From: Cyanobacteria bacterium J007
GTDB taxonomy: Bacteria; Cyanobacteriota; Cyanobacteriia; Cyanobacteriales; Laspinemataceae
DNA length: 64,000 bases
Reading direction: 5' to 3'
Assembly (NCBI GenBank): GCA_003695985.1
Contig: RFFV01000139.1
Location: 8,669 to 72,668 of the forward strand
Part shown: positions 1 through 64,000 of the stretch, in pieces
Layout: every line of letters begins with the position of its first letter
Numbering within the stretch: the stretch's first letter is position 1
The notes under the pieces: model-generated
Database searches by the model: none
The model's input: the letters and a program-made list of their open reading frames with translations, nothing else
What the model was told of the DNA's origin: nothing
Program-made: the position numbers and the translations under genes

Positions 1-1850
1 ATTTGCACCCCCGCTTGAGACGCTTCGTAAAGCAAAGCGATAATCTTCGGATCGACCAAAGAATTCATTTTGGCGACGATGCGACCGCCATAGCCATTGC
101 GGGAATGTTCGATTTCCCGTTGAATCAGCGAACTCATGCGATCGCGCATATTCACCGGAGCCACCAACAACTTACGATAAGAACGCTGGCGAGAATATCC
201 CGTCAAGAAATTGAACAAATCGGTCAGATCCGCGCCCAAATCTTCACGACAGGTCAACAAACCCAAATCCGTGTACAACTTCGCCGTTTTCGGGTTGTAA
301 TTGCCCGTCCCGATATGGACGTAACGGCGGATCCCTTCATCTTCCCGGCGCACCACCATCGCGATTTTGGTATGAGTTTTGAGTCCGACCAACCCGTAAA
401 CCACGTGAACGCCGACTTTTTCTAACTTACGGGCCCAGAGGATATTATTTTCCTCGTCGAAACGGGCTTTGAGTTCGACCAACACCGCCACTTGCTTGCC
501 ATTTTCGGCGGCGGCAATTAAGGCATTGACGATCGGCGAATCTCCCGAAGTGCGATAAAGAGTCATTTTAATCGCCAAAACCGCCGGATCGTAAGCCGCT
601 TGGGTGATAAAACGCTGCACCGTGGCGGCGAACGACTGATAGGGATGGTGGAGGAGTAAATCCCGTTGGCGGATCAACCCAAAAATATCTTCCGCTTCTT
701 CGCCGTCGCGTTGGGACGGGTCGATTTCGACCTCTCCCAGGCGGCGGAAACGCGGGGGGATCACCGCAGACCAGGGGGGATCTTTGAGGTCGGGAAGGGG
801 TAAATCCATAAACCCCATCAAGTCTCGCAAGTTGAGGAGTCCTTCGACTTCGTAAATATCCTTATTGTCGAGGGACATTTCCCGGGCGACCATTTCGCGC
901 ACGGGTTCGGGCATATCGGACTGGATTTCCATGCGCACGACCGAACCGCCAAAACGGCGTTTGCGCAGTTCTTGTTCGATCGCCAGTAAGAGATCGTCCG
1001 CTTCATCTTCTTCGACCTCTAGGGAAGCGTTGCGGGTAATGCGGAAGGGATGGTATTCGAGAATATTCATGCCCGGAAACAGGGCTTCGAGGTTGTGGGC
1101 GATCACTTGTTCCAAAGCGACCCAGTGCCACTGTTTTTGTTTGTTCGAGGAATTGCCCGTGGCGTTGCGATCGCGAGGCGACTCCGTTCGCGAAGCGACT
1201 CCAAAAGAGTCAGACGTATCGCATTGTTGTTCGGGAATGGCGACGAAACGGGGCAGCACTTTCGGGACCTTGACCCGGGCGAACAGTTCTTCGTCGGTTT
1301 CCGGGTCTTTGATGACCACGGCTAAATTGAGGCTGAGATTGGAGATGTAGGGGAAAGGATGGCCCGGATCGACGGCGAGGGGGGTGAGGACCGGGAAGAT
1401 TTGCTCTTCAAAATAATGTTGCAGGTAGGTGCGCTGTTCTTGGTTGAGATCCATGTAGTCGAGGATGTGGATGCCGTGTTCCACGAGTAACGGGCGGATC
1501 TCTTGCTCGAAATGTCGGTGTTGTTCGGCGACCATCGGATGGAGGAGATCGCTGATATCGTCGAGTTGTTGTTGGGGAGTGCGTCCGTCCGGGGTCAGGG
1601 AAGAGACTTTGGCTTCGACTTGCTGTTTGAGTCCGGCGACGCGGACCATGAAGAATTCGTCGAGGTTGGAGCTAAAAATTGCTAAGAATTTGAGCCGTTC
1701 GAGTAAAGGCGTGCGCGAATCGAGGGCTTCGTGGAGGACGCGGTAGTTAAATTCAACCCAACTCAGTTCCCGGTTGAAGTAATATTGCGGATCTCGCAAA
1801 TTCAACTCGTCGCCCGTCGTTGCTTCTTTATTCTTTTTGGTTTTGGTCAT
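1..1850 (-). CDS. ppk: Polyphosphate kinase 1, partial. The start codon is at 1850; the 3' end runs off the left window edge.
   Basis: The reverse-strand translation from the ATG at 1848-1850 reads MTKTKKNKEATTGDELNLRDPQYYFNRELSWVEFNYRVLHEA...HTKIAMVVRRE..., a typical PPK1 N-terminus with PLD-like HxK motifs. The reading frame has no stop before the window edge, which is why it is absent from the ORF track. Confidence 0.85.
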   Translation of the reverse strand, partial: MTKTKKNKEATTGDELNLRDPQYYFNRELSWVEFNYRVLHEALDSRTPLLERLKFLAIFSSNLDEFFMVRVAGLKQQVEAKVSSLTPDGRTPQQQLDDISDLLHPMVAEQHRHFEQEIRPLLVEHGIHILDYMDLNQEQRTYLQHYFEEQIFPVLTPLAVDPGHPFPYISNLSLNLAVVIKDPETDEELFARVKVPKVLPRFVAIPEQQCDTSDSFGVASRTESPRDRNATGNSSNKQKQWHWVALEQVIAHNLEALFPGMNILEYHPFRITRNASLEVEEDEADDLLLAIEQELRKRRFGGSVVRMEIQSDMPEPVREMVAREMSLDNKDIYEVEGLLNLRDLMGFMDLPLPDLKDPPWSAVIPPRFRRLGEVEIDPSQRDGEEAEDIFGLIRQRDLLLHHPYQSFAATVQRFITQAAYDPAVLAIKMTLYRTSGDSPIVNALIAAAENGKQVAVLVELKARFDEENNILWARKLEKVGVHVVYGLVGLKTHTKIAMVVRREDEGIRRYVHIGTGNYNPKTAKLYTDLGLLTCREDLGADLTDLFNFLTGYSRQRSYRKLLVAPVNMRDRMSSLIQREIEHSRNGYGGRIVAKMNSLVDPKIIALLYEASQAGVQ

Positions 1851-1956
1851 GGTTCTATCGCAGGAAAGTAGAAGGGAGAAGTTCGGCGTTGAGGCGATGG
1901 GGTGGGGAATGCGATCGCCCCGACGTAGGCTTCGGAATTAAAGAGGATTAGGAGGA

Positions 1957-2169
1957 TTAGGGGCCAAAGGCTTCGTCTTCGATTCCGACCCACCATTCGC
2001 CCAGGTTCATCAAGTCCTGGTGAATGTCCGCGAGGGCTTGGGAATATTGTTCCGGGGAGAGACGATCTCGATTTTCCTTAAGTTTTTGCAAGCGTAGTTG
2101 CACTAACAGCCAGGGTTTGCTGGCGCTGTTAGTGGATTCGAGATACTGGGCGATCGCTCGACTATCCAT
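1957..2169 (-). CDS. Small hypothetical protein, 70 aa.
   Basis: ORF-track entry lying between ppk and the histidine kinase on the same strand. It has no overlap with other genes and no recognisable domain. Confidence 0.35.
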   Translation of the reverse strand: MDSRAIAQYLESTNSASKPWLLVQLRLQKLKENRDRLSPEQYSQALADIHQDLMNLGEWWVGIEDEAFGP

Positions 2170-2201
2170 GTCCTGAAAGCATAAAAGGATCTGGGATTAT
2201 C

Positions 2202-5200
2202 TTACGAGCTTCTTTCCTCCAATAGAGCCTCTTTAACCCGTTCCCATTCGGCGCGCAAGCGAGGCTCGAACTCCGAAACGGTCTCGGGGAGGGCAACCCC
2301 CGCCTCGACACAATGGCGGGCGATGCTTTCTAAATCTTTACCGATCCGAGCTAAGGTTTGAGCGCCGAAGGTGGCACTGGTAGACTTAATCGTATGAGCG
2401 GCTAACTGTAGTCGGGGGATATCGGCAGAGGAGATCGCCGTCCCCACATCCGTCAACCGTTGGGGCAGATCTTTGAGATAACTGTCGATCGCATCGATCA
2501 GCCCTTCGGGGTCGTCTTCTCCGACCAGTTCTTTCAAATTACTCAATCCTTTAGGATCGAGAGCGGGTTCGAGGGTTGGAGTGTCATTCGTTTCCATCGT
2601 TTGGGGGGGTTCCGTCGTCGTTGCTAGCACAGTTTGCGGCGTGGTTTGCGCGCCGTTTTGCGCGATCGCCATCTCGCATCGACCCAGCACCGCACTCAAC
2701 GCCTCGATCCGGATCGGCTTGCTCAAATAATCGTCCATCCCCGCATTCAAACACAACTCGCGATCGCCTTGCATCGCATTCGCCGTCATCGCCACGATCC
2801 ACGGTCGTCCCACCGGAGAAACATCCTTGCGTTGGCCCCACTGCTCGCAAATGCGCCGGGTCGCTTCCAGACCGTCCATTTCCGGCATCTGCACGTCCAT
2901 CAGCACCACGTCGTAACTCTGACGCTCCAAGGCTTGCAGCACTTCCACCCCATTCGCCGCCACGTCGGCGCGATACCCGAGGCGCTGCAAAATCCGCAAG
3001 GCCACTTTCTGATTGACGACATTATCTTCCGCCAAGAGAATGCGTAAATTGTTCTCGATGGGGGTGGATGCGGTGGGAGGAGGGGAACTGCGAGGCTTGG
3101 CGGGAATCGAAATCCTCGAAAAAATCCGCACTAAAACATCGTAGAGCTGGGATTGTTTGATCGGCTTGTTGAGAAACGCCGCAAAACCGAGCTCGGAGGT
3201 TTTGAAATCTTTCGCTTGTTTGCCGATCGAAGTGAGCATGACCAGGGGAAGTTGCCGTCCTTTCTCGTGGGTGCGGATGGCACTAGCGAGGGCGAGTCCG
3301 TCCATTTCCGGCATTTGCATGTCGAGAATCGCCAGATCGAAATCGTTGTTTTCCGCGTTAGAAAACAACGCCAGCGCCTCGAAGCCGGAGGACACCGCCT
3401 GGGTTACCATCCCCCAAGAACGGCCTTGTAAGGTTAAAATCTTGCGATTGGTGGCATTGTCGTCCACGATTAACAAGCGTTTGCCTTCCAATTTCGGGGC
3501 TTTTCCAACGTCGATCGCCGGATCGACGTCGGTCGCTTCGGGAACGGCGATCGTAAACGAGAACGTCGAGCCGACCCCTTCTTCACTCTCGACCCACATC
3601 CTGCCGCCCATCATCTCGCACAAGCGCTTGCTAATCGCCAAACCCAATCCGGTGCCGCCATATTTACGGTCGATCGACGAATCCACCTGGGAGAAGGACT
3701 GGAACAGGCGATCGAGACGGTTTGTGGGAATGCCGATCCCGGTATCGCGCACGGAAAATTCGAGTTCGTAAATCGGGCTGACTTCTTCAGACAACCCGCG
3801 ATCGCACGCCCCCACGCCAACCGAGACGACCACTTCGCCGCGATCGGTAAATTTAATCGCATTACCGAGTAAGTTGACCAGAATTTGGCGCAGGCGGGTC
3901 ACGTCGCCGAGGATGCCGACGGGAACCTCGGGATCGACGTGGTAAGCGAGCTCCAACCCTTTTTCTATCCCTTGAGATGCGAGTAAATCGAGACATTCCT
4001 CGATGCAAATTCGCACATTAAACGGATGTCGTTCCAGTTCGAGTTTGCCCGATTCGATTTTAGAAAAGTCGAGGATGTCGTTGACGATCGTCAGCAGCGC
4101 ATCCCCACTGGTGCGGATGGTTTCGACGAAATCGCGCTGGTCGTGGGTCAAGTCCATATCCAATAACAAGCCCGTCATCCCGATTACCGCATTCATCGGC
4201 GTGCGGATTTCGTGGGTCATATTGGCGAGAAATTCGCTCTTGGCGCGATTGGCGGCTTCGGCGGCGCGTCGGGCTTCTTCTAAGGCGGTATTTTGGGCGG
4301 CCACTTGCTCGCGGGCGCGGGTTTCTTGTTCGAGCAAGTCGGCTTGAGCTAAGGCGATCCCGATTTGTTCGGCGACGGCTTCGAGGAGGTCGATTTCTTC
4401 CACGGTCCAGCGTCGGAAGCGATCGCACTGGTGCAAGCCGATCAGACCGTTGGGTTCGTTTTTATAGGAGGTTCGCACCGAGAGCATCGATTTGACCTGC
4501 AGTTGCTCTAATAACGGCTCAAATCCTTTAAATAGGGGTTCGCTGTAAACGTCGGTGGCGGCGATCGCGCGATCGCCGCCCAACACTTTTTGAGCGTGAG
4601 CGTTGTCGGTGACCGGAACTTCGGTGCCGAGTAACGAGCTGTATTCCGGTTCCAAATATTGCGCCACTAAGGGCATCGTCGGTTGCGGTTGCTCGACATA
4701 GGTATGAAGGAGACAACGATTGACGCCGAAGGTTCGACCGATTTGGGTGACCGCAATTTGAAAGATCTGCTCGGCGTCGAGACTTTGGCGAATTTCTCGG
4801 GTAATTTGACCGAGTAAGACGCTGCGTTTCAACTGGCGCTGGAGGGCGCTTTCGGCGCTGTTGCGTTCGATTTCGCTGCCTACCCACTGGGCCATCAAGC
4901 GCAGCAATTCGCGATCGACCGCTCGGAATTTCTGGGTTCGGGGATGACGGCTGACGAAGCTCAAGGTACCGTATACTCTGCCGCCGACGAGGATTCGCAT
5001 TCCCGCGTAAGCTTGCCAACCGCGCAGGCGACAGGCGGGGTGTTCCCCCCATTCGCAATCGGCGGCGGATTCGATAATGTTCGGTTCGGCAGCATAAATA
5101 GTGCTGCTGCAATAGGTCAGCTCTAAGTTGAAGGCGTCCCCTTTGACCGGGCGGATCGGGCTTTCTGGGGTGACCCAGGCGGCGATGACTTCGTAATAGA

Positions 5201-8183
5201 CGTTGGTAAGGCGTTCGCCCGAGGCGATCCGGCTCCCTTCTCCTTGATTGCCGAATTCCCCGGCGTCTACACAGCCCACTAAGCCGATTTCCGCGTCAAA
5301 CCGACGGCACCCCATTTCTAGCAGTTGGGTCAGTCGCGCGTCAAAATCGAGATCGGCAGAAGCGGTCACGGTGTAGAGGGCGCGAATGGCGGCTTCGCTT
5401 TCTTGCAGGGACTCGATCAGGTGCAGTTTTTCCGCTTCGGCTTGTTTGCGTTCGGTGATGTCGTTGAGGGTGCCACTGGTGCCGTTCATTTGCCCGTTCT
5501 CGTCGCGCATTGCCTGGGCGAATACCTGGAACCAGCGCACGTTACCGTCTTTGGTCAGGTAGCGCAATTCGGCTTGACAGGTGTCTTTTTGGCCGAGGTT
5601 GAGAGCTTCTAAATGGGCGATCGCGATCGGGCGATCGTCGGGATGCAAGTAATCGACGCACGATTGACCCAGACTTTCCTCAACACTGAAGCCGAGACTG
5701 GCGGACCAAGCGGGATTGAGAAAGGTCCAACATCCGCCCGCGTCGGTTTGAAAGATTGTTTCTTCGATCGTGTTGACGACGGAGCGATATTTTTCTTCGC
5801 TTTGGGCGAGCGCTTGTTCCATCGATTTGCGATCGCTGATGTCGGTAATCGTACCGACATAGCCTTCGATCTCGCCGTTGGCGTCGATTTCGGCGATCGC
5901 CTGTCCGATGACCCAACTGATGCTCCCATCGGCGCGTAAAAACCGATATTCGCTCTTGAACGGCTCGTTTTTGGCGACGGACTCGAACCAGTCTCGGAAA
6001 ACGCGATCGCGATCGTCCGGATGCAAGGATTTTGCCCATCCTTCCCTTAGTGCGTCTTCTAAACTCAATCCGGTAATGTCTTGCCAGCGTTGGTTGACAT
6101 AAAGACAGTTACCCTCGGCGTCGGTGCGGAAGATACACACGGGCGAGGCTTCGCTGAGGTTTTGATAGCGCCGTTCGCTTTCCCGTAGGGCTTGTTGGGC
6201 GTGGCGGCGTTCGGTAATATCTTCGACGGTGGCGATCGCCAGATGCGGCTGTCCTTGGGCGTCGCGCACGATCGAAACGGTCAGGTTGCACCAAATTATC
6301 TCGCCGTCTTTACAGATATAGCGTTTTTCCAGTTGGTAGCGATCGCGGGTTCCGGCGCCGATCTCGGCAAATAACGGTTTTTCGAGTTCGAGATCTTCGG
6401 GATGGGTAAACTCTTCATAGCCCATGTTGGCGAGTTCGGTTTCGCTGTAGCCGAGCATTTCTTGAAACGCCGGATTCGATTGCAAAATCCGCCCGTCTTC
6501 CAAGTTACCCAAGACGATGCCGATTCCGGTTCCTTCGACGATCGCCCGCAAGTGGGCTTCGCGTTCTTCCAAAGACATGATTAACTGGTTTTTTTCTGCT
6601 TCCATTCGTTTGCGTTGGGTGATATCTTGGGTCAGCACCATTCCCGCGAAGATACTGCCGTGTTCGTCGCGCACGGGTAAGGTTCGGGTCAGGTAAATGC
6701 GATCGGTATATTCGATTTCGTTGGTAATTGTTTCTCCGCCAAGGGCTTTGCAGTAATCATCGACCACCGCCTCGCAGGTTTCCCGGGGGAAGACTTCCCA
6801 AATCGTTTTGCCCTCCATTTGCTCTTTCGACAGACCCACGGTTTCTAAACCTTGTCCGTCCACGAGCAGGTAGCGCAAATCGCGATCGAACAAGACCACG
6901 GCCCCTTCGGGAAAATTGCGGGTAAAGGTACGATACAGTTGTTCGCTTTCGCGCAAGGCGGTTTCGACGCGCTGGCGATCGCCAATTTCTCGCTTGAGTT
7001 CGGCGTTGGCGATTTCGAGTTGGGCGGTGCGTTCGCGGACCCGATTTTCTAACTCGGTGGTGAGTTTTTCGATTTCGGCTTCGGCTTTTTTACGTTCGGT
7101 AATTTCTTCGACCGTACCGATAACGCACTCCGGAATCCCTTCGTGATTTTTGATGTTGGAAACAATCAGACGAACGGGAATAATTTCTCCGGTTTTACGA
7201 ACGTAGCGTTTCTCGATCTGATAGCTTTTGCGCGCTCCTTGCAACAGTTGACCGACGAGTTCTCGTTCTCGTTCTATATCTTCTTCGTAAGTGAATTTTG
7301 CAAACGAAATTCCTTCTAATTCGCTTTCGCTAAACCCAAGCATTTGTTGTAAGGCGGGGTTCGTTTTGCTGAGAATTCCTTCGACACTGGCGATCGCTAT
7401 CCCCAAGGCGGCTTCTTCAAAGAGGGTCCGAAATAACGATTCGCTCTGTCTCAATTCTTGTTCGATCCGTTGGCGCTCTCGGATCTCTTTTTCTAATTCC
7501 CGATTGCTCGCTTCGAGTTCGCCGGGACTCGGAAAGTCGAGGGCTTTCGCTTTGAAAAAGGCGATCGTTCCTACGGTGGCGACGGCGATCGTGGCGGCTC
7601 CTCCTTTAATTAACCCGGAAATCCAATCGATCGAATACCATAAATTCCATGCCTCGATAAAGTGGACGATCGCTTGAGAAATGATCAAGGCTCCCAAACA
7701 TAAAACCATCCGCTTGTAAGGTAAGTCTTGCCGTCGGCGCATGAAGTCAATTAACAGGACGGCGATCGCCAAATAAGCTAACCCCACGACGATTTCCGAC
7801 CCTTCGTGTAACCCAATAGAAGCCCATTGTCCGGTGTCGCTTCCTATCTGGGCGATCGCGAAGCGGCTCCCTTGGAGCATCGCCGCCAGCAACCCGGGCC
7901 AATGTCCTAGAATTATTGCAAGGGTCGTGGGGGGTAACTCAAACATTCCGGGAGACATGGGTTTTAAGGATTGAGAGAAAGGAGATGCAAGCAGCGCTTG
8001 TCTCGGCGTCAAACACCTCAGCAACGTACCGATGGGTAGAGCCGTCAAAATCGGGCGATCGCCCTTACGGGTGATGTTACCGACGAGCATTGATGCGATT
8101 TGCACTCTCTCCCACTTTAGCTTGAGTGCGCCGGACGAACCTCCCCAAAAATACCCATCCGGTTTTACGCAGATCCTCCGCAA
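2202..8183 (-). CDS. Very large hybrid sensor histidine kinase with two receiver domains and a C-terminal HPt domain. 8183 gives the longest ORF; internal ATGs at 7958 or 8090 are alternative starts.
   Basis: 1993-aa ORF. Domain order: membrane-spanning N-terminus, coiled coil, multiple PAS and GAF repeats, HisKA H-box ([25 protein letters not shown]), HATPase_c, REC1 ([10 protein letters not shown]...DMQMPEMDG), REC2 ([13 protein letters not shown]...DVQMPEMDG), and HPt ([13 protein letters not shown]). Confidence 0.9.
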
Positions 8184-8274
8184 TTCCTACATTCGAGAGA
8201 TTCTGCGCGATCGCCCCGAGGGCTCTTATCCTTTACAATCGCGATCGATCTGTCTAAACCCAAGGAGTCAAACG

Positions 8275-8535
8275 ATGCCCGATTCGATTATGTATCAACA
8301 AGAAGAACACTATGTCGTTCTCGAAGCCGATCGCCCGGAAGAATTTCTCAGCGCCCCGGAACTTTTAGCAAAATTGTCCGCGATTTTAACGCGCCGTCAA
8401 GATGATTTACCCCGAGAACTTCAGAAGTTCTCAACCGTAGCAGAACAAGCTCGCTATTTACTCGAAAATCATTGCGAATTTGATGTCGCCCCCGGTCATT
8501 TTCTCCAGTGGTATGTGGTGCGTTTGGAAAAATAG
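8275..8535 (+). CDS. Hypothetical protein, 86 aa.
   Basis: ATG at 8275 is preceded by a strong SD (AAGGAG, 8262-8267). The longer ORF from 8032 would overlap the kinase N-terminus, so I chose the internal start. No recognisable domain. Confidence 0.5.
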   Translation: MPDSIMYQQEEHYVVLEADRPEEFLSAPELLAKLSAILTRRQDDLPRELQKFSTVAEQARYLLENHCEFDVAPGHFLQWYVVRLEK

Positions 8536-8683
8536 GCGGCAACAGGAACAGAGGCGATCGAGGCGACAGAAGCAAGAGACGCGATCGCCCATTTTTGGGT
8601 TGATGGTTGCCCTCCCGATCTTCGCCGGGAGTCAACCACCAACTCATTCAATCCGTGCAGGAAAGCTAAAAATCACCCAACTT

Positions 8684-9241
8684 TTAAGCCGCGTCGTCGG
8701 CGATCGCAATTAAAGCCACCTCAATTCGACCTTTGCGGACTTCACTGAGGCGCGATCGCACCCCCGGACCGAAAAACTTTTCGATTTTTTCCTGCTTTTC
8801 CTGCCACGTTTCTAAGGCCAAATTGGGCGAATCAAACTCTAAAATGAGTGCATAATTCCCCTCGATCGCCTCTTCCCGAATTCCCTCCAGAACCGGACAA
8901 ACTTCGTCGTTCGGACTCAACCCCAACCGTTCGAGCGCCTCTTCGAGATGAACCTTCTGACCGTACCGATAACGGCTGACATCCTTGCGAATTTGATTTT
9001 GAATCGGCGTCGCTTGTCGTTCCCGTAAGGCGATCGTTTCCTCAGAACTCGCTTGAGTCAACGGCGTCGGTTCCAATTCCGCCGCCTTCAGAGCCAACCC
9101 ACCCAGTAACACCGGAATTCCATAGAAAAACCCCGCTAAATTCAACGTGGCATTGTCATTGAAATACGCCACAAAACCGACGACGGTTAAAACGCCACCG
9201 ACACCCAACGCCAACAGCGCTAAAGAAAGATTGCGTAACAT
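8684..9241 (-). CDS. Hypothetical membrane protein with two N-terminal TM helices, possibly a cyanobacterial DUF-type protein.
   Basis: ORF 8684..9319. The internal ATG at 9241 (MLRNLSLALLALGVGGVLTVVGF...) starts directly with the hydrophobic helices and is a plausible alternative start. Confidence 0.5.
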   Translation of the reverse strand: MLRNLSLALLALGVGGVLTVVGFVAYFNDNATLNLAGFFYGIPVLLGGLALKAAELEPTPLTQASSEETIALRERQATPIQNQIRKDVSRYRYGQKVHLEEALERLGLSPNDEVCPVLEGIREEAIEGNYALILEFDSPNLALETWQEKQEKIEKFFGPGVRSRLSEVRKGRIEVALIAIADDAA

Positions 9242-9490
9242 GATCGCTTTGCTAGATGTTCTCTTTAATTGTCCCTTGTCACGAGCCGTTGGGGGGAAGG
9301 AGCCGAAGACAAGAAGCAAAAATCCATCTCCATCGGTATCGTCAACTGTGGCGCGGTTATTTTGCCCGCCGCTTCCCCATTCCTCTAGAATGCAGGAACT
9401 ACAGACATCTTTATCGATTTAAACCCCATTTTCTGAGCAATTGCGCTAAATTTTAGCAAATAAATACTTTAAAAACCAATTTTTTACTTT

Positions 9491-9524
9491 AAATCTAAAC
9501 TCTAAACTCTAAACTCCAAACTCC
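9491..9524. repeat. Heptamer tandem repeat (TAAACTC, four units).
   Basis: aaatctaaactctaaactctaaactccaaactcc, upstream of the Hsp70-like gene. Confidence 0.6.
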
Positions 9525-9611
9525 CCACCCCCGTCAAGATCGCCTTGAGATAATGTAGAAATAGCTTAGTCGCCTTGTCTCCACTCGAAAATCTCAATAC
9601 TGAACTGCTCC

Positions 9612-11210
9612 ATGTCCGGGTACAAAATCGGCCTCGATTTCGGGACGACGAACTCGATTATTTCTTATTTCACCTCCTCCGCCGAAGTAGAAGCCTTTCA
9701 ATATGGCGGTCCCGACGGTCGCCGCTATATTCCCTCGTTTATCGGCTACGACGAGGAATTTGTCGAAATTGGCACCGCCGCGCGGACTCTCGCCGCCAAT
9801 CACGGGGATGTGGAAACTTACGGCAATTTTAAAATGCGCTTGCCCATTCCCGCCGATCGATTGCCGGAGTACATTCGCCACGATCGCACCCCCGCCAGCG
9901 TCACTACGGATTACTTGCGCGAACTGCTCGTTTCTGAGGAAAATCCTTACAGTTTTTGCAAACAACAAGGGGAAATCTCCGGTCTGGTGGTCTCGGTTCC
10001 CGAAATTTGGCAGCGCGATCTTTACAATCGCGGACGAGAATTGTTAAAACAGGCGATCGCCGCTCTCGATTTGCCCCTCATTCAATTGGTCAGCGAACCC
10101 GTCGCCGCCGCCGCTTACTATACTTGGGACATGCAACGACGGGCAAAAGATGCGGGAGATGAGAGTTTTTCGGGAAATCTCCTCGTGTGCGATATGGGTG
10201 GCGGTACGTTTGATGTGAGTTTATGCCGAATTTACGGGGAACAAAAAGTCGATGTCCTCTATTTTGACGGACAGGGCGATCGCGGTCTCGAATCCGCCGG
10301 GGTAGCTTTCGATCGCCGTTGCGTGCAAGCAGCTTACAAGGCAAAGCACGACTCGACCCTCGACGAAAACGACCCGGAATTCCTGCGCCTGTTACGGGAA
10401 TTTGAAACGGTCAAAATCGGCTCTCACGCCCGCGTGACGCGATACCTCACAAATGCCGTGTGCGAGCCGGAAATTTACGGCGATCGCCAGATTTACGTGT
10501 TTGCCGGGGGGTATTCCCTCAATTTCGCACAAGTGTGCGAGGCATTCGCACCGATCGCCGCCGGAATTACCGCAGTCATCGAACGAGTCCGAACCTGGAT
10601 CGCCGAACGACAACAGACGATCGATCGCGTCTTCCTCGTCGGCGGTTTTTCTCAGTTTTTCCTCGTCCGACGGGCGATCGCCTCAGCCTTACAATTCGCT
10701 ACAGACGATCCCCGTCTCGACGCAACCTTTAACCTCACCCACAGCGCTTATGCGATCTCCTACGGCGCCTGTTTGATCGCCAACGATCGCGTCCAACCCA
10801 GCGAAAAATATCTGCACAATCTCGGGATCGTGGTCGATACCATCGACGCCAACGCCGAACGCCAACGCCGCGCGATCGAAATTATCAAAGGTGGCACCCG
10901 CTTGGAAGAGTTATCTCAACCCCAATTTGCCGATATTCCCCCCTTAGTGACCTTTCAACAAGATGCACCCTTGACCCTCACCCTCTGGGTAGACCCCCAA
11001 GGAAAAGGCGTCTTGGTCGAAGAATCCTTACCGGAGATGGTGAAGTTACCGAGTTATTCTCCAGAGGATAAATGGCGGGTGGGAATGCGCGTCGATCGCT
11101 CTCAAATTGCTTATTTAACCATTGAAGAAGTTCGCGGGGAAAAACGAGTGGAATATGAGTTAGGCAATGTTTTAGCGAAAATGTTTCCCGGTTTCGTGTT
11201 AATTGAATAA
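9612..11210 (+). CDS. Hsp70-family (actin-fold) ATPase, non-canonical. It lacks the typical DnaK substrate-binding domain.
   Basis: 532 aa. N-terminus IGLDFGTTNS matches the Hsp70 phosphate-1 motif; CDMGGGTFDVSL matches the Hsp70 signature DLGGGTFD; the connect-2 motif is LVGGFSQ. Confidence 0.8.
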   Translation: MSGYKIGLDFGTTNSIISYFTSSAEVEAFQYGGPDGRRYIPSFIGYDEEFVEIGTAARTLAANHGDVETYGNFKMRLPIPADRLPEYIRHDRTPASVTTDYLRELLVSEENPYSFCKQQGEISGLVVSVPEIWQRDLYNRGRELLKQAIAALDLPLIQLVSEPVAAAAYYTWDMQRRAKDAGDESFSGNLLVCDMGGGTFDVSLCRIYGEQKVDVLYFDGQGDRGLESAGVAFDRRCVQAAYKAKHDSTLDENDPEFLRLLREFETVKIGSHARVTRYLTNAVCEPEIYGDRQIYVFAGGYSLNFAQVCEAFAPIAAGITAVIERVRTWIAERQQTIDRVFLVGGFSQFFLVRRAIASALQFATDDPRLDATFNLTHSAYAISYGACLIANDRVQPSEKYLHNLGIVVDTIDANAERQRRAIEIIKGGTRLEELSQPQFADIPPLVTFQQDAPLTLTLWVDPQGKGVLVEESLPEMVKLPSYSPEDKWRVGMRVDRSQIAYLTIEEVRGEKRVEYELGNVLAKMFPGFVLIE

Positions 11211-11216
11211 TGGAAA

Positions 11217-11236
11217 TTTTAGATTTTAGATTTTAG
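11217..11236. repeat. Heptamer tandem repeat (TTTAGAT, three units).
   Basis: ttttagattttagattttag, in the spacer between the Hsp70-like gene and its coiled-coil partner. Confidence 0.6.
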
Positions 11237-11271
11237 GGTGAAGAGAGAAGCCCGCGCTCTATTGCGTAGCA

Positions 11272-12357
11272 ATGAGCGTCGGGTACTTCACATTGGCTCT
11301 TTACTCCCCCTTACCCATGTCCCTCGATCTCCTCGCCCAATCGATCGCCCGTCTCCAACACCTCGCCTCTGAGGACGAACGCCCCTTGTTGACCTTCGAG
11401 ACGATCGCCCTCCCGTTGCAATGGCTCGAAATTCTGCTCGATGTTTGGGCACAACTCTATCCACCCGAGGTTTTGCAACAGTTGGACGCGACCGAACCGG
11501 AAACCTTGGAAGCGTGGGCGATCGCCCTCACTCGCGCCTTAGACGCCCAACTGCAATGGCTCGATCGCACGGGCGCGACCCTCGATCGCCTCTCGTTATT
11601 AGACGCCCTCCAAACCAAAATCGGCGATCGCGCCCGCCAATTACAACAGTTGCGCGCGCAACACAGCGAATTGCTGACAAAAACGGGCGAATTTTCGGCG
11701 ATCGATGGCGACATGCGCGACGCGATCGCCGAATTAGAGCAACTGCAACACGAAGCAGAGCAATTCGACCGACTGCGTGGGGAGTTGGAACGCACCGATC
11801 TCGATGGCTTGCGCGCGTCGATCGCCCGCGATCGCGCCGTCTTGGCACCGCAACAGGCGCAATTGAGCGAACTGGAGCGCGAAAAAGCGGATCTCGACGG
11901 TCAAATCGAGCAGTTACGGCGTCAGCAGTCCCAACTCGGTGAAGAAATCGAATTATTGCGCGGACGGCGCGATCGCCTGCAATTGCGAACTGAAGAAACA
12001 GCGAAAGCGGCGATCGCGGACTACGCCCGACAGCGCGATCGCCTCGGCGACAGCTTACAACAGCTCTTAGACGAACTCGACTCCCAACGCCGGGAGTACG
12101 ATCGGGTGCGCGGCGAGTTGGATCGGGCGATCGCCGAGTCGAACGAGTATCAAACGGCGATTCGACAGGGGCGCAACGCCCTCGAAACCCACTATCGCAC
12201 CGATGTCGAACTCGGGCGCCGTCTGCCGACCAATGGGTCGGCGATCGCCCGTCTGGTCGGGGCGATCGAGGAAAATTTAGCCGCCTTAGACCGGGAACTC
12301 GCCCGGGCGCAACAGGAGAATGAAGCGACCCGGGTCAAGCAAATTTTTACGTTTTAA
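11272..12357 (+). CDS. Coiled-coil protein, Q/L/R/E-rich, partner of the Hsp70-like ATPase.
   Basis: 361 aa, 61 bp downstream of the Hsp70-like gene on the same strand. Long heptad-like runs (QLQQLRAQHSELL..., LERTDLDGLRASIARDR..., LDGQIEQLRRQQSQLGEEIELLRGRRDRLQLR). Confidence 0.6.
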   Translation: MSVGYFTLALYSPLPMSLDLLAQSIARLQHLASEDERPLLTFETIALPLQWLEILLDVWAQLYPPEVLQQLDATEPETLEAWAIALTRALDAQLQWLDRTGATLDRLSLLDALQTKIGDRARQLQQLRAQHSELLTKTGEFSAIDGDMRDAIAELEQLQHEAEQFDRLRGELERTDLDGLRASIARDRAVLAPQQAQLSELEREKADLDGQIEQLRRQQSQLGEEIELLRGRRDRLQLRTEETAKAAIADYARQRDRLGDSLQQLLDELDSQRREYDRVRGELDRAIAESNEYQTAIRQGRNALETHYRTDVELGRRLPTNGSAIARLVGAIEENLAALDRELARAQQENEATRVKQIFTF

Positions 12358-12991
12358 GGGGTAATCCCCGGCCCGTTTTGGCGAAGTCTTCGACGGTTTT
12401 ATCGGAAAACTCGTGCTGGGCGATCGCCGCTAACATCGGCAACGGTAAGGTCAAGTGGTCGGCGCCTGCTTGTAAGGCGGCGGCAGCTTCTTCGGGAGAC
12501 TTGATACTGGCGGCTAAGATTTCAACCCCACTATCTTCGAGGATCGCGGCCATCTCGCGCACGAGGGCGATCCCGTCGCCTAAAAGCCTCGTGGCGCGGT
12601 TGACGTAGGCGATCGCGATTTTGGCTCCGGCTTCCCGGGCGATCGCCGCTTGGATCGGTCCGTAAATCCCGGTCACCGAACAGGTCATCTCTTTTGAAAG
12701 AATGGCGACGGCTTCAAATCCGGTCGGCGTGGCGGGAATTTTGAGGACGGTGCGATCGCCGATAATCTCGTAAGCTCGGCGTCCTTCGGCGACCATTCCA
12801 GGAACGTCGCCAGCTAGCAATTGATAGTAAAGCGGACCGTCGGCGAACGGGAGTAAGTTTTTCAAGGTCATTTCTGGCGGATCGTCGCTTTGCGCCAGTA
12901 AGGTCGGGTTGGTGGTGATTCCTTTGACCCAGCCGAGTTTTTGGGCAGCTTTGGCATCGGCAACGATCGCCGAATCGAGATAAATGGCCAT
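12347..12991 (-). CDS. Transaldolase-family protein (fructose-6-phosphate aldolase / short transaldolase type).
   Basis: 214 aa beginning MAIYLDSAIVADAKAAQKLGWVKGITTNPTLL...; its size and N-terminal motif match FSA/TalC. It converges on the coiled-coil gene and overlaps its end by 11 nt. Confidence 0.75.
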   Translation of the reverse strand: MAIYLDSAIVADAKAAQKLGWVKGITTNPTLLAQSDDPPEMTLKNLLPFADGPLYYQLLAGDVPGMVAEGRRAYEIIGDRTVLKIPATPTGFEAVAILSKEMTCSVTGIYGPIQAAIAREAGAKIAIAYVNRATRLLGDGIALVREMAAILEDSGVEILAASIKSPEEAAAALQAGADHLTLPLPMLAAIAQHEFSDKTVEDFAKTGRGLPLKT

Positions 12992-13100
12992 AATTTACGG
13001 GGAAAATACAGGAAAAAAGATACAAAAAGGATCGCGGGCGGTTGAATTGCCGTTGCGCGATCGCGAAAAGTTTCGTCTCTCAGTTGCTCGTTCCCCGGTT

Positions 13101-13679
13101 TTACTCGGGAAAAATCTTGGTTAAAGAGAGCAAAGAATCGGGAAATCCAGGGAGAGGAATGGCTTCGTTGATGAAGGGAATTCGTTTGGTTCGATAGCCG
13201 AATTTTCCGGGGCTGAGTTCGTCGGGTTCGCTGTAAATTTCTAAATATTTATCGTTTAAATTGAAAATCCAATAATCTGAAATTCCCGCTCGGGCATAAA
13301 GGGGTTGTTTGATGGCGCGATCGTATTCGAGAGAGAGTTCGTCCGCAATTTCGATCGCTAGTAAAACTTCACTGGCTTGGGGTAACCGGGCCCGATAGTA
13401 ATCGTCGGCATAGGCTAAAATCGCGAAGTCCGGTTGCACTTCGGTATTCTCGTTGAGAACGATCGCCTCTTGGGTTTGCACGAGGGCGCGTTGGGCGACA
13501 AACACGGGCAAGTCTTCTAATAAAGCACGCAAACAAGCAGCGTGGTCTTGGCCGATCGGAGCCATCTGCACCAGGGTTCCTTCTACGAGTTCGACGGCTT
13601 CGTCTTCTTTGAAAAAGCCGCGATCGGCCAGGTTGTGATATTCGTCGATACTCAAGATTTGTGGTTGAGAATTGGTCAT
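13101..13679 (-). CDS. Uma2-family (DUF820) putative restriction-endonuclease-like protein.
   Basis: The QILSIDEYHNLADRGFF...ELVEGTLVQMAPIGQDHA... pattern is typical of the many cyanobacterial Uma2 paralogues. Start chosen at the internal ATG at 13679; the ORF extends to 13715. Confidence 0.75.
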   Translation of the reverse strand: MTNSQPQILSIDEYHNLADRGFFKEDEAVELVEGTLVQMAPIGQDHAACLRALLEDLPVFVAQRALVQTQEAIVLNENTEVQPDFAILAYADDYYRARLPQASEVLLAIEIADELSLEYDRAIKQPLYARAGISDYWIFNLNDKYLEIYSEPDELSPGKFGYRTKRIPFINEAIPLPGFPDSLLSLTKIFPE

Positions 13680-14622
13680 CGCTGCTGTGTGTTTTTTGGC
13701 CGTTTCAATCAACAAAGGATTTGTCGATTATTTTAATATAAAAGCTTGAAAATTCCCGAAGTTTCAGTCTCCCTGCAAGCTTTGTGGACGTCCTTCAAGA
13801 TCGCGTCTGGCGGCTTGGAATGACGGGCTAATTCGTCGAGGGTGGCGTTCTCGTAGGGTCTCTAAAGGAGAATCGCTGACTCTCGATGAGCGGCTTTGCC
13901 AAAGGGATGTCAGTCCGGTTCGCTAGCGAGTAATTCCTCGCCGATCGTTGAAATTTTCCACGGGGATCGGTGAAATTTCCCGTCGTTTTCCAGGGCGATC
14001 TTCACTTGTGAGAGCAAACCCAGCCCGGGCGCCCTTGAAGCCCTTGGCACCCACTCCCAGTTTAGCCGATCTCTCCGTCGATTCACGAAGGGTTTGCAGG
14101 GAATGTTGGGCGATCGCCCCCGATGGTTTGACCCCTTTTTTACCCGAGTAGACGATCGATTCGTGATTTTTAAGGATCGAATCGCAAGTCAACTCGTAGA
14201 ACGGTTGATGACCTTGGCTCGATGTTTTTGGCGGGGGCAATTTTTACAATAGAATCCGATAGAAACCGATCCCGATCCAAGCCGATCGATTATTTGAGGA
14301 GGATGACATGCAAATGACGAGTTCGCCCCATTATCGCAACGAGATCGAACCCCTCGTCGCTGCCGAAGTCGAACGGTCATCGAGCGCTTGACCGTTACAA
14401 CTTGGCCTTTAGATCGACCCGAATCGGGCGATCGCCTACGCCCTCAATCCCTTGTCTCCCCTTGACTCCACCTGCATTTGAGGCTGGAACTTACAGCAGC
14501 AACGAGCCCTGACCGAACTCGATTCCCCAGTCGAACGAGCCGTCCGAGGGGCGTTCGCCGCCGTTTGCTCCGATCCGTTGCGAACGACTAATGTTTGTCA
14601 CCAATACGATTAAAATTAAGAT

Positions 14623-14672
14623 GTCCTCCCCTGCCTGCCTCTCGAAGGGCAGGACACCCAGATCGTTTTTTG
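14623..14672 (+). terminator. Intrinsic-terminator-like hairpin plus T-run in the 1-kb non-coding region upstream of the response regulator.
   Basis: GTCCTCCCCTGCC-TGCCTCTCGAAG-GGCAGGACACCC … TCGTTTTTTGGG. Confidence 0.5.
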
Positions 14673-14744
14673 GGCTAACAAGGGTATGTTTAAATTAGCA
14701 ATCGGCTAACCGACCGGAGGACTCTTTTCACCCCAGAACCAGGA

Positions 14745-15128
14745 ATGATGCAGATGAGTACCGTTCTGATTGTAGACGACAGCGCAACCGCTAGAGAAAT
14801 GGTTGCCGGACTTCTCAAAAAAATTGGCCTCGACGTGATCGAGGCCCGCGATGGTGTGGAAGCTCAAGAAAAATTGCAAGGGAAACTTCCCGATCTCGTT
14901 GTCATGGACATTATCATGCCTCGCATGAACGGCTACGACCTCTGCCGATGGCTCAGACGCCAGCCCCAAGGTCAAAATATCCCGATTTTAATGTGTTCGA
15001 GTAAAAGTGAAGAATTCGATCGCTATTGGGGGATGAAACAAGGGGCTGATGCTTACATTACCAAGCCTTTTCATCCGTCCGATTTAGTGGGAACGGTCAA
15101 ACAGTTACTCAATACCAACGCGGGTTAA
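14745..15128 (+). CDS. Single-domain CheY-like response regulator.
   Basis: 127 aa with LIVDDS, the phospho-acceptor D in DLVVMDIIMPRMNG, and the conserved K in YITKPF. Confidence 0.85.
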   Translation: MMQMSTVLIVDDSATAREMVAGLLKKIGLDVIEARDGVEAQEKLQGKLPDLVVMDIIMPRMNGYDLCRWLRRQPQGQNIPILMCSSKSEEFDRYWGMKQGADAYITKPFHPSDLVGTVKQLLNTNAG

Positions 15129-15342
15129 TTGACCCCCTCGGATTGACATCATTTCTCAATCTTGATGCCCTCAAATGCGATTGTTCGCGTTCCTCCACGT
15201 TTGAGGGCGACTCCAAGGGCGACTGGGGCTTTAAAAAGCGCTGCTTGGGGAATGGGGAAGCCGCAGGATCTTCGCGATTCTCCTAGCCCTTTCGGGGCGG
15301 CTACGCCTACTGAGACGCTACGCGATCGCACCCTTGGGGAGT

Positions 15343-16233
15343 CTACAATCGAAAGTCACGCACGCTTTGCCAGTAGGAAAGAGGAACCCCCGTATCGAAA
15401 CATTCTCCTTGCAAACAACAGCCATACATTCCTTCCAACTGACGCAACTGTTCTAAGGCTGTCGTGAGTTGGATTTCGCCGCGATCGCGCCGTCCGTCTC
15501 GGATGTTTTGTTCGAGAATCTCGAAGATTTTGGGCGTTAACAAATACAGCCCAAAAACGGTTAAAAAATCGTTCTCCGCCAATCCTTCGACCCGCAGATG
15601 CGATCGCGCGTAATTCAAATCCGGCTTTTCGGCTACTTCGCTTAAGTTTATCAGCCCTGTTTCCGGCTGCCAAGTCCCCGCGACACAGCCGCAATGATAC
15701 AGCTCCTCGGCGGGAGTGACGGTCACCCCGATCGCACTTTTTCCGACTCGTTCGTAGACTTCAACCAGTTGACGCGCGCAAGAGATTTCCCGCGTCGAAC
15801 GATAAATATGGTCGCCTAACATTAATAAAAAAGGTTCTGTGCCAACCCAATCTTTAGCGCAATAAACGGCGTGACCGAAGCCGTCTTGTACGGGTTGAGT
15901 CAATATATTAATCCGTTTGCCGACGGTTTCTAAATAACGGACGTATTCTTTTTGATGGGGTTTTATTTTATTATCAAAGGCTTCGGAAAGGGGCGTTTTA
16001 AAAAAGTCTTCAAATTGGGCGCGATCGCTCTCGCGGGTGACGATCGCGATCTGTTCGATTCCGCCACTGATGGCTTCTTCGGCGATCGCTAATATAATCG
16101 GTTTGGCGATCCCGTCGCGATCGACGATCGGAAATAATTCTTTGGCGATCGCTTTGGTCGCCGGAAACAGTCGGGTTCCAAATCCACCCGCCGGAATGAC
16201 AGCTTTACGAACTTTTGATTTGACTTCGGTCAT
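15343..16233 (-). CDS. galU: UTP-glucose-1-phosphate uridylyltransferase.
   Basis: 296 aa with KAVIPAGGFGTRLFPATKAIAKELFPI and VAEKP motifs, as in GalU. Confidence 0.75.
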   Translation of the reverse strand: MTEVKSKVRKAVIPAGGFGTRLFPATKAIAKELFPIVDRDGIAKPIILAIAEEAISGGIEQIAIVTRESDRAQFEDFFKTPLSEAFDNKIKPHQKEYVRYLETVGKRINILTQPVQDGFGHAVYCAKDWVGTEPFLLMLGDHIYRSTREISCARQLVEVYERVGKSAIGVTVTPAEELYHCGCVAGTWQPETGLINLSEVAEKPDLNYARSHLRVEGLAENDFLTVFGLYLLTPKIFEILEQNIRDGRRDRGEIQLTTALEQLRQLEGMYGCCLQGECFDTGVPLSYWQSVRDFRL

Positions 16234-16352
16234 TTCGATCGAATTACGATTAGCAAAAGGGGGCAGTTTTTGCCGTTCTCGGCGATCGCCTTCACTCAGT
16301 CAATTTTGATTGATTTTAAGGGTGGCGGCGATCGGCGAGGTTCTTAACCCTC

Positions 16353-16462
16353 TACAGCAATTCGCGCTGTCATGAGGTACAAGAGGCAAAGATCCCCCCA
16401 ACCCCCCTTTAAAAAGGGGGGCAGTGAAAGTCCCCCTTTTTAAGGGGGATTTAGGGGGATCG
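16353..16462. repeat. Structured ~110-bp repeat (MITE/REP-like), copy A.
   Basis: TACAGCAATTCGCGCTGTCATGAGGTACAAGAGGCAAAGATCCCCCCAACCCCCCTTTAAAAAGGGGGGCAGTGAAAGTCCCCCTTTTTAAGGGGGATTTAGGGGGATCG, located in the galU/EamA divergent spacer. A near-identical inverted copy lies at 27788..27896. Confidence 0.8.
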
Positions 16463-16567
16463 AAATGTACTGCCGAACAGCGAAAACTGCTCTATGCTCT
16501 TTTCCTGACAGCGATTTAGTTTTATCTGTGGTAAATTCCCCCTAGATTTTACCCCAGAAGATCCCCA

Positions 16568-17506
16568 ATGACTGTCAAACATACTCTGGACTCTCCTGTA
16601 AAACATCCCCTGGCGTGGCAGCTCAATCTGACGATCGCGGTTGGGGTTTTAGCGGTCTCCACTGCCGCCATTTTTATCCGCTTGACCCTGGAAGCTGCGG
16701 GAACCCGAGGGATTGGCTTTAGTTTGGTGATGGCCGCCACTCGCCTCACAATTGCCTCACTTTTGTTGGCTCCCGCGTGGCGCAACTTCAAACCCGCGCG
16801 TCTCGAAAAAGTGACGATCGCCCAAGCTGCCCTCGCTGGCGTGTTTTTAGCGCTCCATTTCGCCGGGTGGATCGCGTCGCTTTCTTATACTTCGATCGCC
16901 GCTTCGACGACGATCGTCACCATGAATCCGATTTGGGTTTCCTTGCTGTCTTGGTGGATTTACAAAGACAAACCCACGAAAATGACGGTCACCGGAATCG
17001 CGATCGCCTTAATGGGGGGAATGGCGATCGGATTGGGAGATAGTGGCGGGTTGTACGGCGGAAGTAACCCAATTTTGGGAGATCTGCTCGCGTTGTTAGG
17101 ATCTTGGACGATTAGTATCTATTTATTGCTGGCGAAGTCGGTGCAAAGTCGGGGGATGGGAATTGGTCCGTACAGCGCGATCGTTTGTACTTGTGCGGCG
17201 CTGGTTTTACTCCCGATGCCGTTTGTTTTTCAAACTTCATATTTCGGCTATCCCACGGAAGTTTATTTTTATATTCTTCTGATGGCTTTGATTCCTCAAA
17301 TGATCGGTCATACGAGCTTAAATTGGGCCGTTCGTTGGACGTCGCCGACTTTGGTGGCGTTGGCGGTTTTATTTGAACCCGTTGCATCGAGTTTTTTGGG
17401 CTTTCTCGTTTTTAATGAAGTTCCCGGGATCTCGGTTTTAATTGGAGCGATCGTTTTGTTATTTGGAGTGGCGATCGCCGCGATCGGGTCGCGTCCCCAG
17501 GGATAG
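16568..17506 (+). CDS. EamA/DMT-family transporter.
   Basis: 312 aa, about 10 TM helices, with the duplicated EamA-like architecture. Confidence 0.75.
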   Translation: MTVKHTLDSPVKHPLAWQLNLTIAVGVLAVSTAAIFIRLTLEAAGTRGIGFSLVMAATRLTIASLLLAPAWRNFKPARLEKVTIAQAALAGVFLALHFAGWIASLSYTSIAASTTIVTMNPIWVSLLSWWIYKDKPTKMTVTGIAIALMGGMAIGLGDSGGLYGGSNPILGDLLALLGSWTISIYLLLAKSVQSRGMGIGPYSAIVCTCAALVLLPMPFVFQTSYFGYPTEVYFYILLMALIPQMIGHTSLNWAVRWTSPTLVALAVLFEPVASSFLGFLVFNEVPGISVLIGAIVLLFGVAIAAIGSRPQG

Positions 17507-17535
17507 AGATATACAAAAAGCCCCTTATTTATATT

Positions 17536-20409
17536 TTACTCGGGAGAACATAAGTCCATGATGTGAGGCGGCGAACTGGCACCGGACGATCGCGCCGCCG
17601 TCAGCAAGATTTGGCCGTCGGCAGTGCGATCGAAGCCGCGCGCCTCGATTAAAGGATCCGAAGGGCGATCGCGGGATGAGTTGGCCGCCGAGGGCGTCTC
17701 CCGGGTCTCCCAGATGGGTTCGACCAACTCCACCGACACCCCGTCGCGGCTGAGGGGTTGACCGGGATTGACGGGTAAGCCGCCGCGTCCGCGAATGGCG
17801 AAGCTACTTTCGGCGAGTTGTTCGGGATTGCAGGGGCTGCGCGCGATCGCCGCATCCGGGTCGGCGACCTCGACTTCGGGCAGATTGGCGGGTTCGATAT
17901 CGATATCGCCGTCAATATTTAACTGCCCTCGGGCATTGATAATACTGTCGGGAGAGAGTAGAACTAATAACTCGTCTCCTCGGATGGCGCTAATGGCGAT
18001 ATTGCTGCCTCCTTGAGGGTCCGTGGCGCTGGTGACGATCTGGCTGGCTTCGAGCAATACCAGGGTTTCGGCGGCGATCGTGATATTGCCTTCCTGCGTA
18101 ATATTCCCGGTTTGACTGCCTGCGGCGACAATTTCGCTGCGATTGCGTAAGAGAATATCGGGCGATCGCAGGTCAATATTACCCCCTTTTCCGATCGCCG
18201 ATGACGCTTGCAAGGCGCCGCGATCGAGTTGCACGTCCGACGCCGCAATCTCAATATTGCCTGGGGTTCCCGTCCCTTCCCCGTTGACGCCGATCCGGGA
18301 TCCGTCGGCCACCTGGAGGCGGTCCGTGGCGATCGCGATGCCCCCGCCATTGCCCGATCCGAGGGTGCGCGCGTCAATTTGAGCATTCCCGACGATTTCG
18401 ACGCTTTCCGTCGCCTCTAAGCGCAAACGGCCCGCATTCCCTTCCCCAGAGGTTCCCAAGAGCACGATCGCCCCGTCGCCCACCCTCAAGCGGGGAGTGG
18501 CGATCGTCACGTTCCCCGCATTCCCCGCCCCGTCGGTATCGGCGGTGATTAAGGTCGGCAAACTGCCATCCGGCGAGGTCCCTCTAAACTCGATCGCCTC
18601 CGACGCCTCCAACAACATCAACCCGCCGACCCCGTCCACCGAGGTACTCGTCCCGATTTCGCCGCCATCGCGCACGATCAAACGGCGGGTTCTCACGGTC
18701 ACGTCCCCGGCGTCTCCCGACCCGAACCCTTTCGTCGTCAGCAAACTGCGTTCCCCGTCCGCACTGACTCCGGCAATATCTACTAACTCGGCCCCCTCGA
18801 TCTCCAGTCTGCCGCCCTTTCCCGTCCCGTTGCTGGCGGCTTCGATTTGGGCGCCGTCGCTCAAACTGAGTAGGGGGGTGACGATCTCGATTTCCCCCGC
18901 CTCGCCACTGCTGTAAGCGGTCGCCTCGATTTGGGTCGATGTTCCGGTTTGGGGGTCGGTTCCGCTCAACTGCACCGATTCTGAGGCGCGGATGGTCAAG
19001 TTTCCTCCCCGTCCCGGGCCGAAGGTTCGAACGCGCACTTGGGCGCCGTCGCGCATCGTCAGGCGCCGGGTGGTAATATCGACATTGCTGGCGTTACCGA
19101 CTCCGAGGGTGGAAGCGTCGAGGATGCTGGCGAATTGGCCATTTATGGGAATGCCGCTTAATTCTACCGATTCTGAGGTGGCGATCGCGATCGTTCCCGC
19201 TTCGCCGTCGCTGACGGTTCCCACGGTAATCCAGCCGCCGTCCAACACGTTTAATTGGGTCCCACGCACTTCGACGCTACCCGCATCGCCATTGCCGAAG
19301 GCGCCGGATCCGACGATCGTGCGAGAGGTGCCATCTCTGGAAATCCCGCTAATTTCGACGACTTCCGACGCTTCTAGGGCGATTTCGCCCCCATCTTCCT
19401 CGCCGAGACTGTCGGAACGAATTTCCGATCCTCCGGTAATGGTGAGATTGCGCCCGTGTACGCGGACGCCGCCATCGCCGCCCAACCCGGTGAATAAGCC
19501 GGATTCGTTGGTGATGGAGATATCTTGAAATGAGGATAAGGGGGAGGTTTCTTCAAACCCGAATTCTCCTCGTTCTCCCGTCGTTCTCAGTTGTCCGTTG
19601 CGACCGGACCACAACTCGATTCGACCTTGGGGGGCTTTTAATAAGGCCCCGTCTAAGACAATCGGACCGCCAACGAGGGCTAAGGTGCGATCGGGTCGAA
19701 CCCCCAACCCGTCCTCGCGGGCGAGAATGCTCAGTTGAAAGGCGATTTCTTGGCGCGCCGTTTCGATGTTCTGGGTCGCCGTTTCGGTTCCGTCGAAATC
19801 TGAGGTGGCAAAACCGCGCCCGAGTCCGATTCCGTTGATGGCGATCGCCCCGGGATTGTCGCCCAATTGCAAGCCGACGGGAACGCTAACGGTGAGCAGG
19901 GTGTCGGTTTGAGGGGCGATCGCGCTAAAATGGCTGCCGTCGTCGAATAAGACCGCTTCCGCACTGGTTGCAACAAAGGAACCGCCTACATTTAAGGAAG
20001 CATTCGGTCCGAAAACGATGCCGTTGGGGTTGATTAAGAAGAGGTTGGCGCCGCCGTTGGCTTGGAGGAGACCGTCGATGTTACTCAGGTCGCTTCCGGT
20101 CACCCGCGAAAAGATATTTTCGATCGTCCGGGGGTTGTCGAAGGTGGCGGTTGTTCCGGTAGGGATCGAGAAGCTTTCAAAACTGTGGAATAAATTGCGC
20201 GATCGCGCCGTTCCTCCGGTAATCTGAATTGTATTTCCTTCGACGGTGACCGTGGAGCGATCGGGTAAGGTCGCATCGGGTACGATTTGAGCGATCGCCT
20301 GTCGTTCGATCGTACCCGAAGAGAACAGGGAACAGGCGATCGTTGCGAACAAAACCGTTCTCTGCAGACCCGTAGAGGTTCGCCGTCGTGTTGTTGTAGC
20401 TTTATTCAT
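17536..20409 (-). CDS. Filamentous-haemagglutinin-type exoprotein with an N-terminal TPS (haemagglutination activity) secretion domain and a beta-helical repeat body.
   Basis: 957 aa. Signal peptide, then TVEGNTIQITGGTARSRNLFHSFESFSIPTGTTATF, which is the TPS NPNG/NLFHSF region. After that come Gly/Ser/Thr-rich repeats. Confidence 0.85.
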   Translation of the reverse strand: MNKATTTRRRTSTGLQRTVLFATIACSLFSSGTIERQAIAQIVPDATLPDRSTVTVEGNTIQITGGTARSRNLFHSFESFSIPTGTTATFDNPRTIENIFSRVTGSDLSNIDGLLQANGGANLFLINPNGIVFGPNASLNVGGSFVATSAEAVLFDDGSHFSAIAPQTDTLLTVSVPVGLQLGDNPGAIAINGIGLGRGFATSDFDGTETATQNIETARQEIAFQLSILAREDGLGVRPDRTLALVGGPIVLDGALLKAPQGRIELWSGRNGQLRTTGERGEFGFEETSPLSSFQDISITNESGLFTGLGGDGGVRVHGRNLTITGGSEIRSDSLGEEDGGEIALEASEVVEISGISRDGTSRTIVGSGAFGNGDAGSVEVRGTQLNVLDGGWITVGTVSDGEAGTIAIATSESVELSGIPINGQFASILDASTLGVGNASNVDITTRRLTMRDGAQVRVRTFGPGRGGNLTIRASESVQLSGTDPQTGTSTQIEATAYSSGEAGEIEIVTPLLSLSDGAQIEAASNGTGKGGRLEIEGAELVDIAGVSADGERSLLTTKGFGSGDAGDVTVRTRRLIVRDGGEIGTSTSVDGVGGLMLLEASEAIEFRGTSPDGSLPTLITADTDGAGNAGNVTIATPRLRVGDGAIVLLGTSGEGNAGRLRLEATESVEIVGNAQIDARTLGSGNGGGIAIATDRLQVADGSRIGVNGEGTGTPGNIEIAASDVQLDRGALQASSAIGKGGNIDLRSPDILLRNRSEIVAAGSQTGNITQEGNITIAAETLVLLEASQIVTSATDPQGGSNIAISAIRGDELLVLLSPDSIINARGQLNIDGDIDIEPANLPEVEVADPDAAIARSPCNPEQLAESSFAIRGRGGLPVNPGQPLSRDGVSVELVEPIWETRETPSAANSSRDRPSDPLIEARGFDRTADGQILLTAARSSGASSPPHIMDLCSPE

Positions 20410-20490
20410 AGGCGATCGTCGTGAATTCGTACAACACCCGACTCCGAACCGTTGACGAGGGAAGTGGCGCGACTGTTGGCGCCGACTTCG

Positions 20491-20991
20491 CTAAACTTCC
20501 GATTCCCAGTCGGGACAGCTTTCTCCGTCCCAACCGTAAGGATGCATCCCGCATACGAGCAAATTGCCGCCGTAAACGTGACCGTGATAGTGGTAACATC
20601 CTACACAAGCCGGATGTCGCCCTTGGGTGGGTCGGACGTAAGTCACGAACGGCTGGGGGGGGTCTGGAGAGTTTTCATCGACGGACCGATCTAGATCGTA
20701 GAATAGGTCTTCTAAATCGAATCGGTTTAATTCCTCGGCGAGGGTCGGATCGAAGACTTCCAAGAAAAAGCGATCGATTTCGAGAAAAAATCCCTCTTCG
20801 AGTTCTTCTACTAAATCCAAGCCGTCGTTAAAATCCCGGGTGATTTGTTCGGGAATCTTCGCTAAATCGTCAAAAAATTCGTTGACCTCTTCGCTTAATT
20901 CCTGAAAAAAGCCTTCGACATCTTCGGTGGCGCTTTCGAGGAGTTTAAATAAATCAGTCGGCCAATTTTCCATAAGCTTTTGCCATGTCAC
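20491..20991 (-). CDS. Hypothetical acidic protein with a C-terminal Cys/His-rich putative metal-binding motif. Start is GTG at 20991 or ATG at 20973.
   Basis: 166 aa. Asp/Glu-rich N-terminal half; C-terminus HPACVGCYHYHGHVYGGNLLVCGMHPYGWDGESCPDWE. It lies 80 bp upstream of the TPS exoprotein gene on the same strand. Confidence 0.5.
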   Translation of the reverse strand: MTWQKLMENWPTDLFKLLESATEDVEGFFQELSEEVNEFFDDLAKIPEQITRDFNDGLDLVEELEEGFFLEIDRFFLEVFDPTLAEELNRFDLEDLFYDLDRSVDENSPDPPQPFVTYVRPTQGRHPACVGCYHYHGHVYGGNLLVCGMHPYGWDGESCPDWESEV

Positions 20992-21007
20992 TACAGCCTC
21001 GGCGAGA

Positions 21008-21415
21008 CTACTCGTTTTGCAGGCGGCGCAGTTCGTCTTGAAGCGATCGCACGCGATCGCGCAGTTGGTCTACATTGTCAGAACCTTTACCCGGCGCGGC
21101 TTGTGTCGGCGCTTGCGCTTCCGTCTCCCCGGTCTCGCCTTCTTCATCTTCGAGAATTTCGATGCGACGCGGTTCTTTCGGTGTCTCGTCTCCCGCCGAC
21201 TCGTTCACCGACTGGCGACCCTGATTGACCATATCTTCGACAAAACGGCGGGCTTCGTCCGTACTCATCTCCCCGCGTTCTACCAGTTCGTCCGCTAACT
21301 TTTGGGCTTGTTTTTGTAACTCGGTCAGTTTGGTTCCTGCTTTTTCTCCCGCATAGGACGCCAAACCCACCCCGAGATAGAAGGCTTTTTGAACCACATC
21401 TCCGAAACCAGCCAT
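21008..21415 (-). CDS. Phasin-like small protein.
   Basis: 135 aa with an amphipathic helical N-terminus (VQKAFYLGVGLASYAGEKAGTKLTELQKQAQKLADELVERGE), an acidic linker and a coiled-coil tail. Confidence 0.5.
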   Translation of the reverse strand: MAGFGDVVQKAFYLGVGLASYAGEKAGTKLTELQKQAQKLADELVERGEMSTDEARRFVEDMVNQGRQSVNESAGDETPKEPRRIEILEDEEGETGETEAQAPTQAAPGKGSDNVDQLRDRVRSLQDELRRLQNE

Positions 21416-21674
21416 AACGACTGTTGCTCCTTGTTATGCAATTACGGTACTGATTCCAGGATAGGGTGCAAACCTGCCGAGTGACCAGAAGTTGGGGTCT
21501 ACTCTTAAAAAAGTGACCCGGAGTCCACGCCTACCGCAAGCATCCCGTGTTGCTGCTCCCTTCCGGGCCTGACAAGGTTTAGGCGTTGCGATCGCATGGG
21601 TCCGGATCGTTTACTAGCATATCATTATTAAAGGAGAAAACAAGGGTTCGGGCTGAAAAATCCCCAAAACCCCC

Positions 21675-21941
21675 TCATTCCACGACTACGCGCCACTCGT
21701 ACAGCACGTATTTGACGCAATGATTGACCACCAGGGGATCGGCTTCGACAATGGCCCGGGCTTCCTCTATTGATGCTGCTTGAAACAGCAACATTCCCCC
21801 GGCTGCGCCCGCCCAATAGCCCGTTTTGGCTCGATGTCCTTTGGCGTTGAGATCGCGCACGTAGGCTTTGTGAGCCTCTACATATTGGTCGAAAATCGGT
21901 TTTTCGACAATTCCTTCCTCAATTTTGGCAAACCAAGGCAT
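21675..21941 (-). CDS. YciI-family protein.
   Basis: 88 aa. Size and the pattern FDQYVEAHKAYVRDLNAKGH...AASIEEARAIVEADPLVV fit the YciI/Dabb fold. Confidence 0.65.
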   Translation of the reverse strand: MPWFAKIEEGIVEKPIFDQYVEAHKAYVRDLNAKGHRAKTGYWAGAAGGMLLFQAASIEEARAIVEADPLVVNHCVKYVLYEWRVVVE

Positions 21942-21989
21942 TTGATTTAACGGTTCTCGTTGTTATTGCTGAATTTCGGTTCATTTTCC

Positions 21990-22562
21990 ATGGAAAAATC
22001 TCCCCGCCTCTACTTTATCGCGCTCTTGCCTCCCGCCGAACTGCAAGCGGAGGTCACCGCCATCAAGCAGGATTTTGCCGATCGCTACGGCAGTTCTCAC
22101 GCCCTCAAATCTCCCCCTCACGTCACCTTACAGGCCCCGTTTAAATGGGTTGAGGAGGATCTCGATCGCCTGACCGAACCGTTGCGCCAATTTGCCCGAT
22201 TTCACGATCCGATCTCGATCGCCCTTTCCGGGTTCGGGGCTTTTCCCCCTCGGGTCATTTATATTGATGTCGAAAAAACCCCGGAACTTTTACAAGTCCA
22301 AGCCGAGTTAGCACTTGATTTAGAACGCCGTTTAGGGATTGTAGACGATCGCGCCCGAGGACGCGCTTTTTCCCCTCACATGACCGTGGCGTTTAAAGAT
22401 TTAAAACGGCAAGCCTTTAAAGCGGCTTGGCCCGAATTTCGCGATCTCCCTTTTGCCGCCCAATTTACTGTTTCCGAGTTGACTTTACTCCTCCACCGCG
22501 ATCGTCAGTGGCATATTTACACCCAGTTTCCCTTGGAGGGAGAAGAAAACCATAATGCTTAA
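21990..22562 (+). CDS. 2H-phosphoesterase superfamily protein (LigT-like 2'-5' RNA ligase).
   Basis: Two H-x-T/S-x motifs (HVTLQAPF and HMTVAF). ORF begins at 21960; the internal ATG at 21990 is the likely start. Confidence 0.75.
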   Translation: MEKSPRLYFIALLPPAELQAEVTAIKQDFADRYGSSHALKSPPHVTLQAPFKWVEEDLDRLTEPLRQFARFHDPISIALSGFGAFPPRVIYIDVEKTPELLQVQAELALDLERRLGIVDDRARGRAFSPHMTVAFKDLKRQAFKAAWPEFRDLPFAAQFTVSELTLLLHRDRQWHIYTQFPLEGEENHNA

Positions 22563-22904
22563 AAGGTAGATAGGTATAGACAGATAAAGAGACGCTGACG
22601 ATCGGGCATGGCCTTGTCTCTCCGGGGGTTTTGCTATTTTTAGAAACCCTTGGGTATCTTCTCTTTTTTGCCTTAAAAATGATTTCTTCCCGATTCCCCA
22701 TTCCCTAGAATTGACATCCTTTCACCCCATTAGATCCCCCCATCGGGTGAGGTGAATCGTAAAATTTCAAAGTTAAAATAGCATTTCGAGCGATCGCCGT
22801 GACGAGTTCAAGATCGATTTAAGAGCAATTTAACCTTACCCTAAAATCCAAACAATATCGATCTGATAACTTGGCGATCGGACAATTCAGGGAATCAAAA
22901 TCTG

Positions 22905-24341
22905 ATGGAAAGAATCGCAGTCAAATCACCGATATTATCGGAAATTAAAGCCTGCCTCCAATTATCAATTCCCTTAGCGGCTGCCCAACTCGCTCAAGCC
23001 TCGACCAATTTTGTCGATACGATCGTGATGGGATGGTTGGGTAGCGAACGCTTGGCGGCTGGGGCATTAGGTTCAATTTCTTTTAGCACCCTTTTTTTAA
23101 TTGGAACCGGGCTGTTATCCTCCGTCGGGGCAATGGCTGCTGTAGCCTATGGAGCCAAAGAATACAAGAAAATTGGCCGAATTGCCGAACAAGGATTGTG
23201 GCTGGGAATGGGGGTTTCGATCCCGATCGCGATCGTCATTTGGAACTTTGCCGCGATCGCCGTTCACTTCGGTCAAAATCCCGAGACTGTAGCCATTGCT
23301 CAAACCTATTTGCGCGCGATCGTCTGGGGCTTTCCCGGCGCGATCGGATTTATTGTTTTACGCAATATTTATTCCGCCATTCATCGCCCCAATATGATTC
23401 TGGCGATCGTCATCGGTAGCGTACCCATTAATGTAGTTGGCAACTACGTTTTAATGTTTGGGAAATTCGGATTTCCCGAACTCGGGCTAGCCGGAATTGG
23501 CTGGGCGAGTACCTTTTCTTTCTGGGCTGCTTTCCTAGCCGCAGTCGCCGTTCTCAAGCTTAAAACAGAGTTTGAACCGTATCGAATTTTTGCAACCCTT
23601 CGCCGTTTTCATCCCCCCGTATTTTGGGAAATCGTCCAAATTGGATGGCCGAGTGGCATTTTACTGGCCATTGAAGCCGGTTTATTTACCGTGACCACCT
23701 ATTTAATGGGATACCTGGGGACGGTTCCCCTCGCCGCCCATTATGTTGCCCTTCAAACGGCCTCGATTACGTTTATGGTTCCCGTGGGTATTTCTTACGC
23801 GACGACCATGCGCGTCGGTCACGAACTGGGACGAAAAGATCGGCAAGGGTCGAAACGGGCCGGATCGGTGGGTATGGGTATCGGCGGCTTGTTTATGGCA
23901 GTTATGGCGGTGTGTGTCTGGCAATTTCCGCGATCGATTGTGGGAGTTTATCTCGACTTAAATAATCCGGAAAATAGTGCGGTGGTCGAGTTGGCGATTT
24001 CGCTGTTGGGAATTGCTGCATTTTTTCAAATTTTTGATGGGGTTCAAGTTATTGCAGCAGGTGCGTTACGCGGTTTAAAAGATACCCGCATCCCGATGGC
24101 GATCGGTTTGTTTTCTTATTGGGGGGTCGGTTTGGTGTCTGCCTATTGGATGGCGTTTAAGTTGGGCTGGGGAAGTTTGGGATTGTGGTGGGGTTGGGTG
24201 CTCGGTTTGGGAGTTGCTGCCCTGATTTTGCCCTGGCGTTTTTATGCTCTAATTTCCGATAAGTTCGAGGGTGAAACTGCGCGATCGCAGGGGGTTTTGG
24301 AATTGAAAACAGGTGGAGATCGGACCTTGGAGATCGAATAA
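22905..24341 (+). CDS. MATE-family efflux transporter.
   Basis: 478 aa, 12 TM helices, NorM-like N-terminus (LQLSIPLAAAQLAQASTNFVDTIVMGWLG). Confidence 0.85.
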   Translation: MERIAVKSPILSEIKACLQLSIPLAAAQLAQASTNFVDTIVMGWLGSERLAAGALGSISFSTLFLIGTGLLSSVGAMAAVAYGAKEYKKIGRIAEQGLWLGMGVSIPIAIVIWNFAAIAVHFGQNPETVAIAQTYLRAIVWGFPGAIGFIVLRNIYSAIHRPNMILAIVIGSVPINVVGNYVLMFGKFGFPELGLAGIGWASTFSFWAAFLAAVAVLKLKTEFEPYRIFATLRRFHPPVFWEIVQIGWPSGILLAIEAGLFTVTTYLMGYLGTVPLAAHYVALQTASITFMVPVGISYATTMRVGHELGRKDRQGSKRAGSVGMGIGGLFMAVMAVCVWQFPRSIVGVYLDLNNPENSAVVELAISLLGIAAFFQIFDGVQVIAAGALRGLKDTRIPMAIGLFSYWGVGLVSAYWMAFKLGWGSLGLWWGWVLGLGVAALILPWRFYALISDKFEGETARSQGVLELKTGGDRTLEIE

Positions 24342-24416
24342 CTGCCGAGGGGCGATCGCGCGCTGCCCGCTCGCTACAATCGAAAGTGTCCTGTTCTCAA
24401 GCTGTTTCGATCTATC

Positions 24417-25481
24417 ATGCGCGTGTCGATCGCCCCGTTTACCGTTCGCAAACGTTTCGCCCTGACCATCAGTCGGGGAACGACCGCAGAAAGTACCAAT
24501 CTTTGGCTCAAAGTCGAACACGACGGGATCGAAGGGTGGGGGGAAGCGTCCCCCTTTTCGGCGGGCGGTCCGCCCCAAACCACGGAGACGATCGCCCGTT
24601 CCCTCGAACCGATCGTCAATCTTGCCGATTGTTGGTCTCCCTTCGACCGCCAACAAATCGAACTGGCGGCGATCGAATGGAAATTACCCTCGGCGGCGAA
24701 AGCGGCCCTCGATACGGCCCTGTGGGACTGGATCGGCAAAAAAGCGGGATTGCCGTTATGGCAATTATGGGGCTTACAGCGATCGCGCATCGTCCCCACC
24801 TCGGTGACCGTCGGGATCGGTTCCCCGGAAAAGGCGATCGAACGCTTACAAGATTGGCTCAACTTCGTGCAAGTTAAAGCGATTAAAGTCAAACTCGGAT
24901 CCCCGGACGGGATCGATGCGGATCGCGCCATGTTCGAGGCGATCGCCCGCGAAAGCCCGCCACGACTGAAGTTCAGCGTCGATGCCAATGGCGGCTGGTC
25001 TCTAGAAGAGGCAATAACTATGTGCGATTGGCTGGCAGGCCAAAAAAGAGTTAAATACGTCGAGCAGCCCCTTCCCGTCGTCGCCAGAGCCGAATTACGG
25101 GAACTTTACGACCGTTCCCCCCTGCCGATTTTTGTCGATGAAAGCTGTCACACCAGTGCCGACATTCCCCCATTGGCAGACCGGGTTCATGGCATTAATA
25201 TCAAACTGATGAAATCTGGCGGCTTGAGTGAAGCCATGCGGATGATTCATACCGCCAAAGCCTGCGGGCTACAGGTGATGTTCGGTTGCTATTCCGACAG
25301 TATTTTAGCCAATAGCGCCCTCGCCCAACTCTCTCCCCTCGCCGACTATCTCGATTTAGACAGTCACCTCAACTTGCGCGACGATCCCTTCGACGGGGCG
25401 ACGATGCAACGAGGTTGTTTACTTCCCAACGATTTACCCGGTTTAGGAGTCCAACACCGTGCAACTCACTCCCGATCGTAG
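24417..25481 (+). CDS. Dipeptide epimerase (L-Ala-D/L-Glu epimerase-like, enolase superfamily).
   Basis: 354 aa with the MR/MLE barrel pattern (KVKLG...DANGGWS...LEQP...VDES). Confidence 0.8.
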   Translation: MRVSIAPFTVRKRFALTISRGTTAESTNLWLKVEHDGIEGWGEASPFSAGGPPQTTETIARSLEPIVNLADCWSPFDRQQIELAAIEWKLPSAAKAALDTALWDWIGKKAGLPLWQLWGLQRSRIVPTSVTVGIGSPEKAIERLQDWLNFVQVKAIKVKLGSPDGIDADRAMFEAIARESPPRLKFSVDANGGWSLEEAITMCDWLAGQKRVKYVEQPLPVVARAELRELYDRSPLPIFVDESCHTSADIPPLADRVHGINIKLMKSGGLSEAMRMIHTAKACGLQVMFGCYSDSILANSALAQLSPLADYLDLDSHLNLRDDPFDGATMQRGCLLPNDLPGLGVQHRATHSRS

Positions 25482-26505
25482 AGTCGCCATCCTCCTGCAC
25501 GAGGGCATTCTCGGCAGTATCGGCAAAACTGGATTGACGTTATTGCGCTACAGCGAAGCGACGATCGTCGCCGTCATCGATCGCGAATGCGTGGGGCGAT
25601 CGCTCCCGGAATTAACGGGAATCGATCGCGAGGTTCCGATTGTCGAGTCCGTCGAAGACGCCCTCGCCTACCATCCCGATGTTTTGGCGATCGGGATCGC
25701 GCCCCCCGGGGGTGGGCTCCCGCCGTCGTGGTTTATGGAACTCCAACACGCGATCGCCGCAGGAGTCTCGATCGTCAACGGGTTGCATACTTCCCTCGCC
25801 AACCATCCGGAATTACGCCACAGTTTGCGCCCCGGTCAGTGGATTTGGGACATCCGTCAAGAACCCGTCGGCTTGCAAATTGGCAGCGCCCAAGCCCGGG
25901 AACTCCCGTGCAAGCGCGTGTTAACGGTGGGAACGGATATGGCGATCGGCAAGATGTCGGCGAGTATCGAACTGCACCGACGGGCGCGCGATCGCGGTTT
26001 GCGTTCTCAATTCCTCGCTACCGGACAGGCGGGACTGGCAATTTCGGGGGAAGGGATTCCCCTCGATGCGGTGCGCGTGGACTTCGCCGCCGGGGCCGTC
26101 GAACAAATGGTGATGCGTTACGGTCGCGATCGCGATCTGGTGTTTGTCGAAGGGCAGGGTTCCTTATTTCATCCCGGTTCTACCGCCACTTTACCCCTGA
26201 TTCGCGGCTCCCAACCGACTCACTTAGTTCTGGTTCACCGGGCCGGACAAACCCACATTCGCAATCACCCTCACGTCCCGATTCCACCGTTACCCGCCGC
26301 GATTCAAATCTACGAAACGATCGCCCACGCGGCGGGGGCGTTCGCCCCGGTTCCCGTCGCCGCGATCGCCCTCAATACAAGAGATTTAGACGATGCGGGG
26401 GCGAAAAGCGCGATCGCCGCCGTGCAAGAGGAAACCGGGTTACCCTGTGCCGACCCCGTGCGCTTCAGTGCCGATCCGATTTTGGATGCCTTGGTCGGGT
26501 GCTAG
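25459..26505 (+). CDS. DUF1611-domain protein.
   Basis: 348 aa. It overlaps the epimerase by 23 nt (GTG start), a conserved epimerase-DUF1611 operon arrangement. Confidence 0.7.
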   Translation: MQLTPDRRVAILLHEGILGSIGKTGLTLLRYSEATIVAVIDRECVGRSLPELTGIDREVPIVESVEDALAYHPDVLAIGIAPPGGGLPPSWFMELQHAIAAGVSIVNGLHTSLANHPELRHSLRPGQWIWDIRQEPVGLQIGSAQARELPCKRVLTVGTDMAIGKMSASIELHRRARDRGLRSQFLATGQAGLAISGEGIPLDAVRVDFAAGAVEQMVMRYGRDRDLVFVEGQGSLFHPGSTATLPLIRGSQPTHLVLVHRAGQTHIRNHPHVPIPPLPAAIQIYETIAHAAGAFAPVPVAAIALNTRDLDDAGAKSAIAAVQEETGLPCADPVRFSADPILDALVGC

Positions 26506-26512
26506 GCAGGTG

Positions 26513-27733
26513 CTAACCCAACTCGTGCCAGCATTCCCGGGCGATCGCCCAATCTTCTTGCGCCCGCACCAGCAAGACCCGCACCCTCGAATCCGGCGCG
26601 GCGATATCCGTATCCACAGGCGATCGATCGTTTTTGTGCGGATCTAATTTAACGCCAATCAGCGCCAACGCCTCGCACGCCGCTTCGCGAATTGGCGGGT
26701 GGTGTTCGCCGACTCCTCCCGTAAACACGATCGCGTCCGCGCCTCCCAACGCCACCAGCATCGATCCGAGGTGAGCGTTGAGGGATTTTTGGTATAATTT
26801 CAACGCCAGTCGGGCGCGATCGTTTCCCCGGGCGATCGCCGCGTCGATCTCGCGCAAATCGCCGGAAACACCGGAAATTCCTTTCAAACCGGACGATCGA
26901 TTGAGCATGTTATCTAAATCTTCCGGCGTGAGATCGTGCTGTTGTTGCCAGTAGAGCAACAGTCCCGGATCTACGGATCCCGATCGCGTCCCCATCATCA
27001 AGCCTTCTAACGGGGTAAATCCCATCGTCGTATCGATACTGCGCCCTCCGGCGATCGCCGCCAGAGAACAGCCATTGCCTAAATGACAGGCAATCAAGCG
27101 CAAGTCTTCTAAGGGTTTGCCCAACAGTTGTGCGGCGCGCTGGCTGCAATATTGATAGCTGATACCGTGAAATCCATAACGGCGGATGCCGCGATCGTAC
27201 CACTCGTAAGGCACGGGATAAATCGCCGCTTCCGGCGGTAAGTGGGCGTGAAAGGCGGTATCGAAGACGGCGACTTGGGGAATTTCCGGTAAAATCTCTT
27301 CGATCGCCTCGATTCCTTCTAAATTGGCGGGATTGTGCGATGGAGCCAGGGAGGACAATTCGGCGATCGTCTGTTTGACATCGCGATCGATCGTCACGGG
27401 CGATCGATACTGGTCGCCGCCGTGAACGATGCGATGTCCGACGGCATCAATTTCTTGAGGGTCGGCGATCGCTTTTGTTTTGCCTTCCCACAAGGTTTTT
27501 AACATCTGCGCGATCGCGGGCGATCGTGATTCTGTAGGGTTTTTAATTGCTAATGTTTTCTCTAATCTTTCCTCCTCTTTATTTGCCGTTAATTCCGCCA
27601 CTCCCCGGTGACGAGTCCAATCTATTTTAGCTTCCCACAAGGGAGAATTCGGTACTATTTTAGGAGGATTTTTTATGTCATAAAGGCAACTTTTCTGACT
27701 GCTAGATCCGGCATTTAAAACTAAAATCTTCAT
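26513..27733 (-). CDS. ackA: Acetate kinase.
   Basis: 406 aa. N-terminus MKILVLNAGSSSQKSCLY and internal VHGGD and FDTAFH motifs match AckA. Confidence 0.9.
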   Translation of the reverse strand: MKILVLNAGSSSQKSCLYDIKNPPKIVPNSPLWEAKIDWTRHRGVAELTANKEEERLEKTLAIKNPTESRSPAIAQMLKTLWEGKTKAIADPQEIDAVGHRIVHGGDQYRSPVTIDRDVKQTIAELSSLAPSHNPANLEGIEAIEEILPEIPQVAVFDTAFHAHLPPEAAIYPVPYEWYDRGIRRYGFHGISYQYCSQRAAQLLGKPLEDLRLIACHLGNGCSLAAIAGGRSIDTTMGFTPLEGLMMGTRSGSVDPGLLLYWQQQHDLTPEDLDNMLNRSSGLKGISGVSGDLREIDAAIARGNDRARLALKLYQKSLNAHLGSMLVALGGADAIVFTGGVGEHHPPIREAACEALALIGVKLDPHKNDRSPVDTDIAAPDSRVRVLLVRAQEDWAIARECWHELG

Positions 27734-27787
27734 AAACTTTCATAAACTCTCATACAGCACTCGGGCGATCCGATCGAGGTACAGTGC

Positions 27788-27896
27788 CGATCCCCCTAAA
27801 TCCCCCTTCAAAAGGGGGACTTTCACTGCCCCCCTTTTGAAGGGGGGTTGGGGGGATCTTTGCCTCTTGTAACTCATGACAGCGCCAATTGCTGTA
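27788..27896. repeat. Structured ~110-bp repeat (MITE/REP-like), copy B. It is the inverted copy of the element at 16353..16462.
   Basis: The reverse complement of 27788-27896 is about 95% identical to 16353-16462. Internal hairpins include CCCCCCTTT/AAAAGGGGGG and TCCCCCTTT/AAGGGGGAT. It sits in the xfp-ackA spacer. Confidence 0.8.
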
Positions 27897-28021
27897 AACA
27901 TAGCTGATGACCTTAAAATTATGCTAAATACACCGCACAATTTCAAGATCGGCGAAGAGAGAGGCTCCCTTCGATCGCCCTGAGAACCTCTCTCAATTCA
28001 TCCTCGTTTTAAAAGGATCGA

Positions 28022-30454
28022 CTAACACCACTGCCAGTTCGTAATCTCGGCGGGATCGACCCCATTTTCACAGATATATTTGCTGTGTTCCGCTAACACG
28101 TATTCGTAATGGCGGACGCGATCGTTCGCGTGGGCGGCGACCCGAGAATTGCGCCGAGAACCCAAACGAATCGCCTGCATAATCAGATGATAACGACTGG
28201 CCCGATTGCGAACTAACATATCAAACGGCGTGGTCGTATTGCCTTCTTCGCGATAGCCGTTAATATGGAAGCGATCGAGATTCGGACGACCGAAAATGAG
28301 TTGTTCGATGAGAGAAGGATAGCCGTGAAAATTGACAATCACCGGGCGATCGCTCGTCAATAACGCCTCAAACATATCCGCATCCAAACCGTGAGGATGT
28401 TCGGATTGTTCTTCGAGAACTAACAAGTCCGTCACGTTCACCACTCGCACTCGTAAATGAGGCATTTGCGATCGCAAAATATGAGCCGCCGCCAGCACTT
28501 CGACGGTAGGAACGTCGCCAATTCCGACGAGAACCACATCCGGATCGACTCCATCATCCGTACTCGCCCACGGCCAAACCGAGGCCCCGGCGCGGCAGTG
28601 CGCGATCGCCTCTTCCATTGACAACCATTGCGGCATCGGGTTCTTATTCGCCACCACTAAATTGACATAACCCGTACTCTGCAAACAGTGGTCTAAGGTA
28701 CTGATTAAGCAGTTCGCATCAGGGGGTAAATAGACCCGAGCAAACTCCGCTTTTTGGTCGAGAACGCTATTGAGAAAACTGGGATTTTGGTGGGAAAATC
28801 CGTTATGTTCCTGTCGCCACAACGTCGAACTTTCGAGATAGTTTAACGAGGCGACGGGCAGACGCCAGGGAAATTCTTTAGAGACTTTTACGAACTTGGC
28901 ATATTGATCCATCATCGTCGTCACGATCCCTAAAAATGCCTCGTAAGACGGGAATAAACCGTGACGTCCGGTTAATAAATAACCTTGCAACCAGCCCTGA
29001 CAGTTATGCTCGCTCAACACTTCTAAGACGCGACCGCCATGCGATCCGATATTTTCGTCGTCCGCATCGGTGGGCCATTGAAAATTACGTTGGGTCAGGT
29101 CGAACACTTCGCCCAAACGGTTCGATTCGAGTTCGTCCGGGCTGAAAATCCGGAAATTTTGCGGGTTGAGGGCGATGACCTGTTTGAGATATTTGGCTAA
29201 TTGTTCCGTATTACCGAGTTGGCGATCGCCCCGTTTGCAAGTGCCGTCCGTTTCTTGGCGTTCCACGGGAACTTCCGACTCGAACAAGTCGGGCAGGTTG
29301 AGGGCCTCGCGCATCCGTCCCCCGAAAGTATACGGGTTACAGCCCATCCGCCGATCGCCTTGCGGACAAAGGGCGAGGATGTCCGGTTCGGGCGCGCCGG
29401 ACTCGTCGAACAAGTCCTCGGGACCGTAGGACCGCAACCATCGTTCTAATTTTTGGCGTTCGCCTTCCTGACTTTTAACGTGTTTGGCCGGAACTTGGTG
29501 CGATCGATAGGAACCTTCGATCGGTTCGCCGTGCAGTTCCTCGATCCCGGACAGTCCTTTCGGCGATCGCAAAATTAACATCGGCCAGCGCGGTTGGGCG
29601 ATCGGTTCGCCGGATCGGGCGGCCTGTTGGATCCGGCAAATCTCTTGATAAGCCCAATCCATGGAAGCGTAGAGATCCGCATCGAGGTCGTCGTCGCCGA
29701 CGATTCGCACTTGATAGCCATAGCCGGAAAACAAGTGTAGTAAGTCTTCATCGCTCATCGATCCGTAGATCGTGCGACTCGAAATTTTGTACTGATTTAA
29801 GTGTAAAATCGGCAGCACCGCCCCCGATTCGGCAGGGTCGATATACTTATAGCTGTGCCATGCCGTCGCCGTCGGCCCGGTTTCCGATTCGCCATCGCCG
29901 ACGATACAGGTAACGATGAGATCGGGATTGTCCATCACCGCCCCGAAGGAAGTCGCCAGGGCATAGCCGAGTTCGCCCCCTTCGTGAATTGTGCCGGGAA
30001 TGCCGGGATATAAGTGAGACGGAAAGCCCCCGGGCCAGGAGAACCGTTTGATAAAGTCGTGAAGACCTGCCGCGTCGAACGTCAATTCCGGATAAAACTC
30101 TTGCAACGAGCCTTCCAGATACAGGTTAGCTAAGTTGGCGGGCGCGCCGTGTCCCGGTCCGGTGACCAGAAATAGATTGACATCGTAGCGACGAATGAGG
30201 CGATTGAGATGGGCGTAAATCAAGTTGATGCCCGGGGTCGTTCCCCAATGACCTAACAAACGATCTTTAATATGTTCCGGTTGCAGGGGATCGCGCAAAA
30301 GTACGTTATCTTTGAGATATATTTGAGCGGCAGCGAGGTAATTCGCCGCGCGACGGTAGCGGGCGATCGCCTCTAACTGTTCTCGGTTGTGTTCGCGAAC
30401 TTGCCCCACATCGATTTCGGGACCGAATTGAGTTTTGATGGGGGTCACGGTCAT
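28022..30454 (-). CDS. xfp: Xylulose-5-phosphate/fructose-6-phosphate phosphoketolase.
   Basis: 810 aa. TPP-dependent phosphoketolase signatures (GHWGTTPG, EGGELGY). Lies upstream of ackA on the same strand. Confidence 0.9.
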   Translation of the reverse strand: MTVTPIKTQFGPEIDVGQVREHNREQLEAIARYRRAANYLAAAQIYLKDNVLLRDPLQPEHIKDRLLGHWGTTPGINLIYAHLNRLIRRYDVNLFLVTGPGHGAPANLANLYLEGSLQEFYPELTFDAAGLHDFIKRFSWPGGFPSHLYPGIPGTIHEGGELGYALATSFGAVMDNPDLIVTCIVGDGESETGPTATAWHSYKYIDPAESGAVLPILHLNQYKISSRTIYGSMSDEDLLHLFSGYGYQVRIVGDDDLDADLYASMDWAYQEICRIQQAARSGEPIAQPRWPMLILRSPKGLSGIEELHGEPIEGSYRSHQVPAKHVKSQEGERQKLERWLRSYGPEDLFDESGAPEPDILALCPQGDRRMGCNPYTFGGRMREALNLPDLFESEVPVERQETDGTCKRGDRQLGNTEQLAKYLKQVIALNPQNFRIFSPDELESNRLGEVFDLTQRNFQWPTDADDENIGSHGGRVLEVLSEHNCQGWLQGYLLTGRHGLFPSYEAFLGIVTTMMDQYAKFVKVSKEFPWRLPVASLNYLESSTLWRQEHNGFSHQNPSFLNSVLDQKAEFARVYLPPDANCLISTLDHCLQSTGYVNLVVANKNPMPQWLSMEEAIAHCRAGASVWPWASTDDGVDPDVVLVGIGDVPTVEVLAAAHILRSQMPHLRVRVVNVTDLLVLEEQSEHPHGLDADMFEALLTSDRPVIVNFHGYPSLIEQLIFGRPNLDRFHINGYREEGNTTTPFDMLVRNRASRYHLIMQAIRLGSRRNSRVAAHANDRVRHYEYVLAEHSKYICENGVDPAEITNWQWC

Positions 30455-30658
30455 AAAAAATCTCCTAAATACACCGTCGCGAGAAATTCGACAATCGCGC
30501 CGAATTTCTCAAAAATCGAATTATTGAGTTTTTCAAATACTTTGAACGTCCACTAGCATTCTAGCGATCGCCCGGCGCGATCGCTTCCCCCTCTGGGTAG
30601 ATCTAGACGACGTTGACAAATCTAAAGCATTGAAAAACTCAACTTTTTTCACCCAAAC

Positions 30659-40158: not shown

Positions 40159-41053
40159 AAGACCGCCGAATATTAAAACAGCACCAATCTTGACGCCGCC
40201 AAAGGGTCGCGACGACCCAGCCATGCTGTTCGAGGGTATCGGCGACAGGTTTCGCTTGTTCGAGCAGCACCCCACTAATAATTCCCCAGGTACTCGGCTT
40301 GCAAATATGATCCATCTCGGGAATTAAATCTAAAATAGTTTCGGCGAGGATATTGCAAATAATGCCATCGACAGGTTCTTCAATCAGTTGTTTGACCCGT
40401 TCGACACTGCCGAGTTTAACTAACATTTTCGACTCGGCAATTTTATTGAGTTCGCGACACCGACGGGCGGCCCGAACGGCGAGGGGGTCGATATCCACCG
40501 AGTAGGCTTTTCCGGCGCCCAACAACAGCGCCCCAATGGATAAAATCCCCGAACCGCAACCGATATCGGCCACTTGTACCCCAGAATCGCTCGGATCGAA
40601 GCCCAAACGCATTTCTAACGCTTCGAGACAGAGTTGAGTGGTGGCGTGGGCGCCCGTACCGAAAGCGGCGCCGGGGGCCAAGCGCAGCAGCAGGCGATCG
40701 CACTGTTCCGGAAGGGGAAGCCACGCCGGATAAATCAAAAAGCGATCGCCGATCTCTTGCGGGTGCCAGTGTTTTTTCCAACTGATCGCCCAATCTTCCT
40801 CCTCAATTAAATTCCACTGCATCGCGGGAGTGGGCAATCCGATCGCGAGAGCATCTTGGCGCAACAGTAGGGAAAGCGCGGACAAATCCAGCATTTGAGC
40901 GCGTTCCTGGGGCAGATAGGTGGAAATCAAACAGGAATGACCCTTTAGTTCCGTGGCCATCCCGCGACAGCCGAAATTTTCCAAGCGCCAGAAGATCGAA
41001 TCTTCCAGAGCCGGATCGCACAGCACTTGAATTTCCCACCAATTGTTGGCCAT
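40157..41053 (-). CDS. prmA: Ribosomal protein L11 methyltransferase.
   Basis: SAM-binding motif [23 protein letters not shown] extends to 41140; the internal ATG at 41053 ([11 protein letters not shown]...) fits the PrmA N-terminus. Confidence 0.8.
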
Positions 41054-41178
41054 AGTTCGCAATTGAAGACTTCGGGGGTGAGCAGTTGGGGAATGCACCG
41101 AGAGGAGAGGGGCGGGAGATCCACTCGTCCGCGACCCCACCGATCCCCTTTCCTTCCGATCTCAGTGGCGATCGCCGC

Positions 41179-42762
41179 TTACAGCGTTACGGTGTAAGCA
41201 TCCCGGATCCCCGGTACCTTCTTGATTTCATCGAGCAATCCATCCGGCAGGGGATCGTCAATACTCAAAACCATCACCGCATCGCCGCGTACAATTTTGC
41301 GACCGACTTGCATACTGGCAATATTGACGTTAAAACTGCCGAGCAAAGACCCGATTTTGCCGATAATTCCCGGCATATCGCGGTGTCTTGTAAACAGCAT
41401 ATAGTGATTTGGGGGAACGTTAATCGGAAATTCGTCAATATCGGTGATTCGGATTTCACCATCCCCTAACAAAGCCCCCGTCACCGCGTGATCTCCTAAC
41501 GATCCCTTAGCTTCCAAGTGAAGCGATCCGGCATAGTCGCGAATCGACGCATCGCGGGTTTCGATCACGCGGATGCCCCGTTCTTTAGCCTCGATGCTGG
41601 CGTTGACGTAATTGACGCGCTCGCGCAGGGCTTGGGATAACAAACCCTTGAGGGCGGCGACAACCACGGGTTGACTGTCGTTGTTCGCCAAATCCCCTTG
41701 CATCCGGACGTTGAGCAACTCGATGCGACCGCCCGCGACTTGTCCGACCAAATTACCCAACGTTTCCGCCAATTGCAGATAAGGTCTGAGTTTTTCGAGG
41801 GCGTCGGGATAGAGTCCGGGGATGTTGACCGCCGAACGGGCGGGCAATCCGAGCAGAACATCCCTGATTTGTTCGGCAACATCGATCGCCACATTCACTT
41901 GAGCTTCTGCGGTAGAAGCGCCCAAATGCGGGGTCAGGATCAACTGTTTGCCGACACTGCGCAGGGGGGAATCGGCTTCGAGGGGTTCGTTTTCAAACAC
42001 ATCTAAAGCGGCGCCGCCGATCCGTTCTTCCCGCAGGGCTTCCGCTAAGGCGGCTTCGTCGATAATCCCGCCTCGGGAACAGTTGACAATCCGCACGTTG
42101 GGCTTCATTTTCGCCAAGGCGGCGGCGTCGATCATGTTCGCCGTTTCTGCGGTTTTGGGAACGTGGAGGGTGATGTAGTCGGCTTCGCGGAAGAGCAGGT
42201 CGAGATCGACCAAGCGACAGCCGATTTGTTCGGCCCGTTCGGTGGAAATGAACGGATCGTAGGCAATCAATTTCATGCCCATCGCTTTAGCGGCGGCGGC
42301 GACGTGGGAGCCGATTTTCCCCAAACCGACGATCCCGAGGGTTTTTTTATAAACTTCGGTACCGACAAACGCCTTGCGGTTCCACTTGCCGCTTTTGACC
42401 GATTGGTTGGCATCGGGAATGTAGCGAGAAAGGGAGAGCATCATGGCGATCGCGTGTTCGGCGGCAGCGATCGTATTGCCTTCGGGCGAGTTGACGACGA
42501 CAATCCCTTTACGAGTGGCTGTGGCAACGTCCACATTATCGACACCGACGCCCGCACGGCCAATAATTTTAAGCTGGGTCGCAGCTTCGATGATTTCTTT
42601 GGTGACGCGGGTGCCAGAACGAATCATCAGCGCGTCGTATTCTGGGATGACGCGCACTAAATCTTCCTGGGATAGACTGGTTTCGACATCGACTTGAGCG
42701 ACTTGCGAAAGGATATCAATCCCAGCTTGGTCAATTGGATCGGAGACGAGAAGCTTTGGCAT
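41179..42762 (-). CDS. serA: D-3-phosphoglycerate dehydrogenase with a C-terminal ACT domain.
   Basis: 527 aa. NAD-binding GLGKIGSHVA, catalytic region, and ACT domain at the C-terminus. Confidence 0.9.
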   Translation of the reverse strand: MPKLLVSDPIDQAGIDILSQVAQVDVETSLSQEDLVRVIPEYDALMIRSGTRVTKEIIEAATQLKIIGRAGVGVDNVDVATATRKGIVVVNSPEGNTIAAAEHAIAMMLSLSRYIPDANQSVKSGKWNRKAFVGTEVYKKTLGIVGLGKIGSHVAAAAKAMGMKLIAYDPFISTERAEQIGCRLVDLDLLFREADYITLHVPKTAETANMIDAAALAKMKPNVRIVNCSRGGIIDEAALAEALREERIGGAALDVFENEPLEADSPLRSVGKQLILTPHLGASTAEAQVNVAIDVAEQIRDVLLGLPARSAVNIPGLYPDALEKLRPYLQLAETLGNLVGQVAGGRIELLNVRMQGDLANNDSQPVVVAALKGLLSQALRERVNYVNASIEAKERGIRVIETRDASIRDYAGSLHLEAKGSLGDHAVTGALLGDGEIRITDIDEFPINVPPNHYMLFTRHRDMPGIIGKIGSLLGSFNVNIASMQVGRKIVRGDAVMVLSIDDPLPDGLLDEIKKVPGIRDAYTVTL

Positions 42763-43101
42763 GGTCAGCGTTTAAGTGGCAACAAAAAACAATAGTCCCG
42801 GAACGACTGAGGGTGAATGCATGAGCCGCAATAGCCGCCTAGCATTGGCGAGCTTCGGGACTTGACGGGCGATCGACATCGGTGGTGTCAAGCAGCAATC
42901 TTGCGCTTACCTCGCCACTCGGCAGACTTGCTGCAGTAGGACATTTTAACCGTAAATGGGGCGCTTACAGGGTCGAGGGGGGAAATTTTTTAGGTTGGCA
43001 AGGGGCGATCGCCTCGGCTTCACCCCAGTTATCGTGTTCTCGATTCTCCCCATTGCTCTAAAATTTTTATTTAATCGCAAAGATTTTCTGTTTTTTAGTT
43101 T

Positions 43102-43608
43102 ATGAATTATTTGGTTGCCGTTTTTCCCGATCGCATTCAGGCCGAAGAGGCGTACTGTACCCTCGAAAAAGAAGGCTTATCTGCGAATCAAATCCAAATT
43201 TTAGGCAAAGGCTACAAAAGCGCCGACGAGTTTGGCTTGATCGACCCGAACGAACAAGCGTACAAACAAATCAAATTTATGGCCCTGTGGTTGGTTCCGT
43301 TCGGATTTGCCGCCGGGACGACCTTCAGCATCATTACGGGCTTGAATACCTTCGCTTGGGCGGGGGAACTTGGCAATCACCTGGTCGGCGGTCTACTCGG
43401 CGCCGCTTCGGGAGCAATGGGCAGCTTTTTTGTCGGTGGCGGGGTCGGGATTGCCCTCGGTAGTGGTGACGCCCTCCCCTATCGCAATCGCCTCAATGCG
43501 GGGAAGTATTTAGTCGTGGTCACCGGAAGCGAAACCCTGACGCGCCAAGCGTCGCGACTGTTACGCAAGTTAGAACCGGAAAATTTGCAAGGGTACCAAC
43601 AACCCTAG
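43102..43608 (+). CDS. Hypothetical membrane protein (glycine-zipper type).
   Basis: 168 aa. Soluble N-terminal domain followed by Gly-rich TM helices (GGLLGAASGAMGSFFVGGGVGIALGSG). Confidence 0.5.
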   Translation: MNYLVAVFPDRIQAEEAYCTLEKEGLSANQIQILGKGYKSADEFGLIDPNEQAYKQIKFMALWLVPFGFAAGTTFSIITGLNTFAWAGELGNHLVGGLLGAASGAMGSFFVGGGVGIALGSGDALPYRNRLNAGKYLVVVTGSETLTRQASRLLRKLEPENLQGYQQP

Positions 43609-43951
43609 TGCGAGAGTGCGGCAACGGGGAGCGGGCGATCGCCGCCCCGCGCCCTTCCCGCTTCGTCGATCGCCAAAAAATATTTGTAAATCCCTCTAGA
43701 CATTGTAAGAACTCAGTGCTAATAATTGGGGAGCATCGAGGGGAAATCTGCCCCCGAACTGGCCTGATTTTTACGCTTCTTTGACCGCGCGATCGCCCGC
43801 TTGGCCGCAAACGAGGGCGATCGGCGAGGGTCGCATCTATACGCCATTTTTATATAACCGATGAAACGTCAGGGTTCGTCGGCGACAATTCCCTCGGGAA
43901 ATTTGGCATTTCCCCGGGTTCGATCGCCGATTTCAACATCACTCGATCGCG

Positions 43952-45721
43952 ATGGCTCCAGTGACGCGATCGCCCTGGACTCCTCTCTTTTTTCCTAAAG
44001 TGAGACACACAAAAAATAATTTAGATAAATTTTCCCTTCGCCAAGGGCTTGACCGAGTCGCACGACCCGCCCTTTGCCAACGGTTCTCCGTTGTTCTGAG
44101 ATCGACCCTCGGCGCGATCGCCCTCGTCGGCGCGGGATGGGCCGATCTCGGCGCGATCGCCGCCCCCAGAGAACCGGATCCCCTGGCTCAAATCACCTCG
44201 GTCTCACAATTGTCCGACGTGCAACCGACAGACTGGGCCTTTCAAGCCTTGCAATCCCTCGTGGAAACCTACGGCATCCTCCAAGGCTATCCCGATGGCA
44301 GTTTTCGCGGCGATCGCGCCCTCACCCGCTACGAATTCGCCGCCGGACTCAATGCCTTTCTCGACACGATCGCCGTCGGACCCGTAGACCTGACCCCAGA
44401 AGATCTCGCCGTGGTCGAACGACTGCAAGCGGAATTTGCCGCCGAACTCGCCGCCACCCGCGATCGTCTCGCCGACGTAGAAACCCGCCTCGCCGACCTA
44501 GACGCCCGTCAATTCTCCACCACCACCAAACTCAACGTCCTCGCCACCTTCAACGTCGCCGCCGCCACGGCGGGGGACGATCTGCGGGTCAATCGCCTCG
44601 ATCCCGGCGACACGGGCAGTGGTTCCGGACGGGACGCCGACGGTCGGGCGATCGTCAGTCGCGTTCGCGAAGACCCCAGCATCACCTTTTCCGAGGCGAT
44701 CGCCTTCTTTCTCACCACTTCTTTCACCGGAAAAGATAGTTTAATTACCACCTTGGTCACCGGAAATGGTAACTCGCCGACCAATAACTATACATCGGAC
44801 GGCTGGTTTAACAGTTTCGGCACCCCGGTTTTAAATCTCACACCCACCCCAGAAACGAACCGCCTCAGTATTTCCGAGGCCGTTTATATTTTCCCCGTTA
44901 CCTCTTCCGTACAACTGGCGATCGGGCCAAAATTCCTGTGGTCGCGCTTCTTCGACAGTAACGCCTTTACCTCCGCTTTCGGTCGCGGCGCCAGTGGTTT
45001 CGATACTTACGGCTCTCCCCTGATTAACGATCTCGCCCGCAGTTCCGGAGCTGTCGCCACCTGGCGCATCAGCGAACAGTTCGAGTTACGCCTCGGTTAC
45101 GCGGCGATCGATAGTAGCGACCCCAGTGAGGGTTTATTTCGCGGCGATCGCGCCCTCACCACACAATTGACTATCTCTCCCGTTCCCAATCTCAACTTAC
45201 GCTTACTCTACGATCGCTCCCAAATCGCAGCCAGCAACGGTCAAGTGAGCGGCAGACCTCTCATCGGTGTCGCCGACGACGGCTTCGGCGGCGATCTCGA
45301 AGACGCCAACGCCGATGTCTTCGCGGTCAATTTCGATTGGTTAGTTTCCCCGAAATTCGGGCTGTTCGGACGCTACAGCTACGGCAATATCGATATCGAT
45401 CCGGCGAGCGATGCGGTTCCCGGCGGCGATTTGACCGTCCAGTCCCTCCAACTCGGCATGGCATTTCCCGATTTGGGCAAAGAAGGATCGTTAGCCACTT
45501 TATCTTATATTATTCCCTTCAGTCCGATCGAAGGACGACGATTTTTACTGTCCGGCGATGGCGATGGCGGAACTCAGTACGAAATCGAAGCGACCTATTA
45601 TTTTCCCGTTACCGATAAAATTGCGGTGATTCCTTCCTTATATTGGATTGGTAATGCCAATAATTTTAATAGAAATCCCAATATTTATACGGGAACGGTG
45701 AGAACGCAGTTTAATTTTTAG
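43952..45721 (+). CDS. Cyanobacterial outer-membrane porin (N-terminal SLH domain plus OprB-family beta-barrel); start uncertain.
   Basis: SLH motif DWAFQALQSLVETYGILQGYPDGSFRGDRALTRYEFAAGLNA, a coiled-coil linker, then a beta-barrel with a C-terminal aromatic residue (…RTQFNF). No ATG follows the signal-peptide-like segment, so the true start may be a non-ATG codon downstream of 43952. Confidence 0.75.
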   Translation: MAPVTRSPWTPLFFPKVRHTKNNLDKFSLRQGLDRVARPALCQRFSVVLRSTLGAIALVGAGWADLGAIAAPREPDPLAQITSVSQLSDVQPTDWAFQALQSLVETYGILQGYPDGSFRGDRALTRYEFAAGLNAFLDTIAVGPVDLTPEDLAVVERLQAEFAAELAATRDRLADVETRLADLDARQFSTTTKLNVLATFNVAAATAGDDLRVNRLDPGDTGSGSGRDADGRAIVSRVREDPSITFSEAIAFFLTTSFTGKDSLITTLVTGNGNSPTNNYTSDGWFNSFGTPVLNLTPTPETNRLSISEAVYIFPVTSSVQLAIGPKFLWSRFFDSNAFTSAFGRGASGFDTYGSPLINDLARSSGAVATWRISEQFELRLGYAAIDSSDPSEGLFRGDRALTTQLTISPVPNLNLRLLYDRSQIAASNGQVSGRPLIGVADDGFGGDLEDANADVFAVNFDWLVSPKFGLFGRYSYGNIDIDPASDAVPGGDLTVQSLQLGMAFPDLGKEGSLATLSYIIPFSPIEGRRFLLSGDGDGGTQYEIEATYYFPVTDKIAVIPSLYWIGNANNFNRNPNIYTGTVRTQFNF

Positions 45722-46128
45722 AACGGCGGTCGAAATCGAGAATTGTCACCCCTTCGGTAATACCGTAAAATTGCTGATTTTAACCCCAGGCGATCGCCCG
45801 TCCTCCCTGGGCGATCGAGAACCTAATTCACCCCATTTATTGAAACAAGAAATGTAGGGATACGGCAATCTCGTCTCCCTACCTCCGCAACCTTAATTTA
45901 AAGATTTCTTGAAAGAAAATTGGACGAGAATAAATCTCGATCGCCCCCCATTTCGATCCCCTTTTCGAGGACGACGAGGGGCGATCTTCCTCCGTCAACA
46001 TGCTGCAAACGGGTTAGCTTTGAAACCCTCATGTTAAAATTAAGTAAAAGCACGTAACCAACTGACCGTAAGAATACCGAATCGCGAGCGATCGCGCGAT
46101 CGCCGATTGAGGTCAACTCCGCCAACTC

Positions 46129-46710
46129 ATGCAGCTAGGAGGCACGATTTCCATGAACCGTCCCACATTGCTGACTGCCAGCGCCCTCGCCCTCGTCCTG
46201 GGATGCTCCCTTCCCACCCTCGCCCAAGTCAATGCCCCGGTGCAAGAGCTGCTAGAAACCCGGAACGGTGCGGGTTTCAACCTCAACGGCGCCGATCTGT
46301 CCGGTCGCGATTTGGTGGGGGTCGATCTGCGCGGGGCCAACCTCAACGGCGCCGATTTATCCGGCGCTAATTTATCCGGTGCGAACTTAACCGGGGCCAA
46401 CCTCAGAGGGGCAAATTTACGCGCCGCCAATCTAACAGAAGCCGATTTATCCGTTGCCAATTTAGTCGAAGCGACCTTAGACGGAGCTAATTTACAAGAC
46501 GCACTGTTAAAAGCTGCAAACTTGAGTGGAGCCCATTTAGTAGAAGTAGATTTGCGCAATGCCGATTTATTTCGGGCAAATTTGAATGCGGCAAACTTAA
46601 GAGGCTCGAATTTACTCAATGCCAATTTTAATGCAGCGAATTTAATCGGGGCGAACGTCCTCGGTTCGAGAGGCGGTAACTTTACCAATGCTATTGGGTT
46701 TACGCCATAA
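46129..46710 (+). CDS. Secreted pentapeptide-repeat protein.
   Basis: Signal peptide with a lipobox-like LGC, then tandem A(N/D)LxG pentapeptides. The antisense ORF 46113..46745 is a repeat artefact. Confidence 0.7.
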   Translation: MQLGGTISMNRPTLLTASALALVLGCSLPTLAQVNAPVQELLETRNGAGFNLNGADLSGRDLVGVDLRGANLNGADLSGANLSGANLTGANLRGANLRAANLTEADLSVANLVEATLDGANLQDALLKAANLSGAHLVEVDLRNADLFRANLNAANLRGSNLLNANFNAANLIGANVLGSRGGNFTNAIGFTP

Positions 46711-46918
46711 ATAAGAGGGAGTGAGGGCGTCGGAGCGATCGCCACCGGAGCGATCGAAAATGCAGGTCAAATCGCGATGTTTTTATTTGTTTTAAAAGAA
46801 AAATTATCGCAGGTCTGCGGTCGATCGAAAACGGGGATTTTTTTAGAGAGAACCTGTTAGCGATCGCCGGAGCGGGGGAACACTAAGCGACAAGATTATA
46901 AATTACGGGGGGGAAACC

Positions 46919-47530
46919 GTGAAACTCAGTCTTTTACTCTCTTTAGTTTTACCCGTAGCGATCGCTTGGTCGAGTCCCGGTCACGCCGCCAACCCAGAAC
47001 ACGTCACCCAATTGTTACAAACGAAACAATGCGAGGGATGCGATTTAAGTGATGCGGATTTAGTCGGGGCGGATTTGCGCGAAGCGAACTTAAAGGGTGC
47101 GAATTTAACGGGAGCAAATTTAGAAGCGGCGAACCTGTGTAATGCAGATTTATCAGAAACAAATTTAGAACAGGCTATCTTAATTAATGCCAATTTATTT
47201 GAAGCGAACTTATCTGGAGTCAATCTCAGACAAGCGCAGTTAGGGAATGCCAATCTCAGTTTTATTAATTTAAGTCGTTCGGACTTAAACGGGGCGAATT
47301 TATCCCAAGCCAATTTAGGGATGGCCAACTTGAGCGATGGGAACTTAAGTTATACCAATTTACGCGGAGCCAATTTAATCGGTGCAAATTTAAGCGGAGT
47401 CAGTTGGGAAGCGGCAAATCTGACCGACGCTCATTTAGATCCTGCCAGTATCAACGAGGCGAACGGGTTGGGAACGGGAGAAACCAGCGCCGTCGAAGTG
47501 ACGGAACGCGATCGCGCCCGAGTCCGATAA
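46919..47530 (+). CDS. Secreted pentapeptide-repeat protein.
   Basis: Signal peptide MKLSLLLSLVLPVAIAWSSPGHA followed by pentapeptide repeats. Confidence 0.75.
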   Translation: MKLSLLLSLVLPVAIAWSSPGHAANPEHVTQLLQTKQCEGCDLSDADLVGADLREANLKGANLTGANLEAANLCNADLSETNLEQAILINANLFEANLSGVNLRQAQLGNANLSFINLSRSDLNGANLSQANLGMANLSDGNLSYTNLRGANLIGANLSGVSWEAANLTDAHLDPASINEANGLGTGETSAVEVTERDRARVR

Positions 47531-47571
47531 AGGCTTTTGAGTTGAAAAAATTTAGTTCGCTCGACGTACAG

Positions 47572-47600
47572 ATAACCCGCTTTGGCGGGTTATTTTTTGT
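47572..47600 (+). terminator. Rho-independent terminator.
   Basis: ATAACCCGC-TTTG-GCGGGTTAT followed by TTTTTTG. Confidence 0.8.
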
Positions 47601-47800
47601 TAGCGATCGAAAGGACAACGAAAAAATAACCGGATCGATCCGGGTCGTGCTAGCTCGCGCTGCTCGCTTCGATCGCCATTGTAAATGATGGGTAACTCAA
47701 GTCGGGAGCAAGATGCTCCCACAGGGAACAAGATCTTCCCAGGACCGAGGGGTTGAGCTAGGCAAGCCGGACTCAACGGATTGAGAAATGCTATACAATC

Positions 47801-47854
47801 GAAAATCTAAAATCTAAAATCTAATTTAAAATCTAAAATCTAAAATCTAATTTA
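47801..47854. repeat. Heptamer tandem repeat (AAAATCT units with AATTTAA spacers), STRR-like.
   Basis: aaaatctaaaatctaaaatctaatttaaaatctaaaatctaaaatctaatttaa. Confidence 0.8.
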
Positions 47855-47910
47855 AAAGGCGGCCTTGGGTTTAACATAAACCAAAGATAACCCCTAAAGA
47901 AAAACAACGA

Positions 47911-49350
47911 TTGACAACTATGGAAACAGGCAATCTACCCGAGGCAGAAGCGATCGCGGGGGAAAGCTTACCGCGAATCAATCTCGCCACCATGTTTCGC
48001 TTGGGCTTATTTCAAATGGGCTTGGGCATCATGTCCGTGTTGACCCTCGGCGTGATCAACCGGATTGCCATTGACGAGCTCAAAGTCCCCGCCCTGATTG
48101 CCGCCGGGGCGATCGCCATGCACCAATTTGTCGCCCCGGCGCGGGTATGGTTCGGGCAAATGTCCGACGCCAAACCGATCGCCGGACTGCACCGAACGCC
48201 CTATATTTGGGGAGGAAGCATCTTATTTACCGCCATGTCCTTCGTAGCGGTGCAAGTTGTCTGGCAATTGGGTCAGTCGATGGAACAAGCGGGGGGCTGG
48301 ACCCCGGACAGTTACGGCTGGGCTGCGGTTTTCGGGTTAGTCTTTTCCGGTTACGGTTTGGCCCTCAGTGCCAGTTCTACGCCCTTTGCGGCGTTGTTAG
48401 TCGATATTTCCGACGAAGACAACCGTTCTAAATTAGTCGGCACAGTTTGGTCGATGTTGATGGTGGGGATTATTATCGGGGCGATCGTCAGCAGTGTGTT
48501 GCTCAAACAAATTGCCCTCGACACGCCCATCGAACAGTTACAAGCGTCGGTCAATCGTTTATTTTTAACTGTCCCGGCGATCGTCGTGTTTTTGACCTTT
48601 ATCGCGACCGTCGGCGTGGAACAGAACTATTCTCGCTATTCCCAGCGTTCTAGCGTCGCCCATCGCGAAGATAAAATCACCCTGGGTCATGCCTTGCGGG
48701 TATTGACCGCCAGCCGCCAGACGGGCATCTTTTTCTCATTTCTGCTGGTAATGAGTATCAGCCTGTTCATGCAAGATGCAGTGATGGAACCTTACGGCGG
48801 CGAAGTTTTCGGAATGCCGATCGCCGAAACCACCAAACTCAATGCTTTTTTTGGCATGGGAACCTTAATCGGGATTAGCTTGACAGGTTTTGCGATCGCG
48901 CCGCGTTTGGGCAAACAGCAAACGACCAAAATCGGTTGTATCGGGGTTTCCGGTTGTTTGGCATTGCTGGCCCTGGCGGGTTTTGTCGCCGAACCGTCGA
49001 TGTTGATGGGGGCGTTGCTACTGTACGGCTTCGGGTCTGGAGTGATTACCACCGGGGCGATCAGTTTGATGCTCGATCTGACGGCGGCGGAAACGGCGGG
49101 AACCTTTATCGGGGCGTGGGGATTGGCCCAGGCGATCGCGCGCGGACTGGCAACCGTCACCGGGGGGGCCGTCTTAGATTTGGGTCGGGCGATCTTTCAG
49201 AGTCCGGTGTTGGCTTACAGTACCGTGTTCGCGGTTCAATACGTCGGCATGATCTCGGCGGTGGCGCTGTTGCGGCGGGTCAATGCAGTAGAATTCCAAG
49301 CAAATGCCAAACAGGCGATCGCCGCCGTCATGGAAGGCGAACTCGACTGA
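47911..49350 (+). CDS. PucC/BCD-family MFS transporter.
   Basis: 479 aa, 12 TM helices, N-terminus LFQMGLGIMSVLTLGVINRI typical of PucC/LhaA-like proteins. Confidence 0.7.
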   Translation: MTTMETGNLPEAEAIAGESLPRINLATMFRLGLFQMGLGIMSVLTLGVINRIAIDELKVPALIAAGAIAMHQFVAPARVWFGQMSDAKPIAGLHRTPYIWGGSILFTAMSFVAVQVVWQLGQSMEQAGGWTPDSYGWAAVFGLVFSGYGLALSASSTPFAALLVDISDEDNRSKLVGTVWSMLMVGIIIGAIVSSVLLKQIALDTPIEQLQASVNRLFLTVPAIVVFLTFIATVGVEQNYSRYSQRSSVAHREDKITLGHALRVLTASRQTGIFFSFLLVMSISLFMQDAVMEPYGGEVFGMPIAETTKLNAFFGMGTLIGISLTGFAIAPRLGKQQTTKIGCIGVSGCLALLALAGFVAEPSMLMGALLLYGFGSGVITTGAISLMLDLTAAETAGTFIGAWGLAQAIARGLATVTGGAVLDLGRAIFQSPVLAYSTVFAVQYVGMISAVALLRRVNAVEFQANAKQAIAAVMEGELD

Positions 49351-49445
49351 ATCGGAATTTGGGATAGTCCCAGAGAGTTACGCGAGGTTTTCACGGGCCA
49401 TGTTTTTGATAATCTGAACTCTAAAATTTAACCTCTAAAAGTTGG

Positions 49446-50258
49446 ATGCGTGATTTTTGGGATAGGGTTTTAAACTTTGCCGAGACGACGACGGGGAAAG
49501 TCGGTAACGATCTCATGGCAGATTTCGGTCAAGTTCAGCCGTCGGAAAAGGCGGATGGCAGCTTGGTAACGCAATCGGACAAATGGGCCGATCGCGAAAT
49601 CCGCGAGGCCATTTCTGGCGTATTCCCGGACTTCGGCATTTTGAGCGAGGAAGGCGACACCTGTTTTGGCGGCGACGAATGGTGTTGGGTCGTCGATCCC
49701 CTCGACGGAACGACCAATTTCGCCCGCAGTATTCCGATTTGGGGAATTTCTTTGGGATTGTTCTATCGCGGAACTCCCGTGTTCGGTTACGTGCACCTCC
49801 CACCTCTGGGACAGTCCTTTTATGGGTTTTGGTACGGCGACACCGGGTTAGACGGCCCGCAAGGGGCATTTCTCAACAATCGGGCGATCGCCACCAGTGC
49901 GGACGAACCGAGTGGCAACCACTTTTTCAGCTTTTGTTCGCGATCGATCCGCTTGTTTCACGAACCATTTCCCTGCAAAATTCGCCTGCTAGGAGTCGCC
50001 AGCTATAACTTTTTGATGGTCGCCAACGGGGTTACCCTCGGCGGGGTCGAAGCGACGCCGAAGATTTGGGATATTGCCGGAGTTTGGCCGATCGTCCGCG
50101 CCGCCGGAGGAACCTGGGTGGAATTGCAATCGACCCCGATCTTTCCCCTCAACCCCGGGGAAGATTACGGCGATCGCAACTTCCCGACCTTAGTAGTTGC
50201 TCACGGGGATTTAACCGGGGTGTTTCGCCCCCTTGTTTCGGAATTAGTCACCTTTTGA
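49446..50258 (+). CDS. Inositol-monophosphatase family protein.
   Basis: WVVDPLDGTTNF metal-binding motif. Confidence 0.8.
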   Translation: MRDFWDRVLNFAETTTGKVGNDLMADFGQVQPSEKADGSLVTQSDKWADREIREAISGVFPDFGILSEEGDTCFGGDEWCWVVDPLDGTTNFARSIPIWGISLGLFYRGTPVFGYVHLPPLGQSFYGFWYGDTGLDGPQGAFLNNRAIATSADEPSGNHFFSFCSRSIRLFHEPFPCKIRLLGVASYNFLMVANGVTLGGVEATPKIWDIAGVWPIVRAAGGTWVELQSTPIFPLNPGEDYGDRNFPTLVVAHGDLTGVFRPLVSELVTF

Positions 50259-51188
50259 CCGATCGCCCGACGCCGTGGGGTCGTGAGTCCAGACAAAATC
50301 GGCGATCGCCCGTCCTCCGGGATTGGGTAAGCTCTCCGGCGGGTCGAACACCAGCGATCGCTGTACGAAGTCGCGGCGATCGCCCATCCGTCGGGCGACG
50401 CGATCGGGAATCCCGTAACCGTAGACCACGTGACCGCTTCCGGTCAACACCACCACTTGATAGTCTTCGTTATCCTCCAGGAATTCGGCGATCCTTTCCG
50501 CCATCGTTTCGTCCCACAATACTTGCACGAAGAAGAAGCGATCGAGATCTTCACTCGACCCGTGACCCGCTTGCGCGTGTTGCTCGTACACCCCGCGCAA
50601 TAAGGCTCGATAGTCTTCGTTATCGAGGTCGATTTGTTCCCGAGGCGGGATATACTGGCGATCGCCCTCGTCGAGGCTCTCCCAGCCTTCCCGCGCCAGT
50701 TTGCGCGTCACTTCACTCGGCACGTTTAAGGCGAGGGTCGGTAACTGTTGCGCTTGGGCAAACCGCAGGATCGGCGCGTAATTTTCCCACGGAAATCCCC
50801 ATCGGCGATCGTATTCGGTTTGTTCCACCAACTGAGCCTCGTCCAATTCTCCCGCCAGATAGGCATCGATCGCCCCCTGATACGGTCGTTGGAACATTTC
50901 CATCGCGATCGCCACTTTGGGATTTTGAGCCTGTAACGCCTGGATAATGGCCAACTGCGCTCGATGGTCCGCTTGGCGATCGTGAGTTTCGCCTAAATAA
51001 ATCACTCGTGCGTCGGCCCATTCCGCCGCCAGTTGCCGCGCCCGCACCTCCGGCGATCTCACTTCTACCTCGGACGAGCGGTCCGCCACGGGTTCGGCGA
51101 TCGCACGAGCGATCGTCCATGTATTGCAAACCAGCAGCACGCTCAACGAACAAGCACACAAAGCAGCAAGAGAATAAGATTTCATCAT
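50244..51188 (-). CDS. ChaN-family (DUF399, Tiki/TraB-like) lipoprotein.
   Basis: Signal peptide with Cys (LAALCACSLS); VIYLGETHDRQADH motif. Confidence 0.65.
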   Translation of the reverse strand: MMKSYSLAALCACSLSVLLVCNTWTIARAIAEPVADRSSEVEVRSPEVRARQLAAEWADARVIYLGETHDRQADHRAQLAIIQALQAQNPKVAIAMEMFQRPYQGAIDAYLAGELDEAQLVEQTEYDRRWGFPWENYAPILRFAQAQQLPTLALNVPSEVTRKLAREGWESLDEGDRQYIPPREQIDLDNEDYRALLRGVYEQHAQAGHGSSEDLDRFFFVQVLWDETMAERIAEFLEDNEDYQVVVLTGSGHVVYGYGIPDRVARRMGDRRDFVQRSLVFDPPESLPNPGGRAIADFVWTHDPTASGDRSKGD

Positions 51189-51344
51189 CTAGGCGATCGC
51201 ACTTTTGTTTTTAATTCTTTTCCTATTGTAAGCCCCTCGCCATCAAAACTATCTCTATCCCTTGACGATACCGACGGATTGAGGTCGTTATCCCTTGAGT
51301 CGCCGTCCTCGATCGCGATCGAACACCCTATATTGGCTTTTCCT

Positions 51345-52913
51345 TTAAACACTCAAACCCATTCCACTCCGTCGGGAATCTCCAATCCCAAACATCGAAC
51401 CGTCGGGGGCGATCGCCACACTATGCACTCCCCCAAAAAACATACTTTTTTCTTGCCAATAAATCCATTCAAACTCCGAAGAAAATTCCGGAGGATCGAA
51501 CAGATCTCCCGGTAGTCCGGGTTCGAGATGAAAAACACCATTTTCATAATGAGTTCTCGGACTTTCGACGGCGGCGATCGCCTCCATTTTAAAATCGACA
51601 AAATTAGAAATTACTTGAAAAATAGCCGTTCTAATCCGATTGGAACCGCCAGAACCGAGAACCATTTCCGGGCGATCGCCCTTCATTAACACCGTCGGTG
51701 TCATCATTGAAGACATCCGACAATTCGGGCGCCATCGATGGAACCCGCGCGGGTTTAAATCCGCTTCTCCTAACATATTATTCATGGCAATATCCGTCCC
51801 GGGAATGATATAGGAAGACCCTTCGCCGTTGGAGGTGGTCACGCTGGCCGCATTTCCTTCGCAATCGAGGACGCTAATATGCGTGGTACTGCCTAATTTA
51901 TTCAGATCGTTTTTCAGATAAGTTTGAAACTGGGATTGATAGTCTAATAAATGTTTTTTAGACAAGAAATCATCTAAAACATCCGCATTATAAAGTGAGT
52001 CGTCATACCCATCTTTCCTGCCAACATTCGTTAACTGCATTGCCCGACAAAGGGCGTGTAAATGGGGTAAGCTGCCAAAAGAGAAGCGATCGAAATCGAA
52101 AGTAGATAACAGCTTGAGCGTAAAAGCGATGAGGGCGCCTCCCGAGCTCGGGGGCGGGTTCATCAGCAGTTGGCGATCGCGATAGGGAATGCGTAAGGGA
52201 GAGCGTAAAATAACTCGATAGTTTTCAAAGTCTTCTAAAGTTAAATGTCCGCCTTTTTCTTGACAGTCACGCACGACTTGGCGGGCAATTTCACCGCGAT
52301 AAAATTCGTAAGTTCCACTTTTAGCAAATTCTTCAAAAACTGTCCCTAAATTGGGCATGGCGATCGTATCGCCCACTTGTAATAAAGTCCCTTGGGGGGC
52401 GTAGATCTGACGGGACGCCGGATCGCGCAGTAAGATGGGAGCGAGTAGGTTTAATAAATAAGATTGAAAGGGATTAATTTCTACTCCTTGACCGGCGTAA
52501 GCGATCGCGGGTTCGGCAAGGACGTGAAAGGGTAAAGTTCCTAACTGTTGGTGAACGGCGAACAGACCTGCGAGATTGCCGGGGACGGCGATCGATCCCA
52601 AGCCGATATGAAACTGTTGGGTGGTGCCGCCAAAATCGAGATCCACGGGATAAAAATCTAAAGTTTCAAGAGGTTGGGGATGGCGGGGAGTCTGGGCGAA
52701 AAAATCGAATAAAATTTGTCGATTTTCCCGAGTTCGTGCGAGGAGAAAGCCGCCGCCAGCGACAGAGGTGAGACCGGATTCGACGACAAAAGAAGCGAGC
52801 ATGGCGGCGACGGCGGCATCAAAAGCATTGCCACCCAAGCGAAACATTTCGATTCCCGCTTCGGCAGTTTTGGGATGTCCGGCGGCGATAGTTCCGCGTG
52901 TTTTAGATAGCAT
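51345..52913 (-). CDS. ggt: Gamma-glutamyltransferase.
   Basis: 522 aa. Autoprocessing site around GSTTHISVLD and the small-subunit motif GGSNRI. Confidence 0.85.
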   Translation of the reverse strand: MLSKTRGTIAAGHPKTAEAGIEMFRLGGNAFDAAVAAMLASFVVESGLTSVAGGGFLLARTRENRQILFDFFAQTPRHPQPLETLDFYPVDLDFGGTTQQFHIGLGSIAVPGNLAGLFAVHQQLGTLPFHVLAEPAIAYAGQGVEINPFQSYLLNLLAPILLRDPASRQIYAPQGTLLQVGDTIAMPNLGTVFEEFAKSGTYEFYRGEIARQVVRDCQEKGGHLTLEDFENYRVILRSPLRIPYRDRQLLMNPPPSSGGALIAFTLKLLSTFDFDRFSFGSLPHLHALCRAMQLTNVGRKDGYDDSLYNADVLDDFLSKKHLLDYQSQFQTYLKNDLNKLGSTTHISVLDCEGNAASVTTSNGEGSSYIIPGTDIAMNNMLGEADLNPRGFHRWRPNCRMSSMMTPTVLMKGDRPEMVLGSGGSNRIRTAIFQVISNFVDFKMEAIAAVESPRTHYENGVFHLEPGLPGDLFDPPEFSSEFEWIYWQEKSMFFGGVHSVAIAPDGSMFGIGDSRRSGMGLSV

Positions 52914-53217
52914 GAAGGCGATCGCTGAAGATAGAAAAAGAGCGGGGAGAACAATAAGACGAACGACCTGATGTTAACGGTCAGTTAACGCCGAGGGGAG
53001 GAACGTATCGACCGGGAGACGGTCAATAGGGTTCGTCGGAGTTAAAAAATCGAGATTTTGTCAAGTTGATGATAAGATAAAAACCCGGGAGATCGTTCGT
53101 TTTTAATCAAATTGTTGTTAAAAACCGATCGCGGAAAAATCGACAAAAGAGGGGGGGAGGAGTGCGAAAATTGAGCCAAACCCAGGAGCGATCGCGCTGG
53201 AGTGCGGGAGGACGGCG

Positions 53218-53586
53218 ATGATCTTGGCAGTAGTTGCGATCAACTTGACGATGGCGGCGATCGCCCTATCTGTAGCCTGGAGACTGTGGTGCTTGAGTCG
53301 CAGCATCGATCGCGCCGCCAATGCCATTCTCTACGCAGATCGCGTCACCTACAACGCCCTCCATCCGATCCCGCCCACCTTAGCGAAAGGACAGCAAGGC
53401 ACCCGCAATTTACGCGATCTCTACAGTCAGCTCGAACGACAAGTCAACCAAGTCCGCCAAATTTTAGCCGTATTGAATTGGATTGGGGGCTTGTGGTTTC
53501 GCCGAGGGCGCCGGAGCGAGCATTCGCGTAGCGTCTCCAAAGGAAAAGCGCGCGCGGGGGCGCCGCCGAAGGGCAATCCCCGCTAG
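53218..53586 (+). CDS. Hypothetical membrane protein.
   Basis: 122 aa with one N-terminal TM helix. Confidence 0.4.
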   Translation: MILAVVAINLTMAAIALSVAWRLWCLSRSIDRAANAILYADRVTYNALHPIPPTLAKGQQGTRNLRDLYSQLERQVNQVRQILAVLNWIGGLWFRRGRRSEHSRSVSKGKARAGAPPKGNPR

Positions 53587-53650
53587 GGAGGGCGGTGGAG
53601 CGGTCAAAAGCCGCCTAAAATATCTGTAAGCTCAATCGAAACCATTTACA

Positions 53651-54034
53651 ATGTCCAAGAATCGTACTGGAGCATTTATTGGTGGGGTCTTGCTGGGAAC
53701 GGCGATCGGGACGATTACCGGGTTGCTCGTCGCTCCTCGTAGCGGTCGCAAAACCCGCCAACTGGTGAAAAAATCGGCGGCGGCCCTTCCCGAACTCGCC
53801 GAAGACCTATCGAGTACCCTGCAACTGCAAGCCGATCGCCTCTCCGCGAAAACCCTTCGCAATTGGGACGAAACCCTCGTGCGCTTGCGCGAGGCGATCG
53901 CCTCCGGGATCGAAGCGAGCCAACTCGAAAAAGAACAACTCGATCGCCAAAATCGCGAAGATCGCCCAGATCCCGAAGAAGACCCAGACAACGAGTTTTC
54001 CAACCCCTCCTCCGCTCACACCACCCAATCGTGA
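53651..54034 (+). CDS. YtxH-domain protein.
   Basis: N-terminus GAFIGGVLLGTAIGTITGLLVAPRSGRKTRQ matches the YtxH pattern. Confidence 0.7.
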   Translation: MSKNRTGAFIGGVLLGTAIGTITGLLVAPRSGRKTRQLVKKSAAALPELAEDLSSTLQLQADRLSAKTLRNWDETLVRLREAIASGIEASQLEKEQLDRQNREDRPDPEEDPDNEFSNPSSAHTTQS

Positions 54035-54073
54035 GATCGATCGACTGTCATCGCAAGCTATCCCTACTCTCCC

Positions 54074-54637
54074 GTGACTGATCCCCTGTTTTGGCTCGGA
54101 CTGTCTTTCCTACTCGTGGCTGTCAGCTTGATCCTCGTCTTGCTGGCAGCCCTACCCGCCTTGCAAGCCGTCGGACGGGCCGCGCGCAGCGTCGAAAAAC
54201 TCGCCGACACCCTCGCACGCGAATTCCCGCCGACCTTAGAAGCGATCCGACTCACGGGAATGGAAATTAGCGACCTCACCGACGAAGTGTCCGACGGGGT
54301 TCAGAGCGCCTCGGGAGTCGTCAAACAAGTCGATCGCTCCCTCGGTTCCGCCAAACGACAGGCTCAAAAAGCGCGCCATACCACCCGCAGCGTCGTGACC
54401 GGATTCAAAGTCGCCTGGAGAACCTTTACCCGTCCCGGTTCCAACGCCGGAAGCAGCCGAAGGTCCATCGATCGCCTGCCCCCCTCGCAACGGCAGCCCC
54501 TCGATTTGCGCGATTCTTCTTTGGAGACCCTACGCGATCGCACCGACTCCGGCGATCGCCACCCCGACGATGGCGCCCCCAATGACGGCCAATCCTACCG
54601 CCAAAACTTTCCCAATTCCGGCGATCGCGAGCCGTAA
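54074..54637 (+). CDS. DUF948-domain membrane protein.
   Basis: N-terminal TM helix followed by a coiled coil (LAALPALQAVGRAARSVEKLADTLAREFPPTLEAIRLTG). Confidence 0.65.
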   Translation: MTDPLFWLGLSFLLVAVSLILVLLAALPALQAVGRAARSVEKLADTLAREFPPTLEAIRLTGMEISDLTDEVSDGVQSASGVVKQVDRSLGSAKRQAQKARHTTRSVVTGFKVAWRTFTRPGSNAGSSRRSIDRLPPSQRQPLDLRDSSLETLRDRTDSGDRHPDDGAPNDGQSYRQNFPNSGDREP

Positions 54638-54781
54638 AGCCCTCCCGAAAGCGCGATCCCTTGCCAGCTTCACGCCCTTTCCGCTAAGCTTCCCCCTAGA
54701 CTCGCGCGCGCGACCTGACGCCGCCCGAGTTCGGCGAATTGTTAAGCGAGCCCTTTCCGTTTTCCGCGAATATTTGAAACC

Positions 54782-56665
54782 ATGCCATCCCCACAACGTC
54801 CCGATCGCCGCTTTCCCTCCTGGCTCCACTGGATCGACAAAACGATCGCGATCGTGGCCGTTTTAAACTTGGGTCTCGTCCTGTTCGACCTCAGCTATAT
54901 CCCCGGACGCGACTATTACTTGCGCGCCGATCTGTTCTTCCAAAAATTCAACGTCACCAATCGCGAGAAATATCTCAAAAACGTCGATCGCCTCGAAACC
55001 CTGTTACAAGAGCAAGGCTTGGATTCCCCCGAAGTCCCTCCCCTGCTCGAACAATTGCGCCAGCAGAGTACCCGCCTGTTAGGAGAAGATTTATTTCGCG
55101 TCACCGACAGCTACGGGTCCCTCGAAGAAGTGAAAACCCGCATGAGCGAGCAGTTCGGCACCGACGACGCGATCGACGCCTTCCAAAGCCTCTGGAGCGT
55201 GCGTTACTTGCGTCAAAATGGCTGGCAAGAAAGCCTCAGATTTTTCAACAGCGAAATCCGCTTTTTAATCGACTTTTACGAACCTAAATTATTTTACGAT
55301 CCGGTCAAAGGGATCGAACCTTATCGGGATACCCAACAATATTTACGCCTCGTCTCCGAACTGCAAGCCGAATTGCAACTGTACGGCATGGAGTCTCCCG
55401 AAGTGCCGATCCTACTCGAAGAATTGCGCGAAGAAAGTCGCGACATGATTCGAGAAAATTATTTCGCCCAAGCCGAGAAAAGTGGCACCCTCGAAGAGAT
55501 TAAAAATCAAATTCGCCGTCATATTTACTCGCGCAAACCCGAAGAGGCTCCCTCGGGTCCCGCGCCGATTATTTGGGTTCTGGACTTTTTAGCCCCCGAA
55601 GTGTTTTGGGCGAATAAGTCTTCCACGGGAGCCTTTGAGGAGTTTTGGAGTCTGGAGAATTTCCGGGAGCACGGCTGGCAGGAAGAACTAAAGTTTTTCA
55701 ATGGCAAGATTCGGTTTTTAATGCAGAGTAACTATTACCGCCATATCGGGGTGAATAGTGATTATATCGATCGCTTTTGGTTGATTGACTTTTTCTTCGT
55801 CGCCTTATTTTTTATCGATATTTTATTTCGCAGTTGGCTGATTACCCGGCGTCATCCCAACGTTACCCTGGAAAGTGCCGTATTTTGGCGCTGGTACGAC
55901 TTGTTATTGTTAATTCCTTTTTGGCGGTGGTTGCGCGTCGTTCCCGTAGTCATTCGCCTCGACGAATCCGGTTTAGTGGATATTGAATGGTTGCGCGCGC
56001 AATTGCGCTTGGGGGTCGTCGCCAGTTTCGCCGAAGAACTGACCCAAGTGGTGGTCGTGCAGATTATCAATCAAATGAAAAGTAGCGTCGAAAGTGGAGA
56101 ATTGACCAAATCGCTGCTCCAGCCAAACGAACAGGAATATATCGACATTAACGATACGAATGAAGTGCAGGAAATTTCGCGGCGACTGTTGCAATTGGGA
56201 GTGTGTAAAGTCTTGCCCAAAGTGCAACCGGATCTGGAGCAGTTGATCTATCACGTGCTGGAGACGAGTATTAAAAGCACGGATTTTTATCGGCGATTGC
56301 AGGGAATGGGGTTAGCGGGGTGGTCCGAGCAGATTGCCAAACAAGTGTCGGTGAGGGTGTCGAAATTGCTGGCAGAAGGGCCAGACAGTGCGTATCACGC
56401 GATCGCCGACCTGCCCCCGGATCCGATCGCCGACGAATTGATCGAGCAGTTGGTCGAGAATTTTGGCGAAGCCTTGCGGGTGGAATTGCAGACCGAAAAT
56501 ACCCTCGCCGAACTGCAGGCGTTGGTGTCCGACTTACTCGAAGAAATCAAGCTCAACTACGTCAAACGGGCGATCGAAACCGATCCCGACCGTATTTTCG
56601 CCGAAACCGAGCAATTGCGCCAGCTCGCCGGACGCAATCCGAACCCTCCGAATCCATCGCGTTAA
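54782..56665 (+). CDS. Hypothetical 627-aa membrane protein with an internally duplicated N-terminal domain and a voltage-sensor-like TM segment.
   Basis: Two related ~130-aa repeats share the DSPEVPPLLEQLRQQS and ESPEVPILLEELREES motifs and the GWQESLRFFNSEIRFL and GWQEELKFFNGKIRFL motifs. The TM region carries periodic Arg residues (WRWLRVVPVVIRL). Confidence 0.6.
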   Translation: MPSPQRPDRRFPSWLHWIDKTIAIVAVLNLGLVLFDLSYIPGRDYYLRADLFFQKFNVTNREKYLKNVDRLETLLQEQGLDSPEVPPLLEQLRQQSTRLLGEDLFRVTDSYGSLEEVKTRMSEQFGTDDAIDAFQSLWSVRYLRQNGWQESLRFFNSEIRFLIDFYEPKLFYDPVKGIEPYRDTQQYLRLVSELQAELQLYGMESPEVPILLEELREESRDMIRENYFAQAEKSGTLEEIKNQIRRHIYSRKPEEAPSGPAPIIWVLDFLAPEVFWANKSSTGAFEEFWSLENFREHGWQEELKFFNGKIRFLMQSNYYRHIGVNSDYIDRFWLIDFFFVALFFIDILFRSWLITRRHPNVTLESAVFWRWYDLLLLIPFWRWLRVVPVVIRLDESGLVDIEWLRAQLRLGVVASFAEELTQVVVVQIINQMKSSVESGELTKSLLQPNEQEYIDINDTNEVQEISRRLLQLGVCKVLPKVQPDLEQLIYHVLETSIKSTDFYRRLQGMGLAGWSEQIAKQVSVRVSKLLAEGPDSAYHAIADLPPDPIADELIEQLVENFGEALRVELQTENTLAELQALVSDLLEEIKLNYVKRAIETDPDRIFAETEQLRQLAGRNPNPPNPSR

Positions 56666-56900
56666 GGTGAACCCGAGTGGGAGGGAAGGCGGCGATCCGG
56701 CGATCGCCGACAACGGGCGAGATAGACAAAAGCCGTCAGGAGCCACTAGAATAGAAAGCGGCTCAGTTCGGTGATGCGGTTGTACCGATGCGGAGATCCC
56801 CTTCTCCCGCACGTTCCTCCCAGACTTGAGCGAACGAAAAAATCGCCTACGCGCTCGGTAAAGTCAGCCCCCCGAGGGTAGACTTCAGCAGCGCTTAACT

Positions 56901-56924
56901 GCTCGGAGGCGAGCGTTTTTTTTT
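56901..56924 (+). terminator. Intrinsic terminator or attenuator upstream of rimP-nusA-infB.
   Basis: GCTCG-GAGG-CGAGC followed by T9. Confidence 0.55.
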
Positions 56925-57278
56925 GTCATCCGAACTCGGTCAGGTCTGCTGGCCGAACGCTTCGCCTTTCCCAGCGTCCCACCTGTAGGTCGAGAACCCC
57001 CGATCCTCCGGTCAAGCGAAGTTCTTCCCTCTCGCGAGAGCCACCAGGCGAGCCGAAAGAGGAGAAGGAAAGAGGGAAAGGCGAGTTCGACAGCCTTCGA
57101 GGGAAGCCCTATCCTGCAAAGGGAGCGAGCGATCGCCCCCGAAGTTGATGGCCCTCGCCGACAACGGGCCGCAATCCGACGACGACCCGAGGGTCTTTCG
57201 CTCGTCGTGAACCTTCTTGGAAGACATCAATGTTGCGGGAAGTGGGTAGCTGCCCACTTTTTTTGTTGGAGCTGTGCA

Positions 57279-57740
57279 ATGACTCATCCTTTGATCCCCC
57301 AAATTATCGAATTGGCGACCCCCGTAGCCGAACAACTCGGGTTGGAAGTGGTAACGGCAGTATTTCACACTCACGAAAGTCCGCCGATCTTGCGGGTGGA
57401 CATCCGCAACCCCGCTTCGGACACCAGTCTCGATGACTGCGAACGGATGAGCAAAGCCCTCGACACCCTGTTAGACGAAAGCGATTTAATTCCCGACGCT
57501 TACATTTTGGAAATTTCGAGTCCCGGGATTTCTTCCGAGTTGAGTAGCGATCGCGATTTTGTCGCGTTTAAAGGGTTTGGGGTGACGGTCGCGACCGCCG
57601 AACCCTTTCAAGGACATCAAGAATGGAGCGGCAAACTCGTGCGCCGGGACGAGGGCGCCGTTTATCTCAATCAAAAGGGACGGGTGATGAAAATTCCGAG
57701 ATCGATCGTGACGCAAGTCCGACTCGCCGACGGAGTTTGA
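57279..57740 (+). CDS. rimP: Ribosome maturation factor RimP.
   Basis: [25 protein letters not shown]...; the ORF with a GTG start extends to 57207. Confidence 0.85.
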
Positions 57741-57800
57741 TCCCCGAGACGCGATCGTCCGCGTCCCCAGTTCTCCCATCGAATACGGATAGGAACGCCT

Positions 57801-58994
57801 ATGTCAATGGTTAGTTTGCCCGGACTCCGGGACATGATCGATAATATCTCTCAAGAGCGGAATTTACCGAAACACGCGGTACAAGCGGCCTTGCGCGAAG
57901 CCCTCCTCAAAGGGTACGAGCGCTACCGTCGCACCTTGAGTATGGATCGCCAGCATTTTGACGAAACCTTTTTCGACAACTTCGAGATCGAACTCGATAC
58001 CGAAGAAGAGGGATTTCGGGTGCTTTCGACCAAAACGATCGTCGAAACGGTCAGCAGTGCGGATCACGAGATCGCCTTGCAAGAAGTGCGAGAAGTGGCC
58101 GCCGAAGCCCAATTGGGAGATACGGTGGTGTTAGATGTCACCCCGGACCAAGGCGATTTCGGGCGGATGGCAGCGATTCAAACCAAACAAGTGCTGGCGC
58201 AAAAACTGCGCGACCAACAGCGCAAACTGATTCAAGAAGAGTTTGAGGACTTGGAAGGAACGGTTTTACAAGCGCGGGTCTTGCGTTTCGAGCGACAGTC
58301 GGCAATTTTGGCGGTCAACAGTGGGTTTGGCAATCCCGAAGTCGAAGCCGAATTGCCCAAACGCGAGCAGTTGCCCAACGATAATTATCGGGCGAATGCG
58401 ACCTTGAAGGTGTATCTCAAGAAAGTCCGCGAAGGACCCCATCGAGGGCCGCAATTGTTGGTATCGAGGGCAGACGCCGGATTGGTGGTTTACTTGTTTG
58501 CCAACGAAGTGCCGGAAATTGAAGATGAAGTCGTGCGGATTGTCGCCGTAGCGCGCGAAGCCAATCCCCCCTCCCGTCACGTCGGACCGCGTACTAAGAT
58601 CGCCGTGGACACGTTAGAGCGAGAAGTCGATCCCGTAGGGGCCTGCATAGGGGCGCGCGGATCGCGGATTCAGGTCGTGGTCAACGAACTGCGCGGGGAA
58701 AAAATCGACGTGATTCGTTGGTCTCCGGACCCGGCGACCTATATCGCCAATGCCTTGAGTCCGGCGAAAGTGGACGAAGTGCGCCTAGTCGATCCCGACA
58801 GCCGCCAAGCTCACGTTTTGGTTCCGGAAGACCAGCTCAGTTTGGCGATTGGGAAAGAGGGGCAGAACGTCCGACTGGCAGCTCGACTGACCGGGTGGAA
58901 GATCGATATCAAGGATAGTGCGAAATACGAAGAGGAAACAGTACAAGTGGAAGAAACTGCCGAGGAGGTCGTGCCCCTGGAAGAATCCGAGTAA
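57801..58994 (+). CDS. nusA: Transcription termination/antitermination factor NusA.
   Basis: 397 aa. S1 domain and two KH domains ([12 protein letters not shown]); no C-terminal AR repeats. Confidence 0.9.
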
Positions 58995-59127
58995 TCGAAC
59001 CCCGGGATCGCGCCCGGCGGGGGCTTGGCGCCACCCCCGAACCCGGGAGACCGCGCGGGGAGCGAAGCCCCTCGAACCGGGGAGATGAGCGTCGCCATCG
59101 CCCCCTTGTAGACCGACCGCCAAGCCG

Positions 59128-59469
59128 TTGCCGATGAAAGTCAATTACCGACGTTGTATCAGTTGTCGCCGAGTCGCTCCCAAACAGGAGTTTTGTCGGG
59201 TCGTCCGAGTCCATCCGTCCCATACGGTACAATTAGACAGGGGGATGGGGCGATCGGCATATATTTGTCTGAGCGAACAGTGTGTCCGAGCCGCTCAAAA
59301 GAAAAATCGATTGGGGCGATCGCTCAAAGCCACTGTTCCCCCACAACTGTACGAAACTTTGCGGCAACGGGTTGTCCGGGAGGGGTCGGCTGCGGAGGAA
59401 TCCATCTCGTCGAACGATCCAGAACGCGAATCGGGCAGCTTGCTCCGATCGCCCAATCCGCGCGACTGA
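59128..59469 (+). CDS. YlxR/DUF448-family protein.
   Basis: [15 protein letters not shown] motif. Confidence 0.8.
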
Positions 59470-59955
59470 CAGAGATTGCCCTCAATCCAGTCCGCACTCG
59501 TATAGAAAGTCGTGCAAGACTAGAGGGAGGGATTCCCCCGACCGGGAGAGCGCAATCCATCGGCGCAGGTGACTGCGGCGGCAGGCTAAACTAGCTGTTG
59601 TCCATTGTTATCGATTCGATCGACAGCAAGCGAGCCTTCTTGGAGAAGGGGTTCAAAACGAAGGCAAAAGGCGAAAGGGAGAGACGAATAATACAGGAAC
59701 AGGCGCTTGGGTTTGACGCTTCGTTCTTCATCCGCGATCCTTTCTAGAGGTCTACGACTCGCGATCGGGCGATCGCCATTCTCAGTTGTCGGTAGAGTAT
59801 CCCCCTCGACCCCCGACGCCACTGTCCGACCGTTCGCGAGTTTTCATGCCCTAGGATCCTGAGTCTTCACTCGACATGCGTCCGCGAGCGCCCAGCGCCC
59901 CGAGCGCGCCAACACTAACCCAAGGAAAGACAGGGAGTCGCCGGAAGGAGGTTTT

Positions 59956-62900
59956 ATGAACAACGGCAAAGTCAGAATATACGAGTTATCACGGGAATTG
60001 AATTTGGAAAATAAAGACATTTTGGCAGTTTGCGAGCAGCTAAACATAGCCGTCAAAAGTCATAGCAGTACGATTTCAGAAGATGAGGCCGATCGCATTC
60101 GCGCCTATTCCGATAAGTACGTGGCCGCTCACCCCGAAGCCAAAACCTCGGGTTCGGGAAAAGGGCATCGCTCCAAAGCCACCGCCGAATCGGGCGGTTC
60201 GGCTGAGGGCAAGAAAAAACAACAAATTTTGGAAATTCGCAAGCACAAATCGAGTGGGGACAAAAACCAACGAGCCGAGACCTCCTCGGCGGACGAAACC
60301 CCCCCTCCCGCGCCCCAACCGCCATCTCCCCCTTCCCCGAGTGAAGTGACGACATTCGATCGTCCGGTTTATGCCAAACCGAGTGAAACCAGTCCGCAAG
60401 AAGACGTGCATCAACCCTCAGAACCCTCACCCGAAGAATTACCTGCGCTCCAGAAGCCGCAGTTAGCCTCGACTGAAACCGACGACACCGAGTCGGGATC
60501 GCAAGCAACGACGAGTTCCGAAGTAGAATCTCCTCAACTCAAAAGACCGCCGACCCGACCGAACCCACCGACGACGGCGTCGGATTCGACCTCGGCTCCG
60601 CTCAAAGAAAAACCAATTCTTAAAAAGCCCAAAGGTGACGGTGCCGGGTCGCCGAGTTCCCCGAAAAAATCCGACGAAGCGATCCCGGGGAAAGAACGCG
60701 AGGCGCCTGCCGCTTCGGCAGAGTCGTCGGGCGATCGCGCGCCGAAGCAAGTCAAGCGCAAACCGGAGTCCGTGCCTGAATTGCAGCGTCCGCGCCCGAG
60801 CAAAGGCAAAGGAGACGAAGAGGTAGCCGCCAGTGGCGATCGCCCCGGCGCCGGGCGAAGCTTTGACGAAGAAACTTCCGTGGATGAAGAGATCGAAACG
60901 GAGGGTCTCAAACTCAAGCGACCGACGCCGCCGCGTCCCCCGAAACGCTCGAAAAAATACGAAGAAGAAGAAGAAGACATCCAAGAGTTTCCCGCGAAAA
61001 CCTCGAAAACCGGGTCGAAATCGAAACGGCGGGCTAAACCCATCGATGACGAAGACGAGGAAGAATTGGACCTCGACAACGACAAGCAGTCCGCCGCGAT
61101 CGATGTCAGCTTGTCAACTGCCCGTCCCAACAAACCCAAAACTAGCCAAGGGCCGCGACAAGGCACGTCGGGGCCGAGTAGCGCGCCGAAAAACAAAAAA
61201 TCTAGCCCCACTCGCGACAGTGGCTCGCGGCATCGCGGACGGCGCCAGGACAAAGCCGAGAAAAAACAACGTCCGGAACATCTGGTGTTGCGCCAAGCCC
61301 TCACCGTACGAGAGCTGGCGACCGAATTGGAAACCGCCGAAACAGAAATTGTCAAAATTCTCTTCTTCAAAGGCATAGCGGTTAACGTCACCCAGACCCT
61401 CGACATTCCGACGGCGAAAATGGTCGCCGAAGAACTCGGCGTCGAAGTCGAAACCGCCGAAGCCGAATCCGAGGCGAAGAAAGTCAGCGAAATGCTCGAC
61501 GCCGACGATCTGGAAAATCTCCAGTCCCGTCCTCCGGTGGTGACGATCATGGGTCACGTAGACCACGGGAAAACCACCTTGCTCGATGCCATCCGCAAAA
61601 CCAAAGTCGCTCAAGGCGAAGCGGGCGGGATCACCCAGCATATCGGCGCCTATCACGTCGATGTCGAGCATAACGACGCCATCCATCAGATCGTCTTCCT
61701 CGACACTCCCGGTCACGAAGCCTTTACCGCCATGCGCGCCCGAGGCACCCGGGTGACCGATATCGCCGTGCTGGTGGTCGCCGCCGACGACGGCGTGCAA
61801 CCGCAAACCCTCGAAGCGATCGGTCACGCGCGCGCCGCCGAGGTTCCCCTGGTGGTGGCGATCAACAAAATTGACAAGGAAGGGGCTCAGAGCGATCGCG
61901 TCAAACAAGAACTGAGCGAACACGGTCTGGTTCCGGAAGAATGGGGCGGCGATACGATTATGGTGCCGTTGAGTGCCATCAAAGGTGAAAACCTCGACAC
62001 TCTCCTCGAAATGATCGTCCTGGTGGCCGAAATCGAAGAACTGATGGCCAACCCCGATCGCCCCGCCAAAGGCACGGTGATCGAAGCCAACTTAGACAAA
62101 GCCAAAGGTCCGGTGGCGACCTTACTGGTTCAAAACGGCACCCTGCGCGTCGGCGATATCCTCGTCGCCGGATCGGCTATGGGTAAAGTCCGGGCGATGG
62201 TGGACGATCGCGGTCAGCGCGTCGAAGCCGCCAGTCCGTCCTTTGCCGTCGAAGTCCTCGGCTTGGGCGACGTCCCCGCCGCCGGAGACGAGTTCGAGGT
62301 CTTCGGCAACGAAAAAGAAGCCCGCGCCGTGGCCGACTCTCGCGCCGAAGAAAGCCGTCAATCGCGCTTGCAGCAAGCGATGGCTTCTCGCCGGGTCACC
62401 CTCAACAGCCTCAGCGCCCGCGCTCAAGAAGGAGAACTCAAGGAACTCAACTTGATTCTCAAAGCGGACGTTCAAGGCTCCGTCGAGGCGATTCTCGGCT
62501 CCTTGCGCCAGCTTCCCCAAAATGAGGTGCAAGTGCGCGTGCTGCTCTCCGCTCCCGGGGAAATCAGCGAAACGGACGTGGACTTGGCCGCCGCTAGCGA
62601 TGCGGTCATTATCGGGTTCAATACCACCCTGGCGACGGGGGCCCGCCAAGCTGCCGATCGCAGTGGGGTGGACATTCGCGAGTACAACATCATCTACAAA
62701 CTACTCGACGACATCCAAGGGGCGATGGAAGGTCTACTCGAACCGGAAATGGTCGAGGAGGCGATCGGCGAAGCCGAAGTGCGCGCCGTCTTCCCCGTCG
62801 GACGCGGTGCCGTCGCCGGGTGCTATATCCAAAATGGCAAGATGATTCGCAATGCCAAAGTGCGGGTCCGCCGCCAGAACCAAGTGATCTACGAAGGTGT

Positions 62901-63057
62901 CCTCGACTCCCTCAAACGAGTCAAAGATGACGTGAAAGAAGCCAATAGCGGCTTTGAATGCGGCATCGGGATCGATCGCTTCAGCGATTGGGAGGAAGGC
63001 GACATCATCGAAGCCTATCGCCTGGTTGCCAAGCGTCGCACCCTGTCCCCGAACTAA
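59956..63057 (+). CDS. infB: Translation initiation factor IF-2.
   Basis: 1033 aa. N-terminus [17 protein letters not shown], a Pro/Ser/Glu-rich linker, and the G-domain motifs [14 protein letters not shown] and NKID. Confidence 0.95.
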
Positions 63058-63077
63058 GGGCGATCGCCGTCCATCCA

Positions 63078-63114
63078 ACGCCCCCGAGTGTGGTTTCAAG
63101 CACTCGGGGGCGTT
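63078..63114 (+). terminator. Strong hairpin after infB (terminator-like; no T-run).
   Basis: AACGCCCCCGAGTG-TGGTTTCAAG-CACTCGGGGGCGTT, a 14-bp stem. Confidence 0.5.
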
Positions 63115-63248
63115 CTCCGTGGGCTGCTCGCCTCCAAAAGCGGCGCCGTCCCTCGCGATCGCGGACGCGAAATGGTATAAAAAGGGCAGTTTCCGATCGT
63201 CTCGGCTTCCCGGACGAACCCTTATCGACGAGTCACCCCCTTTCATCC

Positions 63249-63923
63249 ATGCGTGCTTTCTGGTTTGACCCCTTCCTGTGGATCCATCTGGCGGGGATCG
63301 CCGCCCTGCCCCTATTCCTAGAACTGTGCTGGATAGGCTTTGCCCTCGGCGACCCGATCCTTCCCGTCTGGTTAGAATTCTCTCTCCCCGTCGCGATCGC
63401 CGTCCTCCCCGTTGTCTGGATGCAGTGGTCGCGACCGTTTTATATCTTCAGTATCTTAGTCGTCGCTCTCAAACCCATCCGCCTGACCGACGCCCAACGT
63501 CGCCTGCTGACCCTGTTCAAACGCGGTCAAAATCGCTTCTTAGCCCTCATCGTTCCCGTCGTCCCGATCGCCGCCGCCTGGTTCTTGTATCGCTCCGCCC
63601 CCGCCGCGAGCGGGATCGCCGACTGGCTGCCGTCCTGGCGCCTGCTGGGTCTGGCGATCGCCGCGATCTCCTTACTCGCCGCCCACCTCTTCATTCAAGT
63701 CCCCGTCAGCGTTCTCGGTGTCATGCTCGCCCAACAAAACGAGTTTGAGGATGTCGAACCGTTCCCCGTCGAACAAATTCCCCAAAACTTCAGCCTGTTC
63801 GGTCTCGACGTCGATCGCCTGTTGCCGGAACTGGTCGCGGCGATGCCCCCCTCATCCCCTGCCACTGCCGACGCCGAACCCTCCCCCGCCGACGAAGACC
63901 GTCCCGCCTCCGAGGGATCCTAG
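63249..63923 (+). CDS. Hypothetical membrane protein with a low-complexity acidic/Pro tail.
   Basis: Internal ATG at 63249 (MRAFWFDPFLWIHLAGIAALPLF...). The longer ORF from 62958 overlaps infB. Confidence 0.55.
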   Translation: MRAFWFDPFLWIHLAGIAALPLFLELCWIGFALGDPILPVWLEFSLPVAIAVLPVVWMQWSRPFYIFSILVVALKPIRLTDAQRRLLTLFKRGQNRFLALIVPVVPIAAAWFLYRSAPAASGIADWLPSWRLLGLAIAAISLLAAHLFIQVPVSVLGVMLAQQNEFEDVEPFPVEQIPQNFSLFGLDVDRLLPELVAAMPPSSPATADAEPSPADEDRPASEGS

Positions 63924-64000
63924 AGATTCAACCGTTCTAAAAACTGCAATTTGCGATATAAACGCGACATTTCCGCCAAATCGACTTCTAAAGATTCTGC
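63920..64000 (-). CDS. C-terminal fragment of an unidentified gene; it continues past the right window edge.
   Basis: The reverse-strand frame from 64000 reads …AESLEVDLAEMSRLYRKLQFLERLNL and ends at a TAG whose complement lies at 63920-63922. Confidence 0.3.
   Translation of the reverse strand, partial: AESLEVDLAEMSRLYRKLQFLERLNL

Follow-up and report, generated by a model that had tools for sequence, protein, structure and literature searches.

The 64-kb window analysed in this study (the whole stretch of DNA, 64,000 nucleotides in length) contains two copies of a hairpin-rich repeat, designated copies A and B, each located in an intergenic spacer. Searches with Pfam and NCBIfam agree with the placement given in the first-pass annotation, which had assigned copy A to the spacer between galU and EamA and copy B to that between xfp and ackA. 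The genes bordering the two copies are as follows.

15343-16233, minus strand, GalU-like nucleotidyltransferase (best NCBIfam hit galU, below the curated cut-off)
16568-17506, plus strand, EamA transporter (Pfam/NCBIfam); copy A lies between the GalU-like gene and this gene
28022-30454, minus strand, phosphoketolase, xfp (Pfam/NCBIfam)
26513-27733, minus strand, acetate kinase, ackA (Pfam/NCBIfam); copy B lies between xfp and ackA

Several other features were observed in the surroundings. A 957-aa protein with an N-terminal TPS domain of the two-partner secretion exoprotein type is encoded at 17536-20409 on the minus strand, and is annotated as 938 aa long in L126, against 957 aa in L125 and L127 (L numbers are our handles for the fetched loci). 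The bacterial small SRP RNA at 21512-21608 on the minus strand (62.7 bits) was the sole Rfam match at gathering score. The 889-aa ORF at 30659-33328 on the minus strand, directly upstream of xfp, encodes a full-length Major Vault Protein homologue with Vault repeat 1-4 and MVP_shoulder domains (E values down to 3e-65), whose position is conserved in all Oxynema-like contigs fetched (L129, L130, and L137). Vault proteins are mainly eukaryotic. Moreover, the window is rich in HIP1 (GCGATCGC) and in STRR-like heptamer arrays (TTTAGAT / AATCTAA), which are found in both orientations in intergenic regions (38333-38402, 40105-40166, 47778-47857, and 11199-11245). These repeats mark the window as cyanobacterial. 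A long run of repeats with a 15-nt period at 46272-47394 was read as a pentapeptide-repeat coding region.

Repeat finding in the 64-kb window identified copies A and B as inverted repeats at 16353-16462 on the plus strand and 27788-27896 on the minus strand, with identities of 93-94%. The 110-nt copies as first noted were 95.5% identical by blastn over 110 nt (E = 2e-44), and three sub-motifs of 18-24 nt each occurred exactly twice in the window, where 0-0.05 occurrences were expected from shuffles. The two inverted copies of about 95% identity that had been reported are thus real. The nested palindromes that had been described are present as such in copy A, and copy B carries the variants CCCCCCTTCAAAAGGGGGG and TCCCCCTTTTGAAGGGGGA. 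The extent of ~110 bp given for the repeat had to be revised, being ~32-35 bp short on one side of a true element of ~140 bp. A copy in Roseofilum halophilum revealed the extension past the earlier right boundary; this right arm had been missed because copies A and B have diverged there. The ends of copy A were set by alignment of the family and by comparison with an empty site in L125. The parts of the two copies are listed below, in which TIR denotes a terminal inverted repeat.

16353-16494, plus strand, copy A, a probable MITE, with both TA (element proper 16355-16492, 138 bp)
16353-16354, no strand, left TA of the target-site duplication of copy A (a single TA in the L125 empty site)
16355-16381, plus strand, left TIR of copy A, CAGCAATTCGCGCTGTCATGAGGTACA (23/27 against the TIR of the IS630-family IS in L142/L143)
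16391-16461, plus strand, G5/C5 palindromic core of copy A, 71 nt (outer stem GATCCCCC/GGGGGATC)
16402-16421 (CCCCCCTTTAAAAAGGGGGG) and 16431-16449 (TCCCCCTTTTTAAGGGGGA), plus strand, small palindromes of the core of copy A (loop CAGTGAAAG at 16422-16430)
16466-16492, minus strand, right TIR of copy A, degenerate (reverse complement GAGCAGTTTTCGCTGTTCGGCAGTACA; CAGCA, CGCTGT, and GTACA conserved)
16493-16494, no strand, right TA of the target-site duplication of copy A (from the empty-site comparison and the TA flanks)
27753-27896, minus strand, copy B, a probable MITE, with both TA (element proper 27755-27894, 140 bp; in the xfp-ackA spacer)
27868-27894, minus strand, left TIR of copy B, CAGCAATTGGCGCTGTCATGAGTTACA (from the alignment of ends)
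27789-27858, minus strand, G5/C5 core of copy B, 70 nt (inverted in situ in the L137 orthologue)
27755-27783, plus strand, right TIR of copy B, remodelled internally (element strand TGTACCTCGATCGGATCGCCCGAGTGCTG)

Both copies have the same layout, which consists of a TA, a left end of 27 nt, a linker of 9 nt, a core of 70-71 nt, a linker of 4-5 nt, a degenerate inverted end and a second TA. The length of the element ranges from 138 to 141 bp. The two ends can be aligned as inverted repeats in which the CAGCA, CGCTGT, and GTACA blocks are conserved, and the consensus of these imperfect TIRs of ~27 nt is 5'-CAGCAnTTnnCGCTGTyATGAGGTACA. At the right terminus of copy A, a G-to-C change is found (…TGCTC for …TGCTG), which makes the exact junction ambiguous by 3 bp (CTCTA occurs on both sides). 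Given that the right TIR of copy B is remodelled internally, copy B may no longer be mobilisable. The element is non-coding, with only short frame-variable ORFs that are broken by stop codons in copy A. The ORFs of 53-54 aa called over copy B and over a third copy, copy C, are translated repeat, and the corresponding 'hypothetical proteins' are annotation artefacts.

The RNA fold of 131 nt around the earlier interval (16345-16475) is a long hairpin of -66 kcal/mol with a z of -7.9; the first-pass annotation had proposed such a prediction as a check. The full element as ssDNA folds at -33 kcal/mol (z = -5.7). In addition, the RNAalifold consensus of six full copies shows end-to-end pairing with 44 pairs, five of which have compensatory changes. 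According to these models, the whole element is one long hairpin when folded. Such a structure could be a gene-specific cis-regulatory RNA, for instance an attenuator, a riboswitch-like leader or a processing site, that is conserved before EamA and ackA. The very stable fold with its compensatory changes fits this explanation, and so do the co-orientation of both window copies with the downstream gene and the position of copy B, whose end lies 19 nt ahead of the ackA start codon and which diverged relatives retain. Given that the element is nearly palindromic, however, its orientation carries little information. Moreover, the Rfam search at gathering score over the whole window returned no match on the element, and at permissive E-values copy A matched only miRNA-hairpin models (best E 0.13), which are chance hairpin matches. 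No intrinsic terminator (GC hairpin plus U tract) was found on either strand at 16200-16600 or 27700-28060, which speaks against the terminator role that the first-pass annotation had considered for the repeat.

Comparison with closely related genomes revealed an empty site for copy A. Exact protein matches assign the window to JGI contig Ga0181961_1203912 and also lead to two complete genomes, Ga0573901_01 and CP051167.1, whose fetched stretches share 97-99.5% identity with the window; CP051167.1 is Oxynema sp. AP17 (PMC7595944). Copy A is carried by the window strain and by Oxynema sp. AP17 and is absent from L125 of Ga0573901_01, where the flanks in the GalU-like/EamA spacer are 97-99% identical and enclose a single TA (…CCTC TA TGCTC…). 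The window sequence without 16353-16492 is the same as L125 at 61 of 64 positions, with no gaps. Copy A was inserted recently into the divergent spacer between the GalU-like gene and EamA. The inverted ends of ~27 nt and the TA that is single at the empty site and duplicated around copy A answer the earlier suggestion to look for terminal inverted repeats and target-site duplications. TA was found on both sides of all six full-length copies (copies A and B of the window and those in L132, L001, L002, and L137) and also flanks related MITEs in L139, L072, and L061 and the IS630 ISs in L142 and L143.

Further copies, which had likewise been suggested as a check, were identified at other loci. 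A spurious 54-aa ORF led to copy C (L132 9982-10122), which has a kinase/WD40 gene on one side and a DUF4168 gene on the other, is located ~1.5 Mb off in Ga0573901_01 and shows 95% identity with copy A over 143 bp. Two copies were identified by blastn in each of two 8-kb loci of Roseofilum, which together hold at least four. When species-representative genomes were scanned with the central 20-mer GGGGGCAGTGAAAGTCCCCC, one copy each was recovered from R. halophilum and R. acuticapitatum; as this 20-mer misses flipped and diverged copies and did not recover Oxynema itself, the scan gives no copy count. It is a poor probe because the loop can be inverted. In searches with peptides translated from the element, only the ORFs of copies B and C carried the TIR-coded part, and the other matches were core-encoded and found in other contexts. 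Only three loci of the exact family (A, B, and C) are known in the Oxynema lineage. The family may have few copies and may at present be inactive. Among viral contigs, the TIR pattern gave one chance match within a coding sequence, and the core arm matched two contigs. Finally, the contigs L124, L128, and L131 of an independent short-read assembly (Logan SRR7905023) start or end inside the cores of both window copies. As expected for a repeat, assemblies of this organism are therefore broken up by the element.

These results bear on two explanations that do not involve transposition. A chance or segmental duplication without mobility, to which the palindromes give the look of an element, would be consistent with only two copies in the 64-kb window and with the few copies found in the Oxynema lineage. 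However, the match between the copies is far beyond chance, a third copy occupies an unrelated locus, copies exist in another genus, the empty site is exact and the TIRs are homologous to those of an IS. The empty site and the dispersed copies refute this explanation, which we regard as having practically no chance of being correct. The cis-regulatory RNA described above is confronted with a near-identical strain that lacks copy A at an otherwise unchanged locus, with copies that adjoin unrelated genes, one of the Roseofilum copies being antisense to its neighbours, with ends that are homologous to IS630 TIRs and flanked by duplicated TA, and with the lack of an Rfam match. As the origin of the element it is largely refuted by this evidence, including the empty site, and is very unlikely.

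Different from copy A, copy B has orthologues in L129 (Ga0573901_01) and in L137, a more distant relative whose AckA is 95% identical. Being shared by diverged relatives, copy B is an older insertion. No empty site was identified for copy B: the element is present in every close relative retrieved, and the spacers of distant genomes are unalignable.

Two other types of small repeats were observed at or near these sites. A second small family ends with …ATGGCTA followed by TA and has the internal inverted repeats CATTTTCA(A)TGGAA. A 70-bp copy of this family (L137 3767-3836) is inserted exactly at the left TA of copy B in L137, and a related 65-bp segment (L125 2844-2909) lies 16 bp from the empty site of copy A. 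Both spacers seem to have served repeatedly as landing sites for elements that target TA. In addition, a short hairpin repeat, GCGGGCAAGATGCCCGC / GGGAGCATCTTGCTCCC, was found beside or inside the MITEs described here (L002 ~1300-1325 and ~1475-1500, L001 ~6215-6240, L125 2855-2885, and L072 4330-4350). In L072, this repeat forms the centre of an element with IS630-type ends.

The transposase family was identified through the ends of the element. Blastn of the left end against PLSDB matched a 97-bp TA-flanked element on a Dolichospermum plasmid, which has the same ends and another centre. When this 97-bp element was used as the query, matches were found at the ends of genes annotated as IS630-family transposases. 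The IS of ~1.0 kb in CP150887.1 (Aphanizomenonaceae TIOX110) and Nostoc sp. C057 p057_H is bounded by TA-CAGCACTTCCGGCTGTTATGAGGTACA … TGTACCTCATTACAGCCGGAAGTGCTG-TA, and the transposases of the ISs in L142 and L143 contain DDE_3 (E = 3e-28) and HTH_Tnp_IS630 domains. The MITE end CAGCAATTCGCGCTGTCATGAGGTACA is identical to the IS630 TIR CAGCACTTCCGGCTGTTATGAGGTACA at 23 of 27 positions, and all MITE ends align with the IS TIR. These autonomous IS relatives were found solely through the plasmid collection; an IS630 transposase gene with such ends was seen neither in the window nor in ~1 Mb of fetched loci, the latter searched by regular expression for ISs bounded by the same TIRs. ISY100 of Synechocystis, which is a member of IS630, inserts at TA, duplicates TA and needs only ~24-30 bp per end (PMC2170065). 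Given the homology of the TIRs to those of IS630 ISs and the precedent of ISY100, the element is assigned to the IS630-type MITEs. With high confidence, we interpret the repeat of this Oxynema-like cyanobacterium as a MITE, a non-autonomous DNA transposon of the IS630/Tc1-mariner type. In the proposed mechanism, the ~27-nt TIRs would be the ends bound by the transposase. An IS630-family transposase encoded elsewhere would excise the element and paste it into a TA, which would be duplicated in the process, and the element would be mobilised in trans by such a transposase in its host.

Similar to the ends, the core was also found outside the exact family. Its architecture is GATCCCCCC-AA-CCCCCCTTnnnnAAGGGGGG … CCCCCTTnnnnAAGGGGG-ATTTA-GGGGGATC over ~70 nt. 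The left core arm GATCCCCCCAACCCCCCTT occurs at at least 120 loci in metagenomes. Among the matches listed, 134 (redundant loci and matches too near a contig end being left out) fall into 89 left-flank contexts, and 74 of the 89 flank clusters are singletons. The core is a separate module that occupies the centre of several unrelated TIR families of at least two transposase families, IS630 and IS5; its settings include IS630-type MITEs (TA), IS5-type MITEs (TTA/TAA duplication) and at least four other TIR types. The biggest core-bearing TIR family among the matches listed, GAGGATGTTTGAAAAGT, has at least 18 copies, 14 of them with TTA/TTA or TAA/TAA flanks. Its autonomous relative is a 913-bp IS5-family IS with TTA flanks on pNFSY07 of Nostoc flagelliforme (L144 2004-2916), which encodes a transposase with DUF4096 and DDE_Tnp_1 domains and is inserted within an IS630-family transposase gene. 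Members of the GAGGATGTTTGAAAAGT family carry the G5/C5 core or other palindromic cassettes, and IS630-type ends likewise occur with at least three other centres. Moreover, the core alone is present on plasmids of Nostoc, Pseudanabaena, Synechocystis, Picosynechococcus, Planktothrix, Leptolyngbya, and others, where it is never annotated.

Parts of the core were also found in tandem arrays and in coding sequences. Arrays derived from the left half of the core, with units of 48 bp and 39 bp, are located at L100 ~10750-11070 and L108 ~890-1000, with GATCCCCCCAACCCCCCTTGCCAAGGGGGGCTGAATTGGAGCGGAGCC present five times. Half a core lies in frame in NRPS adenylation domains in L007 (two sites), L010, L043, L078, L086, L098, and L102, in the context …FIPNPFEKDEV-IPPTPLNKGGNEPS-KLYKTGDLARY…, so that the coding sequence of several modules has taken up a segment derived from the repeat. 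The translation of the core, DPPKSPLKRGT…SPLFKGGxGGS, is found in many 'hypothetical proteins'.

The two arms of the core vary together. The inner 7-9 nt of the left and right small palindromes are exact reverse complements in 12 of 24 distinct cores, whereas 2000 trials with shuffled pairings gave 3.8 on average and at most 9. The matching pairs include several different non-consensus variants; it is therefore the pairing from arm to arm that is maintained, rather than two local hairpins. The core also changes orientation. Compared with copy A, the R. halophilum copy shows an exact inversion of the 11-nt loop segment, and in the L137 orthologue of copy B the whole core is flipped between unchanged ends, being 83% identical as the reverse complement vs. 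72% in the direct orientation. The nested inverted repeats allow the loop or the whole core to flip in place. The co-varying arms would mean that the long hairpin itself is selected or that its arms are matched by conversion within the hairpin. Selection would act on the hairpin, for example, as a target of a host protein or nuclease or as an aid to MITE propagation.

The properties of the core also raise the question of a REP/REPIN doublet, which would be spread by a RAYT, an IS200/IS605-like tyrosine transposase, and not by a DDE transposase. The core consists of two inverted GC-rich palindromes of 19-20 nt that form one long hairpin, is very widespread, often without recognisable TIRs, and has left flanks of which 74 of 89 clusters are singletons among the matches listed. 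Similar to the core, REPIN/REP are dispersed GC-rich palindrome doublets that form long hairpins and maintain the complementarity of their arms (PMC3116915, PMC3733652). The full element, however, has IS630-like TIRs of ~27 nt and a TA duplication, neither of which is found in REPINs. It has no GTAG/CGTC tag at the palindrome ends, and no RAYT gene adjoins any copy among the called genes. This contrary evidence bears on the full element and not on the core alone, and for the full element a REPIN is a most improbable identity. The first-pass annotation had placed the repeat between MITE and REP types. The TIRs, the TA duplication, the empty site and the IS630 IS relative sustain the former designation, and the latter is at odds with the TIRs, the missing tag and the missing RAYT.

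The IS630-type MITE is accordingly our preferred identification of the full element. Whether the core is an entity itself, a hairpin cassette found across the cyanobacteria which MITEs of unrelated transposase families exchange or capture, is a separate question, to which we give a tentative and rather doubtful yes. A literal full-text search of about 8 million papers gave no match to the core sequence, although absence there is no proof of novelty.

The position of copy B deserves attention with regard to ackA. Its right TA is located 19 nt upstream of the ackA ATG (27733), and with this spacing ackA must be transcribed through copy B or from within it. Read-through transcription of copy B together with ackA would be expected. 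The simplest reading is that copy B sits in the 5' leader of ackA and is tolerated there. xfp and ackA had been described as an operon-like pair. The pairing itself is conserved in Oscillatoria acuminata, with a spacer of 258 bp. The operon-like character is uncertain, as a strong hairpin with a 13-bp stem (GAGAGAGGTTCTC…GAGCCTCTCTC) is found directly after the xfp stop codon (27957-27994, minus strand) and a promoter-like site of the sigma-70 type, TTGAAA-17-CATAAT, just upstream of copy B (27918-27946, minus strand); the latter comes from a promoter scan and is no evidence of function. Given the xfp 3' hairpin and the promoter-like site, xfp and ackA may be separate transcription units. In Oscillatoria acuminata PCC 6304, the xfp-ackA spacer (L140 3750-3870) contains a MITE-like palindrome, GGGAGCATCTCAATTTGGC … GCCAAATTGAGATGCTCCC, which is unrelated and has a C/G-run centre of its own.

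Given the presence/absence polymorphism, the unrelated neighbours and the lack of Rfam matches and terminators, nothing suggests a gene-specific role of the element, and a secondary, co-opted effect is possible. Correia/NEMIS and ERIC are TA-flanked hairpin MITEs in leaders and spacers that are transcribed along with neighbouring genes and can serve as RNase targets or affect mRNA stability (PMC3184786). The element of the window is similar to them as a TA-flanked hairpin at leader and spacer sites and has no sequence similarity to them. By analogy, copy B could be an RNase target or a modifier of mRNA stability.

MITEs are abundant in filamentous cyanobacteria (PMC3184786, PMC2779907, PMC11602168), and the kind of element described here is known. 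Similar to the IS630/Tc1-mariner-derived MITEs of bacteria (cf. ISY100, PMC2170065) and to the eukaryotic Stowaway, the window element is small and non-coding, with a TA duplication and CAG…CTG termini. It also resembles the IS630-derived MITEs in the match of its ~27-nt ends to an IS630 TIR and in the polymorphism of filled and empty sites between strains. Different from them, its interior does not derive from the parent IS but is a palindromic cassette that unrelated MITE families carry as well. In Nostocales and Microcystis, the MITEs of 130-230 bp that have been described are Nezha, MaeMITEa-h, and those of Anabaena (PMC3184786, PMC2779907). They occur in the same phylum and share with the window element a similar size, TIRs with a direct repeat, a stable predicted hairpin, intergenic location and sites that are empty or filled among close relatives. 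They differ in host, the family of this study being found in Oxynema and Roseofilum, which are Oscillatoriales-type filaments; this comparison was made by description only. The embedding of the G5/C5 core within several MITE families resembles that of the Nostoc SDR, although the SDR are 21-27 nt in length and the core ~70 nt, and they too were compared by description only. Elhai and co-workers in 2008 reportedly found the SDR to be very small repeats that are often embedded in mini-transposons and other repeats. The family itself is new and apparently unnamed, as judged from comparison with Nezha/ISNpu3 and SDR by description only.

Our results indicate that the difference between strains in the GalU-like/EamA spacer is attributable to a transposon. 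The 140-nt hairpin in the ackA leader is relevant to studies of phosphoketolase-acetate kinase expression in Oxynema. The core recurs in assemblies, breaks contigs and yields spurious ORFs. If it has a function or spreads on its own, it would be a widespread feature of cyanobacterial genomes for which no description was found. Moreover, a MITE of Oscillatoriales-type filaments is tied to a defined IS630 subgroup of Nostocales. Finally, MITEs of cyanobacteria are modular, in that one type of end is combined with different palindromic centres, and one centre with the ends of different transposase families.
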